Below, in pieces: positions 1 through 64,000 of a stretch of DNA of 64,000 bases. The position numbers were made by a program, and so were the translations under genes. This DNA is from Alphaproteobacteria bacterium (GTDB lineage Bacteria; Pseudomonadota; Alphaproteobacteria; JAAXGF01), in the NCBI GenBank assembly GCA_963555825.3, contig CAUVXB020000001.1:768001-832000 (forward strand), in the 5' to 3' direction. The notes beneath the pieces were generated by a model. It saw nothing but the letters and a program-made list of their open reading frames with translations, had not been told where the DNA came from and ran no database searches. The first letter of the stretch is position 1. Each line of letters begins with the position of its first letter.

Positions 1-400
1 TCGCTGCCCGGCCGGCGAGCGTTTGGTCTACCGCTTCACCAGCCAGGAGAGGGGGCTGAGCATGCGGCGCTACTGGACCAACGCCTGTCAGGGATGCGCC
101 ATCAAGCATCGCTGCACCACGGCCAAGCAGCGCCGCATCACCCGCTGGCAGCACGAGCATGTTCTCGAGGCCGTCGAGAGGCGGCTCGACGAGCACCCGG
201 AGGCGATGCGTCGGCGGCGCGAGACGGCCGAGCATCCCTTCGGCACCATCAAGTCCTGGATGGGCGCGACGCATTTCCAGACGAAGACGCTGAAACGGGT
301 GAGGACCGAGATGGCCCTGCACGTGCTGGCCTACAATCTCAAGCGCGTCATGAACATCACGGGCATCGACCCGCTGATCGCGGCGATGAGGACCGCATAG
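1..400 (+). CDS. IS1182-family DDE transposase, C-terminal part
   Basis: CxxCxxxxxC zinc motif and RRxTAEHPFGTIKSWMGATHFxxKTLxxVxTEMALHVLAYNLKR signature. Confidence 0.9.
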   Translation, partial: RCPAGERLVYRFTSQERGLSMRRYWTNACQGCAIKHRCTTAKQRRITRWQHEHVLEAVERRLDEHPEAMRRRRETAEHPFGTIKSWMGATHFQTKTLKRVRTEMALHVLAYNLKRVMNITGIDPLIAAMRTA

Positions 401-582
401 GCCTCTCTGCGCCGCAAATTGCGCCCATATCCGGCCAAATCGCAGCTCACACCGGCGCCAGCCGGCCGACAGGTCCGCACGAGTGGCGAAAATCCTTAAT
501 CCCGGAATACCCGCCGCGACGGATCATCGAAGCCAAAGACGCGCCGTACAGATCACGCAGCAAACGTTCTTACACAGTCTGG
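1..582 (+). mobile_element. IS1182-family insertion sequence, right part (truncated by window edge)
   Basis: Transposase C-terminus, then GTTCTTACACAGTCTGG at ~566-582, which resembles IS1182-type right inverted repeats. Confidence 0.75.
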
Positions 583-636
583 ACCCGAAGCAGACCGGCA
601 AAGAGCGTTGGTACAATGCAATATGCTAACCGGTGG

Positions 637-878
637 TCAGTAGCGGAGTTCAGCCGTGACCGCGTGGTGATCACTTGGCCACACACCATCTATTGGGTCG
701 TTGCCCGTAACACGGCAATCCACGACGTGGCCCGCGCCACGGGCCTTGGGATCACCGACAAGGATGTAGTCGATCCGACGGTTGGGCTCGAATACGTCTC
801 TGGCATAGGGGTTGGCGTTGTCCCAGGTATAGCCCGATCCCCCATCGCTGGCCCAACCCCATGCATCGTGAAAGAATA
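637..878 (-). pseudogene. Endonuclease/exonuclease/phosphatase (EEP) family protein, C-terminal fragment cut by IS1595
   Basis: FHDAW...GYTW...RRIDYILV...PSDHHAV motifs; upstream part replaced by the IS1595 left end at 879. Confidence 0.8.
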
Positions 879-950
879 GGGAATTACAAAGAAGGGTTGA
901 CATTTTCATGCCGCCTCCCCATATCTTAAGGGTAGGAAGGGAGAGTGGAA

Positions 951-1925
951 ATGGCGAAAAAAGCACCCGGAAAAGCTCACCGCAAGGGGCTCACCATCGT
1001 TCAGTTGATGGATATGTTTCCGACCGAGAAAGCCGCCACGGCGTGGTTCGAATCGGTAATCTGGCCAGACGGTCGCCACTGCCCCAAGTGCGGATCGCTC
1101 CGCACCAGTGAGGCCAGCCACGCGAAGATGCCCTATTGGTGCACCGATTGCCGATCCTATTTCAGCGTCAAGACGGGCACCGCCATGCAGCGGTCGAAAA
1201 TCCCACTTCGGAAGTGGGCGATCGCGATCTATCTGTGCCTGACCTCGCTCAAGTCGGTTTCGTCGATGAAGCTGAAACGCGACATCGGTGTATCGCAGCC
1301 GACGGCGTGGTTCATGCTTCATCGCATTAGGGAAGCCTGGGGCGGCGACAGCGAAGGTCCGTTCGACGGGCCGGTCGAGTTCGACGAAACCTACTTCGGC
1401 GGGAAGCGCCGCAACATGTCGAATGCCCAGCGCAAGGAGCTTGCGGGAACGGGCCGGGGCGCGGTAGGCAAGGTCGCGGTCGTTGGCGCGAAGGACCGGG
1501 CCACCAACAAGGTTGCGGCGCAGGTGGTAGAAGCGACCGACCGCGAGACGCTGCATGACTTCGTAGCCGAGAACGCCGAGCCGGACGCCGTGGTCTACAC
1601 CGATGACGCGGCGGCCTACGAAGGGATACCGAACCCGCATCAAAGCGTGAAGCACTCGGTCTCCGAATATGTCAACGGGATGGCGCACACCAACGGGATC
1701 GAGTCCTTCTGGTCGATGCTCAAGCGCGCCCACAAGGGCACCTTCCACAAGATCAGCCCCAAGCATCTTGACCGTTACGTCCAGGAGTTCGCTGGCAAGC
1801 ACAACATCCGCGATTCAGGGACGCTTGTGCAAATGCGGGATACTGTCGCTCGGCTGGTCGGGCGCAACCTTCTCTACCGCGACCTCATCGCGGACAACGG
1901 GCTTTCGTCGGGTTCCGGGGCGTAA
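951..1925 (+). CDS. IS1595-family transposase (ISXO2-like, zinc ribbon + DDE)
   Basis: CPKC...CxDC zinc ribbon, VEFDETY, VYTDD, HTNGIESFWS, Y..EF motifs; GGAG RBS. Confidence 0.95.
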   Translation: MAKKAPGKAHRKGLTIVQLMDMFPTEKAATAWFESVIWPDGRHCPKCGSLRTSEASHAKMPYWCTDCRSYFSVKTGTAMQRSKIPLRKWAIAIYLCLTSLKSVSSMKLKRDIGVSQPTAWFMLHRIREAWGGDSEGPFDGPVEFDETYFGGKRRNMSNAQRKELAGTGRGAVGKVAVVGAKDRATNKVAAQVVEATDRETLHDFVAENAEPDAVVYTDDAAAYEGIPNPHQSVKHSVSEYVNGMAHTNGIESFWSMLKRAHKGTFHKISPKHLDRYVQEFAGKHNIRDSGTLVQMRDTVARLVGRNLLYRDLIADNGLSSGSGA

Positions 1926-2012
1926 AGGCTCCGTGCGCCGGAACAGCGCCTTAGCCAGTTTTTCCGGCGTTGCGCCCGCAAGATCGCGGGCGGGATCAAG
2001 CATCGGTTTCAT
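1815..2012 (-). CDS. Small hypothetical protein antisense-overlapping the transposase 3' end
   Basis: ATG ORF of 65 aa (MKPMLDPARDLAGATPEKLAKALFR) starting 11 nt after the passenger stop codon. Confidence 0.45.
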   Translation of the reverse strand: MKPMLDPARDLAGATPEKLAKALFRRTEPLRPGTRRKPVVRDEVAVEKVAPDQPSDSIPHLHKRP

Positions 2013-2023
2013 GATTGTTTAAT

Positions 2024-2569
2024 CTACCGAGATTTTGTTACAGCATGGTCTTCATACGCTTTCTCGCCGATCCAGTCCTCCAAATACTCCTTGTAATACA
2101 GTCCGTTGCGCTTCCCCCACGAGCACTCGTCGTTGTAGGTCTTAAGAAGATGACGCGCTATCTCCTTTGCCCGAATCGAAGATACTGTTGGGGAAGTGAG
2201 GAGTCCTCGATTCCGCAAGAGGGCCTCACCAATGGTCATCGTTTCGTTTGGCAAGCGCCATCGGACCAATGAGGAAACCACCAGAAATTTTATGGCCTCT
2301 TCTTCATTTATCCAGCCGACTTCAGGGTTGGCTGGGCTTTCTCCCGTGGTCGGGCTTTCTGCAATTATTTTTAGCGGTTTCTTCTGGGTCCGCCGCCATA
2401 TTTGTAGAACGCTGTTCCATATCTTTTTCCGCCAGTAGATGGCGCTGGGAAGTAAGCAGAGGGAAAGCAATGCTCCCCAGCCCCAATGTCCTAGTGGAAG
2501 CCAAGGCTCCATCAGAAACCCCAAGAAAATAGGGGCGACAGAAAGCCCTGCGATGACGAGAATCCACAT
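2024..2569 (-). CDS. Passenger hypothetical protein with two N-terminal transmembrane helices
   Basis: Lower-GC ORF inside the IS1595 TIRs; hydrophobic N-terminus, then WRKK and a soluble domain. Confidence 0.65.
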   Translation of the reverse strand: MWILVIAGLSVAPIFLGFLMEPWLPLGHWGWGALLSLCLLPSAIYWRKKIWNSVLQIWRRTQKKPLKIIAESPTTGESPANPEVGWINEEEAIKFLVVSSLVRWRLPNETMTIGEALLRNRGLLTSPTVSSIRAKEIARHLLKTYNDECSWGKRNGLYYKEYLEDWIGEKAYEDHAVTKSR

Positions 2570-2622
2570 CCGCGCATCCTGCCCACGGGCCAAATAAATG
2601 TCAACCCTCCTTTGTAATCCCC

Positions 2623-2687
2623 TTAACAAGGGCGTGAACATTCGCCGCACTGGCCAGCGCGGTCGCGGATGTGGTAGTCGTCTTCAT
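2623..2687 (-). pseudogene. 5' stub of an unknown gene (MKTTTTSATALASAANVHALVK) cut by the IS1595 right end
   Basis: AAGGAAG RBS and ATG at 2687; the frame runs into the TIR and stops. Confidence 0.4.
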
Positions 2688-3288
2688 GGTGTTGCTTCCT
2701 TTCTTGGTTTAAGCACCCCGAGCCTACGGCTCAGGGGAAGCAACGCCACCCTAATTCAAAGTTTCAACAAATACCGGGACATCCCCCGGGAGAGTGGCGG
2801 CACCCTACATGTAGCGGTCATGGGCGTTAACCGGATAGGCAAGGTTCAGTGAACACTTTTACCTGCCTCCGCCATCCCGATCGGCGATCGACCCATTGTC
2901 GTTGGCGGCCGTCATTCGTAAGGCGTCTTTGGCTTCGCGATAGAGCTGCCACAGTCGCGTTCGGCTCAGGCAATGCTTGTTCATCAACACCTTCCACGGT
3001 GTCTTCGGTGGCCCATCCCGCTCGGCGACGAACTGCCTTCCGAATGCAGTCAATCGCGGCGCTTCGCCCAACTCGCCCCTCACCCCGTACACAAATCAAC
3101 AGAAATACGCATTTTGCCCAACGACCAAAAGTCCACAGACGGGCCCCCATAGCGGTCTTGGCGGGCGTGGGTTTCGGCCCCCCGGGGTCGCGCGCGCATG
3201 CCTCGGCGAATGCCATTCGCCTGCCGCCGATCACACGGACACACACGCATCGCAATCGACGATCGAGGCGCCCGATCTCGCGACGGCA

Positions 3289-3332
3289 CCGGACTAAGAG
3301 TGCGGTTCCTTCAACCGCTCGGCCACCCATCC
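3289..3332 (-). pseudogene. tRNA-Ser-like relic (5' acceptor strand and D arm intact, remainder degenerate)
   Basis: GGATGGGTGGCCGAGCGGTTGAAGGAACCG matches bacterial tRNA-Ser 5' ends; no canonical TTCGAAT loop or CCA follows. Confidence 0.6.
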
Positions 3333-3474
3333 ATTACCGTGGCGCCGATAGACATCGACCGGGATGGCGACCCGGACGCGTCTTCTCGCGTTCGACTAGG
3401 TCACACAATCGGCCGAATGGGTCGAGGTTGCCGCCGCCGCCGAGGCCTGCCAGAAGAACCTGAGAATTCATGGT

Positions 3475-3543
3475 AATTGGACTGTCTTGACATTGATAAT
3501 CTGTCCATATAGACTGTTTATACAATGAGTTGACAGTCCAATT
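3475..3543. repeat. Perfect 12-bp inverted repeat flanking the promoter
   Basis: AATTGGACTGTC at 3475-3486 and GACAGTCCAATT at 3532-3543. Confidence 0.85.
3487..3515 (+). promoter_or_regulatory. Sigma70-type promoter TTGACA-N17-TAGACT
   Basis: Consensus -35, 17-nt spacer, near-consensus -10; AT-rich; upstream of the small-ORF operon. Confidence 0.65.
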
Positions 3544-3582
3544 TCTCAAGGGCGGGAGCCCGACGGACCCGGAGGCCATCGA

Positions 3583-3846
3583 ATGGCGATCGCGACGAGC
3601 AGAGAAGACCCGATGTATCGGGGCAGGCCGAGACCAGTGCTGTCATGGCGGGCCGAGGCGGCGCCAACACTCGGGGCCTTTGCCATCCTCCGTGATGGCA
3701 GCGGGTTCGCCGAAAGGAAACAGCGACCATGCGATTCTTCGCGTTCCTATTCTTCCAACAGTTTCGAGCCGGCGTTTCGGAGCATGAGGTGTGGAATGAG
3801 CGCCACATTTAGTGGCGCCGATCGATCCGCCGGAGGTATCAGATGA
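3583..3846 (+). CDS. Small hypothetical protein A (FxIxRDG family)
   Basis: GGAGG RBS; 22/39 N-terminal identity to the 4085-4342 ORF. Confidence 0.6.
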   Translation: MAIATSREDPMYRGRPRPVLSWRAEAAPTLGAFAILRDGSGFAERKQRPCDSSRSYSSNSFEPAFRSMRCGMSATFSGADRSAGGIR

Positions 3847-4046
3847 ATATCGCAACTGCCGTTGCCAACGATCGCCAATTGTTCGTCGAGAGGCGATCGG
3901 AATCGTGCAAGATCGTTCGTATTCAGGCCCCTGAAACTTTTTCAATCTATCGCGACGGGCTGCTCTGCGAGAGGCTAGTCGGTACCAATTCGGCGGCTCA
4001 AAATCGAACTATCGCATTGTCAAACTGCTACCCCGAGCATGTTTAG
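3843..4046 (+). CDS. Small hypothetical protein B (FxIxRDG family)
   Basis: GGAGG RBS; ATGA overlap with the previous stop; FSIYRDG at the same residues 33-39. Confidence 0.55.
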   Translation: MNIATAVANDRQLFVERRSESCKIVRIQAPETFSIYRDGLLCERLVGTNSAAQNRTIALSNCYPEHV

Positions 4047-4084
4047 CAATTCGAGTAGTGAGCCACGAATTGGGAGATCATCGA

Positions 4085-4342
4085 ATGGCGACAACGACGA
4101 GCAGAATAGACCCGACGCTTCGAGGTGGACCGGAATCGGCGTTGGCCTGGGGGATCGGTTCGGCGCCCAGCCTGGGGACCTTTTCCATCCTCCGTGATGG
4201 CAGGCTCCACACGCGATTGGGCGGCACGCCGCGACAGGCCCGATTTCGCACCGAACGACTGTCCGATCGGGCGCCGCGACATCACTGGTGCTGCATCGAC
4301 GAAATCGGCGGCGTCTTGATGAGCGCCGGCGGCGCGGAGTAA
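4085..4342 (+). CDS. Small hypothetical protein C (FxIxRDG family)
   Basis: GGGAG RBS; paralogue of 3583-3846. Confidence 0.6.
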   Translation: MATTTSRIDPTLRGGPESALAWGIGSAPSLGTFSILRDGRLHTRLGGTPRQARFRTERLSDRAPRHHWCCIDEIGGVLMSAGGAE

Positions 4343-4365
4343 CGCGGGCCTCGGGGGATGTGATC

Positions 4366-4635
4366 ATGCGCTTTGTCCGGCTTCGCGACTTCGCCGCCGA
4401 TCGAAACGGCAGCGCCGCTATAGAATACGCGATCCTGGCCGCGGGGATCGGGTTGACTCTCGCCATGACAGTTTCGCTGTTGGGTGACCGGATGATGACC
4501 ACGTACGGTAATATCGCCGATGCAATCATCGCCGCGAGTGGCGATCCCGATACGCCACCGCCGTGCCCGCCGGCGGGTAAAAGCAAGAAAAACGACAAGG
4601 GCAAAAAGAACGGCAAGCCATTCTGCAAGAGCTAG
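4366..4635 (+). CDS. Flp/Fap (type IVb/Tad) pilin with Pro/Cys/Lys-rich C-terminal extension
   Basis: DRNG|SAAIEYAILAAGI prepilin cleavage motif followed by a hydrophobic helix. Confidence 0.85.
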   Translation: MRFVRLRDFAADRNGSAAIEYAILAAGIGLTLAMTVSLLGDRMMTTYGNIADAIIAASGDPDTPPPCPPAGKSKKNDKGKKNGKPFCKS

Positions 4636-4767
4636 TGTTGCGCCGCGGCCGATGACGCGGCACCGAACGGCGCCCATGCACACCGTCGAACACATGGTTT
4701 CCGTCCGCCGCCCACGTAACGGTGTGGCGAAACTTCGGCGTCATTAGCCGATACCGTTGCAGCCCCA

Positions 4768-4880
4768 TCAGCGCCATTGAAAATCTGCGGCCGACAGACT
4801 TGGCCCGACGAAGAAGGGGCGCGTTGCACTTTGGCCTAACCCTGAGTCGAGATGGGCGTCCCGGCGCACGAAACTCTTGG
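4768..4880 (-). pseudogene. Possible glutathione S-transferase C-terminal remnant
   Basis: AHLD...RPFFVGPSLSAADFQ resembles the GST C-domain N-cap motif; short and frame-broken. Confidence 0.3.
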
Positions 4881-5007
4881 AGCGCCGGGCCCGGCCGCCG
4901 GCCCGAGCCCGGCACGCCGTTCGGCGCGAATATGCTTGCCAAGCCGCGAGGCTTCGTTCAATCATCGCCGCCCTTGGAACGATGCTGGCGCAGAATTAGG
5001 GCCCGCC

Positions 5008-5991
5008 ATGACCGGTCGAAATCTCCGCAAACTGTCGCTCGTTCCCGCCGCCGCGCTTTGGCTGGCCGCCTCGGGCGCGGCTGCCCAGGCTGCCGAATTC
5101 GGCGATTGGCTGGCCGATTTCCGGGTCGAGGCGGCCCAGGCCGGAATTTCACCTGCCGTGCTGGATGCCGCGCTCGGCAACGTTAAACCGATACCGCGCG
5201 TCATTGAACTCGACCGCAAGCAGCCCGAATCTACGCAGACCTTCGAGGAATACCTCGCCAGGCGGGTCACGGCGGATATGGCTCACGAAGGTCGCCGCCT
5301 GCTCGACAAACACCGTGCGCTTCTCGAGGCGATCGGCGAGGAATATGGCGTGCAGCCGCGCTTCATCGTCGCGCTGTGGGGCGCCGAGACGCGCTATGGC
5401 AAATACACCGGTGGGTTTTCCGTCATCGCCTCGCTGGCGACCCTTGCCCACGACGGACGCCGCAGCAAGTACTTCCGCGGCGAGCTGCTGAACGCGCTCA
5501 AGATCATCGACGCGGGTCACATCACGGCCGACCAGATGACGGGCTCCTGGGCCGGCGCCATGGGCCAGAGCCAGTTCATGCCGTCGAGCTTCCTGCACTA
5601 CGCCATCGATTACGACGGTGACCAGCGGCGCGACATCTGGGGCACCCATGCCGATATCTTCGCATCCGCGGCCAATTATCTGGCGCGGGCCGGCTGGCGC
5701 GGCGACCAAACTTGGGGCCGCAAGGCACGGCTGCCCGACGGCTTCGACCCGACGCTCGCCGATCTCGGCGTCGTCAAGCTTCTCAGTGAATGGCAGGCCC
5801 TCGGCGTGCGTCGCGCCGACGGCAGCGACTTACCGGCTCGCGATCTTCGCGCTTCGATCATCATGCCGGGCGGCGAAGACGGCCCCGCCTATGTGATTTA
5901 CGGCAATTATCGGGCGATTCTGAAGTGGAATCGATCCAACTACTTTGGTGTATCGATCGGGACTCTTGCAGATCTCATTGGAAACAGTTAG
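5008..5991 (+). CDS. mltB: Lytic murein transglycosylase (MltB/SLT_2 family)
   Basis: ALWGAETRYG catalytic Glu, GSWAGAMGQSQFMPSSF, YAIDYDGD; signal peptide. Confidence 0.92.
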   Translation: MTGRNLRKLSLVPAAALWLAASGAAAQAAEFGDWLADFRVEAAQAGISPAVLDAALGNVKPIPRVIELDRKQPESTQTFEEYLARRVTADMAHEGRRLLDKHRALLEAIGEEYGVQPRFIVALWGAETRYGKYTGGFSVIASLATLAHDGRRSKYFRGELLNALKIIDAGHITADQMTGSWAGAMGQSQFMPSSFLHYAIDYDGDQRRDIWGTHADIFASAANYLARAGWRGDQTWGRKARLPDGFDPTLADLGVVKLLSEWQALGVRRADGSDLPARDLRASIIMPGGEDGPAYVIYGNYRAILKWNRSNYFGVSIGTLADLIGNS

Positions 5992-6039
5992 AATCCAGAC
6001 TCTGTTGGTAGCGTGTCCTCGGTTTTCAGTGATGATGAC

Positions 6040-6879
6040 ATGACAGTATTTGCAACTCGTTGGGCGGCACTTTCCCTCATCTCCATCGCGATGCTTTCGC
6101 TCGGCGCTTGCGCCGAAATTCAACTCGCGGCGTTCAGCGCGAAGGAGATTGCGGCGCATACCGATGAGCCCGTCAATCGGGGCGAATTCAAGGTCGGCGA
6201 TCCCTATGAGGTCAACGGCGCCTGGTATTACCCGGCGGTCGATCCCGGCTATGACGAGGTCGGTGTCGCGTCGTGGTACGGCGAAAAGTTCCACGGCCGG
6301 CCGACGGCCAATGGCGCGATTTACGACATGAACGCCCTGACCGCGGCGCACAAGACCCTGCCCATGCCGTCGACGGTACGCGTCACCAATCTCGACAACG
6401 GCCGGTCGATGCTGCTCACGGTGAACGACCGTGGACCGTTCGTCGCGGGCCGCATCATCGACGTCTCGCGCCGCGCGGCGCAGCTCCTCGGTTTCCGGCG
6501 CAAGGGCACGGTCAAGGTGCGCGTCCAGATCGTTCGGGACGACGCGCCCGAGCCGTTGATGGCCGCGCCGGCCGGCGCGGTGAGCCAGGAGCCGCTGGTC
6601 CAAACGGCCTCTCTATCGCCGACAACCGCGACCGGCTATGGCGGCGGCGCGCTGAACACCTACGTGCAGGTCGGCGCGTTCGGCAGCCTGGACAACGCGA
6701 CGCGTCTCAGCATTCAGCTCGCGCCGATCGGCCCGGCCCAGACGACCAAGGCGACGATCGCCGGTCAGACCGTCTATCGTGTTCGACTGGGGCCCGTCGG
6801 ATCGCTTCAAGAGGCCAACAGCCTGCTCCAGCGCGTCATCGCCGCGGGCCATTACAGCGCGCGTTTGGTCGTCGATTGA
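6040..6879 (+). CDS. rlpA: Septal ring lytic transglycosylase RlpA (DPBB + SPOR), lipoprotein
   Basis: LGAC lipobox, GVASWYG, TAAHKTLP, VNDRGPF, SPOR domain VQVGAF. Confidence 0.95.
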   Translation: MTVFATRWAALSLISIAMLSLGACAEIQLAAFSAKEIAAHTDEPVNRGEFKVGDPYEVNGAWYYPAVDPGYDEVGVASWYGEKFHGRPTANGAIYDMNALTAAHKTLPMPSTVRVTNLDNGRSMLLTVNDRGPFVAGRIIDVSRRAAQLLGFRRKGTVKVRVQIVRDDAPEPLMAAPAGAVSQEPLVQTASLSPTTATGYGGGALNTYVQVGAFGSLDNATRLSIQLAPIGPAQTTKATIAGQTVYRVRLGPVGSLQEANSLLQRVIAAGHYSARLVVD

Positions 6880-7006
6880 AGCGTGACGCGTCGGCGGTCT
6901 GGACGGTCGCCGAAATCTAGCCATAATCGCGTGGCAGACCAGGGCCGTTGGCCGGCTGGCCGACGTCGCCCTAAGTATAAGACCGTTCGGATAGAGGATA
7001 AACATC

Positions 7007-8158
7007 GTGAAGCTTGTGACCTGGCCGCGCCTGGCCTCCTTCCTGTACGCCCTGTTGATCGTCGGTGTGGCGCCGCTGCCGTCGCACGCCGTCGAGACCG
7101 AGGCACGCAACGTCATACTGATCGATGACGTGACCGGAACGGTGCTCTTCGAGAAGGATGCCGATGCCGCCGCGCCGCCGTCATCGATGAGCAAGATCAT
7201 GACTGTCTACATGGTCTTCCAGCGGCTCGCCGAGGGCACGCTCAAGCTCGATGACAGCTTCGTGGTCAGCGAAAAAGCCTGGCGCAAGGGCGGCTCGAAG
7301 ATGTTCGTCAACGTCGACGACAGGGTCGCTGTCGAGGATCTGCTGCGCGGCATCATCGTCCAGTCGGGCAACGATGCCTGTATCGTCGTCGCCGAGGGTC
7401 TGGCCGGCAGCGAAGACGCCTTCGCCGCCGAGATGACCGAGGTCGGCTACACGATCGGGCTCGAGAACAGCGTCTTCAAGAACGCCAGCGGTTGGCCGCA
7501 GGAGGGTCATGTCATGTCGGCGCGCGACCTTGCCCGGCTCGCGCAACGCACGATCCATGACTTCCCGCAGTACTACCATTATTACGCCGAGACCGAATTC
7601 ACATATGCCGATATCACGCAGCCCAACCGCAATCCACTGCTCGGCCGCACGCCGGGCGTCGATGGCCTCAAGACGGGGCACACGAGCGCGGGCGGTTACG
7701 GCCTGACGACCTCGGCGGAGCGCGACGGCCGGCGCTTGATCCTCGTCATGAACGGGCTGCCGAGCACCCGGACGCGGGCGCGTGAATCCGAACGACTGCT
7801 CGAATTCGGTTATCGCGAATTCCGCAATTATGCCTTGTTCCAGAAAGGTGAATCAGTCATCGAGGCGGATGTCTGGCTGGGCGATTCGGCGACCGTGCCA
7901 CTCGTCGTCGAAGATAGCCTGACGGTTACGCTGCCGCGCAAATCGCGTCGCAAGATGGCGGTGACCGTCAAATACGAGAGCCCGGTCCCGGCGCCCCTCG
8001 TCAAGGGTGCGCGGGTCGCCACGCTCGTCGTCACGGCGCCCGGCACGCCGACGCTCGAGGTGCCGCTGGTCGCCGGCATCGACGTCGAGAAGCTGGGACC
8101 GTTCCGCCGGATCGGCGCGGCGATCAGTTACATCGTCTTCGGTTCGGGGGCGGAATGA
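7007..8158 (+). CDS. dacA: D-alanyl-D-alanine carboxypeptidase (PBP5/6)
   Basis: SxxK (SMSK), SGN and KTG motifs. Confidence 0.93.
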   Translation: MKLVTWPRLASFLYALLIVGVAPLPSHAVETEARNVILIDDVTGTVLFEKDADAAAPPSSMSKIMTVYMVFQRLAEGTLKLDDSFVVSEKAWRKGGSKMFVNVDDRVAVEDLLRGIIVQSGNDACIVVAEGLAGSEDAFAAEMTEVGYTIGLENSVFKNASGWPQEGHVMSARDLARLAQRTIHDFPQYYHYYAETEFTYADITQPNRNPLLGRTPGVDGLKTGHTSAGGYGLTTSAERDGRRLILVMNGLPSTRTRARESERLLEFGYREFRNYALFQKGESVIEADVWLGDSATVPLVVEDSLTVTLPRKSRRKMAVTVKYESPVPAPLVKGARVATLVVTAPGTPTLEVPLVAGIDVEKLGPFRRIGAAISYIVFGSGAE

Positions 8159-8186
8159 CCGGCGGTCGCCGGGGCGGGGAGGGCGC

Positions 8187-8825
8187 GTGAGCCGCGGCCG
8201 CTTCATCACTGTCGAGGGCGGCGAGGGTGTCGGCAAATCGACCCAGGTTGGCCGCCTTGTCGACGCGTTGCACGAGCGCGGCATCACCGCGCACCGCACG
8301 CGTGAGCCGGGCGGCAGCCCGGGCGCCGAGGACATCAGGCAGTTGCTGGTCACCGGCGAGACCGGGCGCTGGGACGCGATGACCGAGACCCTGCTGTTTT
8401 TCGCCGCGCGGCGCGACCATCTCGTCACGACGGTGTGGCCGGCGCTCGAACGCGGCGCGTGGGTCGTCTCGGATCGATTCGCCGATACGACCGTCGCCTA
8501 TCAGGGATATGCCCATGGCCTGGATCGCGAGACGATCGGCCAGCTCTACGCGCTCGTCGTCGGTGATTTCGCGCCCGACCTCACGATCATCCTCGATGCG
8601 CCCGTCGACCTCGGCCTCGCCCGGGCGGGCGGGCGCGGCGGCGACGATCGTTACGAGCGCATGGATCTTGCGTTCCACGAGCGCCTGCGGGCCGGCTTCC
8701 TCGAAATCGCCCGGGGCGAGCCCGATCGCTGCGTCGTGATCGACGCGAGCGCCGCCCCCGACGCGGTGCACCGGATCGTGCTCGCCGCCGTCGTGGATCG
8801 CTTCGGTGCCGACCAAGATGGCTGA
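8187..8825 (+). CDS. tmk: Thymidylate kinase
   Basis: FITVEGGEGVGKST, TREPGG, SDRF. Confidence 0.95.
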   Translation: MSRGRFITVEGGEGVGKSTQVGRLVDALHERGITAHRTREPGGSPGAEDIRQLLVTGETGRWDAMTETLLFFAARRDHLVTTVWPALERGAWVVSDRFADTTVAYQGYAHGLDRETIGQLYALVVGDFAPDLTIILDAPVDLGLARAGGRGGDDRYERMDLAFHERLRAGFLEIARGEPDRCVVIDASAAPDAVHRIVLAAVVDRFGADQDG

Positions 8826-9912
8826 CGCCGGCGACGACCGCGACGCGGCGCCACCGCCGCCCCGCAAGAACCCCGATTTGATCGGTCATGCGCGGGCCGA
8901 GGCAACTTTGCTCGATGACTACCGTTCCGGGCGTCTCGCGCATGCCTGGCTGATCACCGGACCGCCCGGCATCGGCAAGGCGACGTTCGCGTTTCGCTTC
9001 GCCCGCTTCCTGCTCGCCGGCGGTGGCGGCGAGGACCTGTTCGGCGACGCCCCGGCGGGTCTCGCGGTCGACCCCGCCGATCCGGTCTTTCGCCGCGTCG
9101 CCGCCGGCTCGCACGGCGATCTCCTGACCCTTCAGCCGGGCTACGACGATCGCCGCAAGGTTATGCGCGAGGGCATCGTCGTCGATGAGGTGCGCGCCGT
9201 CGGACCATTTCTGCGCATGACGCCGGCCGAGGGCGGCTGGCGCGTCGTCATCGTCGACAGCGCCGATGCGCTGAATGCGAACGCCGCCAATGCGTTGCTG
9301 AAGGCGATCGAGGAGCCGCCCGATCGCACTTTGGTGCTGCTGGTCAGTCATGCGCCGGGCCGCCTGCTGCCGACGATCCGCTCGCGCTGCGCACGGCTCG
9401 CGCTCAGGCCGCTGGATGACGATACCGTCGAAACCTTCCTGCGCGACCACCGGCCCGAGATTGACGCCGAAGAGGCCGCGGCGATCGCGCGTCTCGCCGC
9501 CGGCAGCCCCGGCCGCGCTCTCGGCCTCGCCGACATCGGCGGCCTCGCGCTCTACCGCGAGATGGTCGACTTGGTCGGCCAGGCGCCAAGCCTCGATCCG
9601 GAAGCACTGCACGGCTTCGCCGACCGCGTTGCGCGCGGCGACGGCGGCGCCTTCCACACGGTCATGGAACTATTGGGGCAGTGGCTCGTCGAGCTGGTGC
9701 GGACCGGCGCGGCGGCGGGTTCCGCGCGCCCCGTCATCGCCGGCGAGGATGCGGTGCGCGAACGCTTGCTCGCGGCGCGCGGCCTTGAAGAATGGACCGA
9801 GGTGTGGGAAAAGGTGACCGGCCTCGTCGCCAGCGCCGAACGGCTGTCGCTCGATCGGAAGCAGGTGGTGCTCGCGGCCTTCGCCGCGTTCGAGGCCGCG
9901 CCGCGCGCCTGA
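8818..9912 (+). CDS. holB: DNA polymerase III delta' subunit
   Basis: HAWLITGPPGIGKAT, NALLKAIEEPP, LLPTIRSRC; tmk-holB-metG synteny. Confidence 0.93.
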   Translation: MADAGDDRDAAPPPPRKNPDLIGHARAEATLLDDYRSGRLAHAWLITGPPGIGKATFAFRFARFLLAGGGGEDLFGDAPAGLAVDPADPVFRRVAAGSHGDLLTLQPGYDDRRKVMREGIVVDEVRAVGPFLRMTPAEGGWRVVIVDSADALNANAANALLKAIEEPPDRTLVLLVSHAPGRLLPTIRSRCARLALRPLDDDTVETFLRDHRPEIDAEEAAAIARLAAGSPGRALGLADIGGLALYREMVDLVGQAPSLDPEALHGFADRVARGDGGAFHTVMELLGQWLVELVRTGAAAGSARPVIAGEDAVRERLLAARGLEEWTEVWEKVTGLVASAERLSLDRKQVVLAAFAAFEAAPRA

Positions 9913-9953
9913 ATCCCTTTTTGCAACATTTGACGAGCGTAAGCGTGCCCGAC

Positions 9954-11498
9954 ATGACCGAGGCCAAGACCTACTACGTCACGACGCCAATCTACTACGC
10001 CAACGACGTGCCGCATATCGGCCACGTCTACACGATGGTTGCATGCGACGCGCTGGCGCGGTTCATGCGGCTCGACGGCCGCGACGTCATGTTCCTGACC
10101 GGCACCGACGAGCACGGCCAGAAGGTCGAGAAGGCGGCGATCGCGGCGGGCGAGGACACGCAGGCCTTCGTCGACCGGGTCTCGCAGCGCTTCCGCGACT
10201 TGCGCGGGCCGATGGCCCTGACCAACGACGACTTCATCCGCACCACGGAGGACCGCCACACTGCCTCGGTACAGCAGCTCTGGCGCGAGTTGGTCAAGCG
10301 CGACGAAATCTACCTCGGCACCTATGCCGGATGGTATTCGGTGCGCGACGAGGCGTTTTACGCGGAGCAGGAATTGGTCGACGGCATCGCGCCGACCGGC
10401 GCGCCCGTTGAATGGGTCGAGGAGCCGAGCTACTTCTTCCGCCTCTCGGCTTGGCAGGATCGGCTGCTCGCGTTCTACGAAGCGAACCCGGATTTCATCC
10501 TGCCCGAGACGCGGCGCAACGAGGTTGTCAGCTTCGTCAAGGGCGGGCTGCTCGACCTCTCTGTCTCGCGCACCAGCTTCAAGTGGGGCGTGCCGGTGCC
10601 CGACGATCCCGGTCACGTGATGTACGTCTGGATCGACGCGCTGACCAACTACTTAACGGCGGTCGGCTATCCGGACGACGGGTGCGACCAATTCCGACGC
10701 TTCTGGCCGGCCGATCTGCACATGGTCGGCAAGGACATCCTGCGCTTCCACGCGGTCTATTGGCCGGCCTTCCTGATGGCCGCCGGGATCGCGCCGCCCA
10801 GGCGCGTCTACGCCCACGGCTGGTGGACCAACGATGGCCAGAAGATGTCGAAGTCGCTCGGCAACGCCATCGACCACCTGGCGCTGGTCGACAAGTACGG
10901 CCTCGACCAGGTGCGCTATTTCGTGCTGCGCGAGGTGCCGTTCGGCAACGACTTCGACTTCTCGCATCAGTCCATGGTCGGGCGCATCAACGGCGACCTG
11001 GCCAACGACTTCGGCAACCTGGCGCATCGCGTGCTGTCGATGATCGCCAAGAACTGCGGCGGCCAGGTGCCCACGCCGGGCGCGCTCACGGCTGGCGACC
11101 AGGCGTTGCTGGACGCCGCGGGCGGGCTGCTCGATACCATGCGCGAGCACCTGCTGGTCCAGGAGTTCCACGCCGCCTTGGCCGCCCAATGGCGCGTCAT
11201 CGCCGAGGCCAACCGCTACGTCGACGCCCAGGCGCCCTGGGCGCTGCGCAAGTCGGACCCGGCGCGCATGGCGACCGTGCTCTATGTGCTCGCCGAGACC
11301 ATCCGCCGCCTCGCCATCCTGGCCCAGTCGGTCACGCCGGGCGCGGCGGCGCGCATGCTCGACCAGATCGCCGTTGCCGAGGACGCGCGCGATTTCGCCC
11401 ACCTCGGCCCCGACCACGCACTCGTGCCGGGCACCGCGCTGCCCAAGCCCGAAGGCGTCTTCCCGCGCTACGTCGACGAGGAAGAGAAGGCGTCGTGA
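9954..11498 (+). CDS. metG: Methionine--tRNA ligase
   Basis: YYVTTPIYY, HIGH, GTDEHG, KMSKS. Confidence 0.97.
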   Translation: MTEAKTYYVTTPIYYANDVPHIGHVYTMVACDALARFMRLDGRDVMFLTGTDEHGQKVEKAAIAAGEDTQAFVDRVSQRFRDLRGPMALTNDDFIRTTEDRHTASVQQLWRELVKRDEIYLGTYAGWYSVRDEAFYAEQELVDGIAPTGAPVEWVEEPSYFFRLSAWQDRLLAFYEANPDFILPETRRNEVVSFVKGGLLDLSVSRTSFKWGVPVPDDPGHVMYVWIDALTNYLTAVGYPDDGCDQFRRFWPADLHMVGKDILRFHAVYWPAFLMAAGIAPPRRVYAHGWWTNDGQKMSKSLGNAIDHLALVDKYGLDQVRYFVLREVPFGNDFDFSHQSMVGRINGDLANDFGNLAHRVLSMIAKNCGGQVPTPGALTAGDQALLDAAGGLLDTMREHLLVQEFHAALAAQWRVIAEANRYVDAQAPWALRKSDPARMATVLYVLAETIRRLAILAQSVTPGAAARMLDQIAVAEDARDFAHLGPDHALVPGTALPKPEGVFPRYVDEEEKAS

Positions 11499-12292
11499 CG
11501 CTCGTCGACAGCCACTGTCATCTCGACTTTCCCGATTTCGCCGACGAGCTCGACGACATCGTCGGCCGCGCGCATCAGGCGGGCGTTACCGTCATGCAGA
11601 CGATCTGCACGCGGATCACGAAGTTCGACGAGGTGCTCGCGTTGGCGCGGCGTTTCGACGATATCTACTGCTCGGTTGGCATCCACCCGCACAACGTCGC
11701 CGACGAGCCGGCGATCGAGGCCGCCGACCTGGTCGCGCGCTCGGTCGACGACAAGGTCATCGGCATCGGCGAGACCGGGCTGGACTACCACTACGACAAC
11801 AGCCCGCGCGACGCGCAGCGCGCATGCTTCCGCACGCACATCGAGGCGGCGCGCGAGACCGGCCTGCCGGTCATCGTCCACACGCGCAACGCCGACCGGG
11901 ACACGGCCGACATCCTGGCCGACGAGATGGGGCAGGGGGCCTTCAGCGGGCTGATCCACTGCTTCTCCACGGGCCGCGAACTTGCCGAGAGTGCGCTCGA
12001 GCTGGGCCTCTACATTTCGATTTCGGGCATCGCGACCTTCAACAACGCCGAGGAGTTGCGCGACATCGTGCGCGACGTGCCGCTCGAACGCCTGCTGGTC
12101 GAGACCGACGCGCCCTATCTCGCACCCGTGCCCAAGCGCGGCAAGCGCAACGAGCCCGCCTTCGTCGTGCACACCGCCGAGCGCGTCGCCGAGGTCAAAG
12201 GCATCAGCGCGGAAGCGCTCGCCGTCGCGACGACGGCGAATTTCTTCGCGTTGTTCACCAAGGCCCGGTCCAAAGCCGCACCATGCGGGTGA
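11495..12292 (+). CDS. tatD: TatD family hydrolase
   Basis: DSHCHLD, GIHPH, GETGLDY, ETDAPYL. Confidence 0.95.
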   Translation: MTLVDSHCHLDFPDFADELDDIVGRAHQAGVTVMQTICTRITKFDEVLALARRFDDIYCSVGIHPHNVADEPAIEAADLVARSVDDKVIGIGETGLDYHYDNSPRDAQRACFRTHIEAARETGLPVIVHTRNADRDTADILADEMGQGAFSGLIHCFSTGRELAESALELGLYISISGIATFNNAEELRDIVRDVPLERLLVETDAPYLAPVPKRGKRNEPAFVVHTAERVAEVKGISAEALAVATTANFFALFTKARSKAAPCG

Positions 12293-13049
12293 CTGTATTG
12301 GGCAGCGGGCCGTTGGGCGGCGTGCCGTTGCCTGGCTGCGGCTGCCCGGTGTGCCGCTCGCCGAACCCGCGCAACCGGCGCCGGCGGGTGTCGATTCTGG
12401 TGGAGGAGGGGGAAACCCGCCTGCTCGTCGACGCCTCGCCCGACCTGCGCGCCCAACTGCTCGATCTCGACGACGTGCGTCTCGACGCGGTCATCTTCAC
12501 CCATGCTCACGCCGACCACTGCCATGGCATCGACGATCTGCGTTCCGTGAACCACCGCAACGACGCGCCGCTCGACGCCTTCGCCATGCCGGCGACCCTG
12601 CAGGCGCTGGACGCGCGCTTCGGTTACGTCTTCGAGCCCGTCCGGCCCGGCTTCGGCTGGTACAAGCCGCAACTCATTCCGCGCGCGGTCGATGGCCCGT
12701 TCCGGATCGGCGACATCGACGTGACACCGTTCGAGCAGGGCCATGGCCGCGGCACGACGCTCGGTTTGCGATTCGGGCCGATCGCCTATTCGACCGACGT
12801 CAACGCGCTGTCCGACGCGGCCTTCGACACGCTCGCCGGCATCGACGCCTGGCTCGTCGACTGCCTGCGGCCGGCACCGAACCCGATGCACTCTCATCTC
12901 CCACAGACGCTCGAGTGGATCGCGCGCGTCGCGCCCGAGCGCGCGTATCTCACGCATATGAACCACGAGCTCGATTACACGACGTGCTGTCGGAAACGCT
13001 GCCACCCGGCGTCGCACCGGCGTATGATGGATTGGTGATTGAAGTTTGA
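12283..13049 (+). CDS. phnP: MBL-fold phosphodiesterase (PhnP-like), apparent frameshift near 12978
   Basis: THAHADHCHG, YSTD, THMNH; the expected tail LPPGVAPAYDGL is in another frame ending at 13049. Confidence 0.85.
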
Positions 13050-13232
13050 TCGGAACTTTCCGGTCCAACTGTATGAAAAAAGCCACATCTGGAAGCTAAT
13101 GTGATGCTTCAAGTGAAGCCTTCGGACGGCAACTGCCAGCCGTGGCGATTCCAGATGATGCGGTCTTGTCGATGCCCAATGCAATCAGGCATGATCCAGT
13201 CAGTCTAATCCCTGATGCGAGGGTGCGTGACA

Positions 13233-13712
13233 ATGGCCGTCGAGCCGAGAACCATCGACACCTACATCAACGACGCCAAGCGCGCTCTCGGTCTCAAATC
13301 CGATCGCGAGCTGGACCGCTGGCTTGGCTTCAAAGGCCCGGCGGTGTCCGCATGGCGCACGCGGCGCGCCTGGCCGGCCGACGACACGATGATCCGGGTC
13401 GCTGAGGCGGGCGGCAACGACCCGCGTCTGGCGGTCTGCTATCTGCACCAATGGTCGGCCGCGACGCCCAAAGTCCGTGCGGTCTACCGAGCCATCGCCG
13501 ATGCCGTCGCCAAGACGGCCGCTGCGCTCGCCATGCTCGGTGCCGCAACCGCCACGACTCCCGCGAACGCCACCAGAACAATTCAACACGCCTACGTAAC
13601 CGTATCAGCGTCGTCTGTTACTGCTTTGAAAATACACTTTAATTTGCAGCGTGTGGGGGTGTCTGCGATTGGCGCCGGGCGTTGTGTTGGTCAGAGACGG
13701 CAATTCTCATAG
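13233..13712 (+). CDS. Phage-type HTH repressor, filamentous-phage/DUF3693-like
   Basis: DAKRALGLKSDRELDRWLG...AVSAWRxRRAWPADDxMIRVAE...DP... then an Ala-rich tail; ends 5 nt before dif. Confidence 0.7.
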   Translation: MAVEPRTIDTYINDAKRALGLKSDRELDRWLGFKGPAVSAWRTRRAWPADDTMIRVAEAGGNDPRLAVCYLHQWSAATPKVRAVYRAIADAVAKTAAALAMLGAATATTPANATRTIQHAYVTVSASSVTALKIHFNLQRVGVSAIGAGRCVGQRRQFS

Positions 13713-13717
13713 TGGTT

Positions 13718-13745
13718 ATTATTCATAATATATCTTATGCGCTTA
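13718..13745 (-). other. XerCD dif-like recombination site (likely chromosomal dif)
   Basis: TAAGCGCATAA GATATA TTATGAATAAT, 20/28 identical to E. coli dif; AT-rich patch; gene-strand switch and KOPS polarity. Confidence 0.85.
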
Positions 13746-13934
13746 ATGGATAGGTCATATGAGCTAAAGAATGAGAGCTTTATTGGCCCGCTTTCGTCTG
13801 TCTCCCCCCTCTTCTTAACAATGTACTTTATGTCATACACGGTGAGAACGAATGGCGTATTCCCGTTTGGGGCGCCGGGAATTGTATAATTCCAGCGCGT
13901 TCCGCGCCAACACTTGAACCCAGTGAGACCACCC

Positions 13935-14735
13935 ATGAGCCCGATCAAGCGACTCCTCGACGTCATGGCCAAGCTGCGCGACCCGGACGGGGGCTGCCCG
14001 TGGGATTTGGCGCAGAATTTTTCCACCATCGTTCCCTATACCATCGAGGAAGCCTACGAGGTCGCCGAGGCGATCGACGCCGAGGATTGGGCCGCGCTGC
14101 GCGACGAATTGGGCGATCTCCTGTTCCAGGTCGTGTTCTACGCGCGCATGGCCGAGGAAGCCGGGCTGTTCGACTTCGATGACGTCGCGGCCGGCGCCGC
14201 CGAGAAGATGGTCCGGCGCCATCCCCACGTTTTCGGCGATGTCACGGTCGAGGGCGCCGCGGGACAGACCCGGGCATGGGAGGCGCACAAGGCGGCCGAG
14301 CGGGCGGCGAGGGCGGCCAGGGACGGCCGCCTGCCCAGCGTCCTCGACGGTGTCGCCGACCGCCTGCCCGCCAGCGCGCGCGCGACCAAGCTGCAGGCGC
14401 GCGCGGCGCGGGTCGGCTTCGACTGGCCCGATATCGCGCCGGTCTTCGACAAGATCGACGAGGAAATCGATGAGATCCGCGCCGCGTTGGTCGACGGCGC
14501 GCCGGCCGAAAGGCTGACCGACGAGATCGGCGACCTGATGTTTGCCTGTATCAACCTCGCCCGCCATGCGGACGTCGACGTCGAGACGGCGTTACGCGGC
14601 GTCAACGCCAAGTTCGAGCGCCGTTTCCGGCGCATCGAGGCGCTGCTCGCAGCCGAAGACCGCACGCCCGACGGCGCGACGCTCGAGGAGATGGACCGGC
14701 TCTGGAATCAGGCAAAATCGGAGGAAGCCAGCTAA
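13935..14735 (+). CDS. mazG: Nucleoside triphosphate pyrophosphohydrolase MazG
   Basis: GCPWD, EEAYEV, ELGDLL, RRHPHVF, GFDW, EIGDLMF. Confidence 0.95.
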   Translation: MSPIKRLLDVMAKLRDPDGGCPWDLAQNFSTIVPYTIEEAYEVAEAIDAEDWAALRDELGDLLFQVVFYARMAEEAGLFDFDDVAAGAAEKMVRRHPHVFGDVTVEGAAGQTRAWEAHKAAERAARAARDGRLPSVLDGVADRLPASARATKLQARAARVGFDWPDIAPVFDKIDEEIDEIRAALVDGAPAERLTDEIGDLMFACINLARHADVDVETALRGVNAKFERRFRRIEALLAAEDRTPDGATLEEMDRLWNQAKSEEAS

Positions 14736-14757
14736 ACCGTGCGTCACCCGGCCGATT

Positions 14758-14961
14758 TCAGTGCGATCCGAAGTCGGAGATCGTGCGATCGAGCAACGGG
14801 TAATGGGAATGGCCCCGGTGATATTCGTCATCCTCGAGCGTATAGTTTTCGACGTGCACGTCGTCGTGTCCGTCCTCGCCCGTCGGACAGCCCCCGAGGG
14901 CGACCGCGACGGGGACCAGGGCAGCCATTGCGATGATATGCGGCCGGCTTTCATGTTTCAC
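14758..14961 (-). CDS. Small His/Asp-rich putative lipoprotein
   Basis: GTG start, hydrophobic signal, LGGC lipobox; 43-aa mature part with 6 His and 11 acidic residues. Confidence 0.5.
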   Translation of the reverse strand: MKHESRPHIIAMAALVPVAVALGGCPTGEDGHDDVHVENYTLEDDEYHRGHSHYPLLDRTISDFGSH

Positions 14962-15032
14962 CTCGCCTGTCAGTGTCTCCCTACCATATATGCTAGCATC
15001 GTGGTCGCGCGGCAAGCACGGGGGCAAGCGAG

Positions 15033-15680
15033 ATGGCGGCGGGACGCGAATGGCACGAAGGCATCGTCAATCTGTGGCCGACCGTGATTTTCCAGCGAAA
15101 GCTTGGCGACGCGGACGGGCCGAACCGTGATTTGCTCAGGTTGATCAACGCGTTGGACCGCGAACATCAAGACCTCACGACCGATTATCTGGCGTCCGAC
15201 CTGTTCAACAAGGACGATCCGGCCGTCAATTGGCTGCGCAGCCAGGTCAACCAGACCGTGATCGGCTATCTACGCCAAATCGGTATCGATTATGAAGTGA
15301 ATTGGACTGTCCAAGGGTGGCCCAATGTCAACCGCCTCGGCGACTATCACGATTATCACAACCACCCGCGCGCCTATCTCAGCGGCACCTATTACGTCAA
15401 AATGCCGAAATCTCGCGAAAAACTCAAGAACCGTAACGACTTACGGCCCGGCTGCATCACGCTGTACGACCCCCGTCCGGGCGTCAACATGAACGCGATC
15501 AAGGGCGATCCCTACGTCGATCCCGAATATACGGTTCTGCCCGAGCCCGGCATGCTCTTGATGTGGCCCGCCTTCATCAACCACTTCGCCCACCCCAACC
15601 TGTCGAAGGAGACACGCGTCAGCGTCAGCTTCAACATCGTACTGAAATGGGCCGATCACTACTTGCCCGAACAGGGCTAA
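15033..15680 (+). CDS. Putative 2OG-Fe(II) oxygenase (TIGR02466-like)
   Basis: WxNV, HxH (HNHP), LSGTYYV, DPRP, MWPAFxxH, RVSVSFN. Confidence 0.85.
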   Translation: MAAGREWHEGIVNLWPTVIFQRKLGDADGPNRDLLRLINALDREHQDLTTDYLASDLFNKDDPAVNWLRSQVNQTVIGYLRQIGIDYEVNWTVQGWPNVNRLGDYHDYHNHPRAYLSGTYYVKMPKSREKLKNRNDLRPGCITLYDPRPGVNMNAIKGDPYVDPEYTVLPEPGMLLMWPAFINHFAHPNLSKETRVSVSFNIVLKWADHYLPEQG

Positions 15681-16456
15681 ACACGGTTTGGTTCAAGGAT
15701 CGGCGCGCATGAAGGGGCTGTAGCCTGCCCTGCCCGGTTTGTGAGACGCCCCGTCTCATCCCAGTCCTCCCAACCGTTGAAGCGCATGGGCTCGGTCGCG
15801 TCGAGCGTTTCGAGGCGTCGCGCCAGCGCGGCCTTATAGCCCTGGAGGCGGTCAGGCATTTCGCCCGGGTCGGAATACTGGATGCCGCCCTCGACGCCGA
15901 AGGCGACGAAGGGCGGCAGGACGTCATAGCCCATGTAGTGAAGCGTGAAGTTGGTCGGCCACAGCAGCAGATCGATGTCGGCGTTGCGGCCGTTGTGGGC
16001 GAAGGTCGCCGCGGTGCCGCCCGTGGTCACCGAATGCATGGCGCGCCGGCCGGCGAAATAGCCCGCGTCATAGCGCATCTTGCTGGTGTAGAGGCCGCCG
16101 TAGACCAGCACCCGGTCGAGCCATCCCTTGAGTATCGCGGGCGTGCCGTACCACCACATGGGATACTGGAAGATCAACAGATCGGCGCGTTCGAGCTTAT
16201 CGATCTCGGCCGCGACGTCGGGGCTGAGCGTGCCCGTCTCCCAGGCGTGCCGTTGCTCGGTCTGTGCGGTGAAGCAGTCGGGGTCGCGTCGCACGGGATA
16301 GCGCCCGGGTCCTTCGACCGGATCGAACGCCATGGCGTAGAGATCCGAGACCTCGACACCGTGGCCGAGTCCGGTCAGCGTGGTGACCGCGACATCCTTC
16401 ATCCCGCCGTTGAACGACGCCGGCTCCGGGTGGGCGAGGACGATCAACGCGCGCAT
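15677..16456 (-). CDS. NAD(P)H-dependent quinone oxidoreductase (flavodoxin-like fold)
   Basis: AHPEPASFN, SDLY, QYPMWWYGTPAILKGWLDRV. Confidence 0.9.
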   Translation of the reverse strand: MRALIVLAHPEPASFNGGMKDVAVTTLTGLGHGVEVSDLYAMAFDPVEGPGRYPVRRDPDCFTAQTEQRHAWETGTLSPDVAAEIDKLERADLLIFQYPMWWYGTPAILKGWLDRVLVYGGLYTSKMRYDAGYFAGRRAMHSVTTGGTAATFAHNGRNADIDLLLWPTNFTLHYMGYDVLPPFVAFGVEGGIQYSDPGEMPDRLQGYKAALARRLETLDATEPMRFNGWEDWDETGRLTNRAGQATAPSCAPILEPNRV

Positions 16457-16479
16457 GGTCGGGCCCCCCGCCCTTCGGG

Positions 16480-17352
16480 TTATGACTCTTCTCGTAGGAG
16501 CCGGATCAACGCGGTGTTGTCTAAGCGCCCCTCGCCGCGTGCCTTAAGCCGGGCAAACTGCTGGTCGATCAGAGCGGTCATCGGCAACAGCGCGCCGTTT
16601 TTGCGCGCTTCGGTCAGGCAGAAACCGACGTCCTTGTGCATCCAATCGGCGGCGAAGCCGAAGTCGAATTTGCCTTCGAGCATGGTGCCCGCCCGGTTGT
16701 CCATCTGCCACGACTGCGCCGCGCCCTTCGAGATGACATCGACCACGCGCCCGGCGTCGAGCCCGGCGCGCTGGGCGAAATTGAGCGCCTCGGCGAGTCC
16801 CTGGACGACACCGATACAGCAAATTTGGTTGACCATCTTGGTGAGCTGGCCGTTGCCGACCGGGCCCATGTGGGTGACCGCGCGGGCATAGCTCTCGATC
16901 ACCGGTTCGGCCCGCTTGAAGGCCTTCTCGTCGCCGCCGACCATGACCGTCAAGACGCCGTTCTTGGCGCCGTCCTGGCCACCCGATACCGGTGCGTCGA
17001 GGAATTCGAAACCGTGCTTGTGCGCTTCGGCCGCGACCTCGCGCGCGGCCTCGGCCGATGCCGTCGTATGATCGACGAAGATGCTGCCCCGCTCCATGCC
17101 CGTGAACGCGCCCTCAGGGCCATAGACGATCTGGCGCAGATCGTCGTCGCCGCCGACGCAGGCGAAGACGATTTCGGCGCCGAAGGCGGCGCCCTTCGGC
17201 GTCTCGGCCGTGTGGCCGGTATTGACCAGATTCCAGGCGTCGACCCTGGCGCGGGTGCGGTTGTAGACCGTGACATCGTGGCCCGCCTTGGCGAGATGCC
17301 CGGCCATGGGAAAGCCCATGTTGCCCAGCCCGATAAACGCGACTTTCTTCAT
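16480..17352 (-). CDS. Beta-hydroxyacid dehydrogenase (3-hydroxyisobutyrate/tartronate semialdehyde reductase family)
   Basis: GLGNMG, DAPVSGG, KMVNQ. Confidence 0.9.
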   Translation of the reverse strand: MKKVAFIGLGNMGFPMAGHLAKAGHDVTVYNRTRARVDAWNLVNTGHTAETPKGAAFGAEIVFACVGGDDDLRQIVYGPEGAFTGMERGSIFVDHTTASAEAAREVAAEAHKHGFEFLDAPVSGGQDGAKNGVLTVMVGGDEKAFKRAEPVIESYARAVTHMGPVGNGQLTKMVNQICCIGVVQGLAEALNFAQRAGLDAGRVVDVISKGAAQSWQMDNRAGTMLEGKFDFGFAADWMHKDVGFCLTEARKNGALLPMTALIDQQFARLKARGEGRLDNTALIRLLREES

Positions 17353-17500
17353 CTTGTACCGCCCTTCTGAAGCAAATTCCCCGCGCCGTCCTTCCCCGAT
17401 GGCGCGACGCCGGGTCGCGCGATCATATCCAACGGCCAGGCGACGGGCAACGCCCTCGCCGCGCCTCGGCCGCTGCGCAGTAAGGCGGTGTCGCCGTGGG

Positions 17501-18565
17501 TTATTCGGGCGCGACCGGGCAGTCTCCGGCGGCGGCCATCTCGACCCATGCGGCGTTGACAGCGACGTTGTAGTCGTCGAGCACGGCAGGGATCTTCCGT
17601 TCGCCCTTGAGGAATTCGGCGGTGAATTGAAGCGCGCGCGCCGCGCCGCCGCCCAGCCAACGCGCCGAGGCCTGCGCCTCGAGATCGGGAAAGTCGTATA
17701 GCGCGAGCACGCCGGGCACGTCCGCGGCATTGCCACCCGTCACGCCGACGATCGCCTGGACTTCGGGCGAATCGGCGGTCCAGGTCTCGGGGTCGTCGCG
17801 GTAGGCCGCGTCGGCGGCGGTGATCGTCTTGATGAAGTTGCACATGAACGCCGGGTTTTCGGCGGCGAACATGCGGTCGGCGATGATGCCGTCGAAGGTC
17901 GCCTTGCCCCAACTCGACAACAGGCCCGAGGTGATCAGTACCTTGCCGGTGCGCTTGATCTCGCCCAGCGCCGGGTCCCAGACGAAGGCCGCGTCGATGT
18001 CGCCATCGCGCCACGCCTGAACGATGTCGGGCGGCTGCATGTTTCGGACGGTCAGTTCCTTCGGCCCAATACCGAACTGTTCGAGCGCGAACAGCAAGTG
18101 GAAATGCGTCGTCGAGGCGAACGGCACGCCGATTGTCTTCCCGCGCAAGTCCCGCGGCGCCTCGATGCCCGAACCGTCGCGCACCACGAGAGCCTCGGCC
18201 GAGGCGATATCCTCGGCGATCCAGATCAGCTCGACCGAGAGGCCGCGGCTGACGCCGGCGGCGATCGGGCTCGAACCCGCCATGGCGATCTGCACCTCGC
18301 CCCGGGCCATGGCGTTGATCACCTTGGCGCCCGAATCGAACTTGCGCCAGGTGATCTTGTAGCCGGTCGCCGAGCCCAGCTCGCCGCCCGCGATGACGAG
18401 CTTCCACGGGTTATAGATCGGCTGGTAGCCGATCGTGATTTCCTTGTCTGCCAGGGCGCTTGCGCCAGGAACGATCAGTCCCAGGCCGATTATCAGGCAG
18501 CACGCGACGATTCTAGGCACGACACGCCTCCCAGTCCGAGGAATGTCTGGATCGGGCTCACCCAC
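17501..18565 (-). CDS. tauA: Taurine ABC transporter substrate-binding protein
   Basis: WRKFDSG, GSSP, GVPFASTTHFHLL, AAFVWDPAL; start codon uncertain. Confidence 0.85.
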   Translation of the reverse strand: MGEPDPDIPRTGRRVVPRIVACCLIIGLGLIVPGASALADKEITIGYQPIYNPWKLVIAGGELGSATGYKITWRKFDSGAKVINAMARGEVQIAMAGSSPIAAGVSRGLSVELIWIAEDIASAEALVVRDGSGIEAPRDLRGKTIGVPFASTTHFHLLFALEQFGIGPKELTVRNMQPPDIVQAWRDGDIDAAFVWDPALGEIKRTGKVLITSGLLSSWGKATFDGIIADRMFAAENPAFMCNFIKTITAADAAYRDDPETWTADSPEVQAIVGVTGGNAADVPGVLALYDFPDLEAQASARWLGGGAARALQFTAEFLKGERKIPAVLDDYNVAVNAAWVEMAAAGDCPVAPE

Positions 18566-18628
18566 CTTGGTGGGCGCCCCGCATCACCTGTATAGCATCA
18601 ATCGTCGTGCGCGGGCGCATACCACGGA

Positions 18629-19939
18629 TCAGTCCTCGCTCAGCACCTCGCGCAGCGTCTTGCACATCGCGTCGATATGATCGCGCTCGACGATCAACGG
18701 CGGCGACAGCAGCAGAGCGTCGCCCGTGGTCTTGACCACCAGGCCGGCCGCATAGAGCCGCTTGAGCACATCGAAACCGCGCGCGCCCGGCTTGTCGGCC
18801 GGCGCCAAATCCATGCCGGCCAGGAGGCCATAGCCGCGGATGTCGGTGATCGTCGGAATGTCTTGCAGCGCGTATACCTGATCGAGGAAATACTCGGATA
18901 TCTCCGCGGCGCGGGCGAACAGGTTCTCCCGGCGATAGATCTCGAGCGTCGCGAGCGAGGCGGCGACCGCGACCGGGCAGCCCGAATAGGTATAGCCGTG
19001 GAACAGCTCGACGGCGCCCGGTGCTGCGTTGTTGACGATCGCGTCGTAGACGTGGTCACGCACCGCGACGGCGCCCATCGGCACGTTGCCGTTGGTCAGT
19101 GCCTTGGCCATCGTCATGATATCGGGCAGCACCTCGAAGCTGTCGGCGGCGAACGGCTTGCCGGTCCGCCCGAAACCGGTGATCACCTCGTCGAAGATGA
19201 GCAGGATGCCGTGCTGGTCACAGATCTCGCGCAGCCGCTGCAGATAGCCCTTGGGCGGCACCAGGCAGCCGACCGAGCCGGCGATCGGCTCGACGATGCA
19301 GGCGGCGATGTTGTCGGCGCCGTGCAGGTCGCACATGCGCTGCAGGTCCTCGGCCAACTCGGCGCCTTGCTCGGGCTGGCCCCTCGAGAAGCGCTGCTCG
19401 GGCAGCCAGGTCTTGCGCATATGCGCGACGCCGGGCAGGCCGACGCCGAACGCCTCGCGGTTCTTGACCATGCCGGCGACCGAGACGCCGCCGAAGTTGA
19501 CGCCGTGATAGGCGCCGTCGCGGCCGATCAGGCGGACGCGCTGGCCCTCGCCGCGCGCCCGGTGGTAGGCGAGCGCGATCTTGAGCGCGGTGTCGACCGC
19601 CTCGGAGCCCGAGTTGCCGAAGAAGACGTGGTTGTGGTCGCCCGGTAGCATGTCGGTGAGCTGCCGCGACAGCTCGAACTGCGCCGGATGGCCGAACTGG
19701 AACGGCGGCGAGTAGTCGAGCTCGGTGAACTGGCGCGCCATGGCGTCGCCGATCTCCTGGCGCCCATGACCGGCGGCAACACAGAACAGGCCGGCCGAGC
19801 CGTCGAGCACCTTTTCGCCGTGATGGGTCCAATAGTGCATGCCTTCGGCGCGCACGATGAGCCTCGGGCTCTCCTTGAACTCGCGATTGGCGGTGAAGGG
19901 CATCCAATAGCTTTCGAGAGAGTTCGCGGCGTAATTCAT
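18629..19939 (-). CDS. Class III omega-amino acid:pyruvate aminotransferase (probably taurine-transaminating)
   Basis: YWMPFTANR, NSGSEAVD, FDEVITGFGR, MAKALTNG, HGYTYSG. Confidence 0.88.
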   Translation of the reverse strand: MNYAANSLESYWMPFTANREFKESPRLIVRAEGMHYWTHHGEKVLDGSAGLFCVAAGHGRQEIGDAMARQFTELDYSPPFQFGHPAQFELSRQLTDMLPGDHNHVFFGNSGSEAVDTALKIALAYHRARGEGQRVRLIGRDGAYHGVNFGGVSVAGMVKNREAFGVGLPGVAHMRKTWLPEQRFSRGQPEQGAELAEDLQRMCDLHGADNIAACIVEPIAGSVGCLVPPKGYLQRLREICDQHGILLIFDEVITGFGRTGKPFAADSFEVLPDIMTMAKALTNGNVPMGAVAVRDHVYDAIVNNAAPGAVELFHGYTYSGCPVAVAASLATLEIYRRENLFARAAEISEYFLDQVYALQDIPTITDIRGYGLLAGMDLAPADKPGARGFDVLKRLYAAGLVVKTTGDALLLSPPLIVERDHIDAMCKTLREVLSED

Positions 19940-20017
19940 GGGGCATCCCTTTCACTGGGGCGATCAACGCCTGGCGGCGGTGAAACTTGTGACAGATTAC
20001 GAAAAAAAGGTACGATT

Positions 20018-20043
20018 TTGGGCCAGATTCCGATAGGGCCAAT
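20018..20043. promoter_or_regulatory. Putative TauR/MocR operator (repeated GGGCCA)
   Basis: TTGGGCCAGATT, identical to 26471-26482, plus TAGGGCCAAT, in the divergent promoter region. Confidence 0.55.
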
Positions 20044-20068
20044 TATTCGATATGGATGAGGCCACAGG

Positions 20069-21538
20069 GTGCGTGATTTTCTCTTCAACCTGCCGTCGGA
20101 CGGCACCGGCAGCCTGCAGTCCAGGATCCGCCGCATGGTCATCGGCGCGATCCTCGACGGCCAGTTGCCCGAGGACAGCCCCCTGCCCTCGTGCCGTACC
20201 TTGGCCAAGCGGCTCGGCGTTGCCCGCAATACTGTCGTGCTCGCCTACCAGGGGCTCGTCGACGAGGGCTATGTCGTGGCGCGCGAGCGCAGCGGCTTTT
20301 ATGTCGACGGCGACATCCGCGCCGAGACGCCACGCGGCGCGACCGTCCGGGCCGACCCCGGCGGCCCCTCGGTCGACTGGGACGGCCGCTTCGCGGTGCG
20401 ACCGTCGGGCCACAGCAACATCGCCAAGCCGCTCGACTGGCAGCGCTACCCCTACCCCTTCATCTACGGCGAGGTCGACCCGGGCCTGTTCCCGCTGACT
20501 GCCTGGCGCGAGTGTTCCCGGCAGGCGCTGTCGCGCTCGGCGGTCAAGGACTGGTCCCACGACCAGTTCGCCGAGGACGACCCGATGCTGGTCGAGGAAA
20601 TCCGCGCGCGCGTGCTGCCGCGCCGCGGCGTGCGCGCGGCGGCCGCCGAGATCCTCGTCACCCTCGGCGCGCAGCACGCGCTTTATCTGCTGGCGACGCT
20701 GCTGATCGGCGACGCGACCACGGTCGGCCTCGAGGAGCCGGGCTATGTCGACGCCCGCAACATCTGCCGGCTGCGCGGCGCCCGGCTTAAATCCCTCGCG
20801 GTCGATACCGACGGCCTGGTCGTCGACCGCTCGCTCGACGCCTGCGATTACGTCTACGTGACGCCGAGCCACCAGTCGCCGACCACGGTAACGATGCCGC
20901 TCGAACGCCGGACTGCATTGCTCGAACGCGCCGCCGCCAAGGGCGTGGTGGTCATCGAGGACGACTACGAGCCCGAGGCGAGTTATGTGAGCGATCCGAC
21001 GACGGCGCTCAAATCGCTCGATACCCAGGGCCGCGTGATCCACATCGGCAGCTTCTCGAAGGCGCTGGCGCCCGGTCTCCGGCTCGGCTACATGGTCGCC
21101 GATCCGGCGCTGATCACCGAGGTGCGCGCGCTGCGCCGCCTGATGCTGCGTCACCCGCCGAGCAACAATCAGCGCACCGTGGCATTGTTCCTGCGCGACG
21201 GCCACTACGACGCCCATGTGCACCGCCTGCATCGGACCTATCGCGCGCGCTGGGAGGCGCTGGGCGACGCGCTGGCGCGCTACATGCCCGCGTCCAGCCG
21301 CGTGCCGACCTTCGGCGGCACCAGCTTCTGGGTCGAGGGCCCGGATGGGCTCGACGCCGGCAGGCTCGCCCGCGCGGCGCGCGATGAAGGCATCGTCATC
21401 GAACCCGGCGCCGTCCACTTCCTCGCCAAGCCGCCGCCGTGCAATTTCTTCCGTCTCGGCTTCTCGGCGATCCCGACCGAACGCATCGAACCGGGCATCG
21501 AACTGCTCGCCAACCTGATCGCCCGCGAGACGGGCTGA
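20069..21538 (+). CDS. tauR: GntR/MocR-family PLP-dependent regulator, TauR-like
   Basis: LPSCRxLAxxLGVARNTV HTH; WQRYPYPFIYG; IEDDY; SFSK; divergent from the aminotransferase. Confidence 0.85.
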   Translation: MRDFLFNLPSDGTGSLQSRIRRMVIGAILDGQLPEDSPLPSCRTLAKRLGVARNTVVLAYQGLVDEGYVVARERSGFYVDGDIRAETPRGATVRADPGGPSVDWDGRFAVRPSGHSNIAKPLDWQRYPYPFIYGEVDPGLFPLTAWRECSRQALSRSAVKDWSHDQFAEDDPMLVEEIRARVLPRRGVRAAAAEILVTLGAQHALYLLATLLIGDATTVGLEEPGYVDARNICRLRGARLKSLAVDTDGLVVDRSLDACDYVYVTPSHQSPTTVTMPLERRTALLERAAAKGVVVIEDDYEPEASYVSDPTTALKSLDTQGRVIHIGSFSKALAPGLRLGYMVADPALITEVRALRRLMLRHPPSNNQRTVALFLRDGHYDAHVHRLHRTYRARWEALGDALARYMPASSRVPTFGGTSFWVEGPDGLDAGRLARAARDEGIVIEPGAVHFLAKPPPCNFFRLGFSAIPTERIEPGIELLANLIARETG

Positions 21539-21541
21539 AGC

Positions 21542-22414
21542 TCAACTCGGGCCGACGGGCCTTTCGCCGGCGATCGTCGTGCGGTGCATCAGGCGGCGCT
21601 GGCCGTCGTAATCGTTGATCGCGAAGTGCTGGGTGCAGCGGTTGTCCCAGATGGCGAGCGAGCCGGCGCGCCAGCGGAAGCGGCAAGTGAACTCGGGCTG
21701 CACCGCGCGTTCGAACAGGAAGGCGAGCAGCGGCCGGCTCTCCTCGACGGTCATGTCGACAAATCGGATGGTGTAGACCGGGTTGACGTACAACGCCTTG
21801 CGTCCCGATTCGGGATGCACGCGCACCACCGGGTGCTCGGTCTCGACGTCGGCCGCCGGGTCGCCCCGCCGCATCTTGATCGACTTGCTCAGCTTCAGAT
21901 CGGGGCTCGGCGGCGCCTTGGTGCCGTGCGGCGCGCCGGTGTGGATCGCGACCAGCGGGTCGAGCGCGGCCTTCATGCCGTCGCTCAGCGACTCGTAGGC
22001 AGCGTATTGACTGGCCCACAGCGTGTCGCCGCCATGCTCGGGCACCTCGTGTGCATAGAGTACCGAGCCCAAGGGCGGCGCCTCGAGGAAGCTGAAGTCG
22101 CTGTGCCAGGTGCCGCCGAAGGTCGAGATGCCGACCTCGTCGGCCTCTTTCAGCACGGCGATGATGTCGGGGTGCCCGGCCATCGCCTCGACGTAGGGCA
22201 CGCGGCTGACGGCGCCGAACCGCGCGGTCAGCGCGATCTGCCGTTCGGGCGTGATCGCCTGGTCGCGGAAGAAGATTACCAGATGCTCGATCAGCGCGCG
22301 GCGGATTTCGGCGTAGGTCTCGTCGTCGAGCGGCGCCGCCAAATCGACGCCGCCGATCTCGGCGCCCAATGCGCCGGCGATCAGCGTCACCGCGATCCTG
22401 TCATAGGCCGTCAT
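21542..22414 (-). CDS. tauD: TauD/TfdA family Fe(II)/2OG dioxygenase
   Basis: WHSD, GGDTLW, HPVVRVHP, WDNRCTQH, MHR. Confidence 0.88.
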   Translation of the reverse strand: MTAYDRIAVTLIAGALGAEIGGVDLAAPLDDETYAEIRRALIEHLVIFFRDQAITPERQIALTARFGAVSRVPYVEAMAGHPDIIAVLKEADEVGISTFGGTWHSDFSFLEAPPLGSVLYAHEVPEHGGDTLWASQYAAYESLSDGMKAALDPLVAIHTGAPHGTKAPPSPDLKLSKSIKMRRGDPAADVETEHPVVRVHPESGRKALYVNPVYTIRFVDMTVEESRPLLAFLFERAVQPEFTCRFRWRAGSLAIWDNRCTQHFAINDYDGQRRLMHRTTIAGERPVGPS

Positions 22415-23616
22415 GCCGGCCCCTCCCCTAGCCCGACCAGCACGCGCGTGTGGCGGGCGATCATGAGCTCCTCGTTGGTCGGGATGACCCAGGCCGCGAC
22501 GCGGCTCGTGCCGGTCGAGATGCGCGGGCCGTCCGCCGCGTTGGCGGCAGCGTCGAGCTCGACGCCGAGCCAGGCCGCGCCGCGGCACACGGCGTCGCGC
22601 ACCGGCGTCGCGTGCTCGCCGATCCCGCCGGTGAAGACCAGCGCGTCCAGCCCGTCGAGCGCGGCCGCGAGCGAGCCGATCTCGCGCGCGATGCGGTAGC
22701 AGTAGAGTTCGACCGCCTGCCGCGCGGCGAGGTTGCCGCTCTCGAGCAACGTCGCCATGTCCGAGCTGATGCCCGAGAGCCCGAGCAGTCCCGAGCGGTT
22801 GTAGATCAGGTCGGCGAGCGCGGCCTCGTCCATCCCCTCCTCGCGCATCAGATAGAGCATGACGTCGGGGTCCATGGCGCCGGCGCGCGTGCCCATGGGT
22901 ATGCCGTCGGCGGTCGAGAATCCCATGGTCGTCGCGACGCTGTGCCCGTCGCGGATCGCACACAGGCTCGCGCCGTTGCCGAGGTGCATGACGATCAGCC
23001 GCTGCGGCAGGGGCGCGCCGGTCGCCGCCGGCCACGCGCTCACGATGTACTCATACGACAGGCCGTGGAAGCCGTAACGCCTGAGCCCCTTGTCACGCAG
23101 CTCCTTGGGCAGCGCGAGGCGTCGGGCGACGACCGGCTGGGTGGCATGGAACGCCGTGTCGAAGCAGGCGACCTGGGCAAGCTCGGGACGCCGCGCGGCG
23201 ATCGCGCGGATGGCGGCGACGTTGTGCGGCTGATGGTGCGGCGCCAACGGCTGGAGCGCGGCCAGCTCGGCGATCAGCGCAGCATCGACGAGCGCCGGCG
23301 CGGTGTGGTCAGGGCCGCCGTGGACGACGCGGTGGCCGACGGCGACGATGCGGTAGTCCTCGGGCCGGCGGTCGAGCCAATCGAGCAAAAGGGCGATCGC
23401 CGGCCCGTGTCCGGCGACACCGGAGGCGAGACCGCCCGGGTCATCGACCAGCGCCTCGCCGTCGGCGTCGCGCGCATCAAAGCGCGGCGTGGCGCCGATG
23501 CCGGCGAGCTGGCCACGCAGGATCGGTGATCGGTCGGTCGTCGCGTCGCCGACACCGAAGACGGCGAACTTGAGGCTCGACGAGCCGGCGTTGAGCACCA
23601 GGACGGCGTCGATCAT
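22411..23616 (-). CDS. ackA: Acetate/propionate kinase
   Basis: LNAGSSSLK, GHRVVHGG, FDTAFH, GFHGLSY, HLGNGAS, FTGGIGE, TNEE. Confidence 0.95.
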   Translation of the reverse strand: MIDAVLVLNAGSSSLKFAVFGVGDATTDRSPILRGQLAGIGATPRFDARDADGEALVDDPGGLASGVAGHGPAIALLLDWLDRRPEDYRIVAVGHRVVHGGPDHTAPALVDAALIAELAALQPLAPHHQPHNVAAIRAIAARRPELAQVACFDTAFHATQPVVARRLALPKELRDKGLRRYGFHGLSYEYIVSAWPAATGAPLPQRLIVMHLGNGASLCAIRDGHSVATTMGFSTADGIPMGTRAGAMDPDVMLYLMREEGMDEAALADLIYNRSGLLGLSGISSDMATLLESGNLAARQAVELYCYRIAREIGSLAAALDGLDALVFTGGIGEHATPVRDAVCRGAAWLGVELDAAANAADGPRISTGTSRVAAWVIPTNEELMIARHTRVLVGLGEGPA

Positions 23617-23632
23617 GTCCCCTCCTCCCCAC

Positions 23633-24367
23633 TCAGGCTACCACCGCGCGCACCAGGACGGCGACGGAAAGCGCGGCGAGAAGGATCAGCACGAAGCGCC
23701 GGAAGCGCTCGGGATCGGCCTTCACGAATCCGCGGTTGCCGAGGCCGATGCCGACCAGCACGGGCACGACAAGCACGAGCGCGAGGACCAGCACGTCGGC
23801 ATGGTAAAGCCCCTACCCGGCCGCCATGGCTGTGCCGATGACGTCGAGGCCGAAGAGAAAGGCGATGACCGAGGCGCGGCTGACGCCGACCGCCGCGGGC
23901 GAGGAGAAATAGAACAGGATCACCGGCGGCCCGCCGATTCCGGTGCCGCCGTTCATCGCGCCGGCGAGCAGCCCGGCGGCCGCCGCCGGTCCCGGCCCCG
24001 GCACGGCCCGTCACGCGAAACCGCGCCACAGCATGATCGTCGCGGCCAGGATGACGATTGCGATGGCGATGCGCACGGGTGCTGCGGGCAGCGCGGCGAG
24101 CAGATAGAGGCCGGCCGGGGTCGCCACCACGGCGCCCGCCAGCAGCCAGCGCAGCGAGCGCCACTCGACCTCGCGCCACACCTTGGGCAGGAGGTTCGCG
24201 CCCACCGCGATCTCGAGCAGGAAGACCGCAGGGATCACGACGACTGGCGGAAAGACCAGCGACAGGCTCGACACCCAGATCATCGACGAGCCGAAGCCGG
24301 CGTAGCCGCGCACGAACGCGCCGCAGAACACCGCGACGACGGCGAAGGCGATCGAGGCGGGTTCCAT
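23633..24367 (-). pseudogene. Sulfite exporter TauE/SafE (TSUP) family, two in-frame stop codons
   Basis: FVRGYAGFGSSM and GGTGIGGPP motifs in one frame, interrupted by TGA (24011-24013) and TAG (23813-23815). Confidence 0.85.
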
Positions 24368-24427
24368 GGTTCACCGATGCGGGGCGGCGATAGAGGTCAT
24401 TGTACGGTCATCTTTGACTCGCGTAAA

Positions 24428-24549
24428 GCTGACCTGCGCTCAATCGCCACGCATGCCAATCTTTATCCCACAAGGCCATTCTTGATCCCACAAGGATTGG
24501 CCGAACGGTCGGCGGCCCCCTCTTGTTGGGACAAGATTGGCGCAGGCTG
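24428..24549 (+). repeat. Structured intergenic repeat family A, copy 1
   Basis: 34-nt and 21-nt blocks identical to 58689-58791 (opposite strand); ends CCTGCGC.CAATC / GATTGGCGCAGG can pair. Confidence 0.85.
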
Positions 24550-24554
24550 GCATG

Positions 24555-24580
24555 ATCCGATCGATCGCAATCGATCGGAT
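24555..24580. terminator. Perfect hairpin downstream of xsc
   Basis: ATCCGATCGAT-CGCA-ATCGATCGGAT, 11-bp stem; no clear U tract. Confidence 0.4.
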
Positions 24581-24612
24581 TATGCCCTGGCACCGCCCCA
24601 CCATTTCGGTGA

Positions 24613-26325
24613 TCAGTTGACCGTGAAGTCCTTGTACTTGTCGAGCAGGCGGTGCGGCTTCTTCAGCGCGTCGCGGCGGAACGGATCGCCGAGTTCCTCG
24701 GTGCACATGATCTCGAGCACGGTGCATTTGTCAGACGACGTCGCCTGGCGCAGCGCGTCGCCGATCTGGTCGGCCTGGTCGACACAGATCCCGTCGGCGC
24801 CGAACGACTCGGCGATGCCCGCCCAGCTCGGGTTCTTCAGGTTGGTGCCGATGTAACGGTCGGCGTAGAAGTCGACCTGGTTCTTCTTCTCGGCGCCCCA
24901 CTGGCCGTTGTTGAAGACCACGGCGGTGACCGGTATGTCTTCGCGCACGCAGGTCAGCAGTTCGTTGAAGCTGATGCCCCAGGCGCCGTCGCCGACATAG
25001 GCGACGGCCGGGCGGTCGGGCGCGCCGAACTTGCAGCCAATCGCCGTCGGGAAGGCGTAGCCGCAGTTGCCGAAACTCATGGCGGCGAAGAAGCTGTTCG
25101 GCCGGTTGAAGCGAAGGTAGCTGTTCGAGACCGAGCAGATGTTGCCGATGTCGGTGGTGACCATGGCGTTCTCGGGCATCGCCTTCTCAAGCTCGCGCAG
25201 CACGCGGCGCGGCGCGACCGGCGAGCCGTCTTGCTGGCCCCATGTGTCGAGCTCGGCTTCCCAAGCGTCCTTCTGGCTCTTGACCTCGGCGAGGCGCGTG
25301 TCGGCGTTGCCATGGCATTCGAGCTGCAGGTTGCGCAGGCGCCCCAGGATGTCCCCGGCGGCGAGGCCGGCGTCGCCTTGGACCGCGACGTCGATCTTCT
25401 TGACCAGGCCGAGGACGCGGTGGTTGACGTCGACCTGGATGATCTTGGCGTCGGTCGGCCAATAGTCGATGTCGTGCTGGGGCAGCGTGCCGAACGGGCC
25501 GAGACGGGTGCCCAGCGCGAGCACGACGTCGGCCTGTGCGATCGTCTTCATCGCCGCCTTCGAGCCTTGATAGCCGAGCGGGCCCATCCACAGGTCGTGG
25601 TTGGCCGGGAAGGCGTCGTTGTGCAGATAGGTCGTGCAGACCGGCGCCTTGAGGAACTCGGCCAACTCGACAAGAGCGTCGCTGCCGCCGCCCATGACGA
25701 TGCCGCCGCCGGCGAGGATCACCGGGAACTTGGCTGATCCTAAGAGATCGGCCGCCGCCTGCAGGCTCTCGGGCCCGCCAGCGGCGCGCTCGATGCGCTG
25801 GGGCCGCGGTATCTCGACATCGAGTTCGCCGTAGAACTGGTCGCGCGGAATGTTGACCTGCACGGGTCCGCGCTCGGCGATCGAGAGATCGAAGGCGCGG
25901 CTCATCTGCTCGGCGATGCGGTCGGCACGACGGATGTCGGCCTGGTACTTGGTGATCTTGGAGAAGATCGGTAGCTGCTCGGTCTCCTGGAAGCCGCCGA
26001 GGCCCATGGTGTTCGAGCCGGTCTCGGGCGTGATGCAGACGACCGGCGAATGCGCCCAATAGGCGGCGGCGACCGAAGTCACGAAGTTGGTGATGCCCGG
26101 GCCGTTCTGTCCGATGCACACGCCGTGACGCCCGGTAACGCGCGAATAGCCGTCGGCCATGTGGCCGGCGCCCTGTTCATGCGCCACGGAGACGAACCTG
26201 ATGCCAGCCGGCTCGAAGATGTCGAGCGCATCCATGAAGGCGGAGCCGACGATGCCGAAGACGTACTCGACCTTGTTCGCTACCAGAGTTTCGACGAACG
26301 CCTCGCTCGGGGTCATGCGGGTCAT
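24613..26325 (-). CDS. xsc: Sulfoacetaldehyde acetyltransferase
   Basis: MTPSEAFVE, FGIVGSAFMD, QNGPGITN, GDGAWG ThDP motif, WGAEKKNQ, LGDPFRRDALK. Confidence 0.95.
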   Translation of the reverse strand: MTRMTPSEAFVETLVANKVEYVFGIVGSAFMDALDIFEPAGIRFVSVAHEQGAGHMADGYSRVTGRHGVCIGQNGPGITNFVTSVAAAYWAHSPVVCITPETGSNTMGLGGFQETEQLPIFSKITKYQADIRRADRIAEQMSRAFDLSIAERGPVQVNIPRDQFYGELDVEIPRPQRIERAAGGPESLQAAADLLGSAKFPVILAGGGIVMGGGSDALVELAEFLKAPVCTTYLHNDAFPANHDLWMGPLGYQGSKAAMKTIAQADVVLALGTRLGPFGTLPQHDIDYWPTDAKIIQVDVNHRVLGLVKKIDVAVQGDAGLAAGDILGRLRNLQLECHGNADTRLAEVKSQKDAWEAELDTWGQQDGSPVAPRRVLRELEKAMPENAMVTTDIGNICSVSNSYLRFNRPNSFFAAMSFGNCGYAFPTAIGCKFGAPDRPAVAYVGDGAWGISFNELLTCVREDIPVTAVVFNNGQWGAEKKNQVDFYADRYIGTNLKNPSWAGIAESFGADGICVDQADQIGDALRQATSSDKCTVLEIMCTEELGDPFRRDALKKPHRLLDKYKDFTVN

Positions 26326-26470
26326 GGGACCCTCCCATCAGTAAGCTGTCTGCAGCGGCACGACCCGCGAGGCGTACTAGGCTCCCGCGGCGGCACAATG
26401 CCGCGGCCGATCGTTGACGTCATATGCGCCGAAATGCCCATTGGCAAAAGAGCCAATCACGTCTGCCCGA

Positions 26471-26510
26471 TTGGGCCAGATTGGTGTGCGCAACGGCCCA
26501 CTGGCCCCAT
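26471..26510. promoter_or_regulatory. Putative TauR operator upstream of xsc
   Basis: TTGGGCCAGATT repeat plus nearby GGCCCA and CTGGCCCC half-sites. Confidence 0.5.
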
Positions 26511-26527
26511 CTCCAGCGCCGCAGCGC

Positions 26528-26947
26528 TCAACCGCCGAACATCTTCCTGAGATTGTCGAAGCCGGCCTGGTAGATGCCCTCGACGGCCTTCATGGCGTCG
26601 TTCTCCGACGCGCCGGCCGGGTTGAACTCGCTTGACCACTCCACGGTGCAGCCGCCGCCCTCGTCCTCGTTGACGCGGATCGTCGCGTGGTAGTTGGCCA
26701 GCGGCAGCGGACTTTCGAGAATTGCGTAGCTGTAACTGTGGCCGCTGTCGTCCTGGCTCTCGAGGCGTTCGACGATTTTGCCGCCGCCGGCAAGCGTCAG
26801 CGTGCGTATGCTGCCGCTGTCGTCTTCCTCGACCTCGCTCTTCTCGATCGCCGGGTGCCACGCCGGCAGCGCGTTGAAGCCGCCGATCAGGTCCCACAAC
26901 TGGGTTGCCGGCACGTTGACCTTGGTCGTCATCGATACCTTGGCCAT
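26528..26947 (-). CDS. SRPBCC (polyketide cyclase/MxaD-like) protein
   Basis: WDLIGGFNALPAWHPAI, ERL, YSYAILESPLP; GGAGG RBS. Confidence 0.88.
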   Translation of the reverse strand: MAKVSMTTKVNVPATQLWDLIGGFNALPAWHPAIEKSEVEEDDSGSIRTLTLAGGGKIVERLESQDDSGHSYSYAILESPLPLANYHATIRVNEDEGGGCTVEWSSEFNPAGASENDAMKAVEGIYQAGFDNLRKMFGG

Positions 26948-27035
26948 GTCCTCCCTCCTCGCCTGTCTCCCGCTGTCGCGCGGGTTACGCCTATCATGGG
27001 GTAGTCGGCCATCGTCGACAACGAATTCCGCCGCC

Positions 27036-27072
27036 ACAAAGAAAGAGGGCCGCGCTGGTTGGCGCGGCCCTC
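27036..27072 (-). terminator. Rho-independent terminator of groEL
   Basis: GAGGGCCGCGC-loop-GCGCGGCCCTC followed by TTTCTTTGT on the - strand. Confidence 0.85.
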
Positions 27073-27096
27073 GGAAGCTTGTGTTGGACGGTGGCC

Positions 27097-29048
<1,952 letters not shown>

Positions 29049-29093
29049 TCAGAGTTCTCCTCTGGCATTCGAATTTGCTGGTGTGTCATGTTG

Positions 29094-29120
29094 GTAGCAC
29101 TCCCGGTGAGAGAGTGCCAG
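29094..29120. promoter_or_regulatory. CIRCE element (HrcA operator)
   Basis: GTAGCACTC-N9-GAGTGCCAG versus consensus TTAGCACTC-N9-GAGTGCTAA. Confidence 0.9.
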
Positions 29121-29125
29121 GGGTG

Positions 29126-29153
29126 TATATGGGAGACCTAAGCCCCTGTCAAG
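29126..29153 (-). promoter_or_regulatory. RpoH (sigma32)-type promoter of groESL
   Basis: CTTGAC...CCCATATA immediately upstream of CIRCE. Confidence 0.7.
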
Positions 29154-30453
29154 CCGAGTATTCGGTGAATTTCCGCGCAAACCGAGCGGCGTCGGCCGGG
29201 TCGAGTCCGACGCGAATATGGGCGCTTCGCTCGTCATCGACACGCTCGAGAACGTGACCCCTGCGATACAGCCAGGCGAGCGCGGCGCCGTCCTCGAGCG
29301 CGACGGTTACCTCGACGGTTCGCCGGTCGACGGCGAGCCGGTCGTCGATCACCTGCAACAAGTCGTTGCAACCCCGGCCGGTCAGTGCCGAAACCGGCAC
29401 GCAGCGGCGGTCGCGGAGGAAGATATTGTCCAGCCGTTCGCGCTCGGTGGCGTCGAGCAGGTCGGTCTTGTTGAGCGCCTCGGTAAGGCCACGGTCGACG
29501 GCATCACCGAGGCCCAGTTCGGCGAGGACGGCGTGGACGTCGTCGCGCTGCGTGATGCTTTCGGGATGCGCGATATCACGCACGTGAACGACGATCTCAG
29601 CCGAGAGAACCTCTTCGAGCGTCGCCCGGAAGGCGGCGATCAGCCCGGTCGGCAGGTCCGAGATGAAGCCGACCGTATCGGACAGAATGACGCGCCGTCC
29701 CGACGGCAGGTCGACGCCCCGAAGAGTCGGATCGAGCGTCGCGAACAGCTTGTCCTCGGCGGTCACGGTCGCGTCGGTCAGCCGGTTGAACAGCGTCGAC
29801 TTGCCGGCGTTGGTATAGCCGACCAGCGCGACCACCGGATAGGGCACGCGCTGACGCGCTTGCCGGTGCAGGCCGCGCGTTCGTGCGACGCCCTCGAGGT
29901 CGCGCCGGATACGCGTGATGCGCTCGTCGATCTGGCGGCGGTCGGCTTCGATCTGTGATTCACCCGGGCCGCCGAGAAATCCGAAGCCGCCACGCTGACG
30001 TTCGAGGTGGGTCCAGGAGCGCACCAGCCGGCTGCGCTGATAGCTCAACGCTGCGAGCTCGACCTGCAGGCTGCCCTCGCGGGTGCGCGCCCGATCGCCG
30101 AAGATCTCGAGGATCAGGCCGGTCCGGTCGATGACCTTGCAGTGCCAGGCCTTCTCGAGGTTGCGCTGCTGGACCGGCGTCAAGGGACTGTCGATGATTG
30201 CGATTTCGATCGAGTCCGCGGCGACCCGGCCGGCCAACTCGTCCACCCTGCCCTTGCCGAGCAGGGTGGACGAGCGGCGTTTCGAGAGCGTCACGACTTC
30301 GGCGTCGACGACCTCGAGCGAGATCGCCAAAGCCAAGCCGACGGCTTCGGCCAGCCGGCCTTCGGCCGCGCGTCCGGATCGTTCGCGCGTGATGCGCGGG
30401 TGCAGCACCAGCGCCCGCCCCCGCGAAGGGACAGCGCCGTTGACCCGGCTCAG
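29149..30453 (-). CDS. hflX: GTPase HflX (start uncertain: CTG 30453 or GTG 30408)
   Basis: QQRNLE, LILEIF, HLERQRGG, GYTNAGKST, DTVGF. Confidence 0.95.
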   Translation of the reverse strand: MSRVNGAVPSRGRALVLHPRITRERSGRAAEGRLAEAVGLALAISLEVVDAEVVTLSKRRSSTLLGKGRVDELAGRVAADSIEIAIIDSPLTPVQQRNLEKAWHCKVIDRTGLILEIFGDRARTREGSLQVELAALSYQRSRLVRSWTHLERQRGGFGFLGGPGESQIEADRRQIDERITRIRRDLEGVARTRGLHRQARQRVPYPVVALVGYTNAGKSTLFNRLTDATVTAEDKLFATLDPTLRGVDLPSGRRVILSDTVGFISDLPTGLIAAFRATLEEVLSAEIVVHVRDIAHPESITQRDDVHAVLAELGLGDAVDRGLTEALNKTDLLDATERERLDNIFLRDRRCVPVSALTGRGCNDLLQVIDDRLAVDRRTVEVTVALEDGAALAWLYRRGHVLERVDDERSAHIRVGLDPADAARFARKFTEYSA

Positions 30454-30457
30454 CGGA

Positions 30458-30718
30458 TCATTCTTCGGCGGCGTTTTCGGCCTCCTTCGACGGATCGAAG
30501 AGCTGAATCGAGGCGGCCGGCATCACAGTCGAGATGGCGTGCTTGTAGACGAGCTGTACGTGGCCGTCCCGGCGCAGCAACACCGAGAACGTGTCGAACG
30601 AACTGATGACGCCTTGAAGCTTGACGCCGTTGATGAGGAAAACGGTAACCGGCAGCTTGTTCTTGCGGACGTGGTTGAGAAAGACGTCCTGAACGTTTTG
30701 TGACTTTTCGTTGGACAT
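30458..30718 (-). CDS. hfq: RNA chaperone Hfq
   Basis: [29 protein letters not shown]. Confidence 0.97.
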
Positions 30719-30884
30719 TCGGCTGTCCCCTTTCTGGCCCACCAGGGGTTTCTCGTTGGCCCGACGCCATTATTGATTGTTCTGACGTCGCCATACTACC
30801 CTACCACCAAGACAGATAATCTATCAGGATTTCTTATCCAGTGCCGGGGCCGATTCAAATTTATTGGCCGCGCCGCGATCAGGG

Positions 30885-32945
30885 TTAGTCCTTCGGCGGC
30901 TTGCCGCCGCCCTTGCCGCCACCACTCCCGCCATTGCCGCTACCGCCAGAGCCGCCACCGCCCTTCTTGACGCTGATCGAGACGGTCGCGCTGTCGGCGC
31001 CGCCGTTGCCGTCGTCGACGCCGAAGTCGAACGAATCGATACCCGTGTAGTTGTTGTCCGGCGTGTAGGTCAAGCTGGCGCCCGACCCCGAGAGCGTGCC
31101 GTGCGACGGTCCCAAGACGATCGTGTAGACGAGCGCGTCACTATCGGCGTCACTTGCCGTGAGCGTAAAGCCGAGCGGCGTGTTCTTCTTGGTGTTGACC
31201 GATTGGCCGTCGGCGACCGGCGCATCATTGAGCGCCGTCACGGTGATCGACACGCTGGCGGAATCACTGCCGCCTTCGCCGTCCGAGACCGTGTAATCGA
31301 AGCTGTCGACACCGTTGAAGTCGGCATTCGGCGTATAGGTGACGGTGTCATCCGCGTTGATCGCGGCCGCGCCGTCAGCGCCCTGGGTCACGACGGTGAC
31401 CGCGAGGCTATCGCCGTCAGCATCGCTGTCGTTGTCGAGCACGGCGATCGTGATTGCGCCGTCCTCCGCGACGTTCGCTTCGTCGTCCGTAGCCACCGGG
31501 GGATTGTTCGACGTCGGCGCGCCGACTGTGATGTCGACGACGGCCACGGCGCTTTCCGACAACGGATCGCGCGCGACGAAGGCGATGTCGTCGACGCCCT
31601 CGAAGCCGGCATCCGGTGTGTAGACAAGGTTCGCGCCGTCCCCCGACAGGACGCCGTTGAGCGGTTGTACGACGACCTCGAAGGTCAGTGGGTCGTCGTT
31701 GTCGTCATTGGCGGTAAGTAAGATCGCGAGCGGCGTGCCGACCGCCGTCACGAGCTGCTGGGCATCGCCGACCGGCATGGCGAGCCCGCCCCAGTCGCCC
31801 CAGGTTTGCGTCGCTGTGTCGCCGTCGGTCATGGTGACCTTGGCGGCGACGCAGCGTGCCGGGCCGACCAGCTCGTGGAAAGTGAGTCCGAGGAAATAAT
31901 CGGCCGGCGGGTCGTAGTCGGCGGTGCGGATCGTGACGCCGTTGAACAGCCCATCGTGGAAGTCGGCCGGGTCCTGGGCGTCCATGTGCACGTTGGCGTT
32001 ATAAGACGCGCCGTGGTCGGCATAGTAAGGGCACTCATTGACGCCGCCGGCGCCGAAGCTCTCCCACGGTACATTGGTCGAATCCTTGTGCGTGTACTGA
32101 CGGTTCCAGACATCCATGTCGAACCACGACGGATAGACGTTGTAGCCGCGCGTGTCGGGCGTGTTGCCGGGCTGCGTGACATGCAGCGTCGCGTCGTCGT
32201 AGACGTACAGCTCGGCGCGGTTGATGTCGACCCGCTGGGCCGTCACCGTGATCTCGACGACCGGCGCCAAGGGATCGGACTGATCGACCGGACCCAAGGT
32301 GACCGTCGGCGAGGTGGCATCCTGGTAGGGCAGCACGAACAACGTGTGCACGGTGTCGCGCTGCCATCGGCTGAACACGTCATCGGCCGGCGCGTCGCGC
32401 AGCTCGAAGTGCAGGTGGTCGAAGCCGCTCGCGCTCTCGCCGGTATAGCCGATCAGGTCGCCCTTGCTGATGACGTCGTCGGCCGCGACGGCCCAACCGC
32501 TAAGATGCATGTAGTTGCTGTGATAGCAGCCGACACCCGAGCAGCTCGCAAGACCGGGGCGAAAATGACGGAGTTGGACCAGCGGATCGGAATAGCCGGA
32601 GTGGTTGCCGGCGATGATGACCTCGCCGTCGGCGATGGCGAACACCGGCGTGCCGATCGGCGTCGGGATGTCGATGCCGCGGTGGAAGTCGTAACGCGAA
32701 TTCTCGGACGTCAGCTCGCGCGGGCCATAGGTCGACTCGAGCGGCAGGTCGGTGAACGCGGGATCGCCCCAGCGTTCGCTCGGGCAGCCGTCGGCTTCGG
32801 CCCAGCCCTGTGGCGGGGTCTCGGCGATGCGGCCGCACAGCGGCCAGGCCGGCGTCGGGTCATATTGCTGAGCCGACGCGGCCGTGCTCCAGGCCAGCAC
32901 GACGCCGAAGCCTGATCCAAGCAACAGTTTACCCAGGTTCCGCAC
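30885..32945 (-). CDS. Secreted M23 metallopeptidase with three Ig/cadherin-like repeats and a Gly/Lys tail
   Basis: Signal peptide; FHRGID and HLHF zinc motifs; repeats of PVAxDD...YTP...GxDSFxY; GGAGG RBS. Confidence 0.85.
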   Translation of the reverse strand: MRNLGKLLLGSGFGVVLAWSTAASAQQYDPTPAWPLCGRIAETPPQGWAEADGCPSERWGDPAFTDLPLESTYGPRELTSENSRYDFHRGIDIPTPIGTPVFAIADGEVIIAGNHSGYSDPLVQLRHFRPGLASCSGVGCYHSNYMHLSGWAVAADDVISKGDLIGYTGESASGFDHLHFELRDAPADDVFSRWQRDTVHTLFVLPYQDATSPTVTLGPVDQSDPLAPVVEITVTAQRVDINRAELYVYDDATLHVTQPGNTPDTRGYNVYPSWFDMDVWNRQYTHKDSTNVPWESFGAGGVNECPYYADHGASYNANVHMDAQDPADFHDGLFNGVTIRTADYDPPADYFLGLTFHELVGPARCVAAKVTMTDGDTATQTWGDWGGLAMPVGDAQQLVTAVGTPLAILLTANDDNDDPLTFEVVVQPLNGVLSGDGANLVYTPDAGFEGVDDIAFVARDPLSESAVAVVDITVGAPTSNNPPVATDDEANVAEDGAITIAVLDNDSDADGDSLAVTVVTQGADGAAAINADDTVTYTPNADFNGVDSFDYTVSDGEGGSDSASVSITVTALNDAPVADGQSVNTKKNTPLGFTLTASDADSDALVYTIVLGPSHGTLSGSGASLTYTPDNNYTGIDSFDFGVDDGNGGADSATVSISVKKGGGGSGGSGNGGSGGGKGGGKPPKD

Positions 32946-32987
32946 CCTCCAAACGTCCGCGTCCGTCGTCTTGCGTTCCCCGCCGCG

Positions 32988-33027
32988 CAAAAAATACGAG
33001 CCCCCTCCCTCGCGGGCGGGGGCTCGG
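32988..33027 (-). terminator. Rho-independent terminator after the HAD gene
   Basis: CGAGCCCCC...GGGGGCTCG hairpin followed by TATTTTTT on the - strand. Confidence 0.75.
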
Positions 33028-33145
33028 CATATCCGATAACCCTCGGTCCGATGACAGTGCCGTCCAACCGGATTGCCACACCATCGTTGGCCGACAAACT
33101 ACCATCGGCACCCGGGCGGCACAGGGCGGTGAGGAGTGACGACTG

Positions 33146-33799
33146 TCACAGTTCGCGCACTATCGCGGCCAGCTCGGCACAGTTTTCGAAGCGCCAGGGC
33201 GTTCGCTCGGGGCCGGGCTCGTGGCCCGTCGTCACCGCGCCGCGCATCAGCATCGGCACGCAACCGGCGGCCTCGGCGCATTCGATATCGACCGCGTTGT
33301 CTCCGACGAACCAGACGTCCCCGCCGCGGCTGATGCCGCTGCCCTCGAGTGCGAGATCGACAGCCTTGGTCGACGGTTTGTCCTCCTCGGCGTCGAACGC
33401 GCCGACCGCACGATCAAAATAGTCCTGCCAACCCAGGTGATCGATCTCGATGCGCAGGTTGACGCCGCTCTTGTTGCTGACCAGGGCCAGGTAGATACCG
33501 GCGTCGCGCACGGCGTCGAGCACATCGACCGCGCCGGGCATCGGCTGGATATGCTGAAGGTGATGCGTCTGGTAGCTGGTATAGAAGATATCACGCGCCG
33601 CCTCCCATCGATCGTTGAACAGCGTGGGAAAGAAGTCGCGCATCGACCGCGCGATCTGGCGGCAGGTGTCCTCGTAGGTCCATGTTTCGTGGCCCATCGC
33701 CGCGAGCGTCTCGTTGAGCGCGATATGGATGACGCCGAACGAATCGACCAGCGTGTTGTCCCAATCGAACAGGATCGCACGCGGCCGGGTCAGGCGCAC
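33146..33799 (-). CDS. HAD-family hydrolase (phosphoglycolate phosphatase-like)
   Basis: FDWDNTLVDS, VSNK, DKP, FVGD...D. Confidence 0.9.
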   Translation of the reverse strand: MRLTRPRAILFDWDNTLVDSFGVIHIALNETLAAMGHETWTYEDTCRQIARSMRDFFPTLFNDRWEAARDIFYTSYQTHHLQHIQPMPGAVDVLDAVRDAGIYLALVSNKSGVNLRIEIDHLGWQDYFDRAVGAFDAEEDKPSTKAVDLALEGSGISRGGDVWFVGDNAVDIECAEAAGCVPMLMRGAVTTGHEPGPERTPWRFENCAELAAIVREL

Positions 33800-34656
33800 G
33801 CGCCGATCCCGTCGCGCATATAGGCGAGGTAGAGGCCGAGCAGCCGCCGGCTGGTCTCGCCCGGCTCGCCGTTGCCGATAACCTTGTCGTCGATCTGGGT
33901 GATTGGCCTGACGAAGTTGGTCGTGCTCGAGATGAACGCCTCGCGCGCCGCCTTGGCTTCTTCGATGGTGAAGGGCCGCTCGACGACCTCGATGCCGTCC
34001 TCGCGGGCCAGACGGATCAGCGTCTGGCGCGTGATGCCGCCGAGGATCGCGTTGCTCGTCGGGCGCGTGACGAGTCGTCCGTCGCCGTCCATGATCCAGG
34101 CGTTGGTCGAGCTGCCCTCGGTGACATAGCCTTCGTTGTCGACCATGAACGATTCGTAGGCGCCTTCGGACAGCGCGTGTTGCTTGGCGAGCACGTTGGG
34201 CAACAGCGCGATCGATTTGACGTCGCAGCGCTCCCAGCGGATGTCACGCATGCTGACCGCCTTCGACCCCTTCACCGTCTCCGCATCGTTCATGAAGGTC
34301 ACGCGCTTGGCGGTGACGACGAGCGCCGGGCGCGTGTCGGCCGGGAACGGGTGATTGCGCGACGCGACGCCGCGGGTCACCTGAAGATAGACCATGCCGT
34401 CGCGCACGCGGTTGCGGCGAATGGTCTCGTTCATGACTGTTTCGAGCGGGCCGCGCGCCATCGGGATGTCGATCTGGAGCTCGCGGAGCGAACGTTCGAG
34501 CCGATCGAGATGCGGGCCGCCATCGACCAAGGCGCCACCAGCGACGGCAACGACCTCGTAGACGCCGTCGGCGAACTGGTAGCCGCGATCCTCGATATGG
34601 ACCTGGGCGGCGCCATGCGGCACGTAACGGCCGTTGACATAGGCTACACGTGACAT
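33790..34656 (-). CDS. dat: D-amino-acid transaminase (class IV)
   Basis: EDRGYQFADGVYEV, QVTRG, DVKS, EGSSTN, ILGGITR. Confidence 0.92.
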   Translation of the reverse strand: MSRVAYVNGRYVPHGAAQVHIEDRGYQFADGVYEVVAVAGGALVDGGPHLDRLERSLRELQIDIPMARGPLETVMNETIRRNRVRDGMVYLQVTRGVASRNHPFPADTRPALVVTAKRVTFMNDAETVKGSKAVSMRDIRWERCDVKSIALLPNVLAKQHALSEGAYESFMVDNEGYVTEGSSTNAWIMDGDGRLVTRPTSNAILGGITRQTLIRLAREDGIEVVERPFTIEEAKAAREAFISSTTNFVRPITQIDDKVIGNGEPGETSRRLLGLYLAYMRDGIGACA

Positions 34657-34672
34657 TCGGACGATCCTCGGT

Positions 34673-36124
34673 TCAGCGTCGCCAGAACATCGGCGCGAGC
34701 AGCGCCAAGACGGTGACGAATTCAAGCCGGCCCAACAGCATGGCCACGCAGAGTACCCATTTCGCGGCATCGGGCAACAGCGCATAACCGGCTTCGGGCC
34801 CGACGACCATGCCAAGGCCGGCGCCGGCGTTGGTAAGGGTGGCCAGCGCCATGCCGAGGGCGGCGGCGGGATCGAGACCCCACATCGACAGGACGACCGT
34901 CAACAGTACGAAGGCCGCAAGAAACAGAGAAAAGAACGTCCATAGCGCCTTGATCGCCGACTCGGGCACCGAGCGATCGCCATAACGAATGCGCACCACG
35001 CCGTGCGGATGCGACAGCCGCGCGAGCTCGCGGCGGCCGTGCTTGAAGGCGAGAATGAGGCGGATGAGCTTGGCGCCACCGCCCGTCGAACCGCTCGAGC
35101 CGCCGACGAACATCAGCGCGAGCAGGAGAACCGGCACGACGGTCGGCCACATCGTCGTTCCGCCATTGATGAAGCCGGTGGTGGTCAGCGCCGAAACAGC
35201 CGAGAACATGCCGTGGCGCAGCGCGTCGCCGCCACCCAACGTTCCTTGATGCATCAACAAGAGGCCCGCGACGAGCGTGGCGATTGCCGCGGTGACGATC
35301 AACAGCGCGCATTCGGGGTCGTACCGCCAGACCCCAAAGCGACCGTGCACGAGCGCCCAGTAAAGCGTGAAGTTCATGGCGGCGGCCAACATGAAAACGA
35401 CGAGGACGGCTTCGACGTTCGCATTGTCGAACGCGGCCACCGAGGCATCGCGCGTTGAGAAGCCGCCCGTCGACACCGTGCTGAGGGCATGGCCCAGGGC
35501 GTCGAACGTGGGCATGCCGGCGAACCAGAGGGAAACCGCGCAGGCCGCCGTAAATGTGGCGTAGATCCATCCCAGCACGGCGGACGAGCGCAGGACGCGC
35601 GCCTCCACCGTTGCGTGATCGCCATGCGGCATGGCGCTCTGGAATACTTCCATACCGCCGATCCCCAGCATGGTCAGAACCGATACCGCGATGATGATCG
35701 TTCCGAAGCCGCCGATCCATTGCAACCAGGCGCGCCAGAAGACAACGCCGCGGCCGAGTTCGTCGAGGCCGGTAATCAGCGTCGCCCCGGTCGTCGTGAG
35801 GCCAGAGACCGACTCGAAGATGGCGTCTGTTGGGTTGCTGAGCACATCGAGCAAATAGAACGGCGCTGCGCCGATGATCGCAAGTACAGGCCAGGCCAGC
35901 GCGACCAGCAAAAAGCACCCACGCCGCCCGATACGCCGCTCGCCGCCCTGGGTCGCGAACACCATACCGATGCCGAAGAACAGCGCAACCGCGGCAACTC
36001 CGGCGAAGACCGCGGCGTCACGCGTCTCGCCATAGCCGAGCGCGACGGCGGCAGGCGCCAACATCAATCCGGCAAAGCCGGCGATCAACCATCCGAGGTT
36101 GGCGATGACCGGGGCGAAAGACAC
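34673..36124 (-). CDS. trkH: Trk potassium uptake membrane protein
   Basis: ESVSGLTTTG, VSTGGF, GGSSGSTGGG, LGRLE. Confidence 0.92.
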   Translation of the reverse strand: MSFAPVIANLGWLIAGFAGLMLAPAAVALGYGETRDAAVFAGVAAVALFFGIGMVFATQGGERRIGRRGCFLLVALAWPVLAIIGAAPFYLLDVLSNPTDAIFESVSGLTTTGATLITGLDELGRGVVFWRAWLQWIGGFGTIIIAVSVLTMLGIGGMEVFQSAMPHGDHATVEARVLRSSAVLGWIYATFTAACAVSLWFAGMPTFDALGHALSTVSTGGFSTRDASVAAFDNANVEAVLVVFMLAAAMNFTLYWALVHGRFGVWRYDPECALLIVTAAIATLVAGLLLMHQGTLGGGDALRHGMFSAVSALTTTGFINGGTTMWPTVVPVLLLALMFVGGSSGSTGGGAKLIRLILAFKHGRRELARLSHPHGVVRIRYGDRSVPESAIKALWTFFSLFLAAFVLLTVVLSMWGLDPAAALGMALATLTNAGAGLGMVVGPEAGYALLPDAAKWVLCVAMLLGRLEFVTVLALLAPMFWRR

Positions 36125-36152
36125 TCGGTATTCCCGTCGTAAATACCGGCGC

Positions 36153-37529
36153 CTAGAAGAATTCCAGGCGCACCGAGAACAACTTCTCGACTTCCTTGAC
36201 CATGCCGGCCGCGGCGAGGATGACGACACGGTCGTTGGCCTTCACGACACTGTCACCGCGCGGCATGATGACCTCGTCGCCGCGCACGATGGCGCCGACG
36301 ATGATGCCCTGCGGCAACTTGATCTCGCGTAACGGCGCGCCGACCAACGGCGAGGTTTCGAGCGCCTCGGCCTCGATCACCTCTGCCAGACCCTCGCGAA
36401 TGCTGTGGACGGCGCGGATGCGACCGCGTCGGACGTGCTGCAGGATCGTCGACACCGTCACGTCGCGCGGACTGACCGCGACGTTGATGCCGAGCGGCTC
36501 CACCAATGGCGCGTACGTCATATTGTTGATCAGCGTCACCGCGCGCTGGGCGCCGTAGCGCTTGGCCAGCAGCGACGCCAGAATATTGACTTCGTCGTCG
36601 TTCGAGACCGCGACAATCGTTTCGGTCGCGGCGACGTTGGCTTCTTCCAAAATGTCTCGGTCGAGTGCGCTGCCGTTGAGCACCACCGTGCGCGACAATT
36701 GGCCGGCCAGTTGCTCGGCGCGATCCTTGGAGAGCTCGATGATCTTGAGGTTGACGTCGGGGTAGTGTTGCTCGATCTCTTGGGCGAGAAACAGGCCGAT
36801 GTTGCCGCCGCCGATGATAATGACGCGCCTGGCTTCCTTTTCGTCGTGGCCGAAGGCTGACAACGCCCGTTCCATATGCTCGGCGGTTACCGTGAAATAG
36901 ACATCGTCGCCGGGCAGCATGTGCTCGTCCCCGCTGGGTACGATCATGCGGTCGCCGCGATTGATGCCGACGACGAACATGCTGAGATCGGGAAACACCT
37001 CGGTGAGCTGCCGAAGCGGCGTGTTGATGATCGGGCAATCGGCGCCGCAGTGGACGCCGACGACACGCACGCGACCATCTGCGAAGGGAATCATGTCGAT
37101 CGCACCGGGCACCTGAAGTCGGCGGATGACCGCGCGCGCGACCTCGACCTCGGGCGAGATGATGACGTCGATCGGCATGTTGTCGCGGCTGAACAGGTCG
37201 CGCCAGATCGGCTTGAGATAACTCTGGTGGCGCACGCGGGCGATCTTGGTCGGCACGTTGAAGATCGAATGGCAGACCTGACACGCCACCATGTTGACCT
37301 CGTCGGCGAGGGTCACCGCGATGACCATGTCGGCGTCCGCCGCACCGGCCCGCTCGAGCAAATCCGGATGCGACGCGAAACCGACCAATCCCTTGACGTC
37401 GAGCGTATCGCTGATCGAGCGCACCAATTCGGGACGCTGATCGATCACCGTCACGTCGTTGCGCTCGCTGGCAAGGTGGCGCGCAATGTTGTAGCCGACC
37501 TGACCGGCGCCACAGACGACGACCTTCAT
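36153..37529 (-). CDS. trkA: Trk potassium uptake protein TrkA
   Basis: Two RCK domains (GAGQVG, GGGNIG). Confidence 0.95.
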   Translation of the reverse strand: MKVVVCGAGQVGYNIARHLASERNDVTVIDQRPELVRSISDTLDVKGLVGFASHPDLLERAGAADADMVIAVTLADEVNMVACQVCHSIFNVPTKIARVRHQSYLKPIWRDLFSRDNMPIDVIISPEVEVARAVIRRLQVPGAIDMIPFADGRVRVVGVHCGADCPIINTPLRQLTEVFPDLSMFVVGINRGDRMIVPSGDEHMLPGDDVYFTVTAEHMERALSAFGHDEKEARRVIIIGGGNIGLFLAQEIEQHYPDVNLKIIELSKDRAEQLAGQLSRTVVLNGSALDRDILEEANVAATETIVAVSNDDEVNILASLLAKRYGAQRAVTLINNMTYAPLVEPLGINVAVSPRDVTVSTILQHVRRGRIRAVHSIREGLAEVIEAEALETSPLVGAPLREIKLPQGIIVGAIVRGDEVIMPRGDSVVKANDRVVILAAAGMVKEVEKLFSVRLEFF

Positions 37530-38974
37530 CACCAGCCGCGCCCCATGGATCGCTCGGCCGGCGTTGCAGCGGCATTGTCGGCCCGCGCCTGGCCGTCGCC
37601 ACCGATGCCGAGGCCCTTGAGCTTGCGGTGTAGCGCTGACCGCTCCATGCCGATGAACGCCGCCGTGCGCGAGATATTGCCGCCGAATCGCATGATTTGC
37701 GCGGCCAGGTACTGCCGCTCGAACATCTCGCGCGCCTTACGCAGGGGCATCGCCATGATCTCGCCGGTATGCTCGCTGCGCATGGCAGGCGGAGCACTGG
37801 CGGAGAGTTCCGGCGGCAACATGTCGGCGCGGATCGCGCTCTCGGCATCACCAGGCGCCATGATCAACAGCCATTCGACCAGATTTCGCAACTGGCGCAC
37901 GTTTCCGGGCCAGTCGCAGGCCTGGAGCGCGGCGAGCGCGTCGTCGCCGATTTCGCGCGGCGGCAACCCCAACGAATCTGCCGCCCGCGCCATGAAATGG
38001 CGGGCCAGCAAGGGAATGTCTTCGGGGTGGTCGCGCAGCGCCGGCAAATTCATCGGCACGACATTGAGACGGTAATAGAGGTCTTCTCGAAAATTGCCGG
38101 CGGCGATTTCCACCGCGAGATCGCGGTTCGAAGCGGCGATGAACCTGACATCGACCTCGACCATCTGATCGCCACCAACCCGCTTGAATGCTTGGTCCTG
38201 CAGGAACCGGAGCATCTTGGCCTGCGTTTCAAGCGGCATGTCGCCGACCTCGTCGATGAACAAAGTGCCGCCATGCGCTTGCTCGAAGGTGCCCGTCTTG
38301 CGTGGCGTGTCCGGGCCTTGCGCACCGGCTTCCATGCCGAACAGTTCGGCTTCCATGCGTCCGGGTGTCATCGTCGCCGAACTCAAAACGACGAATGGCG
38401 CATCCGATCGTCGCGACCAGGCGTGCAACAGGCGCGCGACGACCTCCTTGCCGACGCCGGGCGCTCCGGTAATCAGGACGCGGCTGCCGGTCGGTGCCAC
38501 GCGCTCGATCACGGCGCGCAATTGGTTGATCGCCTGGGAATCGCCGATCAACTCAGGGCTGCCGCCGGCCCGAAGTCGCAACTCCTGGACCTCGCGCTTG
38601 AGGCGCGCGGCCTCGACGGCACGTTCGACGACAAGCAGCAGGCGGTCGGCCTGAAAGGGTTTTTGGATGAAATCATACGCGCCGATCTTGATCGCCCTCA
38701 CGGCGGTCTCAATGTTACCGTGGCCGCTTATGATGACGACCGGGAGTTCGGGGTAGTCGCGTTTGACGATATCGAGAATTTCCAGGCCATCGAGTCGCGA
38801 ACCCTGAAGCCAGATATCGAGAATCAATAGCGCGGGAATGCGCGATTCGATCGCCGTCAAGGCCGCATCGCTGTCGGCGGCTTCGCGTGCTTGGTACCCC
38901 TCGTCACTCAGGATTCCCGCAATCAAGAGCCGGATATCGGCCTCGTCGTCGACGATCAGAATATCAAGCGCCAT
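37529..38974 (-). CDS. ntrX: NtrC-family response regulator NtrX
   Basis: LDIWLQGS receiver, AAA+ domain lacking GAFTGA, GMERSALHRKL HTH. Confidence 0.93.
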   Translation of the reverse strand: MALDILIVDDEADIRLLIAGILSDEGYQAREAADSDAALTAIESRIPALLILDIWLQGSRLDGLEILDIVKRDYPELPVVIISGHGNIETAVRAIKIGAYDFIQKPFQADRLLLVVERAVEAARLKREVQELRLRAGGSPELIGDSQAINQLRAVIERVAPTGSRVLITGAPGVGKEVVARLLHAWSRRSDAPFVVLSSATMTPGRMEAELFGMEAGAQGPDTPRKTGTFEQAHGGTLFIDEVGDMPLETQAKMLRFLQDQAFKRVGGDQMVEVDVRFIAASNRDLAVEIAAGNFREDLYYRLNVVPMNLPALRDHPEDIPLLARHFMARAADSLGLPPREIGDDALAALQACDWPGNVRQLRNLVEWLLIMAPGDAESAIRADMLPPELSASAPPAMRSEHTGEIMAMPLRKAREMFERQYLAAQIMRFGGNISRTAAFIGMERSALHRKLKGLGIGGDGQARADNAAATPAERSMGRGW

Positions 38975-41234
38975 GCGATACCACCTTGGGCACGGTCGGA
39001 CCCGCGCCGTCCACCGACGTTTCGCTCTCTGCGGTGCGGAAAATAATCCTTACCTTCGCGCCGCCGTCGGCGCCATCATCGAGCACCAACTCACCATCGT
39101 GATCTTCTATGATCTTCTTGACAATCGCCAGCCCTAAGCCGGTTCCCTTCGCCCGAGTCGTTACATAAGGCTCGACGAGCCGGTCGCGCGCATCATCCGG
39201 AAACCCGCGGCCGTTGTCTTCGACCTCGATGACGACGTGCTCGGCATCGGTCTGGCCGATCACGATCCGAATCCAGCCACCGTCCAGCTCCTCGCCGACG
39301 GATGACGCACGGCCGGCGATCGCATCGGCGGCGTTGCGCAGGACATTGGTCATAACCTGTACGACCTGCCGACCGTCGCAATGAAGCATGACGCCGTGAT
39401 CGGGGAATTTCTTGATGTAGCGAATTTCGGGATGCTCGACTTCCTGCAGATCGACCGCCTGCTGTACGAGTTCGACGACGGCTTCGGTTTGGAAAACCGG
39501 CGCGGGCATGCGCGCGAAGGCCGAAAACTCGTCGATCATGCGGCCGATATCGCCGACCTGGCGCACGATCGTATCGGTGCAGGCGATGAAGACTTCGGGA
39601 TCGCTCTTGATCTCGTGTTGGTACTTCCGTCTGATGCGCTCGGCGGAGAGCTGAATCGGCGTCAACGGGTTCTTGATCTCGTGCGCGATGCGTCGCGCGA
39701 CGTCGGCCCATGCCGCGGTGCGCTGGGCGACAACCAGGGCGCTGATGTCGTCGAACGTCACGACGAACCCTTCGAGCTCGTGGCCCAACCGCTCGGCGCC
39801 GACGCGCACCAGCAGCGTCCGCGTCCGACCACGGCGTTCGATCGTGATTTGGGTTTCGGCCCGCCGGTCGGGCCGGCGCTTGACCTGTTCGATCAGCTCG
39901 CCGACCTCGGGCATGATCTTGATCAGCGGCCGGCCGATCAACCGATCGGCCCGGGTCGCCAGGAAATCGAGCGCGGAACGGTTCGGCAGCTCCACCATGC
40001 CCTCGGAATCGAGGCCGATAACGCCCGCCGAGACACCAGAAAGGACCGATTCGGTAAACCGCTGACGCGCCTCGATCTCGAGGTTGGTTTCGAGCAATTC
40101 CTGGCGCTGACTTTCCAGTTGGTTCGTCATGCGATTGAAGGCTCGGCTCAGACTGCCGATTTCGTCGCCCGACGGCCGTTCCGTGACGCGAGCCGTCAGG
40201 TCGCCCTCGCGAATTCTCTCTGCGGCGCCGATCAACGCGCTGATCGGCCGCGCAAGTTGCGTCGCGAAGTTGAGGCCGAGCCAAACCGCCGCGAGCAGCA
40301 ACAGTAACGTGACGACGGCAAAAATCAGCGCGAATGTAATCTGGATCTTCGATCGATCCCCCTCGAGACGCTGATAGGCCGCGACGGCGCTTTGCGTCCG
40401 CTCCATGTGGCCGATCACGCGGGGATCGACGAAACGCCCGATCATCAGATAGACATCGCCGAATACATCCAGCCGCATGAGTGCTCGCACGCGGTCGTCG
40501 GTGTCGCTCGTCAGAATCACGACCTCGCCGCTGTCGGCCTGCCGCATCGACAACAGCGCAACGGGTTCGAACATCAGCGAAAATACAAATCCCGTGCGCC
40601 CCAGCACGCTGCCGTCGCGGGTGAACACCAGCGCTTCGCTCAGCGAGCGCAGCGCGGCCTGGGTCGCGAGCAATCTGTTGAGCTGTGCGGGATTGGCGAG
40701 CTGACGCGCGCCCGAGCGACTGATGTCGTTGGCCATGGCCTCTGCGTCGGCCCGAATTATCTTGCGGTGTTCATCGAGATAGGCCTCGGCGACGGCAAGC
40801 GATTCGCCGATCGCGGTGCTGACTCGCTTGCTGAACCACGCCTCGATGCCGAGGTTGAAGAATGACACCGAGAAGACGGCAACGATAATTGCCGGCGCAA
40901 CGGCGACGACGCTGAACATCGCGACCAGGCGGATATGCAGCCGGGAGCCGGCCATGCCGCGCCGGCGTTCGATCCACAACTGCACCAAACGCCTGAGCAC
41001 GACCGCGCTGAGCACCAGCGCCAGAGCAAGGTCGATATACAACAACACGAGCACGACCCGTGGATCGCCGCCGAACGGGCGCGATTCGGTCAACGCAGCA
41101 TAGGTCGTGACGCCCGAGGCAATCGCCGCGATGGTCAGCGCCATGGGCAGGCGGCGCGACAGCCCGACGCGCCGCGCCCAGCGCCGCGCGCGGCGCCAGA
41201 GCGTGGCTCTCGGTTTCTCGGTTTCAGCCGTCAC
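38964..41234 (-). CDS. ntrY: Sensor histidine kinase NtrY
   Basis: TM-HAMP-PAS-HisKA; [20 protein letters not shown]; GTGLGL. Confidence 0.93.
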
Positions 41235-42672
41235 GCGTGCCTCCCCGTATGACTTCGATGTCGAGCTCGCGAATCTTCTTGCGCAAGGTGTTTCGGTTGA
41301 TGCCAAGAACCCGGGCCGCCTTGATCTGGTTGCCGCGCGTCGCGGTGAGCGTCAGTGTGATGAGCGGCCGTTCGATTTCGCGCAACACCCGGTCGTAGAG
41401 TCCGGACGCCGGCAGGCTGCCGTTATGGGCGGCGAAATACTGCTGCAAATGGTTTTCGACGGTGGCGCCCAGGCCATCGGCCTCGTCCCGGACCGGCGCC
41501 ACGGGGGCGCCGTCGGCGAGTTCGCTCGCGATGATGTCGGCATCGATCACGTCGTCCGAATACAGCACCGCGAGGCGCCGGACAAGGTTCTCCAGTTCGC
41601 GCACGTTGCCGGGCCATTGATGGGCGGCCAGTCGCACCATCGCGCCGGAATCGATCGACTTGGCGGGCAATCCTTCGGCCTGCGACTGAATCAGGAAATG
41701 GCGCACCAGGACCGGTATGTCTTCGCGCCGTTCGCGCAGCGGCGGCACGCGGATCGGCACGACGTTTATCCGGTAATAGAGGTCTTCGCGAAACTGGCCT
41801 TTTTCAACCAGACGCTTGAGATCGTGATGAGTAGCGGCGACGACACGGACATCGGCGCGCATGGCGGCGCGACCGCCGACCGCCATGTATTCGCCCTGCT
41901 GCAAGACGCGCAGCAGCCGCGTCTGGGCGTCGATCGGCATGTCGCCGATCTCGTCGAGAAACAAGGTGCCCCCCTGGGCCTGGTCGAATCGGCCAAAATG
42001 GCGGCTGGTGGCGCCAGTAAAGGCGCCCTTCTCGTGCCCGAACAGTTCGCTTTCGATCAGCTCGCGCGGGATTGCCGCCATGTTGACGGCGATGAACGGC
42101 CCGCTGCGGCGCCTGCCGAAATCGTGCAGAGCGCGGGCGACGAGTTCCTTGCCGGTACCCGATTCACCGACGATCAACGCCGTCAGATCGGTCGCCGTGA
42201 TACGCGCGATGATGCGGTAGATGTCCTGCATTGCGGGCGAGCGTCCGATGAGTGGTGATTGCTCGCCCTCAAGCGTCGTTTCGTCGAGCGCGTCCACGGG
42301 TCCTTCCTCGATTGAAAGCGCTCTGTCAACAACGACAATCAAGTCATTGAGGTCGAAAGGTTTTGGTAGATATTCGAAGGCGCCGCCTTCGGTGGCTCGG
42401 ACCGCCGTCATCAGCGTCGAATGCGCGCTCATCACGACCACCGGAAGGTCGGGGCGAATGCGCTTGATGCGCGGCAACAGTTCGAGACCGTCTTCGTCGG
42501 GCATGATGACGTCGGTGATCACCAGATCGCCCTCACCGTCCTCGACCCAGCGCCACAGGGTCGCGGCCTCGCCGGTCACGCGCACCTCGTGGCCATGGCG
42601 CGCGAGCGCCCGGCTGACGACGGTGCGGATCGCCTTGTCGTCATCGACCACCAGGATGGTCGCGCCCGCCAT
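41224..42672 (-). CDS. ntrC: Nitrogen regulation response regulator NtrC
   Basis: [31 protein letters not shown]. Confidence 0.95.
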
Positions 42673-43793
42673 CAGACCGAACCGTCGCCAGGATGGAGTG
42701 GCAGGAGCACCCGGAACGTCGTATGGCCTGGTTCGCTCTCGAATTCGACGATGCCACCGTGATCGCCGATGATTTTCGCCACCAGGGATAACCCGAGCCC
42801 CGTACCGCCGGCCTTGCCGCTGACGAAGGGATCGAAGAGGTGGCCTTGCATGTCGGCCGGCACGCCTGACCCATTGTCCTCGATGCTCACGACCAACGGC
42901 AGGCGCTGGCGGCCGCGCTCGCCACCGATCGACAGTCTGAGGCCGGGCTCGAAGGCCGTCTTGAGGGTGATTTCCCCGGTCTCGGCCGGGACCGCCTCGG
43001 CGGCGTTCTTCAAGAGGTTAAGAAAGACCTGCACGAGCCCGTCCCGGTCGCCCAGAACGGCGGGCAACGATGGGTCGTATAGCTCGACGAGCGATGCGTG
43101 GCTGGCAAAGCCGGTCGACGCCAGTCGCCGGACGTAGTCGAGCACCTCGTGTATATTGACCGCCTCGCGCACGCCAGGCCGGGTATCCGAGAATACTTCC
43201 ATTCGGTCGACCAGCCGGCAGATGCGGTCGGTTTCCTCGGTGATGAGACGCGTCAGATCACGCTCCTCGGCCGAGGCGTTGTGCTCCAGCAATTGGGCCG
43301 CGCCGCGAATGCCCGACAAGGGATTCTTGATCTCGTGGGCCAGCGCCGCGGCCAGGCCGGCGACCGAACGGCCGGCGCCGAGGTGGGTCAACTGTCGGTC
43401 GAGCTTGTGCGCGATGCTGCGCCCGCGCATCAGTGCAAGAACCCAACCAGGTGCTTCGGCAACCGCTGACACCTTGACGTCGATGGCGCGTGCGTCACCG
43501 CGCGGCATGGCGATATCGATGTCGTGTTCGGTGATCGTCGTCCCTTCCTCGCGAACTTTGGCGACGAGCGAGATCAGCGGGCTGTCGAAGCGCACGATAT
43601 CGTCGAGCGGCCGGCCGCACACCACGCCGGCGCCGGCGCCGAGCAGGGGTTCCGCGGCCGAATTTACGAACCGGACGACGTCACGCTCGTCGATCAGCAA
43701 CAAGGCGTCCGGCATCGCCGCGATGATTGTCTCGGCATCCGGGATCGGTGTGTCTGTCCGCGCCGCGCGCGCCGTTGCCAGCTTGGCCATCAC
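42672..43793 (-). CDS. ntrB: Nitrogen regulation kinase NtrB
   Basis: PAS domain, [25 protein letters not shown]. Confidence 0.93.
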
Positions 43794-44776
43794 GCGGCCT
43801 GTCGATCGATCAGCGGGGTGTAGAACGCGTCGATCGCCTGGCGCACCGCTTCGGCCTCGGCGATCCGATTGACCGTAGCGCGGAATTCGGCCGACCCCGG
43901 CAATCCCTTGCTGTACCAGGCGAAGTGCTTGCGGGCCATGCGCACGGCGTGTTCGTGCCCATAATGGACCAGCATGTCCTCAAACTGCTCGATCATCATG
44001 GCGAGTTGGGTCGCAAGCGTCGGGTTGGCGAGCCGTTCACCGGTGCGCAGGAAGTGGGCCACCTGGCGCAGGAACCAGGGACGGCCATAGCAGCCCCGGC
44101 CGATCATCACGCCATCGGCCCCGGAAAGCTCGAGGGCCGACGACACGTCGTCCAGGCTGGTGATGTCGCCGTTGACGACGACCGGGATCGTCACCGCCTC
44201 CTTGACGCGCCGTACGAAGTCCCAATCGGCGCTGCCGCGGTAGAGCTGGCAACGCGTGCGGCCGTGCACCGAGACCATGCGGATGCCGCTGTCCTCGGCG
44301 ATGCGCGCGATGTGCGGCGCGTTGCGGTTGTCGTCGTCCCATCCGGTGCGGATCTTCAGCGTGACCGGCAAATCGACCGCGCTGACCGTCGCCGCCAGGA
44401 TGCGGCCCGCGTGGACCTCGTCGCGCATCAGTGCCGAGCCGGCGTGGCCGTTGACAACCTTCTTCACCGGGCATCCCATGTTGATGTCGATGAGCGCGGC
44501 GCCCCGATCCCGATTGAGCTTGGCCGCCTCGGCCATGATACCGGGCTCGCAGCCGGCGAGCTGGACCGCCATTGGCTGCTCGTCAACGCAGCTCGTCGCC
44601 ATGGTCATGGTGCGCCGCGTTTCGCGAACCATCGCCTGGCTTGCGATCATCTCCGAGACCACGAGTCCCGCGCCACACCGCTTGACGAGGCGGCGGAACG
44701 GCAGGTCGGTGACGCCGGACATCGGCGCCAGAATGACGGGGTCGGCAAGCGTGACCGAACCGATTGTAATGGTCAT
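43790..44776 (-). CDS. dusB: tRNA-dihydrouridine synthase DusB (NifR3)
   Basis: [23 protein letters not shown]. Confidence 0.95.
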
Positions 44777-44883
44777 GGCGAAGGCAGTCGGTTATCTGTG
44801 CTCAAAATTTGGGCAAATCTAGGGGGTGTCGCGCGTCGACGCAAGCCCGATTCCCCGGACTGGCCGGGTTGCGGTCTATACCA

Positions 44884-44935
44884 CGATATTTCTGCCACCA
44901 AGACGTCGGCGATATTTATGCCACCAAGACGTCGG
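44884..44935. repeat. 26-bp tandem duplication
   Basis: CGATATTT[C/A]TGCCACCAAGACGTCGG twice, 25/26 identical. Confidence 0.9.
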
Positions 44936-45716
44936 TGACGAATTTGACGCCGGGATAGGCCAAGGTCAGCAAGAGATAGGCCAGCAATACATAGCGCGCG
45001 GCGCGGCGGCCACGCACACCGGTACGCCGATGGGCGTACAGCAGGGCGCCGATGACGACGAAGGCGAGGATCGAAAACAACGACTTGTGATCGAGATCGA
45101 TAAATCGCCCGTCTTCGATGAACTGCGTCCCGATACCGGTCACGAGCCCCGCCCCGAGCACTAGTTCGCTGAGTACCAACAGGCGAAACTGCAAGTTTTC
45201 GGCATCGACCACGGCAGGCAGAATTAGGTTAAAGAGGACGGTTTCCTTACGTTTTAGGGCGCGTTCCTGCAGAACCACGGCGAGCCCGGCGACCGCCGCG
45301 ATGGTCAGCATCGCGTACGTTAGGATGGACGCGAAGATATGCACGCCGAGCCAACTCGACGGCGCGGCCTCGGTGAGCGGGCGCTCTGGCGCCTGCACCC
45401 AAACCAGGGCGAGCGCCCCGAGCAGTACGAGATAGGGCATCAGCAAGGGTCCGAGCCGGCGTGCATTCGGCCACACCAGCGAAACCAGGATGAAGATGCC
45501 CAGGCTCGCGGCGACGCTGATCCACAGCGCGGCCGAGAGTCCCGTGCGCCAGCCGTCTTCCATCAAGTGAGAAAGCTCGATGAGGGCGCATAACAGCGCG
45601 ATGAGCAGTGAAAGCCAGAACACCACGTCGGCCCGCTCGGCGCCGCGCGGGCGGATCAGCGCGACGACCAGGATCGCCACGAGTGGGACGAAGTCGACTA
45701 TGCCTGCATTAGCCAT
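44916..45716 (-). CDS. Cytochrome c assembly (CcsA/YpjD-like) inner membrane protein
   Basis: Multi-TM; HI..S..Y, QERALK, DHKSLFS, G.RGR, LAYPGVKFV. Confidence 0.85.
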   Translation of the reverse strand: MANAGIVDFVPLVAILVVALIRPRGAERADVVFWLSLLIALLCALIELSHLMEDGWRTGLSAALWISVAASLGIFILVSLVWPNARRLGPLLMPYLVLLGALALVWVQAPERPLTEAAPSSWLGVHIFASILTYAMLTIAAVAGLAVVLQERALKRKETVLFNLILPAVVDAENLQFRLLVLSELVLGAGLVTGIGTQFIEDGRFIDLDHKSLFSILAFVVIGALLYAHRRTGVRGRRAARYVLLAYLLLTLAYPGVKFVTDVLVA

Positions 45717-45787
45717 GGCCACATTATATCGTTCACGCGCAATGTTGCCCAGCACGCCGGCAACCTTGGCAATCAACCAAGTGAGGT

Positions 45788-46061
45788 CGAGCCCGGACTT
45801 CTCACCATGGACGGGTGCGGCACGGCGGATATCGGCCGACAGGCTAGGAAAAGCTCGCCGCGCGATGCTTGCGCATCGGGCAAGCGCTTTGACGCCGCCT
45901 GTCGTCCGAGATCCGCCGCCCTTCGGGTCGCGCCGGGCGGGCCGCCCGCGGCGTCGAAGACCTTGACCGTGGCCCAGGCCACGCTCGGCGGCCTTCTCCT
46001 GGCGGAATCGGCTCCGCCCGACGCGATGACGCGCCTGTCCATGGTGAGAAATCCGGGCTAG
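45788..46061. mobile_element. CTAG-bounded structured MITE-like element, type B copy 1 (274 bp)
   Basis: TIR C[G/T]AGCCCGGA[C/T]TTCTCACCATGGAC; homologous to 52848-53388 in inverted orientation. Confidence 0.85.
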
Positions 46062-46094
46062 GCTGCGCCGCGACGCGGTTCACGGGATAGCGAA

Positions 46095-47249
46095 ATGACC
46101 CAGACCATCGCGCTCGTCGTGGCGGCCGGCCGCGGGCACCGGATCGGCGGCGAGACGCCCAAGCAATATTGCGAGGTGGCTGGCCAGTCGTTGCTGCGCC
46201 ATTGCACCAGCGCCCTCGTCCGACACCCGGCCATCGACGCGGTGCGCGTGGTCATCCACCCCGACGATCGCGCCCTGTACGACGACGCGGTGGCGGGCCT
46301 CGGCCTGCTCGATCCGGTCGACGGTGGCGCGGCGCGCCAGGATTCGGTCCGTCTGGGCCTCGAAAGCCTCGCGGCAGTGCGGCCCGATCGCGTGCTGATC
46401 CATGACGCGGCGCGCCCGGCGGTCGACGCGCGGCTGGTCGATCGCGTGATCGCCGCGCTCGACGACGCACCCGGCGCTATCCCTGCCCTGCCAGTCAGCG
46501 ACAGCCTCAAGCGCGCGAACGGCGACCGGCGCATCACCGGTGTCGTCGATCGAAACGGCCTATGGCGCGCGCAGACGCCACAGGGTTTTCGATTCGCCGA
46601 TCTGCTCGACGCCCACCGCGCCGCCGCCGGCCAGGAATTTACCGACGACGCGGCGGTCGCCGATGCGGCCGGACTGACCGTCAGTTTGGTCGATGGCTCG
46701 GCCGACAACATCAAGGTCACGACAGAGGATGATTTCGCGCGCGCCGAGCGGCTGCTCGGCGGTCAGTCGGAGACCCGCGTCGGCATGGGTTTCGACGTTC
46801 ACGCGTTCGAGCCCGGCGATCACGTCGTTCTGTGCGGTGTCCGCATCGCGCACCAGGCGGGTCTCGCCGGGCACTCGGACGCCGATGTCGGCTTGCATGC
46901 GTTGGTCGACGCCGTTCTTGGCGCGCTTGGCGCCGGCGATATCGGCGAGCATTTTCCGCCGTCCGACCCAGCCTGGCAGGGCGCCGATTCGGGCCGCTTC
47001 GCGATGCATGTCCGACAGATGGTCGCGGACGCCGGCGGCGCGATCGCCAACCTCGATGTGACGCTCGCCTGCGAAGCGCCCAAGCTCGCCGTCCACCGCG
47101 CCGCGATGGTCGCCCGCGTCGCCGAATTGTTCGGCGCGCCGACATCGCGCGTCAGTGTCAAGGCGACGACGACCGAACGCCTCGGCTTCCTGGGCCGCGG
47201 CGAGGGCATTGCGGCGCTTGCCGTCGCGACTCTCAGGCTGCGCGCGTAG
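46095..47249 (+). CDS. ispDF: Bifunctional IspD/IspF
   Basis: AAGRG.R.G...PKQY, HDAARP, AQTPQ, GFDVH, GHSDADV, KATTTE. Confidence 0.96.
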   Translation: MTQTIALVVAAGRGHRIGGETPKQYCEVAGQSLLRHCTSALVRHPAIDAVRVVIHPDDRALYDDAVAGLGLLDPVDGGAARQDSVRLGLESLAAVRPDRVLIHDAARPAVDARLVDRVIAALDDAPGAIPALPVSDSLKRANGDRRITGVVDRNGLWRAQTPQGFRFADLLDAHRAAAGQEFTDDAAVADAAGLTVSLVDGSADNIKVTTEDDFARAERLLGGQSETRVGMGFDVHAFEPGDHVVLCGVRIAHQAGLAGHSDADVGLHALVDAVLGALGAGDIGEHFPPSDPAWQGADSGRFAMHVRQMVADAGGAIANLDVTLACEAPKLAVHRAAMVARVAELFGAPTSRVSVKATTTERLGFLGRGEGIAALAVATLRLRA

Positions 47250-47250
47250 C

Positions 47251-47745
47251 ATGAGCGACGCGCCGGGCTTGCCGCCGGAGGTCGAGTTCTGGCGGCCGCC
47301 GACGCTCGTTGCGACCTGGTTCGGTATCGGCCTGCTGCCGTTGGCGCCCGGCACTTGGGGCTCGATTTCGGCGTTGCCGATCGCCTGGTACCTGCATGCC
47401 GCTTTCGGCGCTTGGGCGGTCGTGCTCGCCGCGGTCGTGGTGTTCGCAATCGGCTGGTGGGCGTCCGAGAATTTCGCCAAGCGCGGCTACACGTCCGATC
47501 CGTCGTATATCGTGGTCGACGAGGTCGCCGGCCAATTGGTCGCGCTCGCGCCCGTGGCGCTCGATCCGCTGTTCTACGCCATCGCCTTGATCGGTTTTCG
47601 CGTCTTCGACATCATGAAGCCCTGGCCGGTCGGTTGGGCCGACCGCGAGGTCAAGGGCGGCCTCGGCGTCATGCTCGACGACCTGCTGGCCGGCGTCTAC
47701 GTTGCGGCAATCTTGATCATCGCGACGCGGCTCAATTCCGGGTGA
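47251..47745 (+). CDS. pgpA: Phosphatidylglycerophosphatase A
   Basis: APGTWGS, DPSYIVVDEVAG, FDIMKPWP, GVMLDD. Confidence 0.93.
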   Translation: MSDAPGLPPEVEFWRPPTLVATWFGIGLLPLAPGTWGSISALPIAWYLHAAFGAWAVVLAAVVVFAIGWWASENFAKRGYTSDPSYIVVDEVAGQLVALAPVALDPLFYAIALIGFRVFDIMKPWPVGWADREVKGGLGVMLDDLLAGVYVAAILIIATRLNSG

Positions 47746-47750
47746 GGTGG

Positions 47751-48257
47751 ATGGTGTTCGACGAGACGATCCACGCCAAGGCGCGACGCGTACTCGAGGC
47801 CTGCCGCGCCGCCGGCGTCATGCTGGTGACCGCGGAATCCTGTACCGGCGGGCTGGTTGCCGGCGCGCTGACCGAAATCGCCGGCTCGTCCGACGTCGTC
47901 GATCGCGGTTTCGTCACCTATTCCAACGAGGCCAAGTCCGAGATGCTCGACGTACCGACCGATTTGATCGAGGCGCAGGACGCGGTCAGCGAACCGGTCG
48001 CCCGCGCCATGGCCCAAGGCGCGCTGGCCCGCGCGGCGCCAAAGGCCCAGCTGAGCGTCGCGGTGACCGGCGTCGCCGGTCCGGGCAGCGACAGCCAGTC
48101 GAAGCCCGCCGGCCTGGTCCATATCGCCGCCGCACAAACCGGCAAGGACGTCATCCACGAGATGCGCGAATTCGGCGACGTCGGCCGTGACGCCGTCCGG
48201 CTTGCGGCGGTCGAAGTGGCGCTCGACTTGATCCTCAGGCGATTGGCCGAGGGCTGA
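47751..48257 (+). CDS. CinA C-terminal / NMN deamidase PncC family
   Basis: AESCTGG, GFVTYSNEAK, TGVAGP. Confidence 0.92.
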   Translation: MVFDETIHAKARRVLEACRAAGVMLVTAESCTGGLVAGALTEIAGSSDVVDRGFVTYSNEAKSEMLDVPTDLIEAQDAVSEPVARAMAQGALARAAPKAQLSVAVTGVAGPGSDSQSKPAGLVHIAAAQTGKDVIHEMREFGDVGRDAVRLAAVEVALDLILRRLAEG

Positions 48258-48267
48258 GGCGCGCAGC

Positions 48268-49149
48268 TCAATACGGGACGTCGCCCTCGATCGTCGTGCG
48301 CCACATGACGCGGCGGTACTTCTCGGCGTCGTAGGCGGTGGCGGTGTGCAGCATGCAGCGGTTGTCCCACACGACCAGATCGCCGACGCGCCACTTGTGG
48401 CGGTAGACGAATTGCGGCTGCGTGGCGTGGTCGGCCAAACGGCGGATCAGCTTGCGGCCTTCGTCTTCGGATTGCCCCTCGACCCGCTCGATCACCTCGG
48501 GCGCGACGTAGAGCGATTTGCGCCCGGTTACCGGATGGGTGCGCGCGATCGGTTGCGCAATCGGTGGCGCCTCGCGACGCTGCGCCTCGGTCATCGGCGC
48601 CCGCGTCGGGTCCTGGGTGCGCAGATGCCTGTCCATCGCTTCGAAACTGTGGATCGCGCGCAGACCGTCGATGCGCGCCTTCTCGTCATCGGGCAACGCG
48701 TCATAGGCGGCTTGCGCGCCGGCGAATTTGGTGTCGCCGCCTTCGGGCGGCGTCTCGACGCAATAGAACAGCGAGCCGAGGCTGGGCCGTGGCATGTAGC
48801 AGCGGTCGGTGTGCCATTCCTCGTCGACGTTGACGAACAGCGAGACCAGGCGCCCGTCTTCGATGACATTGCCGACGACGATGATCTCGGGATAGCCGGC
48901 GAGCTGGTATTGCCGGTCGATATGGACGTCGATCTTGCCGAAGTTGCGGCTGAAATCGATCAACGCCTCGGGCGTCAGGTGCTGGCCGCGAAACAGCAGG
49001 ACGCCGTGCGCGTGGAAGGCGTCGAGTACGGCGCCGAAGGTCGCCGGATCGACGGGGCGCGCGGTGTCGACACCGCCGATCTCGATCCCGAATGCGTCGG
49101 TCAGCGGCCGTGTTTGGATCGTTCCTGTCATGACTGGCCATTCTGACAA
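48268..49149 (-). CDS. TauD/TfdA family dioxygenase
   Basis: WHTD, GGDT, WDNRCMLH, MWR; start at 49149 or 49131. Confidence 0.9.
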   Translation of the reverse strand: MSEWPVMTGTIQTRPLTDAFGIEIGGVDTARPVDPATFGAVLDAFHAHGVLLFRGQHLTPEALIDFSRNFGKIDVHIDRQYQLAGYPEIIVVGNVIEDGRLVSLFVNVDEEWHTDRCYMPRPSLGSLFYCVETPPEGGDTKFAGAQAAYDALPDDEKARIDGLRAIHSFEAMDRHLRTQDPTRAPMTEAQRREAPPIAQPIARTHPVTGRKSLYVAPEVIERVEGQSEDEGRKLIRRLADHATQPQFVYRHKWRVGDLVVWDNRCMLHTATAYDAEKYRRVMWRTTIEGDVPY

Positions 49150-49273
49150 CTTCCGGCCACTTCGTCACCATTGCGTGAGGATGAGCCGCGCCGCTTGATA
49201 CGGCCGACAAAGCGGGCTTTGATGGGGCGAGCGCGAACCGACGCCGATAACGTCAGTCGAGGTCGCCAAGTCG

Positions 49274-49564
49274 TTGCGCAAGACGCTTTTGTCCAGCACC
49301 GTCGTTCCACTCGCGGTGAGCGTCGGCCTGGGACTTGCCACGGCCGGCTGCGCCACCGACCAGAACGCCGCGCCGCAAAAGAAGATCGGCTACATGTGCA
49401 GCCCGACGATGATCTGCGGCCCCAACGAGCCGTGGGGCAAGCAGTCAGCCTGCAACCCGTGCAATCCCTGCGCCGCCGCAAACCCGTGCGCCCCGTGCAA
49501 TCCCTGCGCGGTTGCCGCGGGTTGCAACCCCTGCAATCCCTGTAACCCTTGCGCGGCGAACTGA
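49274..49564 (+). CDS. Small Cys-rich (NPC-repeat) putative lipoprotein
   Basis: Signal peptide with TAGC lipobox; 13 Cys; seven NPC triplets. Confidence 0.75.
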
Positions 49565-49602
49565 ACAGGCGCGAATATTGACGATGGTCGTGCACCTTCG
49601 CG

Positions 49603-50121
49603 TCACGGCGCACGCCCAAGACAGACGAGATCGCGATCGCGCCAGCGGCGCCGCGCGACGGTCTCGAAGCCGCACCGACGATAGAATCCGACGTTGCGCG
49701 CGCCTTCGGCGGTGACGGCATGGACACCGCTAAGGCCCTCCCCCCGGCAGTCGTCCAGGAAGCCCGCGACCAACCGACCGCCGATGCCGTGGTTGCGATG
49801 GTCCGGATGGCAATTGACGTGGAAATGCGCGGGATAGGCGTCGAATTGCGCCTCGAAGACGGCGTAGGTCGCGATGTCCGTGTAGAGGCGCTTCGCCGCC
49901 CTGCTATCACGACACCCCATCAGGTAGCCGGCGACGCGTTCGTCCGGTGTGAGACATAGATAAATTCCGTCGGGTTCGCTCTCGCGGTAATAGCCTGTCC
50001 AGGCGTCGAGGAAGCGTTGGCGCGCGTCGTCGCTGTCGAACGATTGCACCGACGACGAAAGGAAGAAAATCTCCTCGATCATCGGCCATGCGTCGGGGAC
50101 GTCGGCCAGGCCGACGATCAT
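49603..50121 (-). CDS. GNAT family acetyltransferase
   Basis: YPAHFHVNCHPDHRNHGIG, NVGFYRRCGF. Confidence 0.85.
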   Translation of the reverse strand: MIVGLADVPDAWPMIEEIFFLSSSVQSFDSDDARQRFLDAWTGYYRESEPDGIYLCLTPDERVAGYLMGCRDSRAAKRLYTDIATYAVFEAQFDAYPAHFHVNCHPDHRNHGIGGRLVAGFLDDCRGEGLSGVHAVTAEGARNVGFYRRCGFETVARRRWRDRDLVCLGRAP

Positions 50122-50885
50122 CGGTGGCCGACGATGAAGCCACCGCCCGAGGCGTCGATGCAGGCGCCCGAGATGAAAGACGCGGCGTCGGAGAGCAACC
50201 ACAGGATCGGCCGGGCGATCTCGTCCGCCGTCGCGAACCGACCCATCGCGATGGTTCCGGCGATGTCCGCCTGAACCTCGGGGTCGGTGTGCCGGTCCGC
50301 GGTCATGTCGGTGATCGTCATGCCCGGGCGCACGGCGTTGACGCGGATGCCCTCGCGGCCGACCTCCTTGGCGAGACCGATGGTATAGGCGTCGACCGCG
50401 GCCTTCGAGGCGGCGTAGTGGCCCGCCCCGGCGCGCCCGCCGATCGTCGCGGCCATCGACGAGACGTTGACGATGGCGCCGCCTGTGCCGCCCTGCACCG
50501 TCGACATGCAGCGCACCGCCGCGCGGCAGCACAGCATGGTGCCCAGCACGTTGACGTTGAACAGCCTGGCGATTTCCCCCGCGTCGCTCTCGGCAGTGGT
50601 GCGCTTGCCGAACGAGACGCCGGCGTTGTTGACTAGCGCCGTCGGTGGCCCGAGCCGCGCCTCGACCTCGGCGAACAGCCGCGTGACGTCGCCGACCACC
50701 GCGACGTCGCCCTGGAATGCCGCCGCCGCCCCGCCCGCCATGACGATGTCGGCGACGACCGCTTCCGCGGCGTCGGCGCGCTCGCGATAGTTGACCGCGA
50801 CGGCATAGCCCTCGGCCGCCGCGAGCCGCGCCGTCGCCGCGCCGATGCCACGCGAGCCGCCGGTGATGAGAAGAACGCCCGTCAT
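50118..50885 (-). CDS. SDR family oxidoreductase
   Basis: TGGSRGIG, NNAG, YAASK. Confidence 0.93.
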   Translation of the reverse strand: MTGVLLITGGSRGIGAATARLAAAEGYAVAVNYRERADAAEAVVADIVMAGGAAAAFQGDVAVVGDVTRLFAEVEARLGPPTALVNNAGVSFGKRTTAESDAGEIARLFNVNVLGTMLCCRAAVRCMSTVQGGTGGAIVNVSSMAATIGGRAGAGHYAASKAAVDAYTIGLAKEVGREGIRVNAVRPGMTITDMTADRHTDPEVQADIAGTIAMGRFATADEIARPILWLLSDAASFISGACIDASGGGFIVGHR

Positions 50886-50967
50886 GGCGCCAGCGTAGCG
50901 TCTCGATGCGTGGAGTCCAGACGTGTAAGCTGCCGCCACGAACCGAATTCATCACCGGGAGGACCCC

Positions 50968-51456
50968 ATGGCGAACAAGCCACCCATCGTCAACTTCGCC
51001 GAGGCCAAGCGCCAGACCTTCGGTCACGGCGAGGCGTTCAAGGCGACCACCGCACGCATCGGCGCCGAGCTCGGCGTCGAACAGATCGGCTGCACCCTGG
51101 TCGAGCTCGAGCCCGGCAAGCGCGCCTGGCCCTACCACCTGCACTACGCCGAGGAGGAAATGTTCGTCATCCTCGAGGGTCAGGGCACGATCCGCTATGA
51201 CGGCGAGAAATACCCGGTGCGCGAGGGTGACGTGATCTTCACGCCGACCGGACCCGGCACCGCGCATCAGATCATCAATACTTCGGACGCGCCGCTGCGC
51301 TATTTGGCGCTGAGTTCGCGCGCCGACGCCGAGATCGCCGTGTATCCCGATTCGGGCAAGATCGGCGCCTATGGCAGGACCGACGACATCTTCGCGTTCC
51401 TGGCGCCCGCGAGCGCCGAGGTCGACTATTTCGATGGCGAGGACGGCGAGCCGTAG
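50968..51456 (+). CDS. Cupin domain protein
   Basis: PYHLHYAEEE, AHQ, YPDSGK; GGAGG RBS. Confidence 0.9.
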   Translation: MANKPPIVNFAEAKRQTFGHGEAFKATTARIGAELGVEQIGCTLVELEPGKRAWPYHLHYAEEEMFVILEGQGTIRYDGEKYPVREGDVIFTPTGPGTAHQIINTSDAPLRYLALSSRADAEIAVYPDSGKIGAYGRTDDIFAFLAPASAEVDYFDGEDGEP

Positions 51457-51878
51457 AGTTTCCTTGCGCGCACCTCGAAGGCCGAGACCATGCGGCGGAC
51501 GGCCTCGTTGAACAGCGCGCCGATGGCCATCTGAAGGATAGCCGAGCGGAACTCGAAGTCGACGTAGAAGTCGATCATCGTGCCGCCGTCGTCCTGGGCG
51601 ATGAAGCGCCAGTGGTTGTCGAGGCGGCGCATCGGCCCCTCGATGTATTCGACGTCGATGCGGTCGGGGCGGTCGAGCGTCACCCTCGAGGCGAAGCGCT
51701 CGCGGAACAGCTTGAAGCCGATAACCAGATCGGCGTGGATCACATCGCCCTCGCGCTTGGTGATGCGCGACGCGCGGCACCAGGGCAGGAATTCCGGATA
51801 GCGCTCGACGTCGGCGACCAGCTCGAACAGCTGGTCGGGCGTATAGGGCAGCACCCGCTGCTCGGCATGGCTGGACAT
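51426..51878 (-). CDS. ratA: RatA/PasT/Coq10 START-domain protein
   Basis: LVADVERYPEFLPWC, FEVRA. Confidence 0.9.
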   Translation of the reverse strand: MSSHAEQRVLPYTPDQLFELVADVERYPEFLPWCRASRITKREGDVIHADLVIGFKLFRERFASRVTLDRPDRIDVEYIEGPMRRLDNHWRFIAQDDGGTMIDFYVDFEFRSAILQMAIGALFNEAVRRMVSAFEVRARKLYGSPSSPSK

Positions 51879-51896
51879 GGGCGGTTATACCAAGTA

Positions 51897-52844
51897 TTAG
51901 CCGGCGGCGAGCCGCTCCTCGCGCGCGGCGCGCAGCTTCTCGAAGTCGTCGCCGGCGTGATACGACGAACGCGTCAGCGGCGACGACGAGACCATCGCGA
52001 AGCCCTTGCCGCGCGCCATCGCCGCGAAGGCCTCGAACTCGTCGGGCGTGACGAAACGCTCGATCGCGGCGTGCTTGACGGTCGGCTGCAGGTACTGGCC
52101 GATGGTCAGGAAATCAACCTGCGCCGCGCGCAGATCGTCCATTACCTGGTGAACCTCTTCCGGCGTCTCGCCGAGGCCGACCATCAGGCCCGATTTGGTG
52201 AACATCGCCGGGTCGAGCCGTTTGACCCGGTGCAACAATTCCAGGCTGGTGAAATAGCGCGCGCCGGGCCGGATCGTCGGATAGAGCCGCGGCACGGTTT
52301 CGAGGTTGTGGTTGAAGACGTCGGGCCGGGCCTGGACCACCGTCTCGATGGCGCCTTCCTTGGCCATGAAATCGGGCGTCAGCACCTCGACGGTGGTGCC
52401 GGGCGACAGCTCGCGCACGCAGCCGATCATCTCGGCGAAATGCGCGGCGCCGCCGTCGTCGAGGTCGTCGCGGTCGACGCTGGTCACCACCATGTGCACA
52501 AGCCCCAGCTTGGCCGCCACGAGACCGGTGTTGAACGGTTCCAACGGGTCGAGCGGCCCGGGCTTGCCGGTGATCACGTTGCAGAACGAGCAGGCGCGCG
52601 TGCAGGTGTCGCCCATCATCATCACGGTGGCGTGCTTCTTCTCCCAGCATTCGCCGATGTTGGGGCAGCCGGCCTCCTCGCAGACGGTGTGCAGGTTGTG
52701 CTCGCGGACGATGTCGCGGGTCTCGACGTAGCCCTTCGAGACCGGCGCCTTGACGCGGATCCAGGCGGGCTTGCGCCGAATCGGGTTGTCCGGCCGGTTG
52801 CGCTTCTCAGGATGGCGCAGCGTGACGGGCGGTGCCGTGTTCAT
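51897..52844 (-). CDS. lipA: Lipoyl synthase
   Basis: [26 protein letters not shown]. Confidence 0.97.
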
Positions 52845-52847
52845 GGC

Positions 52848-53388
52848 CTAGCCCGGACTTCTCACTATGGACAGGCGCGTCATCGCGTCGGGCGGTCGCC
52901 GAGCCGCCAGGAGAAGGTCGCGGACCGTGGCCCGGGCCACGGTCAAGGCCTTCGACGCCGCGGGCGGCCCGCCCGGCGCGACCCGCAGGGCGACGGATCT
53001 CGGGCGACAGGCCGCGTCAAAGCGCTTGCCCGATGCGCGAGTACTCACTTGCACGATGCCACGGTACGTAGGACGGCCGTGCGTGGTCGTCCGGCAAGGC
53101 GCCCGGCGCGCCGTGATGCTGGGCGCATCACAAGCGCCGGGCAACGCCGCCGGCGGCCGCGCAAGGCCGCCCTGCGGGTCGCGTTTCCCGTCCCCTCGGG
53201 GCGTCGGGAACGCTCTGCGATGCCACGGCATCGCCGTCACGCCCCCGACTGCCGAGGAAACGGGAAACGCGATCCTACGTGCCGTGGAATCGTGCAAGGG
53301 AGTACTGGCATCGCGCCGCACGCTTTTCCTAGCCTGTCGTCCGATATCCACCGTGCCGCACCTGTCCATAGTGAGAAGGCCGGGCTAA
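52848..53388. mobile_element. CTAG-bounded MITE-like element, type B copy 2 (541 bp, contains a nested element)
   Basis: Same TIRs and arms as 45788-46061; right end overlaps the lpdA TAG stop. Confidence 0.85.
53038..53308. mobile_element. Nested MITE-like element, type D (net 267 bp)
   Basis: TIR AGTACTC[A/C]CTTGCACGAT[G/T]CCACGG[T/C]ACGTAGGA; absent from B copy 1; core homologous to 61363-61632. Confidence 0.85.
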
Positions 53389-54788
53389 AAATGGATAATC
53401 CGGCCGTAGGCGTCAAGCACCGATTCGTGCATCATCTCCGACAGCGTCGGGTGTGGGAAGATGCTGTGCATCAGCTCGGCCTCGGTGGTCTCGAGCGTCT
53501 TGGCGACGCCGTAGCCCTGGATCAGCTCGGTCACCTCGGCGCCGATCATATGGGCGCCGAGAAGCTCTCCGGTCTTGGCGTCGAACACGGTCTTGACCAG
53601 CCCCTCGGTCTCGCCGAGCGCGATCGCCTTGCCGTTGCCGGCGAAGGGGAACTTGCCGACCTTGACCTCGTGGCCGGCCTCTCTGGCGGCCTTCTCGGTC
53701 AGGCCGACGCTCGCCACCTGCGGCATGCAGTAGGTGCAGCCCGGGATGTTCGAGACAATCAGCGGATGGACGCCGTCGAGGCCGGCGATCTTCTCGACGC
53801 AGATGATGCCTTCGTGGCTCGCCTTGTGCGCCAGCCACGGCGGGCCGACCACGTCGCCGATCGCGTAGATGCCGTCTTCGCCGGTGCGCAACCACTCGTC
53901 GACGACGATATGACCGCGGTCGACTTCGACCTTGGTGCCATCGAGCCCGAGGTCCTCGACATTGCCCGTGATACCGACGGCGAGGATGACGCGGTCGACC
54001 GTGATATTGGTCGTCTTGCCATCGCCCATGTCGATGACGGCGAGCACGTTCTTGGCCGCCTTCTGCAACGAGGTGACCGAGGCGCCGGTGTGGATCTTGA
54101 TGCCCTGTGCCTCGAACGACTTGCGCGCCAGCGCAGAGATATCCTCGTCCTCGACGGGCAGCACATTGGGCAGTATCTCGACCACGGTGACGTCGGCGCC
54201 CATGGTCCGGTAAAAGCTGGCAAACTCGATGCCGATGGCGCCCGAGCCGACGACGAGCAGCGAGGCCGGCATGGTGTCGGGCACCATCGCCTCCTTGTAG
54301 GTCCAGACGAGCTCGCCGTCGGCCTCGAGACCCGGCAGCTCGCGCGCGCGGGCACCCGACGCGAGCAAGATGTGCTTGGCGGTGAGTTCGGCGACCTCCT
54401 TGCCGTCGGCCGTGACCGCCAGCTTGCCCTTGCCGGCGAGCCGGCCATGGCCGTCGAACACCGCCACCTTGTTCTTCTTCAACAGGTGCTTGACGCCGGC
54501 CGACAGGCGCTTGGCGACGTCGCGGCTGCGCTTGACGACCTTGTCGAGGTCGAAGGCGATCTCCTTGACCGCTAGGCCGAACTCGTCGGCCCGGTGCATC
54601 AGGTGGTAGAGCTCGGCGGTGCGCAGCAGCGCCTTGGTCGGAATGCAGCCCCAGTTGAGACAGACGCCGCCGAGGTGCTCGCGCTCGACCAGCGCGACCT
54701 TGCCGCCAAGCTGGGCCGCGCGGATCGCCGTGACGTAGCCGCCCGGCCCGCCGCCGACGATGACGATATCGAAGGATGTGTCGGCCAC
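53385..54788 (-). CDS. lpdA: Dihydrolipoyl dehydrogenase
   Basis: GGGPGG, GGVCLNWGCIPTK, HPTLSE. Confidence 0.97.
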   Translation of the reverse strand: MADTSFDIVIVGGGPGGYVTAIRAAQLGGKVALVEREHLGGVCLNWGCIPTKALLRTAELYHLMHRADEFGLAVKEIAFDLDKVVKRSRDVAKRLSAGVKHLLKKNKVAVFDGHGRLAGKGKLAVTADGKEVAELTAKHILLASGARARELPGLEADGELVWTYKEAMVPDTMPASLLVVGSGAIGIEFASFYRTMGADVTVVEILPNVLPVEDEDISALARKSFEAQGIKIHTGASVTSLQKAAKNVLAVIDMGDGKTTNITVDRVILAVGITGNVEDLGLDGTKVEVDRGHIVVDEWLRTGEDGIYAIGDVVGPPWLAHKASHEGIICVEKIAGLDGVHPLIVSNIPGCTYCMPQVASVGLTEKAAREAGHEVKVGKFPFAGNGKAIALGETEGLVKTVFDAKTGELLGAHMIGAEVTELIQGYGVAKTLETTEAELMHSIFPHPTLSEMMHESVLDAYGRIIHF

Positions 54789-54800
54789 CTGAGTTTTCTC

Positions 54801-56045
54801 CTAGAGCAGCATCGAGAGCGGTTCTTCGACGTACTTCTTGAAGACGCCGAGGAACGTGGCGCCGACCGAGCCGTCGACGACGCGGTGGTCGATCGAGAGC
54901 GTGCAGCTCATGACGGTGGCGATCGACAGCGCGTTCTCCTTGACGACCGCGCGCTGCTCTCCCGCGCCGACCGCGAGGATGGCGCCCTGCGGCGGGTTGA
55001 TGACGGCGGCGAACTCCTTGATGCCGAACATGCCGAGGTTCGAGATCGAGAAGGTGCCGCCCTGGAATTCCTCGGGCGAAAGCTTGCCCTCGCGGGCGCG
55101 TTTCGCGAGGTCTTTCATCTCGTTCGAGATGGTGGCGAGCCCCTTCTGGTCGGCGCCGCGCACGATCGGCGTGATCAGCCCGTCTGGGATTGCAACGGCG
55201 ACCGAGACGTCGACGCCCCGATAGACGCGGATCGCCGCGTCGGTCCACGACGCGTTGGCCGCCGGCACGTCGCGCAGCGCCAGCGCCGCGGCGCGGATGA
55301 CGAAGTCGTTGACCGAGATCTTGTAGGCGCCCTCGCCTTCCGGGCTGCGTTCGTTGAGCGCCTTGCGCGCGGTGAGCAGCGCGTCGATCTCGCAGTCGAC
55401 GGTGAGGTAGAAATGCGGTGCGTCGCGCTTCGATTCGGCGAGCCGGCGGGCGATCACCTTGCGCATGTTCGAATTCGGCTGCTCGGTGAAGGGCGGCATG
55501 CCCGGCGCCTCGCCGACCGGCGCCGGGGCGGCGGCTGGCGCCTTCGCCGGCACGTCGCCGGCCAGTGCGCCCTCGACGTCGCGCTTGACGACACGGCCGT
55601 GCGGTCCGCTGCCGGCCAGCGCAGCGATATCGAGCCCGGCCTGCGCCGCCATGCGACGCGCCAGCGGGCTGGCGAACGTCCGCTCGCCGTCGACGCGCGG
55701 CGCGGGCGCCGCGGCAGGCGGTGGCGCCGTCGGCGTCTCGGCCTTGGCCGGCGCGGCCTTGGCCGGCGCGGCGGAGACGTCAACGATCGCAGAGGCGTCC
55801 TCGCCCTCTTCGAGCAGGATGGCGATCGGCGTGTTGACCGCGACGCCCTCGGCGCCCTCGGCGATCAGGATATTGCCCATCGTGCCTTCGTCGACGGCCT
55901 CGACCTCCATGGTCGCCTTGTCGGTCTCGATCTCGACGATGATGTCGCCGGACACGACCGCGTCGCCTTCGCTCTTGTGCCACTTGACGAGGTTCCCTTC
56001 GGTCATGGTCGGCGACAAGGCCGGCATGAGAATTTCGATCGGCAT
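54801..56045 (-). CDS. pdhC: Pyruvate dehydrogenase E2 dihydrolipoamide acetyltransferase
   Basis: ETDKA lipoyl domain, ASPLARR, DHRVVDG. Confidence 0.95.
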   Translation of the reverse strand: MPIEILMPALSPTMTEGNLVKWHKSEGDAVVSGDIIVEIETDKATMEVEAVDEGTMGNILIAEGAEGVAVNTPIAILLEEGEDASAIVDVSAAPAKAAPAKAETPTAPPPAAAPAPRVDGERTFASPLARRMAAQAGLDIAALAGSGPHGRVVKRDVEGALAGDVPAKAPAAAPAPVGEAPGMPPFTEQPNSNMRKVIARRLAESKRDAPHFYLTVDCEIDALLTARKALNERSPEGEGAYKISVNDFVIRAAALALRDVPAANASWTDAAIRVYRGVDVSVAVAIPDGLITPIVRGADQKGLATISNEMKDLAKRAREGKLSPEEFQGGTFSISNLGMFGIKEFAAVINPPQGAILAVGAGEQRAVVKENALSIATVMSCTLSIDHRVVDGSVGATFLGVFKKYVEEPLSMLL

Positions 56046-56107
56046 CTCAGTCCCTCTCGGCGGCGGCGCGGTGGCCGGCTCCGACGCGTCGCGCGTCGCT
56101 TGCTCGG

Positions 56108-57481
56108 TTACGTCCGATAACAAATCTCCCTGGCCGCGGCCGCGATACCGTCGGGCTGCGGCAGCGCCAGGATCTCGAGGTTAGCGGCATAAGGCATGGG
56201 CACGTCGACACCGGCCACGCGGGCGACCGGGGCATCGAGGTAGTCGAAGGCATGGGTCATCATTTCCGCGGCGAGCTCGGCGCCGATGCCGGCGAACGGC
56301 CAGCCTTCCTCGACCGATACCAGCCGGTTGGTCTTCATGACCGAGGCGGTCAGCGTCTCGACGTCGAGCGGTCGCAGCGTGCGCAGATCGATCACCTCGG
56401 CCTCGATGCCCTCGCCCGCCAGCGTCTCGGCCGCGTGCAACGCGTACTCGACCATGCGCGAGAACCCGGCGATCGTGACGTCGCCGCCGGCGCGCACGAC
56501 CTTGGCGCGGCCGATCGGCACGGTGAAGTCGGGATCTTCGGGCACCTCGAAGCTCTGGCCGTAGAGAATTTCGTTTTCCAGGAAGATCACCGGGTTCGGG
56601 TCGCGGATCGCCGACTTCAAGAGCCCCTTGGCGTCGCCCGCCGAATAGGGCGCGACGACCTTGAGGCCCGGGCAATGCGCGTACCAGCTCGCGTAGCATT
56701 GCGAGTGCTGGGCGGCGACCCTGGCCGCCACGCCGTTCGGCCCGCGGAAGACGATCGGACAGCGCATCTGGCCACCCGACATGTAGAGCGTCTTGGACGC
56801 CGAATTGATGATCTGGTCGATCGCTTGCATGGCGAAATTGAAGGTCATGAACTCGACGATCGGACGCAAGCCACCGAACGCTGCGCCAACGCCGAGGCCG
56901 GTGAACCCCGCCTCGGTGATCGGCGTGTCGACCACGCGCTGGGCGCCGAATTCGTCCAGCAGGCCCTGGCTCACCTTGTAGGCGCCCTGATATTCGGCGA
57001 CCTCTTCGCCGATCAGGAAGACGGCCGGATCGCCACGCATCTCCTCGGCCATGGCGTCGCGCAAGGCCTCGCGCACGGTCTGGGTGGTGGTCTTTTCGTA
57101 GAACCTATCCTCATCGCTCGCCGGTGCCGCGGCGGCCTGGGGCGGCGCCGCCGGCGCCGATGAATCGGCCCGGACGGGCGTCGCGACTGGCGCGGGTGGT
57201 TGCGCGGCGACGGGTGTGTCGAGCACCGCGCTGTCCTCGCCGTCGCCGAGCAGGATGGCGATCGGCGTGTTGACCGCGACGCCCTCGGCGCCCTCGGCGA
57301 TCAGGATCTTGCCCATCGTGCCTTCGTCGACGGCCTCGACCTCCATGGTCGCCTTGTCGGTCTCGATCTCGACGATGATGTCGCCCGCCGTAACGGTGTC
57401 GCCGACGCTCTTGTGCCATTTCGCAACGTTGCCCTCGGTCATCGTCGGCGACAGCGCGGGCATGAGAATTTCTATCGGCAT
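56108..57481 (-). CDS. pdhB: Pyruvate dehydrogenase E1 beta subunit with N-terminal lipoyl domain
   Basis: [30 protein letters not shown]. Confidence 0.96.
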
Positions 57482-57514
57482 GACGATACTCCGCGAGCCG
57501 TTTGCCAACGCTGT

Positions 57515-58525
57515 TCAGGCATCGACCAGAACGTCGGTGTAAAGCTCCGACACGTCGGGCTCGGGACTGTTCTGGGCGAACTCGGCCGACTCGGCGACGA
57601 TCGCCTTGATCTCGCGATCGATATCCTTGAAGGCGGCCTCGTCGACGCTTTTGTCGTCGATCAGGCGCTTGCGCAGCTGGTCGATCGGGTCGCGCTGGGC
57701 GCGCACCTTCTGGACCTCCTCGCGCGTCCGGTACTTGCCCGGGTCCGACATCGAGTGGCCGCGGTAACGGTAGGTGCGCAGTTCCATCAGTATCGGTCCG
57801 TTGCCGGCTCGGCAATGGGCGACCGCCGCGTCGCCCGCCTGCTTGACCGCGACGACGTCCATGCCGTCGACCTCGACGCCGGGGATGCCGAACGCGTCGC
57901 CGCGCAGGTAGAGCTCGGTGCCCGCCTTGCTGCGCGTGATCTTGGTGCCCATGGCGTACTGGTTGTTCTCGATCGCGAAGATCACCGGCAGCTTCCAGAG
58001 CGACGCCATGTTGAACGATTCGTAGACCTGACCCTGGTTGGCGGCGCCCTCGCCCAGATAGGTCACGCTGACGTTCTTCTCGCCGCGATATTTCATCGCG
58101 AAGCCGAGCCCGACGCCGAGCGGCACCTGACCACCGACGATGCCGTGCCCGCCGTAGAAATTCTTCTCGGTCGAGAACATATGCATCGAGCCGCCCTTGC
58201 CCTTGGAATAGCCGCCGCGCCGACCGGTGAGTTCGGCCATGACGCCCTTGGCATCCATGCCGCGCGCCAGCATGTGGCCGTGATCGCGATAACTCGTGAT
58301 CACCGCATCGTCGGGTCCGAGCGCGTTCTCCATGCCGACGACGACCGCCTCCTGGCCGATGTAGAGGTGACAGAAGCCGCCGATCAGCCCCATGCCGTAC
58401 ATTTGGCCGGCCTTCTCTTCGAAGCGCCGGATCAACAGCATCAACTTATAGTAGCCGAGCAGTTCGTCGGCCTTGGGTTTGGTGCTTGAACGGGCCGTCT
58501 TGGTCTTACGCTTTGGCTCGGCCAT
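57515..58525 (-). CDS. pdhA: Pyruvate dehydrogenase E1 alpha subunit
   Basis: GFCHLYIGQEA, GKGGSMH, GEGAANQGQ, YRYRGHSMSDP. Confidence 0.97.
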   Translation of the reverse strand: MAEPKRKTKTARSSTKPKADELLGYYKLMLLIRRFEEKAGQMYGMGLIGGFCHLYIGQEAVVVGMENALGPDDAVITSYRDHGHMLARGMDAKGVMAELTGRRGGYSKGKGGSMHMFSTEKNFYGGHGIVGGQVPLGVGLGFAMKYRGEKNVSVTYLGEGAANQGQVYESFNMASLWKLPVIFAIENNQYAMGTKITRSKAGTELYLRGDAFGIPGVEVDGMDVVAVKQAGDAAVAHCRAGNGPILMELRTYRYRGHSMSDPGKYRTREEVQKVRAQRDPIDQLRKRLIDDKSVDEAAFKDIDREIKAIVAESAEFAQNSPEPDVSELYTDVLVDA

Positions 58526-58688
58526 GTCTACTCCCTACTCCGCCGGCGGCGCGTCGCCGGCATGGGCTCTGCGGCCCCCCGGTATTCGATCAAAGGTACG
58601 CGCAATGCGCCGGGCTTTCAAGCTGACGCCCTGAATTTGGGATGAAGTCGGAAGATGTTTCCCAATAGTGGCCGCGATCGAATTCTTT

Positions 58689-58791
58689 CAGCCCGCGCCA
58701 ATCTAATTGGGACAAGAGGGGGCGGGCCGCCGACCGTTCGGCCAGCTTTGATTCCATAAGATTGGCATGCGTGGCGATTGAGCGCAGGTCA
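58689..58791 (-). repeat. Structured intergenic repeat family A, copy 2
   Basis: Homologous to 24428-24549. Confidence 0.85.
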
Positions 58792-58823
58792 TCTTCACGA
58801 AGTGAAGGTGACCGCACAAATTC

Positions 58824-59153
58824 CTAGAACCTCGGCGCGGTGGGTTCGTCGAAGATGACCAGGTCGTCGGGGTGCGCGAGGTTCAAGACGTCGCGCGCGC
58901 GTTCGTCCAGCAGGTCCGGGTCGAGGCCGTCGCCGCGCATCAGCGCGACGCGGTGCGCCAGCTTGCGCTCATCGCCACGGCTCAAGGCCAGGGCGGTCTG
59001 GGTCTGCTCGATCTGCTGGGAAAGCTGAAGCCAGGTGACGAGACCACGCTCGCCCTGGATGGCGTGGAAGCCGATGTACACGACCAGACAGGTCGCGAGA
59101 AGCGGCGCCGCTATGTCCCGCGCACGTTGGGCAATTTCTTCAGAAAACGCCAT
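58824..59153 (-). CDS. ftsB: Septum formation initiator (FtsB/DivIC family)
   Basis: TM helix, GERG, coiled coil, LDPDLLDERAR; eno-ftsB-pdhA synteny. Confidence 0.88.
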   Translation of the reverse strand: MAFSEEIAQRARDIAAPLLATCLVVYIGFHAIQGERGLVTWLQLSQQIEQTQTALALSRGDERKLAHRVALMRGDGLDPDLLDERARDVLNLAHPDDLVIFDEPTAPRF

Positions 59154-59221
59154 AAGCCCAGTGAATCACGAGAGATTCCTGCCGGTCAATCAAAAAATTT
59201 CAGGCTGACCCGCCGCCGTCG

Positions 59222-60489
<1,268 letters not shown>

Positions 60490-60520
60490 AAACGGCCCCT
60501 CGCTCCTTGGATCAGCGGTT

Positions 60521-61351
60521 TTATCCGCTCTTGGTCAATCGGTCGAGCGCGACGAGGCGCGCCAGCAGTGTCGGCAGCTCGGCGATCGGCACCATGTTGG
60601 GGCCGTCGCTCGGCGCGCTGTCGGGATCCTGGTGCGTCTCCATGAAGACGGCGGCGACGCCCACGGCGACCGCGGCGCGCGCCAAGACCGGCACGAACTT
60701 GCGCTGGCCGCCGCTACGCCCGCCTTGGCCGCCCGGCTGCTGCACCGAGTGGGTCGCGTCGAAGACGACCGGGCAACCGGTCTCGGCGAGCACCGGCAGC
60801 GAGCGCATATCCGAGACCAGCGTGTTGTAGCCGAAGCTCGCGCCGCGCTCGCACACCATGACGTTGCGGTTACCCGCCTGCTCGGCCTTGGCGACGACAT
60901 TGACCATGTCCCAGGGCGCCAGGAACTGGCCTTTCTTGATGTTGAGCGGCCGGCCGGTCTCGGCGGCGGCGACGATCAGGTCGGTCTGGCGGCACAGGTA
61001 GGCGGGAATCTGCAGCACGTCGACGGCCTCGGCAACAGCCGCGCACTGGTCGGGCAAGTGAACGTCGGTGATCACCGGACAGCCGACCGCCTCGCGCACC
61101 TCGGCCAGGATAGCGAGGCCCTTGACCATGCCGATGCCGCGCGGGCTCTCCAGGCTGGTCCGGTTCGCCTTGTCGAAGGAGCTTTTGTAGATCAGGCCAA
61201 TGCCCTGGGCCGCCGCGATCCCGGCCAGCGCCTCGGCCGTCTCGAGCGCATGGGCGCGGCTCTCGATGGCGCAGGGTCCGGCGATCAACGTGAGCGGCCG
61301 GTCGTTGCCGATGCTGAGATCGCCGACGGCGACGTGTCGCGGCTCGGTCAT
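60521..61351 (-). CDS. kdsA: KDO8P synthase
   Basis: [35 protein letters not shown]. Confidence 0.96.
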
Positions 61352-61362
61352 CCGAATATCCC

Positions 61363-61632
61363 CTAGTGGATAGAGTCCAACATGTGGCACCCATACGATC
61401 CCATATCCCGGTTTCTCGGCAGGAGAGCGCGCGCCGGCGATGCCGAAGCATCGGCAAGGGTGTTCGACGCCCCGAGAAGCCGGGATATGGGACCCGCAGG
61501 GCGGCGTCCCAAGGCCGCCGGACGCGTTGCCCGATGCTTGTGATGCTCCAGCATCACCGCACATCGGGCGCCTTTCCGGGCGACCTTGGGACGCCGTCGT
61601 ATGGGCACCATATGTTGGATTCTATCCACTAG
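61363..61632. mobile_element. CTAG-bounded MITE-like element, type C (270 bp)
   Basis: 36-bp TIR (32/36) CTAGTGGATAGA.TCCAACAT.TGG..CCCATACGA; right CTAG is the pyrG stop. Confidence 0.88.
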
Positions 61633-63257
61633 ACCAAGCGCGACTGCTCGACCGCCGCGCCGATGAACGAAGCGAACAGCGGATGCGGCTCGAACGGCCT
61701 CGACTTCAGCTCGGGGTGAAACTGGACGCCAATGAACCACGGGTGATCGGGAATCTCGACGATCTCGGGCAGCACGCCGTCGGGCGACATGCCGGAGAAC
61801 ACCAGACCGACCGCCTCGAGCCGCGGCAGGTAGTTGATGTTCACCTCGTAGCGGTGGCGGTGGCGCTCGCTGATCTCGAGCCCATCGTAGATCTCGGCTA
61901 CCCGGCTGCCGGGCTTCAGGTTGCAATCATAGGCGCCGAGCCGCATGGTGCCGCCCAGGTCGTCGTTGGTCGTACGGGTCTCGCGCACACTGCCGCGCAT
62001 CCATTCGGTAAGCAGGCCGACGACCGCCTCGTCGCTGGGTCCGAATTCGGTCGACCCCGCCTTGGGCATGCCGGCCAAATTGCGCGCCGCCTCGATGACC
62101 GCCATCTGCATGCCGAAACAGATGCCGAAATACGGGATGCGCCGTTCGCGCGCGAAGCTCGCCGCCGCCACCTTGCCCTCGGCGCCGCGCTCGCCGAAGC
62201 CGCCCGGCACGAGGATCGCGTCGACCTCGCGCAGTTCGTGCACGGCGCCGTCCGATTCGAAGATCTCGGCGTCGATCCACTCGGTGCGCACGCGCGTATT
62301 GTTGGCGATGCCGCCGTGGGTGAGCGCCTCGGCAAGCGACTTGTAGGCATCGACCAGGCCGGTGTACTTGCCGACCACGGCGATGTTGACCTCGCCTTCC
62401 GGCTCGCGGATGCGGCGGACGATATCGTGCCAACGCGTCAGTTCGGGTTCCTTGGCGTCGTCGATGCCGAAGCGCGCCAGCACCTGCACGTCGAGGCCCT
62501 CGCCGTGATAGGTCAGCGGCGCCTCGTAGATCGTCGAGACGTCGAGCGCCTGGATCACCGCTTCGGCGCGCACGTTGCAGAACAGCGCGATCTTCTTGCG
62601 TTCGGTCTCGGGGATCTCCATCACCGATCGGCACAGCACGATGTCGGCCTGGATGCCGATGCTGCGCAGCTCCTTGACCGAGTGCTGGGTCGGCTTGGTC
62701 TTCAGCTCGCCGACCGCATCGAGGTACGGCAGCAAGGTGACGTGGATAAAGCAGGAATCGTTCCTCGGCAGCTCATTCGATAGCTGCCGGATCGCCTCGA
62801 GAAATGGCAGGCTTTCGATGTCGCCGACCGTGCCGCCGATCTCGCACAGGATGAAGTCGTCCTCGTCGCTGTCGGCGAGGATGAATTCCTTGATCGCGTC
62901 GGTGACATGCGGGATCACCTGTACCGTGCCGCCCAGATAGGCGCCGCGCCGCTCGCGCGTCAACACCGTCTGATAGATGCGGCCGCTGGTGACGTTGTCG
63001 CTGCGTCGGGCCGAAACACCGGTGAAGCGTTCGTAGTGCCCCAGATCGAGGTCGGTCTCGGCGCCGTCGTCGGTGACGAACACCTCGCCGTGCTGATAGG
63101 GACTCATGGTGCCCGGGTCGACGTTGAGGTAGGGGTCGAGCTTGCGCAGCCGGACGCGATAACCGCGCGCCTGCAGCAGCGCGCCGAGCGCCGCCGAAGC
63201 CAAACCCTTGCCAAGCGAGGAAACCACACCGCCGGTAATGAACACGTACCGCGCCAT
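61629..63257 (-). CDS. pyrG: CTP synthase
   Basis: [32 protein letters not shown]. Confidence 0.98.
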
Positions 63258-63351
63258 GGGTCTCTAGACTATCACAGTCGGATGAGCTCCGAAAGTGACA
63301 GAGGCGGCGCCGAGGCCACCTCCGACAACTTTCTCGGATATCATCGGGCGA

Positions 63352-63672
63352 TCATTGCGCGATCGGTACGGTCGGGTTCGCCGGTTCGGCCGGCGCCTCG
63401 ATCGGCGCGGGCGGCGTGCCGCCCTGGTCGAGAATCGAGGTCGACCCTGTATCGCGGCCCGCGAGCATCGTCAGCACCAAGCTGGTCACCATGAAGGAGC
63501 CGGCAAGCACCGCCGTTGCGCGGGTCAGCAGGTTGGCCGACGAGCGGCTGCTCATCATGCCGCCACCGCCGCCACCCATGCCCAGCGCGCCGCCTTCGCT
63601 ACGCTGCACAAGTATCAGGCCGACCAGGGCGAGCGCGATGAGAATGTGGACTACGAAAACTATCGTTATCAT
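63352..63672 (-). CDS. secG: Preprotein translocase subunit SecG
   Basis: LVQRSEGGALG, NLLTRAT; tpiA-secG-pyrG synteny. Confidence 0.93.
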   Translation of the reverse strand: MITIVFVVHILIALALVGLILVQRSEGGALGMGGGGGGMMSSRSSANLLTRATAVLAGSFMVTSLVLTMLAGRDTGSTSILDQGGTPPAPIEAPAEPANPTVPIAQ

Positions 63673-63756
63673 TACGGACCACTATATAGGCGCCGCGCGG
63701 ATGCGCTGCAATTGGCACGAGCGTATATCACACAGAATCGCCGGGCGGCTAGGCTT

Positions 63757-64000
63757 CTACGGACACGCCGTGCAAATTCCCCAGAAATCTTGTACGTCGA
63801 GGCTCGCGCCGCCGACCAGCGCGCCGTCGACATCGTCGAGCGCAAGAATGTCTGTGGCGTTGGCCGGCTTGACCGATCCGCCATAGAGCAGGCGAATGCC
63901 GTCCGCTTCGCCGCCGAGACTCGCGCGCAGCCGTTCGCGCAGATGCGTATGCACGGCGGCGATCTCGTCGCCCGTCGGCGTCCGGCCGGTGCCGATCGCC
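63757..64000 (-). CDS. tpiA: Triosephosphate isomerase, C-terminal part (truncated by window edge)
   Basis: AIGTG, LYGGSVKP.NA, DGALVGGASL. Confidence 0.95.
   Translation of the reverse strand, partial: AIGTGRTPTGDEIAAVHTHLRERLRASLGGEADGIRLLYGGSVKPANATDILALDDVDGALVGGASLDVQDFWGICTACP

Follow-up and report, generated by a model that had tools for sequence, protein, structure and literature searches.

The locus and its surroundings

Four short genes follow one another closely on the forward strand of an alphaproteobacterial chromosome, downstream of a promoter-like site. They lie in a 64-kb window, by which we mean the whole stretch of DNA that was analysed, and the features of the locus are the following:

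3475-3543, no strand: operator-like inverted repeat bracketing the promoter (arms 3475-3495 and 3523-3543)
3487-3515, + strand: sigma-70-type promoter-like site, TTGACA-17-TAGACT, 10/12 matches
3571-3701, + strand: direct DNA repeat, copy 1, covering the ribosome-binding site and codons 1-40 of A
3583-3846, + strand: ORF A, 87 aa
3843-4046, + strand: ORF B, 67 aa
4073-4203, + strand: direct DNA repeat, copy 2, covering the ribosome-binding site and codons 1-40 of C
4085-4342, + strand: ORF C, 85 aa
4366-4635, + strand: Flp/Fap-type prepilin gene (flp), 89 aa, with a lysine-rich tail holding two cysteines

The initial annotation had described three consecutive small ORFs with good ribosome-binding sites, two of them coupled by an ATGA overlap, and the description holds. 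A, B and C (87, 67 and 85 aa) occupy three different frames, all on the + strand; GGAGG or GGGAG stands 6-8 nt before each ATG; and the ATGA is shared by A and B, with a gap of -4 nt. The next gaps measure 38 nt (B/C) and 23 nt (C/flp), and every start is preceded by a Shine-Dalgarno sequence.

The site is the edge of an IS-rich, lower-GC part of the chromosome, with core cell-wall genes directly downstream. In the stretch holding the four genes GC is about 51-60%, while the window as a whole has 66%. An IS1595 element and the remnants of a second transposase adjoin it; the inverted repeats of the element span 878-2623, leaving the four genes outside. In Pfam scans the flanking ORFs are transposases, an EEP fragment, MltB, RlpA, a PBP5-type carboxypeptidase, the delta' subunit of DNA polymerase III and MetG. 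The same scans found no modifying enzyme, leader peptidase or protease, or exporter within about 10 kb, and the sole radical-SAM protein of the window is the product of a lipoyl-synthase-like gene 47 kb off. A divergent regulator upstream was considered and rejected, as none of 10 stop-to-stop frames in the interval 2624-3474 looks recognisably coding; an Rfam scan of 2500-5000 gave 0 matches.

The consensus promoter reported upstream of the genes is indeed there, at 10/12 matches, and it is unique within 3300-4900, where shuffled sequences average 0.5 such sites. The arms of the inverted repeat around it are 21 nt each and 81% complementary, and the outermost 12 nt of both arms form a perfect inverted repeat. 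Allowing one mismatch at most, this 12-mer occurs three times in the window, where chance would give 0.15; two of these copies are the ones at the promoter, oppositely oriented. A sigma-70-like promoter set within an inverted repeat would drive four closely spaced genes as one operon. An attenuator within A was also tried as a candidate and dropped, since 3700-3845 does not fold better as RNA than its shuffles (z = 0.08). A terminator-like hairpin lies inside A, at 3729-3744.

A shared motif and a DNA repeat

A, B and C had been described as sharing a motif, FxIxRDG, at identical positions. They do, at residues 33-39, as FAILRDG (A), FSIYRDG (B) and FSILRDG (C). A six-frame translation of the 64-kb window holds three occurrences of F.I.RDG, one in each ORF, whereas 200 shuffles gave a mean of 0.025 and a maximum of 1. 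The shared N-terminal pattern (MAIAT in A, MNIAT in B, MATTT in C) and the identity of 22/39 between A and C up to the motif were likewise found as described. The latter has a simple origin, because the direct DNA repeat of 131 nt covers both segments. Its copies are 74% identical, each starting 12 nt 5' of the ATG, and their mismatches fall on all three codon positions.

Beyond the repeat A goes its own way. A profile of the B/C family matches A at profile positions 1-40 only (39.7 bits), and the remaining 47 residues are unrelated to B or C: the A tail scores 21 against the C tail, with a shuffle mean of 19.5 and 663 of 2000 shuffles as high. That a frameshift might hide the rest of a domain copy in this tail was examined and rejected, positions 41-71 being absent in every frame of 3560-3860. 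Judged by its sequence, A stems from the start of C, whose ribosome-binding site and 40 codons are duplicated and fused to unrelated sequence; with only residues 1-40 in common with C, it cannot form the domain described below for B and C. Lacking that domain, A is therefore a leftover of the duplication or, at most, a mini-protein derived from it. One relative of A, P0014, has 87 aa, 63% identity and a degraded motif. GC at second codon positions is 0.67 in A and 0.64 in C, in both cases an atypical codon-position pattern for the genome, and the coding status of A is uncertain.

B and C as paralogous small proteins

B has 44 relatives at 55-97% identity, 37 of which are 71-72 aa long. The copy in the window is shorter: it stops at a TAG (4044-4046) where the relatives have a tryptophan, and the usual stop of the family would fall at 4056-4058. 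The C-termini thus read ...EHVWQFE in the relatives and ...EHV-stop-QFE-stop here, and B of the window has lost its last strand through this premature TAG. C, by contrast with B, is an intact full-length member of its family, with 13 relatives, 11 of them of 85 aa. In 185,579 species-representative genomes a scan with the C-family alignment gave 17 stretches matching a search pattern and three loci, each with just an 8-16-residue match to it, one of them (L001) an antisense reading frame of a long ORF on the opposite strand; two patterns returned no C relative from these genomes.

The two families are clearly related. Profile-profile comparison (hhalign) gives a probability of 96.7% and E 4.5e-10, with homology running through residue ~70. 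Over the 71 residues of the B family the two align with no gaps other than single-sequence insertions, 18 positions being kept in 90% or more of the rows. The two proteins of the window score 73 against each other, a value that 0 of 2000 shuffles reach (21 +/- 4). Their tails score 40, reached by 1 of 2000 shuffles (16.5 +/- 3.4), and identity over residues 32-66 is 19/35. The initial annotation held that all three proteins diverge after the motif; this is true of A, whose tail is at chance level, and not of B and C. It is well supported, as far as comparison of sequences goes, that B and C are paralogous, conserved protein-coding genes of an undescribed small-protein family.

Both proteins lack signal peptides and membrane segments. 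Conservation is highest, in both families, in residues 31-48 (mean column identity 0.91 for B and 0.96 for C) and lowest in residues 10-30 (0.77 and 0.69), while the cysteines differ between the two families and are not conserved. C is basic (pI 10.1) and B near neutral (pI 7.7). In the AlphaFold2 models the first 30 residues or so form an arm predicted with low confidence, and residues ~30 to 70 or 82 fold into a compact beta-beta-alpha-beta(-beta) domain, whose opening strand and hairpin turn would be FxIxRDG. The five B-type models agree with one another, with a mean pLDDT of 73-75 and values above 90 for residues 30-71. C was confident in one of five runs with its own shallow alignment; its best model has the B-type elements and one strand more (strands 31-37, 40-47, 67-72 and 77-82, helix 49-62). 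In these models B and C have the appearance of small folded proteins, not of precursor peptides.

The family had not been recognised at the outset, and nothing found since has given it a name: Pfam, NCBIfam, PHROGs, PADLOC, PDB, BFVD and the ESM Atlas provide no usable match. With A, C or the B type as query, PHROGs and PADLOC give 0 families at E<=1; nothing falls below E 0.35 in PDB sequence profiles or below E 0.08 in a Foldseek search of PDB; and tblastn searches of 50,697 phage and 72,556 plasmid records with B, C and the B type find nothing. With blastn in the plasmid and phage data, the region 3400-4700 has a sole match, 60 nt in the conserved 5' region of flp, on two Rhizobium replicons. 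DUF6894, presumably a Pfam family of small proteins from alphaproteobacteria whose elements come in a comparable order, was considered and discarded: A, B, C and 45 B-family members have no match to any Pfam family, and the name is absent from the literature searched. P0015, a phmmer match of A, was set aside too: it is an animal-type immunoglobulin protein, taken as a repeat or composition artefact.

An orphan Flp-type pilin

The fourth ORF matches the Pfam family Flp_Fap with E 5e-5 and 23.4 bits, less than the cut-off of 32.2, and the match covers positions 1-45 of the 46 in the profile. PF04964 is present in 12 of its 23 relatives, and the source of one relative calls it an Flp pilin. Flp/Fap prepilins have a recognisable processing motif, a short charged leader ending in glycine, then x4-Glu-Tyr and a hydrophobic helix. 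The ORF has just this, G15 / SAAIEY and then a hydrophobic run of 20 residues, invariant in the alignment, and the combination of G-x4-EY and hydrophobic run occurs a single time in the window, here. The lysine-rich tail with its cysteines is kept among the 23 relatives. The pilin had been called an orphan with no tad genes nearby, and rightly so: Pfam scans of the ~68 ORFs of the window show no Tad/Cpa family and no prepilin peptidase.

Is the association of C with flp peculiar to this genome? In three pairs of C and Flp clusters the longest contigs come from the same source and have equal size (1643, 1648 and 1375 nt), and read-through past the stop of one C relative gives a peptide matching the C-flp spacer of the window. 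This is indirect evidence that the adjacency of C and flp recurs in other contigs. Co-occurrence with flp/tad or with modifying enzymes had been put forward as a check; the link of C to flp has this indirect evidence in its favour, and no modifying enzyme lies nearby. There is no coincidence of contig size between B and C, and one between B and Flp (893 nt). With 44 B clusters against 23 for Flp and 13 for C, B may often occur without this pilin. The contigs of these 80 relatives include some of about 30, 32 and 267 kb.

Pilin genes away from tad clusters have precedents. They are reported to be usual in rhizobia, with five in B. diazoefficiens (PMC12918737), and in S. meliloti an orphan flp is reportedly co-transcribed with a gene for a hypothetical protein (PMC10934763). 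The S. meliloti pair smc02446-smc02447 (PMC10934763) and the five extra flp genes of B. diazoefficiens (PMC12918737) resemble our locus in having flp away from tad/cpa together with small co-transcribed genes. The likeness, one of description, has its limits: in S. meliloti the partner is described as a hypothetical transmembrane protein (PMC10934763), whereas here two or three soluble proteins are encoded upstream of flp, and the pilin has a lysine-rich two-cysteine tail. The literature searched yielded nothing on lysine-rich Flp pilins and nothing relevant on small-protein chaperones of Tad prepilins, and a paper on small ORFs of Bradyrhizobium (PMC5082802) mentions neither pilin, nor Flp, nor paralog.

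What might B and C do?

Our preferred account, to which we give a probability of about 0.4, is that of a small-protein operon in which B and C are folded proteins, not precursors, and serve as dedicated cytoplasmic partners of the orphan pilin. The descriptive part of it (promoter, four genes, B/C family, partial A) is well supported; the functional link of B and C to the pilin, as accessory or regulatory partners, is our best guess, with adjacency as its sole basis. Working in the cytoplasm as dedicated partners of the Flp-type pilin, B and C may attach to the leader that it has on the cytoplasmic side, to the Tad machinery or to a regulator whose gene lies elsewhere, and would in this way control whether and when the additional pilin is produced or enters a pilus. 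The pilus-associated regulators of the initial annotation may be of this kind. To be sure, the presence of a partial A and of a truncated B argues against an essential role in this genome, and, the operon standing beside insertion sequences, the position of B and C next to flp could reflect shared mobility, not shared function. A more specific version, in which B and C would be a new family of cytoplasmic mini-proteins, each a flexible arm with its domain, and act as gatekeepers of a specialised, polycationic Flp pilin, selecting through contact with the prepilin, the Tad motor or a regulator the one of several pilins that enters a pilus encoded elsewhere in the genome, seems to us unlikely.

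Two other accounts differ on the role of B and C. In one, they would be autoregulators binding DNA as an AbrB/MazE-type dimeric barrel on the inverted repeat of the promoter, repressing the operon and its pilin. The 12-nt perfect inverted repeat, beyond chance and flanking the -35 box and the start region, speaks for this; C is basic, and the predicted beta-beta-alpha-beta(-beta) order is that of swapped-hairpin domains. But B is near neutral, its predicted helix and that of C, at 14 residues, are longer than usual for this fold, Pfam and NCBIfam are silent, and Foldseek against PDB, where structures of AbrB, MazE and SpoVT are present, found nothing below E 0.08. Membership of the AbrB/MazE swapped-hairpin group thus finds neither a family match nor a fold match at that level, and we consider this regulatory role doubtful. 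In the other, the small genes would be mobile or phage-derived cargo (an inhibitor, an antitoxin-like protein or an anti-defence protein) and the proximity of flp incidental. The lower-GC stretch beside an IS1595 element and transposase remains would suit such cargo, as would the finding of relatives only on mostly short contigs, and the best, non-significant, fold neighbours are phage proteins, the T4 antitoxin Dmd, and an anti-CRISPR, at TM ~0.5. T4 Dmd, AcrIF9 and many uncharacterised phage proteins are indeed similar in size and order of elements, with target-normalised TM-scores of ~0.5-0.7, but with Foldseek E of at least 0.02, identities of 4-23% and no PHROGs match, so that the models seem to share with them only a very simple topology, nothing more. 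The absence of matches in PHROGs, in PADLOC and in the phage and plasmid records, the position of the operon outside the IS inverted repeats, the recurrence of C with flp, and fold matches all above E 0.02 speak against cargo, for which we see a slim chance.

The remaining accounts concern what kind of sequence this is. The initial annotation saw a conserved 39-aa leader with a variable tail, as in RiPP-like precursors that would be cleaved after G39 and modified in the core. In keeping with this, the proteins are small, come as tandem paralogues, have their common motif in a constant place and bear cysteines in the C-terminal half, but the pattern of conservation is the reverse of that expected: the block at residues 31-48 is the most conserved, residues 10-30 are the least, and B and C are homologous up to about residue 70, in the very part that should vary. 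G39 moreover sits in the hairpin turn of a confidently predicted domain, the cysteines are not kept across the B and C families, and the surrounding 10 kb or so offers no modifying enzyme, leader peptidase or exporter, all of which makes precursors very improbable. Equally improbable is the decay of a surface protein gene with multiple fibronectin type III (FN3) repeats, each ORF retaining one repeat at ~250-nt spacing. The ORF starts are indeed 260 and 242 nt apart, phmmer with A matches residues 13-44 in several repeats of three actinobacterial-type multi-FN3 proteins, and a profile of 24 such repeats gives A 13.8 bits and C 9.2 bits; this profile is biased to A, because its repeats were chosen by a search with A, and it gives B 1.0 bit. 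The likeness to FN3 (PF00041) consists of L-x-W ... aromatic-x-aliphatic-x-R-D-G, a beta-hairpin with an RDG turn over ~30 residues, and it ends by residue ~50. Pfam fn3 is found neither in A, B and C at E<=1 nor in 45 B-family members at E<=10. Instead of a seven-strand, all-beta sandwich, the models of these small proteins, which have no signal peptide, give 3-4 strands and a long helix of 14 residues, an element absent from FN3, and most relatives (37 of 44 for B, 11 of 13 for C) keep starts, stops and lengths. FN3 was accordingly rejected as the family, the profile covering about 30 residues of a local hairpin and the predicted fold having a helix.

Significance

Soil- and plant-associated alphaproteobacteria use Tad/Flp pili to attach, to sense surfaces and to form biofilms, and several flp genes in their genomes stand apart from the tad clusters (PMC12918737, PMC10934763). 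A conserved soluble pair co-transcribed with an extra pilin would be a concrete handle on the way such extra pilins are controlled. Should the link with flp be incidental, B and C would add one more lineage-restricted family of hypothetical proteins in a variable region of the genome. The B/C domain has no relative in the curated families or solved structures searched, and would add a small new fold family. And if B and C do act as gatekeepers, this would be an undescribed layer of control over the choice of pilin in Tad systems.

Organization of the unit

Four genes lie in a compact unit on the forward strand within 3475-4635: three small open reading frames, A, B and C, and the gene of an orphan Flp-type pilin (flp). 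The initial annotation had reported three ORFs carrying FxIxRDG; they are indeed present, with 87, 67 and 85 aa, A and B being coupled by ATGA. A GGAGG-like box precedes the start codon of all four genes by 6-8 nt, the starts of C and flp being set at the ATG used by relatives, instead of longer GTG ORFs.

Features of the unit
3475-3495 and 3523-3543: arms of an inverted repeat around the promoter-like site, perfect over their outer 12 nt
3487-3515, forward strand: promoter-like site TTGACA-17-TAGACT, 10/12 matches, the sole such site in 3300-4900
3583-3846, forward strand: ORF A, 87 aa
3843-4046, forward strand: ORF B, 67 aa, ATGA overlap with A
4085-4342, forward strand: ORF C, 85 aa
4366-4635, forward strand: Flp-type gene, 89 aa

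A mosaic of related pieces

The pattern F.I.RDG occurs beyond chance: six-frame translation of the 64 kb displays it three times, once each in A, B and C and always at residues 33-39, against a mean of 0.025 and a maximum of 1 when the window was shuffled 200 times. The counts made at the outset hold as well, with 22/39 identities between A and C up to the motif and N-termini MAIAT, MNIAT and MATTT. Judged from sequence comparison, A, B and C form a mosaic, not a shared leader with three differing tails. A direct DNA repeat of 131 nt (3571-3701 and 4073-4203, 74% identical), beginning 12 nt 5' of the start codon and ending just past the motif, is common to A and C. Local alignment of the two proteins scores 111 against 25.6 +/- 4.6 after shuffling (0/2000 shuffles as high), with similarity confined to residues 1-40; their tails score 21 against 19.5 +/- 3.7, and 663/2000 shuffles do as well. 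Residues 1-30 of B and C are unrelated (score 11 against 13.0; 1775/2000 shuffles as high), and it is across residues 32-66 that 19/35 positions are identical, the tails scoring 40 against 16.5 +/- 3.4 (1/2000). Divergence after the motif, initially described for all three, is therefore true of A, the tail of which is at chance level against C, and wrong for B and C, which have related tails.

Comparison of families extends this picture. Relatives of B and relatives of C align with 96.7% probability (hhalign, E 4.5e-10), in a joint alignment of 53 rows that spans all 71 B-family residues, gaps coming only from single-sequence insertions. Kept in at least 90% of the rows are M1, I3, T5, F33, S34, I35, R37, D38, G39, L41, L45 and G47, and further A52, R55, L59, P64, H66 and W68. 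The resulting profile matches A at positions 1-40 only (39.7 bits); its positions 41-71 find no match in any reading frame of 3560-3860, so the tail of A does not conceal the domain in another frame. A is a 5' duplicate of C.

Coding status of the small genes

The conservation of their relatives makes a good case for B and C as genuine genes. For B, 44/44 candidates at E <= 0.01 are relatives, 55-97% identical, 33 of them of 71 aa, four of 72 aa and seven extended, truncated or frameshifted. For C, 13/18 candidates are relatives (71-89% identical), 11 having exactly 85 aa, one 92 aa via stop read-through and another 77 aa after shifting into the +1 frame of the window. Residues 31-48 are the best conserved block (mean column identity 0.91 for B, 0.96 for C) and residues 10-30 the least conserved (0.77 and 0.69). 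In the latter segment C relatives split into two N-terminal types, and A is nearer the second type than is the window's C.

In the window, B is shorter than its family. It reads GAG CAT GTT TAG CAA TTC GAG TAG, where P0019, a relative 97% identical to it, and others end ...E-H-V-W-Q-F-E. The TAG at 4044-4046 stands for a nearly invariant Trp, which three or four residues follow in relatives, and the usual stop of the family would fall at 4056-4058. The premature TAG, whether it reflects true inactivation or an error in sequencing, deletes the last strand predicted by the models.

A as a gene is doubtful. Of 1.8 billion representatives, only P0014 (87 aa, 63% identical) is related to A over its full length, and there the motif is degraded to F-A-I-P-R-D-R. 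The ATGA start of B automatically fixes the stop of A, differences between A and C are even across codon positions (13, 9 and 11), and the codon-position GC of A (0.52, 0.67, 0.62) differs from that seen in the clear genes of the window. Residues 1-40 of A are identical at 28-30/40 positions to five C relatives from other sources, more than the 25-28/40 that the window's own C shares with them; as a consequence, either the 5' part of A has been spared free decay or recombination with C-type genes maintains the likeness. The sequences suggest that A-type and C-type genes have exchanged 5' ends. Two B relatives, P0038 and P0059, have a 38-residue N-terminal extension which is the B-frame translation of the DNA forming the tail of A in the window, hence this DNA precedes B elsewhere too. 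The B frame is open through into B in both, the window having TAG at their Trp; a 27-codon ORF with a hydrophobic start also lies in that frame within the tail of A (3729-3809, forward strand). With A partial and B truncated, the unit may be partly decayed in this genome.

The orphan pilin and its linkage

The hallmark of Flp proteins is a short, charged leader with Gly as its last residue, followed by x4-Glu-Tyr and a hydrophobic helix. The fourth gene carries the sole instance of this hallmark in the window, and Pfam Flp_Fap matches it across 45/46 profile positions, with 23.4 bits for a cut-off of 32.2 bits. Among 23 relatives of 81-97 aa, PF04964 is found in 12 and one is named Flp pilin by its source. 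A Lys- and Pro-rich C-terminal tail (window 4540-4635) is common to all; nearly all have two Cys there, C67 being invariant and the second nearby or near the C-terminus, with a spacing either far apart or C-x3-C. This conserved pair suggests a disulfide, hence an exported tail. Our search for literature combining 'Flp pilin' and 'lysine-rich' found none. The protein belongs to a distinct subtype. As initially noted, tad genes are absent nearby: no Tad/Cpa component is present among about 68 ORFs scanned in the window.

Linkage of C to flp elsewhere is indirect. Scanning genome contigs with the C alignment gave no more than three matches to the search pattern, 8-16 residues long, and the one inspected was the reverse frame of another gene. 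Three pairs of C and Flp clusters from the same source have longest contigs of equal length (P0010/P0065, 1643 nt; P0002/P0069, 1648; P0005/P0084, 1375), and in P0010 the residues added by read-through, L-R-R-P-R-G-M, match the translated C-flp spacer of the window, stop-R-G-P-R-G-M-stop. A single coincidence of this kind joins B to Flp (P0045/P0079, 893 nt) and none joins B and C clusters, with the limit that nearly all contigs of relatives are short, about 0.4-5 kb. Clusters number 44 for B, 23 for Flp and 13 for C, so that B may be found on its own as well.

Genomic surroundings

G+C is 65.7% for the window and 51-60% across about 750 to 4050. The region left of the operon is a graveyard of mobile elements.

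Features left of the unit
2-400, forward strand: 3' end of a DDE_Tnp_1_6 transposase
640-966, reverse strand: C-terminal fragment of an endonuclease/exonuclease/phosphatase protein (Pfam E 0.005), apparently cut by the IS1595 insertion
878-2623: complete IS1595-family element, 28-nt terminal inverted repeats 878-905 and 2596-2623, 26/28 identical
945-1925, forward strand: IS1595-family transposase
2024-2650, reverse strand: 208-aa ORF of no known family, N-terminal part hydrophobic, start overlapping the right repeat of the IS

The 850 nt of 2624-3474 may be a decayed gene or spacer: 10 stop-to-stop frames gave no family match, nor did Rfam. Long Arg-rich ORFs run there on both strands. Core genes begin right of the operon with an MltB-type lytic transglycosylase, RlpA, a PBP5-type carboxypeptidase, DNA polymerase III delta', MetG and others. 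The remaining window is ordinary alphaproteobacterial chromosome (ntrBC/ntrYX-type regulators, trkAH, hflX, pyruvate dehydrogenase complex, enolase, CTP synthase). Its groEL shares 78-79% identity with copies on plasmids of Methylobacterium, Paracoccus, Mesorhizobium and Bradyrhizobium, and a 737-aa protein (30885-33098, reverse strand) combines in an unusual mix an M23 peptidase domain, Big_9 (bacterial Ig) and cadherin-like repeats.

Predicted structure and search for known families

For the 71-aa B type, five AlphaFold2 models from the joint alignment agree (mean pLDDT 73.4-75.3), with residues 30-71 above 90 and residues 5-23 below 50; strands are predicted at 31-37 and 40-47, a helix at 49-62 and a strand at 68-70. 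The C model, from its own 13-row alignment, has strands 31-37 and 40-47, helix 49-62 and strands 67-72 and 77-82, and was confident in 1/5 runs (71.9 against 56-36). In these models FxIxRDG makes the first strand and the tight hairpin turn of a small alpha/beta domain. Hydrophobicity stays too low throughout A, B and C for a signal peptide or membrane helix (19-residue Kyte-Doolittle maximum 0.4-1.1, against 2.0 for Flp). B and C are conserved, paralogous, small soluble proteins, each with a flexible arm and a predicted mini-domain.

The initial annotation did not recognise the family, and no described one was found. At E <= 1, A, B and C have no match in Pfam or NCBIfam; all 45 B-family rows, searched against Pfam at E <= 10, gave only four unrelated single-member matches. 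Family profiles reached at best E 1 (C) and 0.35 (joint) against PDB sequences, and Foldseek 0.087 for C and 0.78 for B against PDB, and 0.024 against BFVD; no usable match was found in ESM Atlas, and no family matched in PHROGs and PADLOC.

Proposed role

Several readings compete. The initial proposal of a conserved leader with a variable tail, as in RiPP precursors, fits poorly with residues 31-48 being the best conserved and with G39, the proposed cleavage site, lying inside the predicted hairpin, where processing is not plausible; the motif opens a folded domain common to B and C, and we consider RiPP precursors very improbable. Descent from an FN3-repeat gene deserves equally little credit. 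Using phmmer, residues 13-44 of A match four to seven repeats in each of three long Pfam-fn3 proteins, and a profile of 24 such repeats, biased by having been chosen by A, gives 13.8 bits for A, 9.2 for C and 1.0 for B, over never more than about 35 residues. The shared piece, L-x-W ... aromatic-x-aliphatic-x-R-D-G, is a strand-turn-strand common in bacterial FN3 domains, and in Foldseek the hairpin paired with chitinase FN3 and related domains over just 17-20 residues. However, the B and C models contain a helix and Pfam fn3 gives no match, so that the resemblance is local and membership was rejected.

Less remote, while still unlikely, B and C would be autoregulators binding the promoter inverted repeat: the 12-mer of its arms has three copies in the window for 0.15 expected, two of them flanking the promoter-like site. 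The third exact copy (15300-15311), within an ORF with a 2OG-Fe(II) oxygenase domain, is a lone half-site lacking a partner nearby, probably there by chance. We hold it similarly improbable that the small genes travel as mobile or phage-like cargo and have nothing to do with the pilin; their nearest fold neighbours, small proteins, non-significant and of the same simple topology, include many phage proteins without a known function, T4 Dmd, AcrIF9 and a LepA domain.

Our preferred reading, tentative at a probability of about 0.3, casts B and C as partners acting in the cytoplasm: through binding to the prepilin leader, the Tad machinery or a regulator, they would govern production or loading of this extra pilin, the orphan Flp. 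In rhizobia, flp genes commonly lie outside tad clusters; B. diazoefficiens is reported to have five, and pilin retained in its membrane is discussed as a possible signal (PMC12918737). An orphan flp of S. meliloti is co-transcribed with a hypothetical protein (PMC10934763). The novelty is modest and the role a proposal: what the sequences point to is an uncharacterised, apparently lineage-restricted family of small proteins attached to an orphan Flp pilin.
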